This document shows, in pieces, positions 1 to 64,000 of a stretch of DNA of 64,000 nucleotides. Made by a program: the position numbers and the translations under genes. The stretch is from Mobula hypostoma. Lineage: Eukaryota. Each line of letters opens with the position of its first letter. Positions within the stretch are counted from its first letter, which is position 1. Under the pieces are notes generated by a model that saw nothing but the letters and a program-made list of their open reading frames with translations, had not been told where the DNA came from and did no database searches. Where the stretch lies: contig NC_086097.1 of NCBI RefSeq assembly GCF_963921235.1, positions 51,090,001-51,154,000 on the forward strand, written 5' to 3'.

Positions 1-334
1 GTGTATTTTTTCATGTTCTCGCGCATTCTTTCTTGTTGCCGACTGGTGGGTTGGGGTTTGATGTTGCTTTTGTTTCTTCATTTGGGTGATCTGTTAGTTT
101 TTGTGTGAGGGAGAGGTTGGGGGGGTTTGGGGGTTTATGAGTTTTTGTTTCTTTTTCTTTTCATGCGGGAAGATTACAGCTAGAGGGCACAGGAAGGATT
201 GATGTCTTTCTTTCAACTACTTCTATAGTTTTCTGTACTTTATGGCTACCTGGAGAAGAGAAATCTCAGCATTGTATTGTGCGTACATACTTTAATAAGA
301 AAATGAACTTTTGAGATGCTCCAGATAAGGTGAG

Positions 335-600
335 CAGGGCATCTGTGCACCAGGATGAATTAATCATAAAGCATACTCCACCTCCACTGCCTTTAAAAGA
401 TGGAGCTGCTCTGTTTATGCAGAAATTGATGATGCTGTCGAGGTGCAGCTCTGCGTCTGAAATGGCAGGGGTTAGCCATGTTTCCCTGAAGCAAAGTACA
501 CAGCAGTCCCTGATGTCCCTCTGGTACTGCAGTCTTGCTCCGAGGGCTTCATTTTTATTTTCTGGAAGTGTATATTCACCAGCAGGATAGTCAGAAGTGG
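335..600 (-). mobile_element. Rex1/Babar-like LINE endonuclease fragment, degenerate
   Basis: ORF 266..880(-) contains ARLQYQRDIRDCCVLCFRETWL...GGGVCFMINSSWC, typical of the N-terminus of an APE endonuclease. Confidence 0.75.
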
Positions 601-1689
601 AAGTATAAAGCCTCTGCATTTCAAATGAATTTGTAGACTGGCTTGGTGTCCATAAGGGAACCAAGTCTGCCGTCTGAGGTTTGTCAATTTTGAGTATCGG
701 TAGATTTTTTGAACATCTTAAAACAATGTTGATTACTGAAGTACCCATGGCTGTGACAGTGGATTTCATCAGCAGTAGTCCTAAGAAGGAATATTTGATT
801 ATTCCCATTGGAGCAGCATGCAAACAGGCACCACATAATGGCACCATCTCTGGACCTGCTTGCAAAAGTGCTCTTTCCACTGGGAATTGATTGCTTTATT
901 GCCCCAGCTGTCAGTAAGGTTGGTCCAAGAATGGATGAGAGCCATCTATTCTAAAAATTGAATTGGGATTATAAATTACAGGCCTGATCAAAATTTAAAA
1001 ACACTGCCAACATACATTTAAAGGATAATGGTGTAGCCAAATCAGTTGACTTGTTGTCTTTAAAGAGGATGTGAATGGAATGTTACTTTGTTTTCCAGAG
1101 GAATTTCACTCATTTTGTTTATAATACTGTTGAGGGTCCTGCCAGTCATTATTTTCAGTGGAATGATGCAGAGATTATTATTTATAATATTTTTCAATTC
1201 TTCAGTATTTAGTTATTTTTCTCTGTTATGTACTGACCTATCAAATGATGCAGCTAATTCAAATTATGCAAATTTTCAAATGACCAATCTTCATTTCTTT
1301 GTTCAGCAATGGATTACAGTCAGTTTGACATTGTGGTGATTCACAGCCTCACCCGACGATCGTGAGCTCATTCTCCAGGTGAAGTCACTGGTTGGCTCTG
1401 ACTGGTTTTTCCTCATCCTTTGTCTTGATACATGCAAACCAGGCAGACTTGTGTTTTGCACAAAGCTGCACAAGAAGCAACCTTTCTGACACGCCCTCTG
1501 GCATTTTATATGTTATATTCAATGTTTCATATAAAGCTTGTGTTTAAAATTATGTTAGTGATACACCACATTAAAAAAATAATTAATAATAATAGAAGGA
1601 ATTGGAATAACTCATCAATCAGCATTGTATTTATATTCCTTATTTGATCCAAAACATCAATGGCCCCTCTCCCCCCCCCGACCCCCACC

Positions 1690-1770
1690 ACCAGATGCTG
1701 CTCAACCTGCTGCGTTCCTCCAGCAGATTGTTTGTTGCCCCAGATTCCAATCTCTGCACTCTCTTGTGAC
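1690..1770 (+). repeat. Short tail fragment of the Penelope-like repeat family
   Basis: agatgctgctcaacctgctgcgttcctccagca...gattcca matches the tail found at 34170-34220 and 7205-7256. Confidence 0.6.
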
Positions 1771-2464
1771 CCACAGACCATTTTGTCCATTCTTTACAAT
1801 GTACAACATTTTCCACAACAGAATGTTTTCCAGAACACACCCTTTCATAAATTGTGAAACACCTGTACTCCCTTCATAGAGTCAGGATTTTGCCTTTGGA
1901 CAAATTTTTAATTCTCTTCCACTGGCCAAGTCAGTATTAGAATCTTCCTGCTTATGATGCATTGACCAAGTTGTTAGTAGTTCAGTAATTCAGCATTCAA
2001 ACATTACAATGAACTTTGTGGCTGTTAACATTCCAGAGATAAAATTGAAGAGAATAAAAACATTGTCATCTAGTTAAAATTTATCACCATATTGTGCTAT
2101 TATCAATTGCAATTTTTTATCTCTAATTTTGCCTCTTAGTCTCCTGCTGAGCTTTTTTTCTGAAGAAATGTGATAAAGCTTATCTGCGTTCTTTTTCTTA
2201 GACTCCCAAACGCTCTAGGTTTTGGAGAGTAGAGGGAAATGTTTTGACAAATAATTGCTTTAATTGTCTGTGGTTGTTCTTCAACTTATTAAGAGCCTGC
2301 TGTTGAAAATTAGTCCAGATCATGTTTTTGTTGGAACAACTTTTACATGCCAAAACACGTGTGCGTATATTTGTCCTTTCAATATAATGTTAATTAGTAT
2401 GGATTTGTTATGTTTTCTCTTTGGCTGGTCTGGTAGGTTTATTTGTTAAATTAGTATTGTATTA

Positions 2465-4304
2465 GAGTAATAGAAAAGTACAGCATAGAAACAGGCCCTT
2501 CAGCCCATCCAGTTCATGCTGAACTATTTAAACTGCCTAGTCCCATTGACCTGCACCGGGACCATAGTTCTCTAAAACCCTACCATCCATGTACCTATCC
2601 AGACTTTTCTTAAACGTTGAGATCAAGCTTGCATGCACCACTTGTGCTGGCATTTTATTCCACCATCTTGTAAACCTCTATCAAATCTCTCAATCTTCTA
2701 TGTTCCAAGGAATACAGTCCTGACCTATTCAATCTTTCCTTATAATTCAGGTCCTTCAGACCAGACAACATCCTTGTAAATTTTCTCTGTACTCTTTCAA
2801 CCTTATTTACATCCATTTTTCCAGCTGGTCCAGATCTTGCTGCAATTCATAATAGCCTTTCTCACTGTCCACTACACCCCAACCTTGGTGTCATCCGCAA
2901 GTTTGCTGATCCAATTAACCACACTTCTGTCGGAAAACAGGCTGCTTCAATCCACACTCACCAGATCATTTCTGATACCATCAAAATTGGACTTTCCTGT
3001 GAACCAGACCTATTTTTTTGCATCATTTACTTTGAAACTAATGGTATTGTGATCACTAGAAGCAAAATGTTCCCCTACACAAACTTCTGTCACCTGTCCT
3101 GTCTCATTCCCTGATAGTAGATCAAGTATTACCCAGTCTCTTGTTGGGACATCTACATAGTGAGTAAGGAAACTATCCTGAACACATTTGTCAGACTCTA
3201 TCCCATCTAGTCCTTTTACAGTATGTGAATCCCAGTCAATATGTGGACATTTAAAATCACCTGCTATAACAACCTTATGTTTCTTGCAACAGTCTGCAAT
3301 CTCTCTGCATATTTGTTCCTCTAAATCCCTTGGACTATTGGGTGGTCTGTAATATAACCCAATTAACATAGTCATACCTTTCTTATTTCTCAGTTCCACC
3401 CACAACACCTCACTAGACGAGTTTTCCAGTCTTTTTTGAATGAGCAGGGCTGTGACATTTCCCTGACTAGTAACACCACCCCTCCTCCTTTAATTCCTCT
3501 CACTCTGTCACACCCTAAAACAACTGATCCCCAGAATATTGAGCTGCCAGTTGTGCCCTTTAAGCAAACAAATCTCACTAATGGTTGCAGTATCATAATT
3601 CCAGGTATTGATCTATACCCTGAGCTCATCTGCCTTTGCTTTGAAATACACGCAGCTTAGGACATTAGTGGCACCATGCTCAACCTTTTCATTCCTCACT
3701 TTGTCTTTGGTCTTAACATCTGTCTCCACAACATTTCCACTATCTGTTCAGGTGCTGTGGCTCCCATTCCCCTGCAACTCTAGTTTAAACCCCACTGTGC
3801 AGCATTAACAAACCTTCCCATTAGGATATTAGTCCCCCTCCAGTTCAGGTGCGACTCTTCTGTGCAGGCCCCACCTTCCCTGGAAGTGAGCCCAATGATC
3901 CAAAAATCTGATACCCTCCTCCTATGGCAACTCCATAGCCACGTGTTAAACTGTATGATCTTCCTAGTTCTGGCCTCGCTAGCAAGTAGCGTGGTTGCAA
4001 TCCTGAGAGCACAACCCTGGCGGTCCTGCCCTTTAACTTAGCACCTAATTCTCCAAACTCATTTTGAGAACCTTGTCACTCTTCCTACCTACAGTATGTC
4101 ATTGGTACCCACATGGATCAAGATGGATCAAGGCCTGTTTACCCTGCCCCTGAAGAATGCTAAGGACTCGATCCGAGATGTCCCGGAACTTGGTACCAAG
4201 GCAACATACCATCTGGGAATCTCGTTCTTGTGCATAGAACCTCCTTTCTGTTCCCCTAGCTAACAAACCCCCTATCACCACAGCTCGCCTCTTTTTTCAC
4301 TTCC
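2465..4304 (-). mobile_element. CR1 LINE, internally deleted (3' end, endonuclease region and ORF1 remnant). Continues at about 5313-5540 after a nested insertion
   Basis: ORF 3010..3408(-) has WVELRNKKG...YYRPPNS...GDF...SDHN (CR1 endonuclease). ORF 4099..4281(-) resembles the CR1 ORF1 esterase. A CR1-type 3' end lies near 2470. Confidence 0.85.
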
Positions 4305-5312
4305 ACAGACCACAGTACATGTGCTTGCAACTCTGTGTGTCCGACAGAGTGATCAGCAGCACTGGGGCTCCACAGGGGACTGTCTTGTCTCCCTTTCTCT
4401 TCACCATTTACACCTCGGACTTCAACTACTGCACAGAGTCTTGTCATCTTCAGAAGTTTTCTGATGACTCTACCATAGTTGGATGCATCGGCAAGGGAGA
4501 TGAGGCTGAGTACAGGGCTACGGTAGGAAACTTTGTCACATGGTGTGAGCAGAATTATCTGCAGCTTAATGTGAAAAAGACTAAGGAGCTGGTGGTAGAT
4601 CTGAGGAGAGCTAAGGTACCGGTGACCCCTGTTTCCATCCAGGGGGTCAGTGTGGACATGGTGGAGGATTACAAATACCTGGGGATACGAATTGACAATA
4701 AACTGGACTGGTCAAAGAACACTGAGGCTGTCTACAAGAGGGTCAGAGCCGTCTCTATTTCCTGAGGAGACTGAGGTCCTTTAACATCTGCCGGACGATG
4801 CTGAGGATGTTCTATGAGTCTGTGGTGGCCAGTGCGATCATGTTTGCTGTTGTGTGCTGGGGCAGCAGGCTGGGGGTATCAGACACCAACAGAATCAACA
4901 AACTCACTTGTAAGGCCAGTGATGTTGTGGGGATGGAACTGGACTCTCTGACAGTGGTGTCTGAAAAGAGGATGCTGTCCAAGTTGCATGCCATCTTGGT
5001 CAATGTCTCCCATCCACTACATAATGTACTGGGTGGGCACAGGAGTACATTCAGCCAGAGACTCATTCCACTGAGATGCAACACAGAGCGTCATAGGAAG
5101 TCATACCTGCCTGTGGCCATCAAACTTTACAACTCCTCCCTTGGAGGGTCAGACACCCTGAGCCAATAGGCTGGTCCTGGACTTATTTCCTGGCATAATT
5201 TACATATTACTATTTAACTATTTATGGTTTTATTACTATTTATTATTTATGGCGCAACTAACGAAAACCAATTTCCCCTGGGATCAATAAAGTATGACTA
5301 ATACTATGACTA
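4305..5312 (+). mobile_element. Rex1/Babar-like LINE, 5'-truncated (RT C-terminal half and 3' UTR), nested in CR1
   Basis: ORFs 4319..4765 and 4798..5169 contain TGAPQGTVLSPFLFTIYT, KFSDD, LNVKKTKELVVD and YKYLG. AATAAA and a short tandem tail (tatgacta) lie at about 5286-5312. Confidence 0.88.
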
Positions 5313-7032
5313 TTCTGAGTTGCAGAGACCTGACCACTGTGACTCTCCTCTGCTAGGTCAACCCCCCGGCCCCACACCCCCGGCAGTATCCAAAATTGTA
5401 TACCTGTTGTTGAGGGGGATGGCCACCGGGGTACTCTGCGCTGGCTCTTTAACCCCTTTCCTCTTCCTGACTGTCACCCGGTCTCCTGTGCCCTGCACCT
5501 TGGGTGTATCTACCACTCTATATGTCGTATCTATCACTCATTACATTGAGTTCCATTTTCCTTATTAATTCCTATAAACCCTTCAACTTCTGTTAGATTT
5601 TAAAATATTTTTTGTACATTTCCACTAGCTTTTGGGCACTTTATGTTTCATTGTTTCTTCTCATGTTGAAGTTCCTCACCATTAGAAAATAATAAGGAAA
5701 TTATAAAATTTAGGTATGGTGAGTTTTCCATTTGTATCATTGTGGTTGTAGTTTTTTCTGAACGACAGCATTTGAGCTTGTCTCTAATCTGAATCAGGAG
5801 AGAAGATTCACTATCCTTATCTAGTCTGGCCTACTTGTTATTCCAGACTCAGCGGAGGATGGCTAACTCTGATCTCCTGCAGAAGTGACCTGGCTCAGCA
5901 GCGATTGTGAAAAATGAATAACTAATGTAGTCGTTTATCAGGTAGAAAAGCAGCATCCAATTTGCAGGTAACAAAGCGCCACAGACAGGATGTTTGTTAT
6001 GACCCTAGCCTTTTCTTCTTTGAATATTGTTATTTTCACCTTGATAGGCAGCAAATGCCTCAGTTTTAATATCTTACTGGAATATACTTCCAGCATGATG
6101 CTTTCTCGCCACAGTGTAGATTTTGAAATGAAGTTTGTTCCTGCAGTCGTGTGTCTCAGAGGCAAGAGCCAAGGTTATCGTCACAGAACCAAGGATGTCA
6201 CCAGTGTCAGATGTGCATCTGTGCTGCTCTTTCTGGCATTCCATGTTTATTCTGGGCGATGGGGAACTGGCACCCATGGTGCTGATTGGTGCAGATATTA
6301 AAGCAGTAGTAGCAGTAGGAAGTGGGGAATAAAGCAAGAACTGACCAGCTCAGGAAAAGCTGAACAAAAATGACATATTTTGTCGTCAGCTTTGTGAGCA
6401 TCATACTCTATTTTCTGTAATGTTTGTGCATTGGGTTGCTCACATTCTGGACTAGATGGACTTTCATTCTCATTTGTCTATCTTCGTGTGTCATTTTTTT
6501 TCATTGACTCTGTTTTGTTTCTTTGTATCTACTGTGAATGCCTGCAAGAAAATGAATCCCGGCATAGTTTACGGTGACATATACGTACTTTGATAATAAA
6601 TTTGCTTTGAACTTTAAACTTTGAGACAGGATCCTGATTTGCAGAGTTAACAAAGAAGACTGTTTTAGTTTTAACTGGTCTACCTGCTTTTTCGATGTAG
6701 CAGTGCCATCAGGTCAGAGTTTTCTGGAACGCAGGAGTTAAGATTCACTGTTGATGCACGTATTATCAGATGTATACCCTGTAATAACTTACCTTCACTT
6801 GCTTCCTGCCCTGGAACTTTGCTGTTGCCAGGTGAGATTCTGAGCACACGAGAAAGATAATTTTAGAACTCCCTCTTTACATTTTGCTGTTTCCTTTCTC
6901 CTGAAGTTGTGTAACAAATTTGGTGGCAAACTTTTCTGGAGATATTCCAGACAATTGTGTATGTCCTTTTATGATGTTTCAAAGTTTAAAATAATGTGCT
7001 TAAAAACTAAAAAAAAATCCACGATTTCATAT

Positions 7033-7256
7033 ACAAGAGAGAGTCTGCAGATGCTGGAAATTCAAGCATCACACACAAAATGCTGGAGGAACTCAGAGGC
7101 TGCCTAGCCTGCTATGGAAAAGAGTATAGTCTACATTTCGGCCCAAGACCCTTCAGCAGGTTCTGATGAAGGGCCTCGGGCCAAAACATAGACCGTACAT
7201 CTTTTCCATAGATGCTGCCTGGTCTGCTGAGTTCCTCCAGCATCTTGTGTGTGTTG
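7033..7256. mobile_element. Older palindromic Penelope-like mini-element with degenerate hammerhead motifs
   Basis: Imperfect inverted arms centred near 7160. Flanked by ccacgatttcatat (7019-7032) and ccacaatttcatat (7257-7270), a 14-bp TSD with one mismatch. Confidence 0.75.
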
Positions 7257-7958
7257 CCACAATTTCATATGTTGTTAATATAAATTCAGCCATGCGGAGA
7301 AAGGTCTCTATTATTAGGTGAACTTTATGATGATATCCCATTCACGTAGTTTACATAAAGAAGAAGCGGAACAAAGATAGAAAATTGAATCTGCATTACA
7401 TTAAGGTTTGATACGCAAAATCATTTAATGGGGCTATACCACATGCTGATGTTTCATACTTGAATCCAATCCTTTTGACTTTCACCATTCATCTCAAGCT
7501 ACTATTGAGCCAAACCAAACCCTTTTCATGGGTTGTGACACAGCTGCTCTTCATGTGTACCCCCAGTTTGATTTTAGAGACTGGAAAGAAGACTAAAATA
7601 TTCCCGGGCACTGGCTGCAGCAGCACGTTTGAGGTGACAGGAGACCTGAAAGAGAAGGTCCCCAAGAATTTGATAGCTGTTCTTAAGAAGGCCTTAATCA
7701 ACAAAGAAATGAGGCCTACTGGAGGAAGAAACTGAGTTAGGGCAGTTTTCATTACAGCTAAATAATTAACATTCATCATTCCAGTTGTTCACATCTTATC
7801 TAGTATATTATGCAGACCTCGTCACTGGGCTCGTATGGAAACTTGGCTCATTGCCAGCCCCGCTAAAGGCTACGGGACTCAGCAATGAGAAGGCCACCTT
7901 TCATAAGCAATAGGCGTCTAGTATCAGTATGATTTGGGGTTCAGCCGAACAGGAACGT

Positions 7959-8653
7959 TGTGATGCTCTGATTAAAGAAACCTCGATTTGAGTGAATGCT
8001 GTGTAAATACTGCTCATACATAATTGTCGGTCAGCAAGAAAGAACAAATCGTACAGCACATAAGATTATAAAGGAAGTTTCAGCTTTATTGAACAGTTAG
8101 TAAGAAAAAGAAAAGGGGAAAAATAAAAGAGTCCATTACAATTAAACCAGTCTAAGTGTGCACATTGTTGGAGCTCATCTTGAAGTTGTCTTTTCACTCA
8201 CATGCTGGACCCACAGTCTGCGTGAAAGCGCACACCTCATTCCGAACTTTGCTTGAAATCTATCTCAAACAAATGAGCGCTCTCTCTCTCTCTCTCTCGA
8301 GTGTAAGTATTGGTCCTTCTTCCTTGGAGCCATTCATCTGCACAAAGCACCTTGTGCAACAGTGATGCTTCTTCCCACACCATCCTCGGCCACCTTCCCT
8401 CCTGTCCTCTGCACAGCTCCCGCCAAAAAACCTGTGAACCACACTGTCACAAATTTCTGTCGGCTCCGCTCTCTCAAACTTTCTCCCAATTCTGCCATCC
8501 TGATTAGCTGACACAACATTCCTAATTTGAACATCATAGCCCCTTATTTTTTAGCCAAAACCAAACGTTCTAAAAACAGAACACTGCTTTTGCAGAACTG
8601 CTAGAATGAAATACCTACAGTATGGCAGTAAAAATGTTAACCAGGGCATTACA
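7959..8653 (-). mobile_element. Solo-LTR-like or TIR-bounded element (TG...CA)
   Basis: Ends tgtgatgctctgattaa and ttaaccagggcattaca form a 17-bp inverted repeat with 3 mismatches. There is a minus-strand AATAAA near 8085. No clear TSD. Confidence 0.45.
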
Positions 8654-8782
8654 GTATCTATGGTAATAATCTGATTATATTGCATTGAGTTTTGAAGTAT
8701 CTATGTTTGTGATTTATGAAGGTAGAGGTGGATTCTATAATCCAATAGTAACAATTTTTAAAAAAAAACTTTCCTTGTATAG

Positions 8783-8917
8783 GATCCCAACAACTGGTTG
8801 GGTAACTTTGACGAGCCTTTGACTGGGTTTTCTTGGCGTGGCGGATCAGAGCGAGAGACGACTGGTATTCAGATCTGGAGCGAAGTGTTTCTGGTGGACA
8901 AACCTAATGGACAGAAG
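8783..8917 (+). CDS. ATL1: Atlastin-1 exon (equivalent to human exon 3), GTPase domain: [45 protein letters not shown]
   Basis: AG at 8781-8782 and GT at 8918. The exon is 135 nt, phase 0. [22 protein letters not shown] is the atlastin switch-1 motif in its ATL1 form (ATL2 has FTWRGGCERE, ATL3 has GGSDPE). Confidence 0.96.
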
Positions 8918-8996
8918 GTGAGTACAGCGTAAAGGATTTCACAGAATCTAAGGAATATAGCAGGCCATAAAGTGCAAGGAAGCAATAGGGCATATA

Positions 8997-9527
8997 TACT
9001 CATGGCCACTTTATTAGGTAAACCTGTACACCTGTTAATGCAAATATCTAATCAGCTAATTATGTGGCAGCAACTTAATCATTAAGGCATGAAAACATTG
9101 TCAAGAGGTTCAGTTGTTATTCAGCCCAAACATCAGAATGGGGAAGAAATGTGATCTCAGTGATTTTGACCGTGGAATGATTGTTGGTGCCAGATGGAAT
9201 GGTTTGAGTATCTCAGAAACTGCTCATCGCCTGAGATTTTCAGGCACAATAATTTCTAGAGTTAACAGAGAATGGTATGAGAAACAAAAAAACATCCAGT
9301 GAACGGAGCTCACTGGGGGAAAACGTCTTGTTAATAAGGAAGTCAGAAGAGAATGGTTCAAGCTGACAGGAAGGCGACAGTAACTCAAATAACAACGTGT
9401 TACAACAGTGGTGTGCAGAGGAGCATCTCTGAACTCACAACACAATAATCCTTGAAGTGGATGGACTACAGCAGCAAAAACTCATGAACATAAAGAACTG
9501 CACTCAGTGGCCACTTTATTAGGTACA
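8997..9527 (+). mobile_element. Tc1-like transposon derivative (left end and transposase N-terminus only)
   Basis: ORF 9114..9302 contains MGKKCDLSDFDRGMIVGAR...GLSISETA, a Tc1-type paired-like HTH. An 18-bp direct repeat lies at 9003-9020 and 9508-9525. Confidence 0.75.
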
Positions 9528-9849
9528 GGAGGGTATATTCCACATGAAGCTCCTTCCAGTCTGCTACAACTGATAGCTTTATTAAGGGTGATAACTCTCA
9601 AATATACCTCTTCTATACACACTGGTAAGGCTTAATTTCTTTTTTGCGAAAGGTTCATTTGTTCAGTGAATAAGACTATAGTAGATTTGGAAACTTTAAA
9701 AAGTATGATCTTAATTGATCAATGGCTGTCAGTTAAATAATTAATGCATACTTTATCGAAAATGTTTACCCTTTAAGAAGACAAGTGGTTCAGCTGTGAT
9801 TCACAAGAGAACTTCAAGTTAGTATTAGATCAGAAACAAAGACATAAAA

Positions 9850-11730
9850 TATATAAAAAAACAGCAGTGAGCCAGAGTGTTTTGAAAATTTCAGAGTTCA
9901 TTTAAGCTGGGCTAAGTTATTATTAAGGAAAGGGAAGGCAGAAAACAAGAATTGTCTATTGAGAAACATTAGAACAGTGGAAAGTCAATATGCAAGAATT
10001 AAGGTGGGTTCCTTACAAATAGAGATGATAAAGATTATAATGGAGATATGGAAATGGCAGAAAGAGTGAACAAATATCTTGTTTGCCTTTATAAAAACAA
10101 ATACAGAAAACATTCTAGAAATAAGATAAGATATAGACCATAAGATATAGGAGCAGAAGTAGGCCATTTGGCCCATCAAGTCTGCTCCACCATTCAATCA
10201 TGGGCTGATCCAGTTTTTCCAGTCATCCCCACTCCCCTGCTTTCTCCTCTTACCCTTTGATGCCCTGGCTAATCAAGAACCTATCTATCTCTGCCTTAAA
10301 TACACCCAATGACTTGGCCTCCAGAGCCACTCGTGGCAACAAATTCCACAGATTTACCACCCTCTGACTAAAGTAATTTCTCTGCATCTCAGTTCTAAAT
10401 GGATGTCCTTCAATCCAGAAGTCGTGCCCTCTTGTCCTGGAATCCCCTACCATGGGAAATAACTTTGCCATATCTAATCTGTTCAGGCCTTTTACCATTT
10501 GGAATGTTTCTATGAGATCCCCCACCCATTCTCCTGAACTCCAGGGAATACAGCCCAAGAGCTGCCGGACGTTCCTCATTGGTAACCCTTTCATTCTTGG
10601 AATCATTCTTGTGAATCTTCTCTGATCGCTTTCCAATGTCAGCATATCCTTTCTAAAATAAGGGACCCAAAACTGTACACAATACTCCAAATGGAGAACA
10701 ACAAATTAAGAGTGAATGGAAGAACTTAAAGGAGAAAAGATTAAATACATGAGAAAGTAATGTGCCTCAAAACTGATAAATCTCCAGAGGCTGCATTGCT
10801 TTCTCAGTTTCTGAAAAAGGCAGATAGTGAGATAGTGGATACACTGGTTGTCATCTTTCAAAATTCCATTGATTCCAGAATAGTTTGTGCAGATTGGAAA
10901 GTAGCAAATTGTGGCACTTTATTTGAGAAAAGAGGAGAGCAGAACTGTGACCACAAGACCAGTTAGCCTGATATCTCTAGTGGAAAACTTGACTAGAATT
11001 GTTTATTAAGGAAGTGGTAGCAGGGTACTTAGAAAATAATAGTCAAATTGGGCAGAGTCAGCTTTGACATGGGAAAGGAAAATCATGTTTGACAAATTTG
11101 TTCAGAGGTTTTTGAGATTTTAAGCAATAGGATAAAGGGATGTGGATGTAATCTGTCTGGATTTTCAGAAGGCTTTCACTAAGGAACTGCACACGAGGTT
11201 ATTAAACGCATTAAACCACACAGGATTATGTGTAGCACACTGATGTAGCCTGAGACAGAACACAGAGTGGGAGTAAATGGGTAATTTTCAAGCTGGAAGG
11301 CTATAACCATTGGAATGCTTTGGTGTGCAATGCTGTCCTCTCAGCTGTTCCTGATTTAAATCAGTGACACAGATGAGAGGATTAAACATTATGTATCCAA
11401 GACTGCTGATGATACGAAGCTAAGTGGCATAGTGGTTTGCAAGGAGGAGGCAGAAGCTTTTTAGCAGGAATAGGAAGTGAGAAGAAATATGATGTGAATA
11501 ATCCAAATTGTAGGAAAAAAATAGAAAGGGTTTTTTAATTTGTGAGAGATTGAAAGATGTCAGTCTTCATAGAAGCCCTGACGGTTTTATTCATGAATTA
11601 CTAAAGTTAACACATAAGTACAGAGTAGAGTAAGTAAAGGTGAAATGTGTTTTCCAGGACTGCAAGAGGAATACAAAGGTAAAGATAATTATTCCATTTA
11701 TTTAGGACTTGGTGGGATTACACTTGGAAT
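9850..11730 (+). mobile_element. Old degenerate CR1 LINE (RT region), interrupted by a younger CR1
   Basis: ORF 10760..10966 has LKTDKSP...EIVDTLVVIFQNSIDS...DWKVAN, followed by degenerate DFQKAF and ADDTK motifs. Confidence 0.75.
10135..10693 (-). mobile_element. CR1 LINE 3' end, 5'-truncated
   Basis: ORF 10250..10690(-) has EYCVQFW...SRTRGH...FSQRVVNLWN. The tail gaccataagatatagg lies at about 10135. Confidence 0.9.
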
Positions 11731-11733
11731 ATT

Positions 11734-12146
11734 GTGTTTCAGTCTGATAAAGTACCTAGTGTGCTAGATTGCATGGAGGCTGAAGGCATTCTTTTCAAGA
11801 TTGAGTGGGACCCATGGGCAATACCAATGGTGTCAGTAGCCAAGAAGAATGGATCTGTCAGGATCTGTGGTGATTTTATGGTCACTATCAACCCAGTACT
11901 GAAAGTAGATCAGTATCCTCTGCCCAGGATAGAGGATACCTTTGCAAAGCTTTTTGGGAGGAAAACACTTTAACAAATTGAACTTAGCTGAGACCTGTCT
12001 ACAGATGAGATGGAAGAAGAGTCCAATGTGTTTCTCACCATAAACACTCACAATCAGCTTATTTTGAAGAAGCATCTGCACCTGCACTCTGACAAAAGGC
12101 AGTGGATCAGGTGGACCAGGTACTGCAAGGCTGTCCAGGCACAGGC
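11734..12146 (+). mobile_element. Gypsy/Ty3 LTR retrotransposon, RT fragment
   Basis: WAIPMVSVAKKNGSVRICGDFMVTINPVLKVDQYPLPRIED is a Gypsy RT signature. Confidence 0.85.
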
Positions 12147-13240
12147 AAAGGCTGATGTTGTGTACTTGGACTTTCAGAAGGCCTTTGACAAGGTGCCACA
12201 CATGAGGCTATTTAACGAGCTAAGAGCCCATAGTATTACAGGAAAGATTCTAGCATGGATAAAGAAATGGCTGATTGGCAGGAAGCAAAGAGTGGGAATA
12301 AAGGGAGCTTTTTCTGGTTGTCTGCTGGTGACAAGTGGTGTTCCACAGACAGTAGTGTTGGGACTGATTCTTTTTGCGTTATATGTCAATGATTTGGATG
12401 ATGAAATTGATGGCTTTGTTGCAAAGTTTTCAGGTGATATCAAAATAGCTGGAGGTGCAGATAGTTTTGAGGAAGCAGAGAGGCTACAGAAGGATTTAGA
12501 TAGGTTAGGAGAATGAGCAAAGAAAGGGCAGATGGGATATAGTGTTGGGAAGTGTATGGTCATGCACTTTTGTAGAGTCCTTGTGCAAGAGTCCCTAAAG
12601 GTTAATTTGCAGGTTGAGTCTGTGGTGAGGAAGCCAAATGCAATGTTAGCATTCATTTCAAGAGCACTGGAATATAAAAGCAAGGATGTAATGTTGAGAC
12701 TTTATGAAACACTGGTGAGGCCTCACTTGGAGTAATGTGAGCATTTTTGGGCCCCTTATCTAAGAAAGGATGTGGTGACATTGGCGAGGAATCAAAGGAA
12801 GTTCACAAAAATGATTCCGGGATAGAATGTCTTGTCATATGAAGGGCAATTGATGGCCCTGTGCCTGTATTCACTTGAATTCAGAAGAATGAGGGGTGAC
12901 CTCATTGAAACCTATGGAATGGAGAAAGGCCTTGATAGAGTGGATGTGGAGAGGGTGTTTCTTATGGTGGGAAAGTCTAAAAATAGAGGGGCGTCCTTTT
13001 TGAATGGAGATAAGGAGGAATTTCTTTAGCCAGAGAGTGGTGAATCTGTGGAGGCCAAGTCTTGATGTATATTTAAGGCAGATGCTGATAGATTCTTGAT
13101 TGGTTAGGGCATGAAGGGAGATGGAGACAATACAGGAGATCGGGGCTGAGAGGAAAATTGGATCAGTCATGATGAAATTGTGGAGCAGACTCGATGGGCC
13201 AAATGGCCTAATTCTACTCCTCTATCTATGGTCTTATGGA
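12147..13240 (+). mobile_element. CR1 LINE 3' part nested in the Gypsy element
   Basis: DVVYLDFQKAFDKVPH...SGVPQ motifs. Ends with the CR1 tail ctatctatggtcttatgg. Confidence 0.88.
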
Positions 13241-14300
13241 ATGTCTCCCTATTATAGCAGAGATGATCCAAAGGGAAACTGGCAAAGACTCTACACTGTC
13301 TCCGGTCTACATAGCCGCTTAAAATGGCTGGAATGTGCAACAGAAATCCCACTTCCCTTATTTTCACTGGTGTCAGGATGAACTTGCCCTTGACGGGGGT
13401 TGCCGTATGTGGGGATTGAGAGTTGGTACTATGCAAACTGAGAGCTAAGGAGTTGGAGCCACCTGTTGGCCATCTAGGGGCAGTCAGAATGAAAGCGTTG
13501 GTCTGGTGGCCCAGGATAGATCGGCAGATGGAGCAGATTGCCATGCACTGTTTGGGATTCCAACACATCCAAAAGTTGCCAAGAACAGTGCCTCTTCATC
13601 TCTGCCATTGTCCTGTTAGAGGATTCATGTGGATTTTGCTGGACCACTTGTGGGCACAAATTTCTTGGTAGTAGTGGATGCGGCTGTGGAGTAGCCAACA
13701 GTGTTCCCAGTATCCTCCACTACAACCGCGCACACTGGTGGATGTGTTGAGAAACCTGTTCTCAAGGACTGGGGTGTTCCAGAACACATAGTCAGTGACT
13801 TCGCAATGCAGCACACTCCATAACCAACGACTCACCATCTATGCTGTTCCCAGATCGTCCCTTGTGCTCACGCTTGGATCTGCTCAAACCCAATCTCAGA
13901 AGGACTATGCAAGACAAAACGCTGAGACAAGTTGAGAGCTCTTCAAGCAAGGAGGTTTAATGACTCACTCCTGGACAAACAGTCCTACGGAGAGACTACT
14001 GAGGTGATCAACAGTGGGCACTTGGAAGTATTAAGGACAGAACTGAACCAATCTCCTACACAGGAGATTGTGTGTGATGTCATCTGGAGATGACACATCA
14101 ATCGGTGGAGAAAAGCAGAGTCAATTGTTAGAGAAGAAAGGTACCCAGAGAGGTCAGAACCACTTACTGCACTTGCAGAGTCAACTCCAACAACCACGGC
14201 AGAGGAGGCCCCAGAACCAGAGATTGCTTCACAGCCACAAGTCTTACCTGCCAAGCAGAGTGACTCTTCCCCTGCCGTCACTCCCTTGTCAGGAAAGGCA
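13241..14300 (+). mobile_element. Gypsy LTR retrotransposon, integrase region (degenerate)
   Basis: ORF 13423..13671 has GHLGAVRMKALVWWPRIDRQMEQIAMHC, the integrase zinc-binding region. It continues the RT fragment at 11734. Confidence 0.75.
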
Positions 14301-14944
14301 AACTTCAACGGATCTGTGGTGGAGAAGATATATTTATTGTTTGCATCATTGCCTGGTATGGAAACAGCAATGCCCTTGAATGGAAAATCTTACAAAGAGT
14401 CGTGGATTCAGCCCAGTCCATTACAGGTAAAGCTCTCTCCACCAATGAGCACGTCTGCACGAAACACTGTTGCAGGAAAGCAGCATCCATCATTAGGAAC
14501 CCCTACCGCCCAGGTCATGCTCTCTTCTTGCTGCTGCCATCAGGAAGAAGGTACAGGAAGCTCAGAACTCACACCACCAGATTCAGAAACAATTGTTACC
14601 CCTCAGCCATCAGGCTCCTGAATCAAAAAGAATAACTTCACTCAAATACACTTGCCCTATCACTGAAATGTTCCCACAACCTATAGACTCACTTTCAAGG
14701 ACTCTTCATCTCATGTTCTCAATATTTATTGCTTATTTATTCATTATTATATCTTTCTTTTTGTATTTGCACAGTGTGTAGTCTTTTGCACACTGGTTGA
14801 ATGCCCAGTTGGTGCAGTCTTTCATTAATTCTATTACGGCAATTATTCTATCATGGATTTATTGAGTATGCCCACAAGAAAATGAATCACGTGGGTTGAA
14901 TATGATGATATATTTGTACTTTGATAATAAATTTACTTTGAACT
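14301..14944 (+). mobile_element. Rex/Babar-like LINE 3' end
   Basis: ORF 14402..14635 has HALFLLLPSGRRYRKLRTHTTRFRNNCYPSAIRLLN. The tail tttgataataaatttactttgaact also occurs at about 6590. Confidence 0.8.
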
Positions 14945-15050
14945 TATCCCAGAAGAGTAAGAAATCCTCCACAGTGATTAGTTCTTTAGACCTGAATGGG
15001 GCTATTTATAATTTACTACACTGTATATAGTAGCAAAAGTCAGGCACATA

Positions 15051-16654
15051 CAGTGGCATGCAAAAGTTTGGGCACCCCTGGTCAAAATTTCTCTTACTGT
15101 GAATAGCTAAGCGAGTAAAAGATGAACTGATCACCAAAAGTTATAAAGTTAAAGATGAAACATTCTTTTCAACATTTTAAGCAAGATTAGTGTATTATTT
15201 TTGTTTTGTACAATTTTAGAGTGTAAAAAAGGAAAGGAGCACCATGTAAAAGTTTAGGCACCCCAAGAGATTTGAGCTCTCAGATAACTTTTGCCAAGGT
15301 CTCAGACCTAAATTAGCTTGTTAGGGCTATGGCTTGTTCACAGGCATCATTAGGAAAGGCCAGGTGATGCAAATTTCAAAGCTTTATAAATACCCTGACT
15401 CCTCAAACCTTGTACCAACAATCAGCAGCCATGGGCTCCTCTAAGCAGCTGCCTAGCACTCTGAAAATTAAAATAAATGATGCCCACAAAGCAGGAGAAG
15501 GCTATAAGAAGATAGCAAAGCATTTTCAGGTAGCCATTTCCTCAGTTTGTAATGTAATTAAGAAATGGCAGTTAACAGGAACGGTGGAGGTCAAGTTGAG
15601 GTCTAGAAGACCAAGAAAATTTTCCGAGAGAACTGCTCGTAGGATTGCTAGAAAGGCAAATCAAAACCCCTGTCTGACTGCAAAAAACCTTCAGGAAGAT
15701 TTAGCAGACTCTGGAGTGGTGGTGCACTGTTCTACTGTGCAGCGACATCTGCACAAATATGACCTTCATGGAAGAGTCATCAGAAGAAAACCTCCCCTGC
15801 GTTCTCACCACAAAATTCAGCGTCAGAAGTTTGCAAAGGAACATATAAACAAGCCTGATACATTTTGGAAACAAGTCCTGTGGACTGATGAAGTTAAAAT
15901 AGAACTTTTTGGCTGCAATGAGCAAAGGTATGTTCGGAGAAAAAAGGGTGCAGAATTTCATGAAAAGAACACCTCTCCAACTGTTAAGCACGGGGGTGGA
16001 TCGATCATGCTTTGGGCTTGTGTTGCAGCCAGTGGCACGGGGAACATTTCACTGGTAGAGGGAAAAATGAATTCAATTAAATACCAGCAAATTCTGGAAG
16101 CAAACATTACACTGTCTGTGAAAAAAAAAGCCGAAGGTGAAAAGAGGGTGGCTTCTACAACAGGATAATGATCCTAAACACACCTCAAAATGGACTACCT
16201 GAACAGGCGCAAGCTGAAGGTTTTGCCATGGCCCTCACAGTCCCCCGACCTAAACATCATCGAAGATCTCTGGATAGAAATGCAAGATGGCCCAAGAATC
16301 TCACAGAACGAGAAGCCTTTTGCAAGGAAGAATGGGTGAAAATCCCCCAAACAAGAATTGAAAGACTCTTAGCTGGCTACAGGAAGCATTTATAAGCTGT
16401 GATACTTGCCAAAGGGGGTGTTACTAAGTACTGACCATGCAGGGTGCCCAAACTTTTGCTTCGGGCCCTTTTCCTTTTTTGTTATTTTGAAACTGTAAAA
16501 GATGGAAATAAAAAAGTAATTTTGCTTAAAATATTAAAGAAATGTGTCATCTTTAACTTTATGCCTTTTGGAAATCAGGTCATCTTTTACTCGCTTAGCT
16601 ATTCACAGTAACAGAAATTTTGACCAGGGGTGCCCAATCTTTTGCACACCACTG
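15051..16654 (+). mobile_element. Full-length Tc1/mariner DNA transposon (IR/DR type), 1604 bp, TA target duplication
   Basis: TA|CAGTGGCATGCAAAAGTTTGGGCACCCCTGGTCAAAATTTC at the left end and GAAATTTTGACCAGGGGTGCCCAATCTTTTGCACACCACTG|TA at the right. Inner repeats of the terminal motif lie at about 15242 and 16441. Confidence 0.95.
15431..16434 (+). pseudogene. Tc1 DD34E-type transposase, frameshifted
   Basis: MGSSKQL...GEGYKKIAK HTH, then WTDEVKIELFG and HGGGSIMLW. Frameshift in an A-run at about 16121-16129, then QQDNDPKH and WPSQSPDLN in another frame. Ends GGVTKY* at 16434. Confidence 0.9.
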
Positions 16655-16759
16655 TATATTTAGCTAGTGTTCCAAAGACTTTTACACAGTGCTGTTGTAA
16701 TTTGATGTATTGCACTGTACCGCTGCCGCCAAAGCAAAACAAATTTCCTCACATAGAGT

Positions 16760-17058
16760 ATACTAAGTTGAGGTGCATTCTCTATTCATTTGGAGTTTTT
16801 AGCCAAGCAGAGAGGAACATTGTGTATTTAATATTTCAGTAAATTTGGAGTATTTTGTAAATATATTGTTTGATTAAGCATTCTGTGTTTGTTTACATAA
16901 TTCATAATGGGTAAGAAGTACGTGAATGGCTGACGTAATTACGCCACCATGTCATAAGTGTGTACCTCGCTAAAGTAAAACTGAAGTGGACATGCATCTC
17001 CCCAGCTCCATGTTTTCCCTTCAATAAGTTTTAATGTTTTGGAGTTACAAAATATACC
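16760..17058 (+). mobile_element. Probable Gypsy 3' end (polypurine tract and LTR remnant)
   Basis: Purine tract agcagagaggaa at about 16807 followed by a ~240-bp AT-rich LTR-like segment. Its position is consistent with the upstream Gypsy fragments. Confidence 0.4.
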
Positions 17059-18000
17059 AATCTCCATAGCAAAAAAAAGGCATAATTGGATTGGAGGGAC
17101 TGCAACGAAGGTTTACCATATTATTTCTTGGGATGTCCCATGTGGAGAAATTAAACAAGACGATCTTGCTCTCTGGTGTGTTTAGAAGATTGTGAAGAGA
17201 GCCCACAGAAAGATACACAGTGTTAACATAGCTTTATAGGGTATAAGTGGACTTGATCTTTCTCCAGGTTGGTGTCTTGAGGACTGCCTACAACCTGGGC
17301 TCAACGTTTAAAGATACTAGGTTGATCATTCCTGACACAGGTGAGACAACGTTTCTTCACTAAAAAGGTAATGAAACTCTGGTACTTTCTACCTGAGGTG
17401 GCCAGGGAGGCAAATTTGCTGCTTATTTCCAAGGTTGGTTGATTAATGTTTGGATAAATACAAGAGATTCTGCAAATGCTGAAAATGTAGCAACCAGAGG
17501 TGGTGGACCTATGGCACGTGTGCCTAAGAGAGCACATGCAAAAATTTGGTTGGCACATGGCATGCAGTGCTGCCCCACATGGAGTGATAATGGATTTATT
17601 TTCCTTTCTTTGATCGTTTATGAATATGCTACATAGCTTCTAATTTCACACTCACATTTCTTACATATGCAATTATTTTATATATGCGTTTATTATGCAG
17701 TTAATGTTATTTTTCAATAGTTTTTTTAAAAGACTAATGCTACTAATTTTGAACAAGATTTTTTAAATGCTTCATTTATTTTGATCTGTCTGTGATCTAC
17801 TTTTGTTAATAGCAAACCAATAAATACCTGTAAGTAAACAATAGGACTCGTCCTTTGTTCTTTAAAAAGTCCACAATTATTGTTACTAATTCATCAATCA
17901 GTGCTAATTTCTGCTCAAAATTACCATAGTATGCGGTGAATTTTGTTGGATTGTCCCGAATATGGGCACATGCTCTCAAAAATACTCACCACCCCTGCTA

Positions 18001-18090
18001 GCAACACACTCAAAATGCTGGAGGAACTCAGCAAGTCAGACATCATCAAAGGAGGGACATTTCTAGCCGAGACCCTTCATCAGGACTGGA
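18001..18090 (-). repeat. Penelope-like terminal fragment with a degenerate hammerhead core
   Basis: The reverse complement reads agtc-ctgatga-agggtctcggcta-gaaa-tgtc. The stem I partner is lost. Confidence 0.65.
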
Positions 18091-18492
18091 TATTTGTTTG
18101 GAGGTTAAGGGAATCAAGGCACTTGAGACTACTGCAAGGAAGTGTCATGGCTTTATGGAATGGTATGCAATTGAACGTGATCTAAAAAGGCTGGAAGCAC
18201 CCAGCCACCCATGGTCTGTAATAGACAGTGTCATGACCTGAATGGGGTTTCATTTAGTTTTATAGCTAAACATCATCAATCCCTTTCAGTCACCAGCCAA
18301 CCATTTGTGTATTCTAAACCTCACTTATTTTATTTTGCCTCATATAGTCAAAGTTACCTTAACTTTCTTTGTCACTGACAAGTTGTTGAACTTTCAGTTT
18401 ACTCTTTCCAGCAAAAATGACCAGATCAATTAATTTTTAAGATGTTACCAGTATACCAATCAAGTTTATCCATTTGAGTTTGAGTTGGGTAA

Positions 18493-18738
<246 letters not shown>

Positions 18739-18773
18739 TAACAGAACTTTCCAAGCATCTTGAAACATTTTTA

Positions 18774-21700
18774 CATAAGAACATAAGAAATAGAACAGGA
18801 GTAGGCCATCTGGCCTGTCGAGCCTACTCCGCCATTCAGTAAGATCATGGCTGATCTGGCCATGGACTCATCTCCACCTACCTGCCATTTCCTCATAACC
18901 TGGTAAAGACAAATGTAGGTCCCCTACAGACAGAAACAGGTGAATTGATTATGGGGAGCAAGGACATGGCAGACCAATTGAATAATTACTTTGGTTCTGT
19001 CTTCACTAAGGAGGACATAAATAATCTTCCAGAAATAGTAGGGGACAGAGGGTCCAGTGAGATGGAGGAACTGAGGGAAATACATGTTAGTAGGGAAGTG
19101 GTGTTGGAAAATTGAATGGATTAAAGGCAGATAAATCCCCAGGGCCAGATGGTCTGCATCCCAGAGTGCTTAAGGAAGTAGCCCAAGAAATAGTGGATGC
19201 ATTAGTGATAATTTTTCAAAACTCGTTAGATTCTGGACTAGTTCCTGAGGATTGGAAGGTGGCTAATGTAACCCCACTTTTTAAAAAAGGAGGGAGAGAG
19301 AAACCGGGGAATTATAGACCGGTTAGCCTAATGACGGTGGTGGGGAAACTGCTGGAGTCAGTTATCAAAGATGTGATAACAGCATATTTGGAAAGCGGTG
19401 AAATCATCGGACAAAGTCAGCATGGATTTGTGAAAGGAAAATCATGTCTGACGAATCTCATAGAATTTTTTGAGGATGTAACTAGTAGAGTGGATGGGGA
19501 GAACCAGTGGATGTGGTATATTTGGATTTTCAAAAGGCTTTTGACAAGGTCCCACACAGGAGATTAGTGTGCAAACTTAAAGCACACGGTATTGGGGGTA
19601 AGGTATTGATGTGGATAGAGAATTGGTTAGCAGACAGGAAGCAAAGAGTGGGAATAAACGGGACCTTTTCAGAATGGCAGGCAGTGACTAGTGGGGTACC
19701 GCAAGGCTCAGTGCTGGGACCCTAGTTGTTTACAATATATGTTAATGACTTGGATGAGGGAATTAAATGCAGCATCTCCAAGTTTGCGGATGACACGAAG
19801 CTGGGCGGCAGTGTTAGCTGTGAGGAAGATGCTAAGAGGATGCAGGGTGACTTGGATAGGTTGGGTGAGTGGGCAAACTCATGGCAGATGCAATTTAATG
19901 TGGATAAATGTGAAGTTATCCACTTTGGTGGCAAAAATAGTAAAACAGATTATTATCTGAATGGTGGCCGATTAGGAAAAGGGGAGGTGCAACGAGACCT
20001 GGGTGTCATCATACACCAGTCATTGAAAGTGGGCATGCAGGTACAGCAGGCGGTGAAAAAGGCGAATGGTATGCTGGCATTTATAGCGAGAGGATTCGAG
20101 TACAGGAGCAGGGAGGTACTACTGCAGTTGTACAAGGCCTTGCTGAGACCACACCTGGAGTATTGTGTGCAGTTTTGGTCCCCTAATCTGAGGAAAGACA
20201 TCCTTGCCATAGAGGGAGTACAAAGAAGGTTCACCAGATTGATTCCTGGGATGGCAGGACTTTCATATGAAGAAAGACTGGATGAACTGGGCTTGTACTC
20301 GTTGGAATTTAGAAGATTGAGGGGGGATCTGATTGAAACGTATAAAATCCTAAAGGGATTGGACAGGCTAGATGCAGGAAGATTGTTCCCGATGTTGGGG
20401 AAGTCCAGAACGAGGGGTCACAGTTTGAGGATAAAGGGGAAGCCTTTTAGGGCTGAGATTAGGAAAAACTTCTTCACACAGAGAGTGGTGAATCTGTGGA
20501 ATTCTCTGCCACAGGAAACAGTTGAGGCCAGTTCATTGGCTATATTTAAGAGGGAGTTAGATATGGCCCTTGTGGCTACGGGGATCAGGGGGTATGGAGG
20601 GAAGGCTGGTGCAGGGTTCTGAGTTGGATGATCAGCCATGATCATAATAAATGGCGGTGCAGGCTCGAAGGGCCGAATGGCCTACTCCTGCACCTATTTT
20701 CTATGTTTCTATGTAACCCTTAATTACCATATACTGCAAAAATCTATCCAACCTTATCTTAAATATATTTACTGAGGTAGCCTCCACTGCTTCATTGGGT
20801 AGAGAATTCCTCAGATTCATCGCTCTCTGAGAAAAGCAGTTCCTCCTCATCTCCATAAATCTACTCCCCTGAATCTTCAGGCTATGCCCCCTAGTTCTAG
20901 TCTCACCTATCAGTAGAAACAACTTTCCTGCCTCTATCTTATCTATCCCTTTCATAATTTTATATGTTTCTATAAGATCTCCTCTCATTCTTCTGAATTC
21001 CAGCGAGTACTGTCACAGGCAACTCAATCTCTCCTTATAGTCTAACCCCCTCATCTCTGGAATCAACCTGATGAATCTCCTCTGCACTGCCTCCAAAGCC
21101 AGTATATCCTCCTTCAAGTAAGGAGACCAGATCTGCACACAGTACTCCAGGTGCGGCCTCACTAGTACCTTGTACAGTTGCAGCATAACTTCCCTGATCC
21201 TAAATTAAATTCCTCTAGCAATGAAGGTTAACGTCCCATTTGCCGCCTTGATAGCCTGCTGTACCTGCAAACCAACCTTTTGTGATTCATGCACAAGCAC
21301 TCCCAAGTCCTTCTGCACAGCAGCAAGCTGCAATTTTTTACCATTTAAATAATAATCTGCTCTTCCATTTTTCCCTCCAAAGTGGATGACCTCGCATTTA
21401 CCAACTTTGCCAGACCCTTGACCTATCTATATCTCTCTGCAGACTCTCCATATCTTCTGCACAATTTGGTTTTCTAGTCAATTTAGTATCATCAGCAAAC
21501 TTAGATACACTACATCCGGTTCCCCCTTCGGGATTGTTAATGTATATTGTGAACAGTTGCGGGCCCAGCACCAACCCCCATGGCACACCGCTCACCACTG
21601 ATTACCAACCAGAGTAACACCCATGTATCCCAACTCTGCTTTCAATTAGTTAACCAGTCCTCTATCCATGTTAATACATCACCTCCAACTCTATGTGTGT

Positions 21701-22192
21701 CCTTATCTTATGCACAAGTCTTTTATGCAACACCTTATCAAATGCCTTCTGGAAATCGAAGCAAATAATGTCCATCTGTTCCCCTCTATCCACTGCGTTC
21801 GTTATATCCTCGAAGAACTCCAGTAAGTTTGTCAAACAGGACCTGCCTTTGCTGAATCCATGCTGCATCTGCCTGATGGATCCATTTCTTTCCAGATGCC
21901 TCGCTATTTCTTCTTTAATGATAGCTTCAAGCATTTTCTCAACTACAGATGTTAAACTAACTGGCCTGTAGTTACCTGCCTTTTGCCTACATCCTTTTTT
22001 GAACAGTCATGTGACATTCACCGTCTTCCAAACTGCCAGGACCTGCCTAGAGTCCAGAGAATTTTGGTAAATTGTCACCAAAGCCTCTACTATAACTTCT
22101 GCCATTTCTTTCAGTACCTTGGGATGCATTCCATCAGGACCAGGGGAATTGTCTATCTTCAGGCCCACAAGTTTGCTCAGCAATACCTCTTT
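18774..22192 (-). mobile_element. CR1 LINE (older subfamily) split by a young CR1 insertion
   Basis: The 3' tail at 18774-18900 resumes at 20714. RT ORF fragments are 20701..20988, 21398..21598, 21671..21934 and 22007..22207 (all -). Same subfamily as 56188-57500. Confidence 0.88.
18901..20713 (+). mobile_element. Young CR1 LINE, 5'-truncated (RT and 3' end)
   Basis: ORFs 19112..19567, 19507..19725 and 19726..20622, with a (tttctatg)n tail. TSD taacc at 18896-18900 and 20714-20718. Near-identical to 46280-48094. Confidence 0.95.
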
Positions 22193-24859
22193 TTTCACAC
22201 TCTTCACTTCTGTATAAACCTGGGTAGGGCATTTACTCAGTTAAAGAATGGATATTTTTGTATTCCTTATGACATGCAGCAAAATGACTATTTAGTGTTG
22301 GTCCTCACAGTAGAGGACACATCTAACATGCCAGAGAGAGATGTTATGGATGCGACAGGCAGTGAGGACCTCGATACAATAGCTATCACTAAAGAGGTAT
22401 TAGTTTTAGTTTTATGCCGAAAAGAAGTAGTTGGGACCTCGCAGTGTTTACAGATTTCCGGAAAGTAGAGGAAAGGACAATGTTTTAAAATAACATTTGA
22501 ATCTAACACCACATCCTCATTTAGAGGTGGTGTATGAAAACTGAAAGGTTACAAATGTAACACTCCTATTCAGGAAAGGTTTTGTTTTTTAAAATATTCA
22601 TTTTTGGAATCTGGGGATCACCAGAAAGGGTGACTGACCTTGAGAAGGTGGTAGTGGTTCATCTGCTTGATTTTCTGCAGTCCTCCTTGAGAAAGCCCTG
22701 GTCTTGAACAAGGAATTCCAGGGTTTAGACTCAGTGACTGTAACGAACCAGTGATAGATTTCCAAGACAGGATGGTGTGCAGCTTGGAGGTGGTGTTTTC
22801 AGGTGGTTACTATGCTTCCTTGTTGGTGGAGCTTGCCGGTTTGGGAGGCATTGTCAGAGTGATTTGTGTGAGTCACTCCAGTGTTATTGGCATACTGCAG
22901 CAACTATGTGCTGGAGTTGGAGGGAATGAATGCTTAGTGTGGGTATTGGGATCCCAATCAAGTCAGGTATTTTGCCTTGGAGGGTGATGAGCTTCTGGGA
23001 AGAGTTGTTGGGATTGCGCTCATCCAGGCAAGAAGGGAGGGTTCTGTCTTGCTCCTGGTTTGTGCTTTGTAAATGAAGGTAAAGCCTTGGAATGTTGGGA
23101 GTTAAGTCACTTGCTGAAGGATACCCAGCCTCTGACCTATTCTTCTGGTCAGGGTGTCTATGGGGCTTGTCCAGTGAGCTTCTGGGACATACTGGGGAAC
23201 ACAATAAAGGGAATGCCATTGAATGTCAGGGATAGGTGATTAGTCCTTTCACAGCTTGGTACTCTTGTGTTACAAAACCTGTGGGGAGGAGAGTAACAGG
23301 TCCCAAGCTGGTGCAGAGTGACTGGTAGAATGGGTGGTAGGTATCAGATCAAAATTAATACAGATAAGTTGAGGTGTTACAGTTTGGCCAGAAGAATGAA
23401 AGGATGCAATATAATTTGGAGAACATGAACAGGGAAATCAGGCAGGGCTGTTGAGAATGTGGTTAAAAGGGCATTTGATATCCTGCTGCAGTAGCTAGAG
23501 GTATAGAAGGAAGGAGTAAAAAGATCATGATGAACCTTTATAAAACACTGGTCGGACCACAACTGGAGAATTGTGTCCTGTTCCAGATGCAAAGTCTCTG
23601 GAGAGGATGCAGAGACTAAAACCATGGTGATTCCAGGGATGATGACCTTTTGTTATCTGGGTAAGCTGGAGAAACTGTGGCTATTCTTTTAGAAATTTTC
23701 AAGATTGCTAGATCTGGTAGAGGTATTAAAAAACTTGGAGTATGGGACAGGGTAGTTTTCTGGCATAATGGCCTCCTTTCATGCTGTGTCCACAATAACA
23801 TCTGCAAAAACATGGGCCAACAAAGTAAAGGAACGTCTGAGTGACAACTGTGGAAATGTTTGGTTCCACGACATTAATTCTTATGAAATGATAATTCGGT
23901 ACAATATTGTGCAGAGAAAAACGTGCCCCTATAGAATATTTGATTAATGCACCCTGTTACAAGAATATAGCCTGATTGAGGGTGAGTATGCCACCACAAA
24001 CTTTATGTATTTCCACTGGAGCCCTGAGTTTCATTGGAGGTAAGTTCCCTTTCATAGTCTCCACTTCTGTTGTTTCTCTCTAGCTCAGTTCACCGCTACC
24101 GAGTGGTTATCTAGAAGTAAGGGTTGCTGCCTTGTCATTCTGCAGATTCTATCCAGCTTTAAAATATCAAAAGACGTTCAAGTCTAATGTGAAATTGCAA
24201 AAATGAACACACATCTTTTAGTAGTGGGTTTTTGAAATTTATTTTCATATTATCGGAATGCACGCTAATAGGAAAGTGAAAATAAACCTTTAGTCACCAG
24301 AAGCTGTCAGTTGTTAACTTGCATAATTATTCATTTAACTCCCGTCTCTGCTCTCATCAATGTACACTGAATCAGAAAGCTGCAGCCTCAGTAGAATTAA
24401 GAACACGATGTCCTAGTTTGTTACTTTTGGTATTTAGAATGAAGCCGCTGACATCAGGACACCTCACTGTGCAGCTCTAACAGTGAGTGCCAGCTACAAC
24501 TATTACAGCGTAGGATGTGGTTTAAGTAGCAGTAAGTGCATTTCCCAGCACTTAGCTGCTGATCCTCAGTCCGTGGTGATGACTGCTGACCTCATCCCAT
24601 TATTGGAACGGTTATTTTAGCCGAGCCTGGCCACTCAGATTAGGTCAAGGGACTGCAGCTGAGAGGCAGAGACCAGCAAAGAGCCTCCTCCTAGAGAGAC
24701 TTCACTAATTCCACAGCCTCCCTCAATTTCTTTGGTAACCATTGCGTTCATGGATTCTGCTTTTCCAGGGGGCTCTTCCTTAAGATGTGGCCTCATGTGG
24801 GAAGACCCTCGGCTACGTCCTTGTTTCTGGGCTGCCCCGTTAAGTTCATGTTGATCCTG

Positions 24860-25330
24860 GGCTTGCAAGGAACGATCCTTTCAAGCGGTCCATTGCTGTG
24901 AATCCCATTTTGTTGCTTGCCACTGCATCGCAGAGGCCACCCAGGCACTGTATTCATCTACTGCAGTGTCACTGAGGGGCAGCCGGCATCTTGGGTGGTG
25001 GGATCCCTACTGCCGCTGGCTTCTCATCAGTGCAGGTCGCCACTGACTGCTCTCATGTGCGAAAGGGCTTACCTTAGTAATCCAGGCCTCTTTACAAACA
25101 GGTGACGCCATTGTGGATCATGAGAGGAAAATCCCGATGGGGAGTGTCATGTTTCCGAGAAGCACCAGTGACCGTGATTCTGAGGAACAGACGGCTGGAT
25201 CTGAGGAGTAAGATCTACCCTCTGCTTTCCCAGCTCCAACCGCAGCAGCGAGGTGCGTGGACGTACCTATTAAGTAGCAGGAAATCCCATTGCTCTCCAC
25301 AGGGTGAGATTCTTTTGCCTGCATCACCCT
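24860..25330 (+). pseudogene. Degenerate PIF/Harbinger (HARBI1-like) transposase remnant
   Basis: Frame-switching translation gives, in order, VACHCIAEATQALY, AGFSSVQVATDCSHV-RKG, AIVDHERKI...FPRSTSD, GWI*GSKIYPL and LHRVRF. These parallel the HARBI1-family motifs GFP..GAIDCTHV, NRKG, PGS.HD, LLGDxGYP and LKxRF. Confidence 0.65.
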
Positions 25331-25644
25331 GAAGCTGCCTGTCATAGATTCTGAGCAGCTGGTGAGACCTGTACATCACGAGCCACATGTTGTATAAACT
25401 GGCTAGCTTTATACGCCAAGCAGATGGAGAGCAGCAAGACCTTGACCGTGAGCTCTATGACACGGCTCCTGTAAATCAGAAGGAGAAAGAGCAAGGCTAC
25501 CTGGTGATGTCCTTGCACAGCCTCATCTCCTACCTGCATGGGATGTAAAGAAACATCCTAATAACGGGTCAATCTTTGGAAAGAAAGAATCCAGTGAAAA
25601 CCAGTCAAAGCATTCACATTGCAATTCTTAATAACGTACCCTAC

Positions 25645-25865
25645 CTAGAGGAGGTTCACGAGAATTATTCCTGGAATGAAAGGGTTAATGTATGAGAATT
25701 GTTTGATGGCTCTGGCCCTGTACTCTCTGAAGTTTAGACGAATGAGAGGAGATCTCATTGAAACCTATCGAATACTGAAAGGCTTTGATAGAGTAGATGT
25801 GGAAAGGATGGGTGGGGGAGTCTCAGACCAGAGGGCACGGCCTCAGAATAGGAGGATGCCTCTTT
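25645..25865 (+). mobile_element. CR1 LINE fragment
   Basis: ORF 25676..25867 has LYSLKFRRMRGDLIETYRILKG. Confidence 0.8.
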
Positions 25866-26354
25866 AGTGGTAGTCCTTTTAGAGTCAGTGGTCCATTTAG
25901 AGCAAGCGCTCACATCCCAGCTGTTCCCGTGTCCCTATCCTCCAGAGTTTGTAGATCCTGAATTGGCCTCTACAGTCACCAACGATCATGCCATCACTCC
26001 TGAGGACTTCTTCACTCCTGATCTTCGCAAGCCAAGAACCAGCCATCATCTTAATTTAGAGCCAGTACTACTGGTCTTTCTCTATTATCATAACACATAG
26101 ACATTTGCACTGAGAGTAAATTTATACTGTAATTTATAGGGCCAAGGGGCAAGAGCAAAGGAATAACATTGCCGGGATTTCCCTTCTCAAAGCCAGCACA
26201 GACACAGTGGTCCAAATGGCCTGTTTCTGTCTATGATTCTATACTGTTATGCTGGAAATTATTGCTGTGGAAATGATTTAAAGAGCTTAATAAATGAGGA
26301 CAGTATGTACCAGCACAAGAAATATGTATAATGAAAGTTGGGAGAACACCCCTT

Positions 26355-26722
26355 GACCTGATAGAGGTGTATAAGATGAGAGGCATTGATCATGTGGATA
26401 GTCAGAGGCTTTTTCCCAGGGCTGAAATGGTTGCCACAAGAGGGCACAGGTTTAAGGTCCTGGGGAGTAGGTACAGAGGAGATGTCAGGGGTAAGTTTTT
26501 TTACGCAGAGAGTGGTGAGTGTGTGGAATGGGCTGCCGACAGTGGTGGTGGAGGTGGATGCGATAGCGTCTTTTAAGAGACTTTTGGATAGGTACATGGA
26601 GCTTAGAAAAATGGAGGGCTATGGGTAAGTCTAGTAAGTTCTAAGGTAGGGACATATTTGGCACAACTTTGTGGACCAAAGGGCCTGTATTGTGCTGTAG
26701 GCTTTCTGTGTTTCTATGTTTC
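26355..26722 (+). mobile_element. CR1 LINE 3' end (second subfamily)
   Basis: DLIEVYKMRGIDHVDSQRLFP...FFTQRVVSVWNGLP with a tttctatgtttcta tail. Same subfamily as 30822-31502 and 59284-59860. Confidence 0.88.
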
Positions 26723-27044
26723 TAATAGTGGATCCCGAAGATTGTATCTAATGGACACAGTACACCAGGCATTGACTTGAGACACACTGTACATCCGAGA
26801 CTTATTATGGAAAGATACTGTGTACTCTTACTAATTGTCATTGAGAAAGGATGCAGTGTCCAATAGTAACACTTACTGTGAATATTTATCAGACATAGCC
26901 AGTACATCTTCACTGCAGATGTCCCAATGAGACTCCATTTTACACCACAGATTACTGTACATACTGTGACAGACTGCAAGTATAAGGAATTGGGGGTTGT
27001 TGCCTAGAAATGTTCAGTAAATAATCCTGCAGCTGTTACAATTA

Positions 27045-27480
27045 GGCAAGCTTGAACAAGAAACAGCACCTCACCTTCTGTCTGAGCACACTGCAGCCTT
27101 CTAGATTCAATAGTGAATTCTGCAACTTCAAGTAACTTCACTTCTCTCCAGTCATTAACTAGCTCAGTCTGTTTGATCTTCTTCCTCTTTTTTCCCCTTT
27201 CGCTTGTTTTGGAGACGTGACCTGCAGGGCTTGTCTTTGTGCTCTTCATTTCATAACTCCAACGTTGTTTTGTCTATATTCTCACTCTCTGACTGCTCCC
27301 ATTGACCTTGTTTACAGATTACCATGGTTACCCCAGTTTTACCCCAACAGACAACCCTTTCCCTCACCCTTTTAACAAGCTGTATTTGTCTCCTTCCCAG
27401 ATTTTCAACCTCATCCTTGACTCTTTCCATGAATGCAGCCTGATCTGTTCATTATTTCCAACAATTTCTGATTTTATCAC
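27045..27480 (+). mobile_element. Old Penelope-like element 3' part (end of the RT/GIY-YIG ORF and 3' region)
   Basis: About 27058-27135 translates KKQHLTFCLSTLQPSRFNSEFCNFK*, a decayed form of the PLE C-terminus (EEQHLIFRLGTLQP.G.N.EF). A degenerate family tail lies at about 27420-27470. Confidence 0.6.
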
Positions 27481-28074
27481 TCTCATCTAATTGGGTTCCT
27501 GCACAATATAGTGAATGAAACAGAGACAGAAGCAACTAGACGTTTGCAGTAAAATGGCTGCTGTGAGAGAACTCACCAACTCTGTGCTTGTCGAACCACT
27601 TGACTGCATAATATCAGTGAAGGACATCTTCCCCTAAACCACAGTTTGCAGGTTAGTCACACTATACACTTTGACAGAGTTGGAAACAGAAACTGCATTG
27701 AAATAACTCATATATGCACTCAACAGAACATACAAGTTCAAGGTACATGTGAGGAGGAAGGACTTGTGTGTCAGGGCTGAGGACATATGCCAGAGCAACC
27801 AGCAGAAGAGCATGGTAGGTGGTGGTTACGATTGTTTCCTATTGCACTGAGACCCCACCATCCACCCCCATAATAAAGAAAGGGCATGATCTCACAAGGT
27901 ATGGCAAAGTGACTTGCATATCATCATTCATATCTGAAGAGTAGAATTCCCCCCCACAACAATGGTGCTCTGTGTAGACCTTGAGTATTTTAATTGAGGT
28001 ACCACATCTAGAGTTACGGAGACATTGGAGCAAGTCATTTAATTGGGGCAGAGATTCAATTATTCACATGTTAA

Positions 28075-28560
28075 ATTTAATGCGTGACATATGTGCGGAT
28101 TTTATGCATAAGCTGTCTCTCCTGCATGGTTAAAAGACCATAAGACATAGGAGTAGAATTAGGCCATTCAACCCATTGGGTCTGCTTCACCATTCTCCTG
28201 CCTTTACCCTGTAACCCTTGACTAATCAAGAACCTGTCAACCTCTGCTTTAAATATCCCCAAAGGCTTGGCCTCCAGAGCCATTTGTGGCAATGAATTGC
28301 ACAGATTCATCACCCTCTGGCTAAAGAAATTGCTCCTCATCTTTGTTCTAAAGCAAGGTTTCCCAGCCTGGAGTCCACAGAACCCTTGCTTAATGGTACT
28401 GGTCCATGGCATAAAAAGGTTGGGAACCCCAGTTCTAAAGGGACATCCTTCTATTCTGAGGATGTGCCCTCTGGTCATAGACTCACACACTACAGGAAAC
28501 ATCCTTTCCACATCCACTCTATCTGGCCTTTCAATATGCAATAGGTTTCAGTGAGATCCC
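28075..28560 (-). mobile_element. CR1 LINE 3' end carrying a nested MITE
   Basis: ORF 28077..28541(-) has RVDVERMFP...TRGH...FFSQRVMNL. Confidence 0.88.
28354..28432. mobile_element. 79-bp hAT-type MITE
   Basis: TIRs caaggtttcccagcc and ggttgggaaccccag. 8-bp TSD ttctaaag at 28346-28353 and 28433-28440. Confidence 0.85.
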
Positions 28561-30821
28561 TTTCATCATTCCCAGTCCTCATACTTTGTTATCCATTGCC
28601 TTGTCCCAATGAGGTAGTTCATGATTTAGGTTTTATTTCATCTGCTGACCCTCTACTTTCTAATGTTTTAAACTACTAGAAATGACTTTATTACAGGAAT
28701 ACTGGATTAGAAAGAGTGACAAAATGAGATGACGTGTGCCAGTGTTGGAGAGATGAATGTTAGAAATTGAGAGAAGAATGGGAACCACAGTGATGGCTGC
28801 ATTGCATATCAAAGGCTTGTGGGACAATATTGTCTACTGCTACTAATTGTCAATGTGAAACCATACTGTGTTTTTAAGTAATTCTCACTGGAATGGATAC
28901 CTTGATCATAGATTGCCAGTATTTTGGGATAATCTGCACCATGGATCATCCAAGTGAGATTTCAATTATACCACAATGTGGTCTCTGTGAGGAGATCATG
29001 TTGGCCATCTTCACTTTTTTAAGGATTTCTTTGGTAAACTTCCATTCTGCATTTTGTATAGACTGACCATGAGGTAATTAAGGATGTCTATTCAAACTTT
29101 TTATTGTATCGTGGTTGCATTTTCTTATCAGGACACTTAATGGCTTTGGTTCTGCCTTTGATTGTATATTTTTCTGTGCACTTTCAGTGTTTACTGTAGC
29201 TGTGATTGGGAGTCACATTCCAGCTCATTGTAAAGAGTATGCTTACGCAGCCAATTTCAAAATTTTTATGACCCAAGTCAAATAGATACGTGGCAAGAAA
29301 TATGTCTACCTAATTGATTTTGTTTTAGTTTGGTAGAGTAATATTGGTTGCTCTGTCCAGTTAGTCATGATTGTTGACACTCCTAATTGTTAGTTCTCAT
29401 GATATCAAGATACATTTTATTTGAGCTAGTACCTTCAGTACTTTACCGGGATTTGTTATAAGGCTAACTTGTCCTATCAAAGGCAGTGTTGATTTCTACC
29501 TGTTACAGAATAATCTGCTTCTTTATCTGCATCCATCTCTCCAGACTAACTGCGTATCTTTCTGTTGATCATGAAATCCTGCTGCTTTCCCTCGGCTTAT
29601 AAGTACTGCACAAACATACTGTTCCAAACCCGGCACAAACTCATGATGTTATTCAGATTCCTTCTCTGTTTATTCCTCCTGGACAAATGCCCTTGCATTG
29701 GAGAGCTGCTTGTCTCTGCTGTTGCTGTGTGCACTTAACACTATGCCTCCTTAATGGAACAAAGCTGCAGCATGTGGCCACCATTGCAATTTAGCAACAG
29801 TTAGCACCATCGCAACACCATCGTGGTGAAGACTTCAGAAATGGAGTAGTTGCTGTTGCCTTCTGACTAACGTCTCTTCCTAAAATCTTGTGTGACCTTT
29901 CTGTCAAGGTTACAAGTTTGCATGTCAGGTCAAATGTGAGATATTGTTTTGATAACTGAATGTTCTCGTCAATAAAGCTACACATAAATGATCCTGTAGG
30001 GCAAGATTTTAAAAATTCTTCAGATATTTTTGCATTTTAATTCCACATGTTGCTTCAAATTGCCGTGAGCTGAAATAATTTTCTGAGCTTCTGTGGCCAG
30101 TTTAACTGGTGGGTCTTCATCAGTATCAAAGACTTCCTAAACTTTCTTATGGCAGTGTTTGTAATTGTGTATTTTTAATGTGATCCAGTAGCATCAGGAT
30201 ACTTTGTGTCCACTATCTTTATATGTGTGGAGTCATATGTCTGTTATATGCTGCAGTACAATAGGTCATGCAAATCCTTCTCACAGTCAGGCTGCATTGG
30301 AGCCACTATTTTAACATGTTGCACTCACAATAATGACACTACGGCCCTTGGATTTCTCTGCCCTGCACTTGGTTCTGCTTTTACATTCTCCTGTGCGTTT
30401 ACTGGTCCCTGGAGTTTCTCTGTCTCTCACAGTATGACACACTTCTTGATACCAGTCCACACATGCCAGAAACAGGTTTGCTGACATGTTACATAATAAA
30501 GAATATCAAGCTCCCCAGTCTTTTTCTTCTCTACAACTACCATAGCTTCCGTGTCAATCACGGATCCTTTGCCAGTTCCTTGAAGCGTGTTTCCATAGTG
30601 TGGCATTGTTTTCTCCTGGTCCTGATGCACCTTGGTCATTTTGATCATCCTCCTTATCATCTGTGGTGTTTTCAGAGGTGGCCGGAGAACCTGGTGAGTA
30701 CTGCGATGAATAACCTCTGAGAGGCAGCAGGAGCTTCGGTTCATGTGCTTACATCACTTGTACAAGGACATCACATGTTTACCTATTCATGTTCGTGTGC
30801 TCTCCGCTTCCCCAATCTGAC

Positions 30822-31502
30822 GCTCAAAGCAGCTGTGCAGGTTGACTCTGTGGTTAAGAAGGCGTACGGTGTATTGGCCTTCATCAATCGTGGAATTGAA
30901 TTTAGGAGCGGAGAGGTAATGTTGCAGCTATATAGGACCCTGGTCAGACCCCACTTGCAGTACTGTGCTCAGTTCTGGTCGCCTCACTACAGGAAGGATG
31001 TGGACGCCATAGAAAGGGTGCAGAGGAGATTTACAAGGATGTTACCTGGATTGGGGAGCATGCCTTATTAGAACAGGTTGAGTGAACTCGGCCTTTTGTC
31101 CTTGGAGCGACAGAGGATGAGAGGTGTATAAGATGATGAGAGGCATTGATTGTGTGGGTAGTTAGAGGCTTCTTCCCAGGGCTGAAATGGTTGCCACAAG
31201 AGGACACAGGTTTAAGGTGCTGGGGAGTAGGTACAGAGGAGATCTCAGTAGTAAGTATTTTACGCAGAGACTGGTGAGTGCGTGGAATGGGCTGCCAGCA
31301 ATGGTGGTGGCGGCGGATATGATAGGGTCTTCTAAGAGGCTTTTGGATAGGTAAGGGTCTTTTAAAAGACTTTTGGATAGGTACATGGAGCTTAGAAAAA
31401 TAGAGGGCTATGGGTAAGCCTAGTAATTTCTAAGGTAGGGACATGTTCAGCACAACTTTGTGGACCAAAGGGCCTGTATTGTGCTGTTTCTTTATTTCTA
31501 TG
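30822..31502 (+). mobile_element. CR1 LINE 3' part (second subfamily)
   Basis: QVDSVVKKAYGVLAFINRGIEFRS...LVRPHLQYCAQFWSP, with an internal ~30-bp tandem duplication at about 31324-31383. Confidence 0.88.
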
Positions 31503-31903
31503 AAATCTGTTCTGCTCCCACCATCACCACAGGTAGTGTATTCCAGATCAGAACTCCCTAGCCATCCAACTCTTTCAGCCTAACCTTATGGCTAAAATAA
31601 GAAAGATTCATTTATGTTTTAATTATTTATGTATCTAGTCCCAACTTTTCTGCCGCGGTATTTCAGATGTAATGATCCATAGACCAGCAATAACTTAAAG
31701 GACAACAGCTACGTGTGGGGGTTTCAGGGCCACTCACTTCAGAATCTCATTAAACCCATTAACGTGTGTGTAAAGCCGTGCCTTACAATTGCACAGTTCA
31801 TTCTTAATGATAAATGATTTAAAAAATTATTGCATAATTATAAAGCAGAGCAATTAGTATTGTAATTTTCAGAGTTGTATTAATTCAATTTAAATTTATC
31901 CAG

Positions 31904-31954
31904 GTGTATAACTTGTCACAAAATATTCAAGAAGATGATCTGCAACATTTACAG
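31904..31954 (+). CDS. ATL1: Atlastin-1 exon 5: VYNLSQNIQEDDLQHLQ
   Basis: Boundaries are cag|GTG...CAG|gtaaat, 51 nt. The translation matches atlastin. Confidence 0.96.
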
Positions 31955-32052
31955 GTAAATAAACCACTGTTTTATATATACAACATGTAAAGCGGTATCA
32001 CCATCATGAGGGTGAATTATTTATCCTGCTCTCACTGTTTCGTCTTCTTCAG

Positions 32053-32109
32053 CTCTTTACTGAATATGGACGACTTGCTATGGAAGAAACGTTTCAAAAA
32101 CCTTTTCAG
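32053..32109 (+). CDS. ATL1: Atlastin-1 exon 6: LFTEYGRLAMEETFQKPFQ
   Basis: Boundaries are ttcttcag|CTC...CAG|gtcagc, 57 nt, after a 98-nt intron. Confidence 0.96.
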
Positions 32110-32640
32110 GTCAGCAATAAACTTTTTGCACTGCAAAGATACCAAAGAATAATTTATTAAATTAGGCATGAATGTTTATTGCTTTTTAAGTTTATTATTT
32201 TCCTACCTTAATCTTTTCTTTATTTCCTGCATCTTCATCTTTCTTTGACACTAGGCAACTGTCCTGGAAACCTGTTGTTCGGGAATTTGTTTTTCAATCA
32301 GATTTGATGAAGCCTCCACAATGTATGCTCTGCTGCATTTACTAAACCCTTGGCAAATGCGCGGTTCCTGCTGTGTGAAGCGTGGACCCTGTCCCTACCA
32401 TGATGAAAAAAAATACTTCACTCTGTACTGGTTACATATAATTTGATTCTAAAACTTTGAGAAAATGACTGTATCTGAAACAAAAAAGGAATTATGAATG
32501 CACCAGTTCATATGTGAAAGTCAAATGAAATCTTTGACAGAATTCCATTAAATAAAATGACAGTGTCTTAAGGAAAAGTCTATTCTCTCCCAATATGGCT
32601 CTCAGACTAAAGATATCCTCTTTTTTTTTTGAATGTACAG

Positions 32641-32733
32641 TCTCTCATATTTCTAGTTCGTGATTGGAGTTTTCCATATGAATTCAACTACGGTCGTAAT
32701 GGAGGAATCAAGTTCCTGGAGAAACGTCTGAAG
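32641..32733 (+). CDS. ATL1: Atlastin-1 exon 7: [31 protein letters not shown]
   Basis: Poly-T tract then cag|TCT...AAG|gtttgt, 93 nt. Contains the RD (G4) motif LVRDW. Confidence 0.96.
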
Positions 32734-34042
32734 GTTTGTGCAGGACAATCTAGTTGATTGTAAATAACTTAGAGCTGAGGGCAGCACTAGGGTTACACTG
32801 AATAAAAGTAGATGTGAGGTGAGGTTCATTTCATAGCTCGTCACACCAGATAGCCAGCCACTCCAGTGTTGCTTGGTTGATGTCGAGCAGGTCAGTGTCA
32901 CCTAAATCAGGTGAGAGTGGGCAGTTGCGCAGAACATGTTCAATGTTCTGCACCCTTTCACCACACTCACAGGATTCACTGGTCTTTAAACCCCACTTCA
33001 CCATATTATCTCCCGTCCTACAAACTCCCGCTCTTGCTCTGTTGAGAGTGCACCATTTTCGTCTGTCAAGCAGTGCCCCGTCTGGCAACATTTCTGTGGG
33101 GTCTTGCACTGTATTGTTTGGTGGGGTTCTGGCTTCTGTTTGTTGCCAGAGGTCAATCCTGTAGGGGGGATATTGCGTGTGGTAGTTCCTCGACTATAGC
33201 TTAGCTTTTCCTCGATTTTAGGTGGTTGGAAACTGGCATATGATGATGTAGTGGGTACCATGGATCCGAGTTCTGTTTACCTTTTTCAATTTTTGTTATA
33301 GTGTGTCTTCGAATCTCTGGGGGAGCAATGGTTGCAAGTCTGTAAATGATGTTAGTGGGTGTGGGGCGCAGTGTGCCCGTGATTATTCGGCAGGCTTTGT
33401 TAAGCAATGGGTCTGTTTTCTTCACATGGGCTGATCTGCCCCACACAGGTGCACAGTATTCTGCAGGTGCATAGCAGAGTGCTAGGGCAGTTGATCTAAG
33501 TGTGTGAGCATTAGCTCCCCATTTCGTGCCTGCTAATTTTTCAAGACAGAATTGAGAGAGCCAACTTTCCCTTGGAGTTTTTGGATGTGGGTGGCAAATG
33601 AGAGCGTCCTATCCAGTGTCACGCCCAGGTAAATTGGAGTCGGATGGTGTTGGAGCTCCTTCCCACACCAGAAGATCTTGAGTTTCCAAGCTGCTTCTCG
33701 ATTCCTCAGGTGGAATGGACATACTTGAGTTTTGGATGGATTTGGGTTCAGAGACCATTTTTCATTATACTGCTTCATTGCTTCGAGGATTGCTGTAAGT
33801 TGTACTTCAACTTCTTGGAAGGAGTTAGCTTGTGTTGCTATGCATAGGTCGTCTGCATAGATAAACCTGCGCGTGTTAGGAAAGGTTGGTTGGTCGTTTA
33901 CGTAAACAGTAAATAGTAGAGGTGCCAGGACTGATCCCTATGGTAGTCAACAGGAATTCTGCAGATGCTGGAAATTCAAGCAACATACATCAAAGTTGCT
34001 GGTGAACGCAGCAGGCCAAGCAGCATCTATAGGAAGAGGCGC

Positions 34043-34078
34043 AGTCGACGTTTCAGGCCGAGACCCTTCGTCAGGACT
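34043..34078 (-). ncRNA. Minimal type-I hammerhead ribozyme motif (mirror copy)
   Basis: Exact reverse complement of 34125-34160. Confidence 0.8.
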
Positions 34079-34124
34079 AACTGAAGGAAGAGTAAGGGAT
34101 TCCTTACTCACTCTTCCTTCAGTT

Positions 34125-34160
34125 AGTCCTGACGAAGGGTCTCGGCCTGAAACGTCGACT
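34125..34160 (+). ncRNA. Minimal type-I hammerhead ribozyme motif (predicted cleavage after C34156)
   Basis: AGUC (stem I), CUGACGA, AGG-gucucgg-CCU (stem II), GAAA, CG, UC^, GACU (stem I'). The core is complete, and the loopless palindromic stem III (ACGU) is typical of dimer-dependent PLE hammerheads. Confidence 0.8.
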
Positions 34161-35099
34161 GCGCCTCTTCCTATAGATGCTGCTTGGCCTGCTGCGTTCA
34201 CCAGCAACTTTGATGTATGTCCCTATGGTAGTCCATTCTTTTGTGGACACCACCTACTCTTAATTCCATTCATTTCTACATAAAATCTGCGATTTTCTAG
34301 GAGGCTTCTTATTACTTTGACTGTGGTTTTGTTCTTTAACATTTTAAATAATTTCAGTAGAAGGCCTCTGTGATTCACAGTGTCGTATGCTGCTGTTAAG
34401 TCAATGAATACTGCCTCCGTAATTTGTTCAATTTCAAAGCCATCCTCAATATACTGGGTTAAGTTCAGGACTTGATCGCAGCAAGAGCGGCCTGGCCTGA
34501 ACCCGGCATGGTCTGGTGTTAGAAGATCTTCGACTAAGGGGGATATTCTTTTCAGCATGAATCTCTCGTAGGGTTTACAGAGGGTGCAGAGCAAGGAAAT
34601 CGGTGTAATTTTTAGGAATGTTGGGGTCTTTATTGGGTTTTAGGAGAGCAACAACTTTGGCTCTTCTCCACTTTTTAGGTATTTTTAATGATCTTAGGGA
34701 ACAGTTAAAAAGGAACAGAAGCCCATGGAGCGCTTTAGGTCTAAGATGTTTAAGGAATTCATTAAGAATCCCATCTATGCCAGCAGCTTTGTTGGATTTT
34801 AGCTGTGATACTTCATCCTTCTAGGGTGAGAGGTGGGAAGTTGTTATTCCCGTTTGAGAGAGCTGACTCCATCTCCTGATGTTGCTTTTTCTTTTGCCTC
34901 CGTTCCTTGTTATTTGGTTGACCATGTGAGGTGTTATCACTAGAATGTTTATGACTTTAGAACTCAAGTGACCAGGCAGCCTTCTGTTGGAAACGTTCCT
35001 CCTTCCTCAGCACCTTGTTCTGTAGCTAAGAACATGGGCAGAAGGCTTGCTCATAGGATTCAGGTTAAGGTGTTGCACTTAAAACAGAAAGCAGTTCCT

Positions 35100-35270
35100 A
35101 GGAGATCAGCGGGGACCTACAAAATTGATCCAGTTTTCTGAACCACAGCCACGATGCCTAGACCAGGCCACCCCTCTAAACGTAGTCGCTGGAGAAGAAT
35201 GGCACTTGTAAGAGAGGCTACTGTGATGCCAACAGTCACTCTGAGTGGGCTGCAGAAGTCAGTGGTTCCT
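35100..35270 (+). mobile_element. Tc1 transposase fragment
   Basis: PRPGHPSKRSRWRRMALVREATVMPTVTLSGLQKSV, a GRPR-like linker followed by the second HTH of Tc1 transposases. Confidence 0.65.
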
Positions 35271-35858
35271 GATTATAAAAAAAGTGATAATAACATTTTC
35301 CCACAAGCGTGTTCACATTCCTACATAGTTAATTTCTAAGCTGGTAACCGATGAGATGTAACCCATTAGAAACCTGTGTGAGAAAGGAAGTAGGTGATTG
35401 AACAAGAACTCAGCCAGACTGTAGCAGCATTCACTGCCTGGATGTCAGACTTTACACCGTGAGCATTTGGAAGCTTGGCAGGCTGCAGTAGAGAGGCCGT
35501 TGCACTACCTGACTAAACAAATGTAAATATCATTATGTAAACCGGTGCAGCTGAGGACTGTGTAGTTTCAGAAAGATCAAAGAAAACCTAATGATGTTTA
35601 GCAGGAAAACAATGCACTATATTGTTCCCAATGTGAAGATGTAAGGAACCGCTCTGCAAAATCAGGGTGACTCACCAGTAATCGGAGAGTGAAGGTGCAT
35701 GAAGTTCTTTGCCTAGGCTGTATCCTGTCTGCGTGTTATTTGCTGGAAAGTAATGAAAGCACTCACTGGAAATGTGGTGAGGCCAAGACACATTCATAAG
35801 ACATTATGACATGAGGATAGCAGACACCACCATGAGTGGCAGGGACCTTCAGAATATC

Positions 35859-36191
35859 TCTCTCTTTCAATATTTTTATTAGTTTCTACATATAAGAATA
35901 CAGAGTACAAGAAGATACATATTATAAATCAAAAAAAAGATAAAATAATACCAAATACATTGTATTAGAATCACACTTGCAATCACGTTACCCTGTATTC
36001 ATGTAAATTAATTTAAATCGTAATATTGAAATGTAATAATTTTATTATACAGAAAAAAATCTAAACCCACTACCAAATCAAAGCTGTTTGGAAAAGAAAG
36101 AAAAAAAGGGAAAAAAATCCTTATCATAAAGTGAAATTTGTTATTAGCCACCATCTGCACTTTAACAGCAAGTCAAAGGTTTTGAAAATAA
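35859..36191 (-). mobile_element. Short 3'-end retroinsertion (L1/Tx1-like 3' UTR) with a 22-bp TSD, inside an old CR1 fragment
   Basis: tggcagggaccttcagaatatc occurs at 35837-35858 and 36192-36213. The minus strand ends aataaaaatattgaaagagagaga. Confidence 0.7.
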
Positions 36192-36593
36192 TGGCAGGGA
36201 CCTTCAGAATATCGAGGAACAGAAAGACCTCAGAGTACAAGTCCATAGATCCTTGAAGGTGGCAGCATATGGGACATTGGACTTCATCTCTGAATGCAGA
36301 CGTAGGGAGGTTATGCTTCACCTTTGTGAGACTTTGGTCAGAACTTGGGATAATTGAGCGACCTGCAGAGCGGAGAAGTAAAATGATTTACAGATCATTC
36401 CACGTCTTCAGTACGCCTGGGTGTGTACGTACGTGCCAGTGTTTCTCCTAATTAAATCTGCATCCCTTTGCTGCTTTCTTGTGTTAACATCAAGGTTCAT
36501 GCACTTAGAAATTGTGTTGAATTATTTATGGATTCAAGGTGCCAAATTATGTACCATAATTGACTTTTTCCCTCCTTTACAAACATATTCCAG

Positions 36594-36732
36594 ATTTCAG
36601 AAAATCAGCACGAGGAGCTACAAAATGTCAGGAAGCACATTTATTCCTGTTTTACAAACATCTCCTGCTTCCTAATGCCACACCCTGGCTTGAAAGTGGC
36701 GACCAATCCCAACTTTGATGGACGTATACAAG
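36594..36732 (+). CDS. ATL1: Atlastin-1 exon 8: [46 protein letters not shown]
   Basis: Boundaries are cag|ATT...CAA G|gtagtg, 139 nt, ending in phase 1. Contains the PHPG motif. Confidence 0.96.
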
Positions 36733-36916
36733 GTAGTGATTCAGCCTGCAGTGGGATACTATAGTGCTCACTTTCTCCAGGTGCTTCTCAGCAGATGATA
36801 TTTAAACGATATCTAAAATGTAAAGCTTTTTAATACCTTGCATTGCACATCTGTGGAAATGTAATTAGTAGAAACATAAAATGTATACTTTTAATCAAAT
36901 TCTTTATTTTGCTCAG

Positions 36917-37044
36917 AGATCGACGAAGAGTTTATAAAACATCTGAAAGTTCTCGTTTCCTGGCTTCTTTGTCCTGAGAACCTTGAGTTGAAAGAAATTA
37001 ACGGGAATAAAATTACTGGCCGAGGACTTGTGGAATATTTCAAG
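36917..37044 (+). CDS. ATL1: Atlastin-1 exon 9: (E)[42 protein letters not shown]
   Basis: Boundaries are gctcag|AG ATC...AAG|gtaaaa, 128 nt. The phase is compatible with exon 8. Confidence 0.95.
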
Positions 37045-38156
37045 GTAAAACGTCAAATGATGCTTTTGCTTTAAATTGGTAACATAATTTAAAAAGTTAA
37101 TTTTTATCTAAATGTTCTAATCTTGCATTCTTAATGCTCTTTTTGAGAACATTACATGATAAACGTTTTCTTGTTGTCTATGTAGTGTGGGCAGTGGGGA
37201 GTGGAGGGAAGGAAAGGGCCTTGTTTTGCTGGTATTGTTTTGTGGCTTGTTGTGTTTTGCCGAGCATTGTGGGTATACTGTGTTGGCACGGGAATGTGGG
37301 CTGTTCCCAGCACATCCTTGGGGGTGGTGGTTGTTAACACAAATGACACACTTCACTGTGTTTTCATGTACATGTGATAAATAAATCTGAATGTGTAGGA
37401 CATGTGCATAGGTGAAAATTAGGTAGAAGCATATAAAGGAATGATTAAAATTGTGTGTTGAATGCAGTTCTTGGTCTAGAAGTTTGGTAGATGAGGGCAA
37501 GTAATAACTGGAAGCTGGGAATGGGGGGAAACAGAGCAGCAATTTATTGGTGACTAGAATTGCTCTTCACAAGGGACTTCCTCAGGAGTAGAACACTTTA
37601 CTCAATCAGGGATCAACCTGAAACTAAAAGTGTAAAATATAGTAGGGAATGAGGGATTTGCTTCATTCAGTGAGTATTGTGGATGGAGGGAATGGATGAA
37701 ACAAGCAGACTATGACCACCTAAGCACTTTGAATAGGTTGTGAAAATTGATGGTGGAGACAATAAAATTACCGTAAGACCATAAGACATAGGAGCAGAAT
37801 TATGCCATTCAGCCCAACAGGTCTCTCCATTTGATCAGGGCTAATTTATTTTCCCTCTCAACCCCATTCTCCTGCTTTCTGCCTGTAAAATCTGACAGCC
37901 TTACTAATTAAAAAAAAATCAACCTCCGCTTTAAATCAAGTCAATTACTTAAACCCTTTTATCTCTTCCACCTATTGCCTCCCAGCTTCCACCCCCAGCA
38001 TATAGCTAATCTATATTATTTTAAGGCTGCATTACTTTTGAATACATATTAGGTGATTACCAGCAAAGTTGAATGGCTATTTGACAAAGTTCCAGAGCAG
38101 AGGCAAAAAAGATAATTTCCTGTAAGGGTTTTCCTGTTTGTTTCTAATACCTGCGG

Positions 38157-38494
38157 CAATGTTCCCTCTAATTTGGAACGACCAGTGTGTGCAAAAATCT
38201 TGTGCTGTGCAACGTTTTACCCAGTGACAACAACATCTGCACCTGAATAATTTCTTCAATAAAAACAATATAAATAAGCTTTGTCTAAAATTTGCAGACA
38301 AATCATCGCAAGTTTCACGTTGTTAACACCATCCACATCAGAAACTGGAAAAGGAAATGTGATTATGTACGATCGTGAAATATACGTAACATGCAAACGA
38401 GGTAGAGGGTGACAACTTTTTGTGCGCAGTTTAAACTCCTTTGTGCGCTAGTAGCAAAAGATGTGTGTGCGCGGACACCTTAGAGGGAATATTG
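38157..38494. mobile_element. 338-bp hAT-type non-autonomous DNA transposon
   Basis: TIRs caatgttccctctaa and ttagagggaatattg. Perfect 8-bp TSD acctgcgg at 38149-38156 and 38495-38502. Confidence 0.88.
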
Positions 38495-39522
38495 ACCTGC
38501 GGCATGAAAGCCAAAGAAAATGGTGTAAATTGGAACCTATGAAGCCCAGCTAGTGGAAGCAAATGAGGAGGCGATGGAAAATATTAGTAATGTGGGTTAT
38601 TGTTCTCAGCAATACTTTTCAAGTTACTAATGCTGAACCTTTAGGCTGTGGTTTTACTGATAGAGAAGTAATGTTGGCTATCATTGAAAGCTGACTATGT
38701 ATTGATGTCATTATGTAAACAGTAAGTAAAAAGAGACTGTTCTCTATCTACATTGTATTCTGTGTTGTGCATTTATTATGTTTATTAGGATAACTTGTCA
38801 CATGAGTGGGGGCATGGTAAAGACGAAGGGGTTAAGTTACGTATTCATGCTTTCTTCTTTGCAGTTTATAGTAGCTGGGGTCGATGGAGGTCATATCTTT
38901 TTCTGACCACCCAATTATGCTTAGCATACATTTGGGCACACTTTAAGTATCATCGCTTCAAGATTGTATGTTTGCTAATTACTAATAACGGATATCCTTG
39001 ACTTTTGGGGCAATCGCTACAGGAGTGAGGGCACATCCTGCAGGAGTAACAACGCTGTAGAGTTGCTGGCAGCAGCAATTGTTTGATTTGCCACTACAGA
39101 GACCATAGAAAGCACATCTCTTTAGGCACAAATGGGGATATTTAATGGAGTTATTGTCTCCCAAAAGTAGGATATCATTGGTATCAAACTCTGAAAAATG
39201 AACAAAATATTTTAAAAATGCAGCAGCAGTCTCTTCATAATTGTAGTGAGTCTTCATTAATCATTAATTATGAGTCTTCATTAATCATTATGCGTGTGAA
39301 GCTGTCAGCAGTATGTGCGTCCGGTGTTTTAGTAGACGGCAACAACTGAACCAGGAACTACCTTTCTGTATTGGAGAATTACTGACAGAATTAACTCTCT
39401 GAGTGATCAGGGTATCACAGTGAAATCTGATGTCTGTCATTATCTCTGAGTCATGTTGAACACCGAACATATCAATTTAATTACTATAAACTTTACATTT
39501 TGTTTAAATTATTTTATTACAG

Positions 39523-39579
39523 GCATACATAAAGATTTATCAAGGGGAAGAACTGCCACATCCCAAGTCTATGTTACAG
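39523..39579 (+). CDS. ATL1: Atlastin-1 exon 10: AYIKIYQGEELPHPKSMLQ
   Basis: Boundaries are ttacag|GCA...CAG|gtagtg, 57 nt. Encodes the GTPase-to-3HB linker. Confidence 0.96.
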
Positions 39580-41924
39580 GTAGTGTAACTCAGTTACAAA
39601 GTCATCTTGTGCAAGTTAAAGTTACTTGCTCTTGATGTTATCTTTTACATTGTGTATGATGTCAACTGATTTCGCAGTTGTATTAGTCAAAGTACGATAC
39701 AAGTTTCATGTTTTGCTTTGCAGTCTTGCAAAGCAATGGTTTACAAATCCAGATTAAATTAGAATGTAATAACATTTAGTCCTTGTGTAAACTTTTTGAA
39801 AATACACTCTGTATTTTGTAGATGCAGCAAATTGTAACATTCTAAGTGGAGCCAAGCATCAGGAAAGAGCTAGTTCATTTCACTGGCATTCTAATTAATC
39901 CTTTCTGATGCTCCAAACAAATGTATAAGAACATCAAGCATCTTTCAGTTGGAAGAGGGAGGGGGAGGGGGATGGGAGGTGTTACAGGCAAAAGGGGAAG
40001 TGCATGGGAATTCTCCACCATGTAGTAATTATATTAGGCTGTCAGGTGACCAGTGACACACAGGCAAGCCCCAGGCCCAATACAATAATATTAAAATCTC
40101 TCCCCTCTTACCTTAAACTTTTTACCAGTTGCTAAATGGACTAGGGAACTGGCAAACTTGGGAGAGGCTAGAAAGAGTGTATCTAAAGATGGGTTCATAA
40201 ATTTGCCTCCTAAATATAATTGCAGTGCAGAACTCAAAACAGAGATTAAGGTAACATTAATAAATTACTGTAATTTGAGAGACATTTAATTAACAAAGGT
40301 CAGAAATTGAATGGTGATACTACCCCAAACTGGAAAGTCTGCAAAGGGTCCTTTCACTGAAGCACTATTTACAGTGTTTTATGCTGAATCCCTTCCAATG
40401 CTCAGATGCCACCTAGTGGTGGTTCCTAAAATTGGACACTGGCAGTGGCACCATGTACAACCTTGCTGTAATGCATCCGTATTCCTTAACAATTGGTCTT
40501 AAGTTAGACTATCCTTGATTTGACAGTAATGAATGTCCATTACAATTGTTACAGCAGTATCAAACAGATATGAATACTATGTAAAAGGAAATATAAACAA
40601 TAATTAAACTGCTTGAAGACATAAATGATGTAATTAAAGGAATTGTATTACCAGTGAAAATTGATGTTCAGATTTGTCAACACTCCTACTGAATATCTAG
40701 AGAGCTATTGAATATCCTACTGAATAGCTAGAATATCTAGAGACCACTTAGAAACCCATTTAGCATGATTAGCTTGATAGTGATTCCTGGAGATGAAAAT
40801 ATATCTACATTAAGACATAATCATCCAAATTTTCTTCTCCAAGTTTACTAAATGGCACGTTATGACTTACCAGGCTGACTGGGTTAAATTGAAAATAAGG
40901 TCCATTAATTTGCCCTGAGTTAAGAAATTATTCTTCTGTACTTGAGAAACGCAGAACTAGATTAGGCCATGCAGAAGTGGAAACAGGACACATTTTTTTC
41001 CCTCACAAATTATATTAAGCATCTTCAATTCTTGTTAGTAATACATTATAGTTTCTGAATCAATTGTAATTTTCAAGACTTTGCTTGAAATTATATCACT
41101 CTTTATCTATATTTTGATGCAAAACTCAATTAGAGTCAGCAAAAGTGCTTGTTTATCTAATGTAGTATAGTGGTTGCCTGCAAAACCAGGTTAAAATCAT
41201 AGGAAAATGGATTAAAAACAGCTCCACAACACTAAAGAAGCCTGACACCATTCAGAGTTCAAGAACTTCGACAAAGGCTCCTTCAATGGCACTTCCCATC
41301 CTTCTCCTCCTACCTAGAAATGATGGGGGCCAAATTCACGCCATTTCCTCTGCTGTTGCTAGTTCCTGGAGTCATTCTTCTGTTCAGCCTTTACAGAGAG
41401 AGACCTTTTCACCATCATCAACGTGAGTGTGAAAAGTAATGGTAGTTAGCAAAAGAGATTCTCTGATGAACCTGTTCTGCCTGAATTCCTTATGGCAGTG
41501 AATTGTTATGGTGACATCTACCCACCACCTCACAATGGGACAGTTGCACAGTATTCTACGAAACATAGTGAGGGTGGATCACTCCGGCTGCTGTGCTCCA
41601 TACCCACTAATATGATCAACTGATAGGTAAGGCTTTGGGCCTACTTCAGGCTGTTCTGAGGTTCAGATCTGAGGACTCAATTTTGGTTCAGAATGCTGTT
41701 GTTTGCTTCAATTGTTTCCATATGTTTTTTTTTCTTTCTCTTGTGAATCAAGTGTTGATCTTTTATTTTTATTTTCATTCTTGTTTTTTCCTTAATTGGG
41801 TTCTTTTGGGTTTCTTGCTTTGTGGCTACCTGTGAGCAAGCGAATCTCAAGGTTGTATAATTTATTCATTATTTGATAATAAATGAATCTTGAATCTCTT
41901 AAATTAGAAAAAATATTTTATCTG

Positions 41925-43095
41925 GGTTTGTACGTCTGCATTACTGATTTAAATGTCACCAAAGACTAGCAAATTTCTACCGATGCAGCGTGGAGAGCAT
42001 TCTAACTGGTCGTATCACTGGTATGGAGGGACCACCGCACGAGATTGGAAAAAGCTGCAGAAGTTGCTAACTCCATCATGGGCACTAGTGTTCTGAACAT
42101 CAAGGCCATCTTCAAAAGGTGATGCCTCAAAAAAAGTGGCATCATCGTTAAGGACCCCATCACCCATCACCCTTGACATGCCCTCTACCATCAAGGAGGT
42201 GGTACAGGAGCCTAAAGACACACACTCAACATTCTTCCCCTCCGCCATCAGATTTCTGAATGGACTATATACCCATGAACATAAGACCATAAGACATAGG
42301 AGCAGAATTAGGCCATTTGGCCCATTGAGTCTGCTCCATCATTCAATCATGGCTGATCCTTTTTCCCCCTCCTCAGCCCCTCTCCCCAACCTCCCTGTAA
42401 CCTCTGATACTGTGTCCAGTCAGGAACCTATCACTCTCTGCCTTAAATACACCCAACAACCTGCCCTCCACAGCTGCCTGTGGTAATAAATTCATCAAAT
42501 TCACCAAAGAAATTTCACCACTCCTCTATTTTAAATGGACACCCCTCTCTCGTGAGGCTGTGCCCTCTTGCCCTGGACTCCCCCACCATGGGAAACGTCC
42601 TTTCCACATCTATTCTGTCTAGGCCTTTCAACATTCAAAGGTTTCAATGAGATTCCCCCCTCATCCTTCTGAATTCCAGCGAGTAGAGACCCAGAGCCAT
42701 CAAGCGTTCTTCGTATGATAACCCTTTCATTCCTGGTTCATCCTGCGAACCTCCTCAGAATCCTCTCCAATGCCAGTACATCTTTTCTTAGATAAGGAAC
42801 CCAGAACAGTTCACAATACTCAAAGTGAGGCCTCACCAGTGCCTTATAAAGCCTCAGCATCACATACCTGCTCTTGTATTCTAGACCTCTTGAAATGAAT
42901 GCCAACATGGCATTTGCCTTCCTCACCACCAACTCAACCTGCAAGTTAACCTTTAGCACTACCTCTGTATTTCTTTTCCACTCCTTTTGCATAATTTAAT
43001 TTTTGTAAATATATTTCTACTTGTAGTTTATACTTCTTTATTCTGTATTGTTCTGTCCTGCTGCCACAAAACAGCAAATTAAACCTGACTCTGAT
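41925..43095. mobile_element. Rex/Babar-like 3' fragment (+) with a nested CR1 3' part (-, about 42280-42957)
   Basis: FFPSAIRFLN motif at about 42230-42262, then the CR1 tail cataagaccataagacatagg and ORF 42738..42992(-) VVRKANAMLAFISRGLEYKS. Confidence 0.8.
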
Positions 43096-43279
43096 GATAT
43101 TATCTCAGGTGGCTAAGAGGGCAAAAATATTTTATCATTTCAGTGAATTAACCCAAGGGAATTCAACAAGTTTAATATTAATTTTATCGATTCATTGAGA
43201 TCCATTGTTTATTCAGTACACACTGTCAAAACATTGCCAGTTCATCTAACCAGTCTGTTTATCCTTCCATATAATTAAG

Positions 43280-43351
43280 GCCACAGCAGAAGCCAACAAT
43301 TTAGCAGCTGTAGCAGCAGCCAAGGACTTGTACAGTAAAAAAATGGAGGAG
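43280..43351 (+). CDS. ATL1: Atlastin-1 exon 11: ATAEANNLAAVAAAKDLYSKKMEE
   Basis: Boundaries are taag|GCC...GAG|gtaagg, 72 nt. ATAEANNL is the conserved start of the three-helix bundle. Confidence 0.95.
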
Positions 43352-44334
43352 GTAAGGAGTCTACATCACTCTATCAAGTTTTTTTCTGGTTAAAGTGTCA
43401 GCCTTTGAATAACAAAACTTAATACTGCAATTGGGAAGAGATTTGCATTAAAAAAATGTGTCTGAATCTAGTTAACTTAATCTACTTGGCCAGATTCCCA
43501 GGTAACCATTAGAACTGGATGATGCTGTAGCTGATTAGCAGATTATGCGACTAGCATTTTACGTTGCTAATTAATCAATTAGTTTTCCTCTTAGTCAAAT
43601 TTAATTTAATTCCATTTATTCAATCTACAACTTGTACTATGTACTTGTGCTCCACTAACCAAGTTGTTTAAAGATGTAAAAAGTGGGTGTGGGAACTAGA
43701 ATCTATGATGTCAATTCTGACTACATTTAAAATGAACTTTGTATATACAACACCAGGATATCCTGAAGTTGTGAAAAGTGCTAAATGAAAGCTCTTTATA
43801 AGGGCACTGCCAGTAATTACATGCTGTGAATGGTCGAGAATATTCATTTTGTTCCCGTTCATTATCCCACAGTCATAGACTCACCAGCTTTCTTCCCGCA
43901 AACACACAATTATCACTCAAGCATCTACGTGCTGTCCTATGACAATGCCATCTGAAGACATGGTACCATTTTCTACGTGTGTACTGATGAATCTCATCTT
44001 CCCTTCATCAGCTCTACTTTTTGTCACCACTCAGCTGTCTCACACTGTTTGCAGACACCCGGTCAGTACCAGATGAGCAGAAGTCTCCTTCGCCTACATA
44101 TTAAGGTTAAAGCCATCATCATTAGCGCTTGTCACTAGCTTTGTTTCCATGCCATCAGTGCTTTTCCTCTGCAGCTGTGCAAAACTGAACCAGGAAGTTT
44201 GCAGCCTTGGTATCATTGTTAACACATGGTCAGGTTTTAGATTAACATTGCAAATTAAGTCTTGTGCTGATTTCGCTCACTCCCTTCTGTCCACCTCTAT
44301 TCCTGTTTAGTTGAAATGCCTTTTTATCCCGTAG

Positions 44335-44766
44335 GTCTGTGGAGGGGATAGACCATTTCTTGCGCCTACTGACCTCCAGAACAAGCACTTGGAGCTTCGA
44401 GAAGAAGCTGTCAGATTATTCCGTGGAGTTAAGAAGATGGGAGGAGAGGAGTTCAGTCGCCGCTACTTACAGCAGCTGGAGAATGAAGTTGACGAGTTAT
44501 ACATTAACTACATCAAACACAACGATAGTAAAAATATATTCCACGCAGCACGTACACCTGCCACTTTGTTTGTGGTGATATTTATTATGTATGTAATAGC
44601 TGGAGTCACAGGGTTCATTGGAGTGGACATTATAGCCAGCCTGTGCAATATGATAATGGGGTTAGCTCTCATTACTTTGTGCACATGGGCATATATTAGA
44701 TACTCTGGAGAATACAGAGAGCTTGGAGCTGTCATAGATCAAGTAGCAGGAGCCTTATGGGACCAG
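44335..44766 (+). CDS. ATL1: Atlastin-1 exon 12: three-helix bundle, two transmembrane segments and amphipathic tail helix (VCGGDRPF...[23 protein letters not shown])
   Basis: Boundaries are gtag|GTC...CAG|gtaagt, 432 nt. Overlaps ORF 44389..44838. Confidence 0.97.
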
Positions 44767-45035
44767 GTAAGTGTTCTTCAGATTCTCTTGTGTTCTAGTA
44801 CAATTGACTATTGCTGGGACAGATTGTTTTCATCCTAGTACAAAACCATTACCAACAGCTTTAAGCTAATGATGCAGAATGTTTCTGCACAATCTTTGTC
44901 AATGAAGTATTATGGTTTAGATTTGAATTACCTCATTATGTGACCAGATATCATGATTTAACTAATTAGATTATCAACTTTCATATGCAAGGTTGTAGGC
45001 TCTGGCTCAGCAAAAAAAAAGTTTCTGTGGAGAAG

Positions 45036-45372
45036 CACACATCAAAGTTGCTGGTGAACGCAGCAGGTCAGGCAGCATCTCTAGGAAGAGGTACAGTCGA
45101 CGTTTCAGGCCGAGACCCTTCGTCAGGACTAACTGAAGAAAGAGCTAGTAAGAGATTTAAAAGTGGGAGGGGGAGATCGAAAATGATAGGAGAAGACAGG
45201 AGGGGGAGGGATGGAGCCAAGAGCTGGACAGGTGATAGGCAAAAGGGATATGAGAGGATCATGGGACAGGAGGTCCGGGGAAAAAGAAAAGGGGGAGGGG
45301 GGGAAAAACCGAGAGGATGGGCGAGGGGTATAGTCAGAGGGACAGAGGGAGAAAAAGGAGAGAGAGAGAGAA
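45036..45372 (-). mobile_element. Penelope-like element terminal segment (longer, non-palindromic copy)
   Basis: The first ~110 bp are nearly identical to arm 33983-34093, then the copy continues into a purine-rich (+) region. Confidence 0.8.
45095..45130 (-). ncRNA. Minimal type-I hammerhead ribozyme motif, third intact copy
   Basis: The reverse complement is agtc-ctgacga-agggtctcggcct-gaaa-cgtc-gact, identical to 34125-34160. Confidence 0.8.
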
Positions 45373-45404
45373 ATAATCTGCTCTGCTTCTAAAATCCTAT
45401 GTAC

Positions 45405-48094
45405 CAATGTGATTAACACAATAGAAAGGAAGGACATAAGCCGGGAAGATGTGGAATCGATATGGGTAGAGCTGCGTAACACTAAGGGGCAGAAAACGCT
45501 GGTGGGAGTTGTGTACAGGCCACCTAACAGTAGTAGTGAGGTCGGAGATGGTATTAAACAGGAAATTAGAAATGTGTGCAATAAAGGAACAGCAGTTATA
45601 ATGGGTGACTTCAATCTACATGTAGATTGGGTGAACCAAATTGGTAAAGGTGCTGAGGAAGAGGATTTCTTGGAATGTATGCGGGATGATTTTTTGAACC
45701 GACATGTCGAGGAACCAACTAGAGAGCAGGCTATTCTAGACTGGGTTTTGAGCAATGAGGAAGGGTTAATTAGCAATCTTGTCGTGAGAGGCCCCTTGGG
45801 TAAGAGTGACCATAATATGGTGGAATTCTTCATTAAGATGGAGAGTGAGATAGTTAATTCAGAAACAAAGGTTCTGAACTTAAAGAGGGGTAACTTTGAA
45901 GGTATGAGACGTGAATTAGCTAAGATAGACTGGCAAATGACACTTAAAGGATTGACGGTGGATATGCAATGGCAAGCATTTAAGGATTGTATGGATGAAC
46001 TACAACAATTGTTCATCCCAGTTTGGCAAAAGAATAAATCAAGGAAGGTAGTGCACCCGTGGCTGACAAGAGAAATTAGGAATAGTATCAATTCCAAAGA
46101 AGAAGCATACAAATTAGCCAGAAAAAGTGGCTCACCTGAGGACTGGGAGAAATTCAGAGTTCAGCAGACGAGGGCAAAGGGCTTAATTAGGAAGGGGAAA
46201 AAAGATTGTGAGAGAAAACTGGCAGGGAACATAAAAACTGACTGTAAAAGCTTTTATAGATACGTAAAAAGGAAAAGACTGGTAAAGACAAATGTAGGTC
46301 CCCTACAGACAGAAACAGGTGAATTGATTATGGGGAGCAAGGACATGGCAGACCAATTGAATAATTACTTTGGTTCTGTCTTCACTAAGGAGGACATAAA
46401 TAATCTTCCAGAAATAGTAGGGGACAGAGGGTCCAATGAGATGGAGGAACTGAGCGAAATACATGTTAGTAGGGAAGTGGTGGTGGGTAAATTGAAGTGA
46501 TTAAAGGCAGATAAATCCCCAGGGCCAGATGGTCTGCATCCCAGAGTGCTTAAGGAAGTAGCCCAAGAAATAGTGGATGCATTAGTGATAATTTTTCAAA
46601 ACTCGTTAGGTTCTGGACTAGTTCCTGAGGATTGGAGGGTGGCTAATGTAACCCCACTTTTTAAAAAAGGAGGGAGAGAGAAACCGGGGAATTATAGACC
46701 GGTTAGCCTAACGTCGGTGGTGGGGAAACTGCTGGAGTCAGTTATCAAAGATGTGATAACAGCACATTTGGAAAGCGGTGAAGTCATCGGACAAAGTCAG
46801 CATGGATTTGTGAAAGGAAAATCATGTCTGATGAATCTCATAGAATTTTTTGAGGATGTAACTAGTAGAGTGGATAGGGGAGAACCAGTGGATGTGGTAT
46901 ATTTGGATTTTCAAAAGGCTTTTGACAAGGTCCCACACAGGAGATTAGTGTGCAAACTTAAAGCACACGGTATTGGGGGTAAGGTACTGATGTGGATAGA
47001 GAATTGGTTAGCAGACAGGAAGCAAAGAGTGGGAATAAACGGGACCTTTTCAGAATGGCAGGCAGTGACTAGTGGGGTACCGCAAGGCTCAGTGCTGGGA
47101 CCCCAGTTGTTTACAATATATATTAATGACTTGGATGAGGGAATTAAATGCAGCATCTCCAAGTTTGCGGATGACACGAAGCTGGGCGGCAGTGTTAGCT
47201 GTGAGGAGGATGCTAAGAGGATGCAGGGTGACTTGGATAGGTTGGGTGAGTGGGCAAATTCATGGCAGATGCAATTTAATGTGGATAAATGTGAAGTTAT
47301 CCACTTTGGTGGCAAAAATAGGAAAACAGATTATTATCTGAATGGTGGCCGATTAGGAGAAGGGGAAGTACAACGAGACCTGGGTGTCATTATACACTAG
47401 TCATTGAAAGTGGGCATGCAGGTACAGCAGGCAGTGAAAAAGGCGAATGGTATGCTGGCATTTATAGCGAGAGGATTCAAGTACAGGAGCAGGGAGGTAC
47501 TACTGCAGTTGTACAAGGCCTTGGTGAGACCACACCTGGCGTATTGTGTGCAGTCTTGGTCCCCTAATCTGAGGAAAGACATCCTTGCCATAGAGGGAGT
47601 ACAAAGAAGGTTCACCAGATTGATTCCTGGGATGGCAGGACTTTCATATGAAGATAGACTGGATGAACTGGGCTTGTACTCGTTGGAATTTAGAAGATTG
47701 AGGGGGGATCTGATTGAAACGTATAAAATCCTAAAGGGATTGGACAGGCTAGATGCAGGAAGATTGTTCCCGATGTTGGGGAAGTCCAGAACGAGGGGTC
47801 ACAGTTTGAGGATAAAGGGGAAGCCTTTTAGGACTGAGATTAGGAAAAACTTCTTCACACAGAGAGTGGTGAATCTGTGGAATTCTCTGCCACAGGAAAC
47901 AGTTGAGGCCAGTTCATTGGCTATATTTAAGAGGGAGTTAGATATGGCCCTTGTGGCTACGGGGATCAGGGAGTATGGAGGGGAGGCTAGTACAGGGTTC
48001 TGAGTTGGATGATCAGCCATGATCATACTGAATGGCGGTGCAGGCTCGAAGGGCCGAATGGCTTACTCCTGCACCTATTTTCTGTGTTTCTATG
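45405..48094 (+). mobile_element. Young CR1 LINE with near-complete ORF2 (part of endonuclease plus RT) broken by two nonsense codons
   Basis: ORFs 45409..46500, 46546..47400 and 47404..48003 are in one frame, separated only by TGA (46498-46500) and TAG (47398-47400). Ends in a tttctatg tail. Confidence 0.95.
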
Positions 48095-48742
48095 ATTATC
48101 TGGAACATTTAGCACTAATGACTGGAGATGACCTTCTAGATACCAGGCCCTCCAGGATTAATTACAGTGGGAAGAAAATACGTCAATTGCATTTGGTTGG
48201 TCCATATCACGTATGCACACCATTCTCATGTTAGATGTCAATGAATCTTTAAAAACAAATAGTTATTTTTGTAAACCAGTTAAGTGTATTTTCTTCAATG
48301 TGTTTTTATTTGATTAATTGCACTATTAAGACTTCCAACAAATGTGATTTTGGATTTTTACCCAAACAAGGAGTGATATTTAAACTTGCACTCCATCATA
48401 ATTAATCTTACTAGAAAGAATTTTATTGAATATTTTCTACCAAGGGATCAGGAATAGACTACTGGAGGGGAAGAACAACCAACAGCCAGTTTTTTAAAAA
48501 AGTAAAACGATTAGCTTTATTTGTCACATATACGTCAAAACAGACAGTGTAATGTGTGTTAATCAGTAGATGCATCTAGTACAGTACAATGACATCTGTT
48601 CATTTAAACTTGTGATAGCTACCTTTTGTGTAATTGCAACATGTACTTAGTTTTTGGTTCTTCCACCTGCTATTTTTACATTTTTATATTGAGATTAGCT
48701 TTGTCCTTTCAATATTCTTCTTTCCTTTTTGCAATTCCATAG

Positions 48743-48757
48743 GGAAGTACCAATGAG
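48743..48757 (+). CDS. ATL1: Atlastin-1 15-nt microexon (exon 13): GSTNE
   Basis: Long pyrimidine tract then ccatag|GGAAGTACCAATGAG|gtaaga. The peptide is identical to the alternatively spliced human ATL1 exon 13. Confidence 0.9.
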
Positions 48758-49169
48758 GTAAGATTTCATATTTTATACCATCACTTAGCAGGCTGAGGCT
48801 ACTGTGTGGCACCATTCTCTATTTGCAATTATCTATTTTTGTATAATCAGCTTCAGGTAGTATGTTCCAGCAGATATTTAAATAAAGGTGTTAACTTATT
48901 TGTGAAACAGTGGCATTTTATGAATGTTGAGTAACATTTAAATTGAATTCTCATAAATTATTAATGAATTTTGTAACCAATTTGGAATACATTCAGGAAC
49001 AAACATTGCTACAACAAGATATTATTGGATTAGTTAAGTTTTTGAGTTTAATATTGGGCCTTTAGGTCAGCTCTTGGAGGCTTTGAATAAATACTATAAA
49101 CCAACACTGAATTTCAGCTAAATTAGGAAAATTTAATTTAACCATGCCTGATAGAAGAGTTAGTTTCAG

Positions 49170-50950
49170 GGTAAATATGGAGAGAAGGATAGGACTGGTC
49201 CTCAGGTTAAGATTTCAAGCTGGCGAAAGGCCAATTCTGATGGCATCAGAAGGGATCTGGCAGACGTGCACAGGGATGCTGGACAAGTGGGAGGCCTTCA
49301 AAGTGAAATACTGAGAGTGTGGAATCTGTTTGTTGCTGTTAGAACAAAAGGCAAGAGTGACAGGTTTAGGAAACATTGAGTATTGAGGCTCTGGTAAAGA
49401 AAAAGGAGGTGCATATCAGGTATAGGCAGTTAGGATCTATTGAGGTACTAAGGGGTATAGAAAATACAAGAGAACACTAAAGAGAGAAATCAAAAGGGCT
49501 AAAAGAAGAAATGAGGTTGCTGTGAAACTGAATCCCAAGGGGTTCTATAGCTATAATAAAAGCAAAATGATTGCAAGGGACAAATTTGGTCCACTCGATG
49601 ATCAGTGTGGTCAAAAAAGATGATCATGGAGCCAAAAAGGATGGGGGAGATCTTAAATGTATCTGGATTACGGTTAAGGTGATAACTCCCCAGTTTCTGA
49701 CAAGGTGTTCCTTTGGACCTTGTGGAAGGCTAGTGCAGAGGCTTTAACAGAGACATTTAAAACATAAAGCCAGAAGACAGAACAATAGCTAAAGTTATTC
49801 ATTAGTTTCAGGTTCTAAGAATAAACCAGAAAACTATAGGCTGCCGAGCTTGACATCAGTCATGAGTAAATTATGAGAAGGCATTATTTGGATAGACAAG
49901 ACGTGATTAGGGATAGTCAACATGGCTTTGTTTGTGATAGGTCATGTCCAACCAATCTTAGAGCTTTTGAGGAGGTTACCAAGAAGGTTGATGAAGAGGA
50001 ATTGGTGGTCATTGTCTGCTTTAGTAGGATCTTTGTAAAAGTCCCACATGGGGGACTATTTCAGGGGGTTAAATTGCTTTGCATTCAAGATGAAGCAGTA
50101 AATTGGATTTAATGTTGGTTTAGTGAGAAACTAGTGGTAGTAGATGGTTGAGAGTAAAGTTGCGCTGCAGGGATTGGCGCTGGGTCCATTGTTATTATCT
50201 ATATTTATGATTTAGATGATAATATGTTGAATTTTATAAGCAAATTTGCAGATGACACTAAAATTGGGAGCATAGTGGACCTCGCTAAAGGCTGTCGAGG
50301 CTTGCAATGTGGTCTGGACCAACTGGGAAAATGAGTTGAAAATGTTGCAGTTTGGAGGGTAAGGCTTGAAGTGAATGGTAGGGCTCTGAGAAACAGTGGA
50401 CCTGGGAATACAGATCCACAATTCCTTGAAAATGGGTTCACAGGTAGATAAGGTCCTAAAGAGAGTTTTTGGCACATTGGCCCTCAGAAATCTTGGCATC
50501 CCATGTCCTGTTGAATATAGGAGGTGGGATGTTATGTTGAAGTTGTATAAGATGTGGGTGAGGCTGAATTTGGAGTATTGTGTGCAGTTGTGGTCACCTA
50601 TCTACAGGGAACATATCAATAAGCTAGAAAAAGTACAGAAAATATTTACATGGATGTTGTCGGGATTTGAGTTACAGAGATAGGTTAGGACTTAATTCCC
50701 TGCAGTGCATGAGAATGAGGAGAGATCAAACAGCAGTATGCAAAATACTTAGGGTGAATGCATACAGACCTGTAGACTGGTCATAGGTTTTGGATGAAAA
50801 GTGAAGTATTTAGGGGGAGTCTCGGAGGAATTACTTCATTCAGAGGTTGATGTAAGCGTGGATAAGCTGCTGGCTAAAATGGTAGAGAGGGGTTCAATTG
50901 TAGCATTTAGGAGAAGTTTGGATGAGCACATGGGTAAGAGATGTGGGGTG
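49170..50950 (+). mobile_element. Old, heavily degenerate CR1 LINE
   Basis: ORF 49873..50112 has IRDSQHGFV...KVPHG, and ORF 50396..50683 has EYCVQLWSP. Confidence 0.8.
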
Positions 50951-52697
50951 CTACGGTCAGATCTACCTATCACACATACCTAAACACACCCAAGAATGCA
51001 TTGGGGGCAGCCTGCAGGGTTTGCCACATATTTTGGCATTAACATGTCTTGGGTGCAGGTAGTTGGCAGAAAGATGGCCCTAACAGCGTGTGTCTGTGCT
51101 GTAGTCGTCCAAGACAATAATTACAGACATTTTAAAAAATCTTTCAAGTCTACTTCCTTTCAACTTCCTTTTGCACAAAGTCACCCATGATTTAGATTCC
51201 AAATTTGGACCAGCATTGCTCTGCAGCAGACTACCGAGAAGCTTACTCTTTGTTTCACCCTTGCTTCTTGTACTTCACTCAAGCAAAGTAGGCATATTGT
51301 GAGAACTCAGGACCTTAAATTCAAGTTTGTGGGAGAGTAAATTGCCGGAGTAAGACTACATCATGAAAAATAAGTGAAATTCTGATTAACATTTTGATGT
51401 TCCTGTGAGTTAAATAACATGCAAAACAAACTTCAAATCCTGGAAAACAAAAATCTGGAAGTAAAAGAATGTGGCAAATTAGTCAGCAATAGATATTTCA
51501 TTCCTGCTGTGTCAGGGTACTAAGATGATTAAGCAGTTAAATTACTGTAGCTATCAAATGAGATTCTTACGCTAACAAAAACTAAAAAAGCAGGAAGTGT
51601 GCTATGATAATGCCCAATTATTATTGACTAAGTATTATATAAATATTATTGACTAAGCAAGAAGAACAACTTGCTTCGTCAAATTAGTTTCAACAGATTG
51701 CCAGTGCAGCTAGCTTGATTGTGGAGAAATCATACTTGAATAATTCTCTATTCATTTCAAAATGCAAGGCAGAACAGGGCAACAAATGCTTAGATGTAGT
51801 AAAATTATTTAACAATGTGATTAGTGTCTAATGCACAAAACGATAGAAATCTAAATTTTACGCTGAAAGCTCTAGTTTTACAAAAGCTGAAAAGAATTTT
51901 TTTAAAAGAGCTTGAGCAACCGTGCAAAACAAACTCTTTATATGACCACACTGCAATCGGAGGAGAACACAACTAGTCAGAATAGGAAATCCCATGAGTT
52001 CTGTCATTTATTTAAGATGTAATACTGTACCGATATTGAAGGCAAGGCTATTGGCTAGCAGGGCATGCAGCACTCAATGTATAAAATAAAGCACCAGTTT
52101 ACAGTATACAAGTTCAAAAAGATGACCAGTAAATAAACATCCAATTAACAACTCTTAAGCTTCAGCCTTCAAAAACTTAGACACATGACTTTCCATAGAT
52201 TAAATACTATTACCCATTGTGCTGTACCAATTAACTTCGAATATATATTCAAATAAATGCAGCAAACTAACAGAAATGGTTAGTCTAATCATATAAATTT
52301 TGAACATATTTTGCTTAGGTTCAAATAAATAGGCATGACTTTTTATATTAGTCACTGAAGCAAAACTAAAGTGCATTTTCTTATAATTCTGAACATTAAT
52401 ATCCATTTAAAATACTACTGATTTCACAAATTTGCTATAAACAAAATAAACCATTTTAGCGCTTGAAAAAGACACCATCCACTGATGCATGCCAAATAAA
52501 AATGACATGATATTCAATGTGCACATGGTTCTCCAGATAGTTATGATAACACAGAACATTTATTAAATGCCTATGAGTGAATGGGCTTAAAATGAGGTTT
52601 AAACAGATTCCCAAGAATCTTTTATTTAATCCATGCGCTATTATATTGCTACCATGGTTCCTTTATGGATAACGAATATGTTTTTGTGTCCATATAG

Positions 52698-52805
52698 GCT
52701 CTATTCAGGCTATATGATGCGGCTACAAGTCACAGACACATTTATCACCACACCTTCCTTGCAGCACAACCGGAAACCAGTGCAGACACCAAGAAGAAAA
52801 AATGA
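52698..52805 (+). CDS. ATL1: Atlastin-1 last coding exon 14: ALFRLYDAATSHRHIYHHTFLAAQPETSADTKKKK*
   Basis: catatag|GCT...TGA at 52803-52805. Resembles the human tail [20 protein letters not shown]...KKKM and ends in a dilysine ER-retrieval-type motif. Confidence 0.92.
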   Translation, partial: ALFRLYDAATSHRHIYHHTFLAAQPETSADTKKKK

Positions 52806-53569
52806 TTCGACCAGATTCCTTTGCGTATAATCACAAGGGAAAATTGTGGTTATTATTGTGCATTCACATGCCACTAATCCAAGAAGTGCTATATAAATGG
52901 AAAGCCAATGATAGCTTAAAACTAAATGAAATCATATATCAACACTTGAACACTGTGCTGGCTTTCACTTAGTTATGTTGCGAATTGTACTGTAAAGATG
53001 TGCTAGTTTGCATGATTTTGTTAACTGTTGATGAGTCAAATGTTCTTCCATCAATATACAGTAATTTTTAAGAATTATTTTAAGTAACAATTGGCATTTT
53101 CACACAGCAGGACGTTTGTCTTCCGTAGGAACTTCCATATTCTGTTACAGCATTGCACATTTATTGAATGTTTCAGGTTAAAACATGTCTTAAAATGCAG
53201 GTTGTCTTTACAGTTAACAGATTGCAATGTATTTTAAAGATTGTCATTTTTGTTCGTGGTGACAGACATTTCTACAAACGTATGATAAATTTGTGACATT
53301 ATGTTAGGATAATTTTACTTAACAGATCCGTATGGATGTCCCAATATAAAAAAAGTTAATTGCAAGTACATCTTCTTCAATTTAAGGCCAAAACAGGCTG
53401 TTGAACAAAAATCAGATCAATAAGCTATTGCTGCTTTTAGTGCAGAGCACAAATACACTATGTATAAAATCCACGTCAAATAGCTGCTCTATTCTAAAAA
53501 GTTTTTACTTTTCATTCTGCAGATAATGGCTATTGCGCATAAGTGAAGTCTTGATTTTACAGAGGGAAA

Positions 53570-53575
53570 AATAAA
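53570..53575 (+). promoter_or_regulatory. Candidate ATL1 polyadenylation signal (AATAAA)
   Basis: First AATAAA noticed downstream of the stop codon. Others occur at about 53983 and 55153, and the region is AT-rich, so chance matches are likely. Confidence 0.3.
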
Positions 53576-55917
53576 AACACATTATCTGAAGTAAAAAGGA
53601 AATTGGTATGAAATCTTTTGAAATGAGGCAGAAAGCCTGGCTGAAGAGCCTGGTATGATTATAAAGCTCAAACCCAGTGCAGTTTTACCAGATGAATTTC
53701 AATGTTCAGCACAAACATGAAATCAGAATTAAACAGTTTCCAGCTAAAGAGTATGCAGCCTGGTGCTGTTTATTTTCTGGTCTATACATTGCTACCAAAA
53801 ATCTTTGGAGAGTTTATCTTACAAAATTTAGTGGACCTTTAGCAGAAATTCACTATCTCGATTAAGTGATTTCTATACATAGTAACAATAATTTCCATTC
53901 ACATAAAAGCACCACCCACACCTTTGCCCATCTAAAGCACAAATAATGAGGAAGTATTTTTATAACACAATCAACTATTCATAATAAAAACTTTCTTTCT
54001 CATTTGTGCAGTGCTTCCTTTGTGAGATGTTAATCTTAGCTGCATGCTAGATGGGGGGATTAAAACATTTAATATAACAGTTTCACTTTTCCCTTTTAAA
54101 CTTCTATTTTATATCTACTCTTACAGTTTAATGTAAGTATGTGCAGAATATTTGAGCATCTCATTGTCTAAGTTTATCTATTCACTTCTGCTGTTGCAAT
54201 CAGATTATTTCACCACTTCCTGCTTTAACAAAATCACTACAAACAAGGTTCATGAGTTGAAGGTAGATGAGAGTTATTTAGCATTTCATTCTTAATCAGA
54301 GTTGAATTGCTGAAAATATTGAGTACTGTGACATTTTCACTATTATATTGGATGGGAAAGCTAATTTTAAGTTCTAAACACTAATTTACAAATTAAAAAT
54401 GAAATTTTGTTCAAGCTTGATAGATTTCACCTATTTGATATCCTCATATAATACCCATTTTAAAGACTGTCAAATCATTTTTATTATTAAAGTTATGTTA
54501 TGTAGTAGACCCAACTCTCTGGATATGTCAGCTACTTTTAATTTTCTTATATCTATAAATAGATACAAATTTGGAAATAATTGTGCCTGATTACTGATGT
54601 CAATGGCAGGATATAGGGTAAAATAGATTTATAACATATTAAATGTTTGCTATGACATACCGTACATAGCAGAAACTAAGAAAAACATGAAATGATTATG
54701 AAAGTTGCACCACTTTTTCCCTGGGCCACATTATAAGTTGCGTAGTCCCAGCTGATGGGTCTCCAGAAATTGCAAATGTGCCATAAAGCATCACAACTCA
54801 CAGGAGCCATGAGACTTAAGACTACTCCACTATCTAACAAATTTCAGAGATGATTTACCAGGAACAATACTCCATCGTAAGGCTGTTTAAGAAAAAAAAA
54901 GACCCTTAGCTGTTTCTGAAAAACATAAATTTGGAGCTTTATCTATGTTCCTTCCCAACTAAATAGATCCAAGTTAAGTGGCATATTAAATTCTTAACTG
55001 GTTATATAGTGTAATGTCATTCTTTGCACTTTTAAAAAAAGCATTTGAAAATAAGAAAGTTGAAATGCAGTTAAACTCTAGTAAATACTGTTATATTGCA
55101 AAAAAACTGCAATTTATTCTTGCCTTATTGTAATTGCTTAAATCATTTGATAAATAAAAACTTAGTGTTATAGTGATCATAGTTGCTTTGCCAAATTATT
55201 CAAAGCTTTGATATATTACATTTTGCAATTCATAGACTGTGCTAATGAAAACATTAAGTTATTCCACATAGCCATTCTCTTCCTGTCTAAATAATGTATT
55301 TCAGTTCCTCAGGTTGAAGTAGCTATCGCACGTCTGTCAAAACACAATCTTCAACTCCTCGTTACCATTTATAACTGTGTTTTGAAATAACCAATGGCCT
55401 GGTCTGTTGATATACACTAAAAAAATAAAAAATTTCTTTACTGGATTCAGCAATATAAACCTGCCAAGAGGTTTGCTTGCATCTGAAATGTTGAGGTCAA
55501 AATGTTAACAGCCATAGCTAATGCTTTGAAGCCTTGATTTTAAATGCTACCTATAGCCAGTGGATAATCCACTGGTAAAGGCCAACCTACCTGTTTGAGA
55601 CCTGTGTTTTGTGTAGGAGTTGCTGATTTGAACTAGACTAAGTGCCAGCAGTTTGCCACAGCATTTACAAACGTTCTCACAAAATGTAAGTCATGGTAAC
55701 AAGTAAAATTATTCAGCGTTCCAGTCTTTGAATCGAAGTCAGAATAAGATGCCAGTTTTCTATGATCACTTGAGTTTCAGCTCTCACAAACACCAATGCA
55801 CCTTTAGCCAATTTGAAAGTCCTTTAGCGAGATTGAAATCAAGGTCCCAGGGTAAAAATCTGAGAAAACTGCTATTTCAAACATCAAATAAGACATGTGT
55901 TGTTAAAAATTTATGAT

Positions 55918-57957
55918 AAAATAACATCTCCACCTCAATGACAATCAACACTGGCACACCCCAGGGATGGGTGCTTAGCCCACTGCTCTACTCTCTCTAC
56001 ACCCATGACTGTGTGGCTAGGCACAGCTCAAATGCCATCTGTAAATTTGCTGATGGTACAACCATTGTTGGCAGAATTACAGATGATGACAAAAAGGTGT
56101 ACAGGAGCGAGATATATCATTTAGTTGAGAGGTGTCAAAGCAACAACCTTGCACTCAATGTCAGCAAGACGAAAGAACTGATTGTGAACATAAGAAATAG
56201 GAGGAGTAGACCATCTGGCCTTTGAGCTTGCTGCACCATTCAAAAAGATCACGGCTGATCTGGCCACGGACTCATCTCCAACTACTTGCCTTTTCCCCAT
56301 AACCCTTAATTCTCCTACTATGCAAATATCTATCCAACCTTGTCTTAAATATATTTACTGAGGTAGCCTCCACTTCTTCATTGGGCAGAGAATTCCACAG
56401 TTCACCACCCTCTGGGAAAAGCGGCTCCTCCTCATCTCAATCCTAAATCTATTCCCTTGAATCTTGAGGCTATGTCCTCTAGTTCTAGTCTCACCTATCA
56501 TTAGAAACAACTTTCCTGCCTCTATCTTATCTATCCTTTTTATAATTTTATATGTTTCTATAAGATTTCCTCTCATTCTTCTGAATTCCAGCGAGTACTG
56601 TCACAGGCAACTCAATCTCTCCTCATAGTCTAACCCCCTCATCTCTGGAATCAACCTAGTGAACCTCCTCTGCACCACCTCCAAAGCCAGTATATCCTTC
56701 AAGTAAGGAGACCAGATCTGCACGTAGTACTCCAGGTGCGGTCTCATCAGTACCCGGTATAGTTACAGTATAACTTCCTTGCTCTTAAATTCAATCCCTC
56801 TAGCAATGAAGGCCAACATCCCATTTGCCTTCTTGATTGCCTGCTGCACCTGCAAACCAACTTTTTGCGATTCATGCTCAAGCACTCCCAAGTCCCTCTG
56901 CACAGCAGCAAGCTGCAATTTTTTCCCATTTAAATAATAATCTGCTCTTCCATTTTTCCTTCCAAAGTGGCTGACCTCATATTTAACAACATTATATTCC
57001 ATTTGCCAGACCCTTGTCCACTCACTTAACCTATCTATATCTCTCTGCAGATTCTCCGTATCTGCACGATTTGCTTTTCCATTCAATTTAATAGCATCAG
57101 CAAATTTAGATACACTACACTCAGTCGCCACTTTGACTGTTAATGTATATTGTGAACAATTGCTGAGCCAGCACCGGCCCCTGCGACACACCACTCACCA
57201 CTGATTGCCAACCAGAGTAACTCCCATGCATCACAACTCTCTGCTTTCTATTAGTTAACCAATCCACTGTCCATGCCAATACATCACCCCCAACTCCATG
57301 TATCCTTATCTTATGGATAAGTTTTTTATGCAGCACGTTATCGAATGCCTTCTGGAAATCCAAGTAAGTAACATCCATCTGTTCCCCTCTATCCACTGCG
57401 TTCATTATATTCTCAAAGAACTCCAGTAAGTTTGTCTAACAGGACCTGCCTTTGCTGAATCCATACCGTGTCTGCCTGATGGATCCATTTCTTTCCAGAT
57501 GTGGACTTCAGGAAGTATAAGGTGAGGAAACACAAACCAATCCTCATAGAGGCATCAGAAGTGGAGAGAGTGAGCAATTTCAAGTTCCTGGGTGTCAATA
57601 TTTCTGAAGACCTAACCTGGACGAAACATATTGCTGCAGCTATAAAGAAGGCAAGACAGCAGCGGGGGTGGGGAGAGAGGTGCCTACTGCACAAGATCGA
57701 AATAAGTTGCAGAAACTTGTAAAATTAGTCAGCTCCATCATGGGTACCAGCCTCCATGGTATCCAAGACATCTTCAAAGACAGTGTGCCCTCTTCACACT
57801 GTGCCTTGGGAAGGAGGTACAGCAGCCTGAAGGCACACAGTCAGCAATTCAGGAACAGCTTCTTCCCCTCTGCCATCCAATTTTTAAATGGGCATCGAAC
57901 CCATGAACACTACCTCACTATTTTTTTTATTTCTGTTATTTTGCATTACTTGTTTTA
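55918..57957 (+). mobile_element. Rex/Babar-like LINE 3' half, split by a CR1
   Basis: NTGTPQGWVLSPLLYSLYTHDC...LNVSKTKELIV (55938-56187) resumes as DFRK...FKFLGVNISEDL (57501 onward) and FRNSFFPSAIQFLN. Confidence 0.85.
56188..57500 (-). mobile_element. CR1 LINE 3' part nested in the Rex-like element
   Basis: ORFs 56355..56576, 56763..57194 and 57121..57405 (all -) carry CR1 RT motifs. The flanks tgtgaac and tgtggac are TSD-like. Confidence 0.88.
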
Positions 57958-57988
<31 letters not shown>

Positions 57989-57991
57989 CAC

Positions 57992-58026
<35 letters not shown>

Positions 58027-58323
58027 CACATACACACACACACATACACACACATATATACACATACACACACACATACACACACATATATACACACACA
58101 CACACACATATATACACATATACACATACACACATATATATATACACATACACACACACACACATATATATATACACATACACACACACACACATATATA
58201 TATATACATACACACACACATACATATATATATACACACATACACACACACACACACACATATATATACACACACACATACACACACACACACACATATA
58301 TATATATACACACACACATACAC

Positions 58324-58404
<81 letters not shown>

Positions 58405-58807
58405 CACACACACATACACACACACACATATATATATACACACATACACACACACACACATATATATATACACACATACACACACACATATATATATACA
58501 CACATACACACACACACATATATATATATACACACATACACACATATATATATACACACATACACACATATATATATACACACATACACACACATATATA
58601 TATACACACATACACACACACATATATATATATACACACATACACACACACACACACATATATATATACACACATACACACACACACATATATATATACA
58701 CACACACATATATATACACACATACACACACATATATATATATACACACATACACACACATATATATATATACACACATACACACACACACACATATATA
58801 CACACAT

Positions 58808-58842
<35 letters not shown>

Positions 58843-58853
58843 GACATATACAC
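57958..58853. repeat. Compound (CA)n/(TA)n microsatellite, about 0.9 kb
   Basis: Seen directly. It explains the spurious 288-355 aa low-complexity ORFs. Confidence 0.98.
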
Positions 58854-59283
58854 ATTTTCTCTATATTTATTTATCATATATTTCTTTGTACTTGGACACC
58901 AATTCCATGTGCTAAACATTACACTCTGCAGGACATACACAAGAGCATGGCATAGTTAAGTTGAACAAAACCACACCATGACAATAGAAAAGGGTGGGTA
59001 AAGTGATTTCCTCTCTGAAATATATATATATATATATATATAAATATTTTTCAAATTAGTAATACAAAATATTACCCATTATTTGTATAGAATTTATGTC
59101 ACAGAGGCAATGCAATAAACAAATTATTGCTATCCAACTAATTTTTTCCAGCATCTTTGCTAATGGACTCAATGAATCATCAATCCACTGAAGTGTAATT
59201 TACAGGGTATGAAAACGATAAACTACCATCACATTCTCGTTGAAAATAAATCACATACCGCATCAGCATTTTTAACTTAAACT

Positions 59284-59860
59284 ATGCAGGTTGACTCTGT
59301 GGTTAAGAAGGCATACAGTGTATTGGCCTTCATCAACCGTGGGATTGAGTTTTGGTCACCTCACTACAGGAAGAATGTGGAAACCATAGAAAGGGTGCAG
59401 AGGAGATTTACAAGGATGTTGCCTGGATTGGGGAGCATGCCTTATGAGAATAGGTTGAGTGAACTCGGCCTTTTCTCCTTGGAGTGACCTGATAAAAGGT
59501 ATATAAGATGATGAGAGGCATTGATCGTGTGGATAGTCAGAGGCTTTTTCCCCAGAGCTGAAATGGCTATCACAAGAGGGCACAGTTTTAAGGTGCGTGG
59601 AAGCAGGTACAGAGGAGATGTCAGAGGTAAGTTTGTTTGTGTTTTTTTTTACACAGAGAGTGGTGAGTGCGTGGAATGGGCTGCCAGTGATGGTGGTGGA
59701 GGCGGATACGATAGGGTCTTTTAAGAGACCCCTGGATAGGTACATGGAGCTTAGAAAAATAGAGGGCTGTGGGTAACCCTAGGTAATTTCTAAAGTAAGG
59801 ACATGTTCAGCACATCATTGTGGACTGAAGAGCCTGTATTGTGCTGCAGGTATTCTATGT
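59284..59860 (+). mobile_element. CR1 LINE 3' part (second subfamily), internally deleted
   Basis: QVDSVVKKAYSVLAFINRGIEF/WSPHYRK. Homologous to 30822-31502. Confidence 0.88.
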
Positions 59861-60608
59861 CACCTGCAAGAATTTCCCAGCAGCAATGGTTGTCACCGAG
59901 TTAGCATATATTCAAATGCTGATTTGCTAATTTTATGGCTAGTATTTATCGTTGGGCTATTAAGTAATCAACCTCATAGGACAAGCATAAAATTCAGACC
60001 AGATGATGATGGCAGGGTTGTTCTGTCAAAGATGTGCCCCAGCCAAGAATTCCAACTGTACTTGCCATATTGGGATTTGAATCCAGTTCTCTGAATCATT
60101 ACTCCATGTACTGTATTGCATTACAATCTGGTAAAATTAAGCACTATGTATCGTTATGTTATGAAACTATTTAGTATAGATCTGACTTGTATTTGACATG
60201 AAGCAATAAAATGTTTACCTTCACAGTTCTGACAAAGAAAATTTTTGATTTGAAATGTTAAAAGTTTCTTTCCATAGATTCTACCCAACCTGCTAACCAT
60301 TTCCATTACCTTCTCTTTGTTTTAGGATTTTCAGCACCTACAATTTTTGGATTTTTTGCCTTATGCAAATTATGAACCCCTCTCCTCTCAACTTACTTCA
60401 TTTAGAACACTTAATTAAAATGATAAATTACATCAATTTAAAAACCTTGACCAAATCAACATAGCTTATAGTCCTGGCTGCCAGCAGGGCTGCCAATGCA
60501 GTCAAGTACCAAGTTCAGAATGTAGAAGAATTCTGAACACAGAAATGTGGGTATAAAGTTGTGGTAGCTTCAAAATGATTACAATCAAGCTTTTGTCCAT
60601 GTAAACAT

Positions 60609-60899
60609 GTTTGAGGATAGAGGGGAAGCCTTTTAGGACCGAGATTAGGAAAAACTTCTTCACACAGAGAGTGGTGAATCTGTGGAATTCTCTGCCACAG
60701 GAAACTGTTGAGGCCAGTTCATTGGCTATATTTAAGAGGGAGTTAGATATGGCCCTTGTGGCTACGGGGGTCAGGGGGTATGGAGGGAAGGCTGGGGCGG
60801 GGTTCTGAGTTGGATGATCAGCCATGATCATAATAAATGGCGGTGCAGGCTCGAAGGGCCGAATGGCCTACTCCTGCACCTATTTTCTATGTTTCTATG
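60609..60899 (+). mobile_element. Young CR1 3' end (291 bp) with 7-bp TSD
   Basis: Near-identical to about 20423-20713. TSD taaacat at 60602-60608 and 60900-60906. Confidence 0.92.
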
Positions 60900-62100
60900 T
60901 AAACATCATTCCATGGGAGAATTCAGAAAGCAAAAAGATGCCTTAAATACTTTACCAGTCAAGCAGAATTTCTTTGGTAAGAAAATCAGTTATTGCTTCA
61001 GTTATTTTTGCCTCAAAAATGTCAACAACCTGAATTTACCATTTTCAGTTTATATTTTACATTTTCAACATTCACAAAATTCTACGTTTATATCACATAA
61101 CTTAAAGTTTAAACTTTGCAAATTAATATACAGATTTCCTAAAACTGCTGATTATAGATTGTGATCTAGGATTTAATAATAATTTTTTTTATGTTATTTC
61201 AAAACATTTACCTTCATAATGGACCTGGTTAAGTAAATAATCAGACTTGGTGTCAAGAGTATGGTTATTTGAGATTATTTAAGGTGCCCTGGTGTCTTCA
61301 TAGGAAGTCTCAATTAGAAGTAATTTATCAAGAGTAGAATTGTTTCAAAAATCTTGAAGGTTACTTGAGATCACCATGATGGTCTTCATTTCCTGAAATT
61401 AGTTTGAAATGTAAAATTTGAAATGGCATCCACTCTACATCATTGGAAAAAACAAGTGCCACTCTCCCTTTTGCATCACTGCCCTGGAGAATGAGGCTTG
61501 CAAACAGAGCCGCATGTTGCTGTGTAGTATAATGGATAAAAGTGGTAGACATGAATCAGACTATACTGCTACCTCTGGTCACCTGATCTTGCAGCTAGGC
61601 AAGATCTTGCTATTCCTTCTGAATTGAATGAGCCAGTGAGGTCTTATTGCCATCAAACATCATGCAGCGTTATAAAGCCCTGCCAAAAAATGCCACAACA
61701 GAAGACAAAGCTGGAGGGAGAGTTTTTGCCAAAGCTGTGAGTGAGTCATAATAGTTTTTATCTACTAAAATTAAAAACATTCTATGTTTTTAAGGTAATT
61801 AAAACCTTGCCTGCTGCTCTCTAACTGGCATGTATGTATAGAATTCCTACTATACAATAGGTCTGACCAGGCATAGGATTGGAGAACAGGGTCTTCCAGA
61901 TAATTCTGAGGCATCCCAGCAAGATATGGCTCTTCTTCGTAAAAGATTAGCACAGTGCTATTTGTTGCTCAGGAAATCTTGGAACTCACTATATGCACAA
62001 ATTAATTAGGACCTGAATTCCTCTTCATCATCTCCTGAAGCTGAAGAAACTCTTCACCTGGCTGTACATCAAAATGACCAGGACTGTGGCTTATCTAAAT

Positions 62101-62179
62101 CAGCGGTTCCCAACCAGGGGTCTACAGACCCCTCAATTAATGCTAACGAAAAAGGCATAAAAAAGGTTGGGAACCCCTG
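62101..62179. mobile_element. 79-bp hAT-type MITE, same family as 28354-28432
   Basis: TIRs cagcggttcccaacc and ggttgggaacccctg. Confidence 0.8.
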
Positions 62180-62719
62180 ATTCTCTTGTGGATTCCAACA
62201 GTACTGATTATAAATGAGTCACCACTAATATAGAAGTTGAAGGCACTCTTCCCAAACTTTGGAACTTACGATTACAGTAAAACTATGCAAAAAGTCCGAA
62301 AGAATTTTGAGAATTGAAGGTTTCATTCTGCTCAAAATATTACTTACAGCATGTATATTTTTCCCCTAGCTCTGCATACAAGACAATAAGCAACATTAAA
62401 AACACTGGATGGCAAATTTCTTCCGAAAGTGTTGCTTCCTCTGAATTTTTTGTTTTGATAGACCGCTTGAAGCTGAACACAAATATAATTTCAGGTTACT
62501 TGTATCACATAGGAATTTGGAGAAGCAAGAAATTAACTTCTATTGAATTGCATTGTTTTTAATTGCATACCAGTGCTGACGCTTTGCAATAGTTCAACTA
62601 GCTAAAGACATTTTCTTGTTGATTTTCATTTGTGTTCAGTGTCTGAGGCTTCTCGCTTAAGTGTCCAACAATAATTAGTCAGCATTGATGGATTCTAGTT
62701 GCCTTGATACTGTTACTAT

Positions 62720-64000
62720 ATAACCATATAACAATTACAGCACAGAAACAGGCCATCTCGGCCCTTCTAGTCCGTGCCGAACACTTACTCTCAGCTAGTC
62801 CCACCGACCTGCACTCAGCCCATAATCCTGCATTCCTTTCCTGTCCATATAGCTATCCAATTTTACTTCAAATGACAATATCGAACCTGCCTCTACTACT
62901 TCTGCTGGAAGCTCATTCCACACAGCTACCACTCTCTGGGTAAAGAAGTTCCCCCTCATGTTACCCCTAAACTTTTGCCCCTAATTCTCAACTCATATCT
63001 TCTTGTTTGAATCTCCCCTACTCTTAATGGAAAAAGCCTATCCATGTCAACTCTATCTATGCCCCTCATAATTTTAAATACCTCTATTAAATCCCCCTCA
63101 ACCTTCTACGCTCCAAAGAATAAAGACCCAAAGAATAAAGACCCAACTTGTTCAACCTTTCTCTGTAACTTAGGTGCTGAAACCCAGGTAACATTCTAGC
63201 AAATCTTCTCTGTACTCTCTTTATTTTGTTGATACACTTCCTATAATTCGGTGACCAGAACTGTACACAATACTCCAAATTTGGCCTTACCAATGCCTTA
63301 TACAATTTTAACATTAAATCCCAACTCCTATACTCAATGCTCTGATTTATAAAGGTCAGCATATCAAAAGCTTTCTTCACCAGCCTATCCACATGAGATT
63401 CCACCTTCAGGGAACTATGCACCATTATTCCTAGATCCCTCTGTTCTACTGCATTCTTCAATGCCCTACCATTTACCACGTGTGTCCTCTTTTGATTAGT
63501 CCTACCAAAATGTAGCACCTCACATTTATCAGCATTAAACTCCATCTGCTATCTTTCAGCCCACTCTTCTAAATGGCCTAAATCTCTCTGCAAGCTTTGA
63601 AAACCTACTTCATTATCCACAACTCTATCCATCTTAGTATCATCTGCATACTTACTAATCCAATTTACCACCCCATCATCCAGATCATTAATGTATATGA
63701 CAGTCAACATTGGACCCAGTACAGATCCCTAAGGCTCACCACTAGTCACCGGCCTCCAACCTGACGAACAGTTATCCACCACTACTCTCTGGCGTCTCCC
63801 ATCCAGACACTGCTGAATCTATTTTACTACTTCAATATTAGTACCTAACAATTGAACCTTCCTAACTAACCTTCCGCGTGGAACCTTGTCAAAGGCCTTA
63901 CTGAAGTCTATATAGACAACATCCACCGCTTTACCCTCATCAACTTTCCTAATAATCTCTTCAAAAAATTCAATAAGATTTGTCAAACACGACCTTCCAC
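62720..64000 (-). mobile_element. CR1 LINE 3' part running off the window end
   Basis: ORF 63087..63545(-) has EFNADKCEVLHFG...LVRPNLEYCVQFWSP, with further RT motifs up to 64000. Confidence 0.9.

What the first reader, a model, noticed from the sequence alone, without database searches (positions are those of the whole stretch)
33949..34220. Mobile palindromic cassette carrying two back-to-back hammerhead ribozyme motifs
Seen: a 272-bp non-coding insertion with a clean 13-bp TSD. It consists of two perfectly inverted 111-bp arms with a 16-nt spacer, plus a 34-nt unpaired extension on the left. Each arm carries a complete hammerhead core (AGUC/CUGACGA/stem II/GAAA/CGUC^/GACU), so a transcript from either strand contains one sense ribozyme and its exact antisense. 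Known: Penelope-like elements and retrozymes carry minimal type-I hammerheads with a loopless palindromic stem III that generally cleave as dimers, and they are usually described in tandem direct repeats. Inference: this inverted, ORF-less, TSD-flanked unit is either a self-contained non-autonomous retroelement or a stereotyped product of PLE integration by fold-back cDNA synthesis. Zero mismatches between the arms imply a very recent insertion or conversion.
Basis: partly seen in the sequence, partly recalled or inferred. Interest (0 to 1): 0.85.

Follow-up and report, generated by a model that had tools for sequence, protein, structure and literature searches.

The report
Truncated Penelope-like retrotransposon inserted as inverted pair
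The 272-base palindrome is a single, very recent, heavily shortened insertion of an abundant Penelope-like retrotransposon that landed as two head-to-head copies, a known habit of these elements, and its hammerhead motifs are simply part of the element's tail end.

Summary
In detail: 114-nt inverted arms, a 34-nt one-sided extension and a 14-bp target duplication. It is not a separate cassette. The arms are the last ~114-148 nt of an autonomous Penelope-like element (PLE). One copy has a 1,092-codon open frame with RT and GIY-YIG matches, both below Pfam's cut-offs, followed by a 3' UTR, a minimal hammerhead and the terminus. A 32-mer from the arm occurs 40,299 times in this 3.48-Gb genome. 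Neighbouring copies within 3.5 kb are head-to-head in 14 of 14 cases. Inversion points differ widely among 678 tight hairpins. The 34-nt extension is the PLE "tail". Single copies end with or without it about equally (11 vs 10), but inverted pairs carry it on exactly one end (10 of 10 pairs; 810 matches vs 11 loci). This matches published PLE structure and biochemistry (PMC8557442, PMC11167929). The hammerhead fits the PLE "min-HHR" descriptor but matches no Rfam family and shows no covariation. In a hairpin transcript it would be locked in a duplex of -244 kcal/mol. Verdict: an ordinary PLE insertion product. The strict one-tail rule is a modestly interesting clue to mechanism.

The parts
33935..33948 (.). 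Left copy of the target-site duplication (TCCCTATGGTAGTC)
   Evidence: direct repeat D1, 100% identity to 34220-34233.
33949..33982 (-). PLE 'tail': the stretch between the proximal (P) and distal (D) end zones of the element. It is present on this end only.
   Evidence: The same sequence ends about half of single copies (11 D vs 10 P). It sits at both ends of a full-length copy.
33983..34096 (-). Arm 1: 3'-terminal 114 nt of the PLE, sense on the minus strand, continuous with the tail
   Evidence: inverted repeat I1. The homologous 3' region lies downstream of the 1,092-codon frame in L096.
34042..34079 (-). Minimal type-I hammerhead motif of arm 1: helix I, CUGACGA, bulged A, helix II, GAAA, ACGU, C17. 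The predicted cut lies between 34047 and 34046.
   Evidence: exact 31-mer; descriptor: helix I 5 bp, helix II 4 bp, 15.2-16.2 CG. Coordinates of helix I were read off.
34097..34106 (.). Centre or junction between the two head-to-head copies
   Evidence: Centres differ among the 50 of 678 tight-hairpin loci that were listed and among 30 close relatives.
34107..34220 (+). Arm 2: the same 114 nt, sense on the plus strand, ending at the proximal (P) zone ...GATGTATGT without a tail
   Evidence: The P-type end is also seen in 10 single copies.
34124..34161 (+). Minimal hammerhead motif of arm 2. The predicted cut lies between 34156 and 34157.
34220..34233 (.). Right copy of the target-site duplication
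33533..33937 (-). Host: downstream half of an old LINE-type RT frame (carries YADD) that the insertion interrupts
   Evidence: stop-free frame. RVT_1 E 7.1e-08, profile positions 122-204.
34223..34639 (-). Host: upstream half of the same LINE-type RT frame
   Evidence: RVT_1 E 7e-16, profile positions 11-120.

Best explanation
Window 33949-34220 is one insertion event of an abundant, recently active, endonuclease-bearing Penelope-like element (PLE). It is not an element in its own right. Each arm is the last ~114 nt of the PLE, and the minimal hammerhead lies about 64 nt upstream of the proximal end zone. The 34-nt extension is the PLE tail, the stretch between two adjacent zones where copies end (P, proximal, and D, distal). 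Shown here: the arms are homologous to the 3' end of the autonomous element; the family is very abundant; close neighbours are head-to-head; inversion points vary; target duplications are variable, about 10-17 bp; and there is exactly one tail per inverted pair. Inferred mechanism: after a staggered cut, both DNA ends prime reverse transcription, as shown in vitro for an Anolis PLE. One cDNA starts at D and the other at P, probably on the same RNA molecule, because variants are mirrored in both arms. Both cDNAs stop early, here after about 114 nt, and their 3' ends are joined head-to-head with 0-3 nt of overlap. The hammerhead is a passenger in this copy. A transcript of either strand holds one sense motif and its antisense, which pair into a near-perfect 114-bp duplex.
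For: A 32-mer from the arm occurs 40,299 times, with 0 in the control. In a positional sample of 30 matches, most copies continue upstream into PLE sequence rather than into a hairpin. A full-length copy, L096, has a 1,092-codon stop-free frame. [quoted passage not shown] After it come ~300 nt of UTR, the hammerhead, the P zone, the tail and the D zone. The nearest protein-atlas clusters carry RVT_1 plus GIY-YIG (0.86-0.88, a lead only). Of 99 neighbour pairs among the first 100 matches, 14 lie within 3.5 kb, and all 14 are head-to-head. Larger examples include fully symmetric 2.3-kb and 1.8-kb palindromes that contain ORF sequence. There are 678 tight hairpins, and the centres of the 50 loci listed are highly variable. 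Tails: single copies split 11 D, 10 P and 2 truncated earlier, while 10 of 10 inverted pairs are D/P. Of 1,001 tight hairpins, 810 matches have an exact tail motif on one side, and none of the 100 listed matched on both strands. Only 11 loci have tail motifs on both sides, most of them mixed families. Five of five loci without an exact motif had a mutated tail on one side only. Variants are mirrored between the arms: 46 observed, against a mean of 12.5 and a maximum of 23 in 2,000 shuffles. Literature: PLE insertions often have an inverted 5'-truncated copy and a 30-40 bp tail at one end only (PMC8557442, passages). A purified PLE protein cleaves and extends both strands and starts reverse transcription at two adjacent internal sites that bound the tail (PMC11167929, main text).
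Against: Both Pfam domain matches are below the curated cut-offs (23.5 vs 29.6 bits; at most 21.4 vs 22.6), and the PDB sequence search was uninformative. PLE membership therefore rests on domain order, motifs and the structural signatures. The dual-priming-on-one-RNA step is inference. The in vitro paper reports no difference in start site between the strands, which by itself would predict some pairs with two tails or none. Thirty of the 37 hairpins used for the arm-length comparison were chosen by similarity to the window copy. Later deletions at palindrome centres could also distort inner ends. Three independent loci share an odd asymmetric centre, which pure one-off formation does not explain. 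No read or contig bridging this locus could be obtained.
Confidence: 0.8

Rival explanations
1. Same identity (a PLE insertion) but a different mechanism. A single target-primed cDNA starts at D, stalls, snaps back on itself and copies itself to make the second arm.
For: Many pairs are symmetric. The window copy, L088 and L090 have essentially no spacer. Arms are identical at insertion, with 14 of 30 copies showing 0 mismatches in the outer 100 nt. Mirrored variants follow automatically.
Against: A self-templated second arm cannot hold sequence that the first arm lacks. Yet the tail-less arm extends further inward in 12 of 33 hairpins, and by about 480 nt in L084. Self-copying should also run through the tail to the cDNA's 5' end. 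Instead the second arm stops in the same P zone where half of single copies end.
Confidence: 0.15
2. The hairpin is a self-contained, non-autonomous element, a hairpin-shaped SINE or retrozyme relative. It would be transcribed and re-inserted as a unit by the PLE machinery.
For: At least 40 full-length copies at 89-99% identity were returned for the 272-nt query, from 925 first-look candidates. Some centre variants recur in independent loci with different target duplications. The asymmetric GAGTAAATCCC centre occurs in exactly 3 loci. The unit keeps both end zones and the tail.
Against: The one search hits were selected by the query's own architecture. An unbiased census shows 678 tight hairpins against 40,299 arm matches, with very diverse centres spanning several subfamilies. 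Hairpins of every size up to 2.3 kb exist. All shared sequence variants are mirrored in both arms, which straight copying of a hairpin would not produce. No tandem arrays were seen: 0 of 14 close pairs are direct.
Confidence: 0.07
3. It is an assembly or sequencing artefact, a palindromic chimera.
For: PLE tandem and inverted structures are said to trouble assemblies (PMC8557442, passage). No bridging read could be obtained here.
Against: The unit is framed by a clean 14-bp target duplication inside a LINE RT frame that is otherwise continuous. About 1,000 loci have the same design, each with its own flanks, target duplication and degree of decay.
Confidence: 0.01
4. It is a foldback or MITE-type DNA transposon with long terminal inverted repeats.
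For: The structure is palindromic, has no ORF and has a target duplication.
Against: The arms are the 3' end of a retroelement. Target duplications vary from about 10 to 17 bp. The ends are ragged within two zones, and one end has an unpaired 34-47 nt extension. These are features of reverse transcription from a nick, not of transposase cutting.
Confidence: 0.01

Closest known systems
Endonuclease-positive Penelope-like elements (Penelope/Poseidon, Neptune, Nematis type) and their characteristic insertion structure (Craig et al. 2021, PMC8557442; Frangieh et al. 2024, PMC11167929)
   Same: One frame with RT followed by a C-terminal GIY-YIG domain. A hammerhead in the repeat region near the 3' end. 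Strong 5' truncation. An inverted 5'-truncated copy joined head-to-head. A 30-40 bp tail at only one end. Variable target duplications. Ends that fall in two adjacent zones, like the two internal RT start sites mapped in vitro.
   Different: This copy is an extreme miniature. Both copies are cut down to ~114 nt, so nothing but the terminus and the hammerhead remains. In this family the ORF's first ATG lies just downstream of the tail, whereas in the Anolis element the ORF is reported to begin at hammerhead helix II. The clade within PLEs was not determined.
PLE minimal hammerheads, 'min-HHR' (Cervera and de la Pena 2014, PMC4209133)
   Same: Type-I layout and the CUGANGA and GAAA boxes. A short helix I (5 bp here). 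[quoted passage not shown] A palindromic 15.2-16.2 (CG) with no loop 3, so that only a dimer could form helix III. The cleavage triplet is GUC.
   Different: Helix II is 4 bp here, against the 6-8 bp described for Schistosoma and Drosophila. Position 10.1-11.1 is a G-U wobble in the dominant variant, with G-C in a minority. No cleavage data and no covariation are available for this family.
Animal non-LTR retrozymes and Sm-alpha-like hammerhead repeats (PMC7229834, seen only as a search listing and abstract start; bioRxiv 10.64898/2026.07.22.740005, abstract)
   Same: Short non-coding hammerhead-bearing sequences derived from, or related to, PLE repeat regions.
   Different: Retrozymes are tandem direct repeats thought to give circular RNAs. 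Here close neighbours are never direct (0 of 14), and the unit is an inverted pair.
L1 5' inversions by twin priming (recalled, not looked up here)
   Same: Both ends of a staggered break prime reverse transcription, giving an inverted segment within one insertion that is flanked by one target duplication.
   Different: In twin priming the two segments come from different parts of one RNA. Here the two arms are copies of the same part, and they start at two defined neighbouring sites.

Membership tests
EN+ Penelope-like element (parent of the arms) | Reverse transcriptase domain with PLE-type motifs | tested here: inconclusive
   RVT_1 matches residues 583-745 of the 1,092-codon frame at E 5.2e-05, 23.5 bits, below the 29.6 cut-off. 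YIDD is at 738 and DKG at 497. That DKG is PLE-diagnostic is taken from a passage in PMC8557442. The PDB sequence search was uninformative.
EN+ Penelope-like element (parent of the arms) | GIY-YIG endonuclease C-terminal to the RT in the same frame | tested here: inconclusive
   PF01541 matched in 4 of 4 copies tested, at E 0.00032 to 0.0033 and 18.1-21.4 bits, just under the 22.6 cut-off. The match is always near the C-terminus. Atlas neighbours carry RVT_1 plus GIY-YIG (a lead only).
EN+ Penelope-like element (parent of the arms) | Hammerhead motif in the terminal repeat region | tested here: met
   The motif sits about 300 nt after the stop codon and 64 nt before the proximal end zone. It fits the min-HHR descriptor.
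EN+ Penelope-like element (parent of the arms) | Optional 30-40 bp tail at one end of insertions | tested here: met
   Single copies: 11 with tail, 10 without. Inverted pairs: 10 of 10 with exactly one tail. Genome-wide: 810 matches with a tail motif on one side against 11 loci with motifs on both sides; 5 of 5 further loci also had one tail.
EN+ Penelope-like element (parent of the arms) | Inverted 5'-truncated copy adjacent to the 5' end; partial tandems (pLTR) | tested here: met
   14 of 14 close neighbour pairs are head-to-head. Inverted pairs have arms from 114 nt to ~1.4 kb. A partial tandem plus an inverted copy is seen in L087, and read-through from the tail into the ORF start is seen in L067.
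PLE minimal hammerhead (min-HHR) | Conserved core boxes, GUC triplet, short helix I, extra nucleotide between 9 and 10.1, palindromic 15.2-16.2 | tested here: met
   The dominant variants read CUGACGA / A / GGGU-CUCG-GCCU / GAAA / CG / UC. Helix I is 5 bp including one G-U, and helix II is 4 bp.
PLE minimal hammerhead (min-HHR) | G10.1-C11.1 pair | tested here: not met
   The window copy and most of the 144 motif instances have G-U (GCCU). A minority of variants has G-C (GCCC).
PLE minimal hammerhead (min-HHR) | Covariation in helices I and II across copies | tested here: inconclusive
   In the 350 kb held, all convincing instances belong to one young family. Only one-sided changes were seen.
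PLE minimal hammerhead (min-HHR) | Self-cleavage (as a dimer) | not testable with these tools
   This needs in vitro transcription. Published PLE min-HHRs cleave poorly, or only with protein (PMC4209133 passages; PMC11167929 main text).
Rfam hammerhead families | Score at or above the family's gathering threshold | tested here: not met
   There was no hit in the whole window at gathering thresholds. No hammerhead family appeared at E up to 10 on 33850-34320; only sub-threshold miRNA-hairpin models and similar matches were listed.
Non-LTR retrozyme | Tandem direct repeats of a hammerhead-bearing unit | tested here: not met
   None of the 14 close neighbour pairs is in direct orientation. The unit itself is an inverted pair.
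Self-propagating hairpin element (SINE- or MITE-like) | A fixed architecture (same inversion point) inherited by all copies | tested here: not met
   The 50 listed centres, out of 678 tight hairpins, are very diverse. The exception is one asymmetric centre shared by 3 loci.

The most novel reading that the evidence does not exclude
The strict rule of one tail per inverted pair, together with arms that carry the same sequence variants, suggests coordinated priming. A (probably dimeric) PLE particle would use both cut DNA ends to prime on one and the same RNA molecule. One end would start at the distal and the other at the proximal copy of a short repeated start motif (TGTTGYTTGNNTTT, 33 nt apart). 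Inverted dimers would then be the default full product of PLE integration, and single copies would be half-products. A minority of hairpins may afterwards be re-mobilised, because three loci share one odd centre. The roughly 1,000 perfect hairpins and the many longer palindromes could also serve as double-stranded RNA sources against the family.
Probability: 0.35. Interest if true: 0.55.

Novelty: new member of a known kind. Interest (0 to 1): 0.3.

Why it matters
For annotation, it means this palindrome and about a thousand like it should be masked as PLE fragments. They should not be called as miRNA-like hairpins, MITEs or a new ribozyme cassette. For PLE biology, how the tandem and inverted structures and the one-sided tail arise is still described as undefined. 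This genome offers tens of thousands of young insertions, and the rule is nearly absolute in them: 810 matches with a tail motif on one side against at most 11 loci with motifs on both. Single copies, by contrast, use either end zone about equally. That constrains models of integration and can be tested directly in the published in vitro system.

Tried and rejected
- Rfam at gathering thresholds over the window, and at E up to 10 over the locus, gave no hammerhead family. The miRNA-model hits (best 57.5 bits against a gathering score of 91) are generic matches to a long perfect hairpin. The UnaL2 3'-element hit on the tail (15.9 bits, E 4.5) is not significant.
- A 92-nt query made of the tail plus the outer arm found nothing in the genome, because very common words are skipped. 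This is uninformative.
- I first read the ~345-nt relatives of the copy at 45031-45420 as a separate SINE-like 'long form'. I rejected this once copies were seen to continue upstream into the PLE 3' UTR and ORF. The apparent common 5' end was only the end of my query.
- I first read the shared centre among the 30 best hits as proof of hairpin masters. The unbiased census showed that this was largely selection by the query.
- Sequencing runs: no listed holder is on record as RNA. Laying four runs gave only short repeat contigs from thousands of paralogues. None spanned the stretch, so neither the assembly question, nor empty sites in other organisms, nor expression could be addressed.
- Covariation in the hammerhead stems could not be assessed, because the 350 kb held contain essentially one family.
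- The PDB sequence search with the full frame gave one meaningless hit at E 0.32.
- Pfam on a 256-aa RT fragment and on a 544-aa frame of L086 gave nothing.
- A look-up of earlier findings for this genome returned nothing relevant.
It was shortened and accepted.
Full report
**Observation.**

The sequence is as described. One search reports inverted arms at 33983-34096 and 34107-34220 (114 nt, 99% complementary, 10 nt apart). It also reports a 14-nt direct repeat TCCCTATGGTAGTC at 33935-33948 and 34220-33. The 34 nt at 33949-33982 have no counterpart on the right. The 31-nt hammerhead core string is present once on each strand in the unit and a third time at 45096-45126 (-); none is expected by chance. 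Folded as RNA, the unit gives -244.3 kcal/mol, z = -32.8 against shuffles. The insertion sits inside an old minus-strand LINE-type RT frame. RVT_1 profile positions 11-120 lie upstream of it and 122-204 downstream.

**What the arms are.**

The window lies in a 3.48-Gb, 200-contig assembly. The 272-nt unit retrieves at least 40 full-length relatives at 89-99% identity, each with its own flanks and a target duplication of about 10-17 bp.

That sample is biased by the query, so I took an unbiased one. A 32-mer from the inner part of the arm occurs 40,299 times, with 0 in the control. In the first 30 matches along contig 1, nearly all copies continue upstream into a pyrimidine-rich region rather than into a hairpin; two loci are tight hairpins. 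Following larger inverted pairs led to coding sequence.

One copy, L096, has a 1,092-codon stop-free frame. It carries:
- an RVT_1 match at E 5.2e-05 (below the cut-off);
- YIDD at residue 738 and DKG at 497;
- a C-terminal GIY-YIG match, which was E 0.00032-0.0033 in four copies, just below the cut-off.

A protein search of the genome gave 241,722 first-look candidates. The 101 that were scored matched at about 95-96% identity, many with long open frames. After the stop codon come about 300 nt of UTR, the hammerhead, 64 nt, the proximal end zone P (...GATGTATGT), the tail, and the distal end zone D (...CCTGTT, up to GTTTGCGTTTAAA). The full-length copy carries the same 44-nt tail sequence at its 5' end (100% identity) and has its own target duplication. 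The first ATG of the frame follows this 5' tail. The nearest protein-atlas clusters combine RVT_1, GIY-YIG and an animal HTH domain (0.86-0.88, a lead only).

The arms are therefore the 3' terminus of an autonomous, endonuclease-bearing Penelope-like element.

**Architecture in the family.**

Among the first 100 exact matches on contig 1 the mean spacing is 95 kb. Fourteen neighbour pairs lie within 3.5 kb, and all 14 are minus-then-plus, that is, head-to-head. None is tandem or tail-to-tail. Inverted pairs come in all sizes:
- arms of 114 nt, as in the window;
- arms of 214-579 nt;
- arms of 1.0-1.4 kb;
- two fully symmetric palindromes of 2.3 and 1.8 kb that contain ORF sequence.

Inverted pairs with a target duplication and a one-sided extension are also found next to the relatives of the window's third copy, for example L042 and L045. 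An older, diverged one lies in the window itself at 7033-7256, with target duplication 7019-7032 / 7257-7270.

Tight hairpins, defined as at most 40 nt between the two inner motifs, number 678. Their centres are very diverse and span several subfamilies.

**The tail.**

In the positional sample, single copies end in the D zone (with tail) 11 times, in the P zone (without tail) 10 times, and earlier twice. All 10 inverted pairs with two classifiable ends are D/P.

Genome-wide:
- 1,001 tight hairpins have both outer anchors.
- 810 matches have an exact 19-nt tail motif on one side, and none of the 100 listed matched on both strands.
- Only 11 loci have tail motifs on both sides, and most of those pair different families.
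- Five of five loci that lacked an exact motif turned out to have a point-mutated tail on one side only.
- All 30 close relatives of the window copy have the tail on one side only.

If the two ends chose P or D independently at about 50:50, a quarter of pairs should have two tails. They do not.

**Same template for both arms.**

Among 30 relatives, departures from the majority base are mirrored in both arms 46 times, against a mean of 12.5 and a maximum of 23 in 2,000 shuffles. Every shared polymorphic site is mirrored, and 14 of 30 copies have no arm mismatch in the outer 100 nt.

**Which arm is longer.**

With the tailed arm placed on the left, the tailed arm reaches further inward in 13 of 33 classifiable hairpins, the two arms are equal in 8, and the tail-less arm is longer in 12. 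Four of the 37 examined could not be classified. Junctions mostly show 0-3 nt assignable to either arm. In L084 the tail-less copy is about 480 nt longer. This argues against a simple snap-back of a tail-initiated first strand. Two caveats apply: 30 of the 37 hairpins were chosen by similarity to the window copy, and palindrome centres can suffer later deletions.

**Comparison with what is known.**

Craig et al. 2021 (PMC8557442, passages read) state four things about PLE insertions:
- they are strongly 5'-truncated;
- they often have an inverted 5'-truncated copy adjacent at the 5' end;
- they often carry a 30-40 bp tail at only one end;
- hammerheads typically lie in the pseudo-LTRs.

They call the cause of these structures undefined.

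Frangieh et al. 2024 (PMC11167929, main text read) show that a purified Anolis PLE protein cleaves and extends both DNA strands. Reverse transcription starts at two adjacent internal sites whose interval is the tail. The protein is predicted to dimerise. The hammerhead is protein-assisted and dispensable for insertion in vitro.

The window motif fits that descriptor except for a G-U at 10.1-11.1 and a 4-bp helix II. Rfam has no matching family.

**Mechanism proposed.**

The identity is shown: one PLE insertion with target duplication, one tail, and two head-to-head truncated copies of the same template. The mechanism is inferred as follows. Both cut ends prime on one RNA, one in the D zone and one in the P zone. 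The two zones share a 14-nt motif (11 of 14 identical, offset 33 nt; 46 of 2,000 shuffles do as well). Both cDNAs end early, and their ends are joined. The snap-back alternative is less likely, though not excluded.

The hammerheads are passengers here. Each strand's transcript has one sense motif, which needs a second sense copy to form helix III, and it is paired to its antisense in a 114-bp duplex.

**What does not fit.**

The asymmetric centre GAGTAAATCCC occurs in exactly three loci with different target duplications, and a few other centres recur. Occasional re-mobilisation of an existing hairpin would explain this. In that case cDNAs from both start zones would copy the sense arm and then anneal through the palindrome. 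The same process would also keep the arms identical. This is not tested.

**Limits.**

- No read bridges the locus.
- No RNA evidence is available.
- Both domain matches are below Pfam's cut-offs.
- The PLE clade was not determined.
- Supplements of the cited papers were not consulted.

**Verdict.**

This is a real, very young insertion, but an ordinary one for a PLE-rich genome. Interest is low to moderate. Its main value is the near-absolute one-tail rule as a constraint on how PLEs integrate.

Noticed in passing
window 7033-7256 (target duplication 7019-7032 / 7257-7270): A second, older hairpin of a diverged subfamily of the same repeat. It has a 14-nt target duplication (13 of 14 identical), the tail again on one side only, and an inversion point right at the CTGATGA box. 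That is a different place from the copy under study.
   Followed up: partly
window 45031-~45390 (-) and 18000-18087 (-): Two further copies of the PLE 3' region without an inverted partner. The first is a ~350-nt 5'-truncated copy that ends in the proximal zone. The second is a short decayed fragment.
   Followed up: partly
L096 (G000:C76:2302700-2306700), sense = minus strand: A full-length PLE copy carries the same 44-nt tail sequence at both ends (100% identity) inside a target duplication ATTAGGAAAG. The first ATG of the 1,092-codon frame follows the 5' tail. The tail therefore behaves like a terminal redundancy.
   Followed up: partly
3' terminus of the element, e.g. L096 sense 3822-3896; window 33949-33990 (-): The two zones where copies end (P and D) share a 14-nt motif, TGTTGCTTGAATTT / TGTTGTTTGCGTTT (11 of 14 identical, 33 nt apart). 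The significance is modest: 46 of 2,000 shuffles reach it.
   Followed up: partly
L003, L006, L009 (G000:C45:7320820, C66:33138210, C45:4810430): Exactly three loci in the genome share the asymmetric hairpin centre GAGTAAATCCC, yet they have different flanks and target duplications. This hints that an existing hairpin can occasionally be copied again.
   Followed up: partly
window 33533-33937 and 34223-34639 (-): The host of the insertion is an old LINE-type RT pseudogene. The target duplication lies in the conserved GLPQGS region, where the host reads TAG instead of a glutamine codon.
   Followed up: partly
window 33917-34245, runs X1, X5, X11 and X9: Contigs at 90% likeness or more to the PLE terminus reach summed depths of 10^5-10^7, against 10^2-10^5 (mostly 10^3-10^4 in X1) on the LINE flanks. 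This holds in runs labelled as three different organisms and in one run guessed to be RNA. The family is therefore shared by relatives. Expression cannot be judged from these data.
   Followed up: no
window 34051-34152, both strands: Several Rfam miRNA precursor models score 30-57 bits on the hairpin centre, all well below their gathering scores. Such PLE hairpins could be mistaken for miRNA genes by hairpin-based predictors.
   Followed up: no
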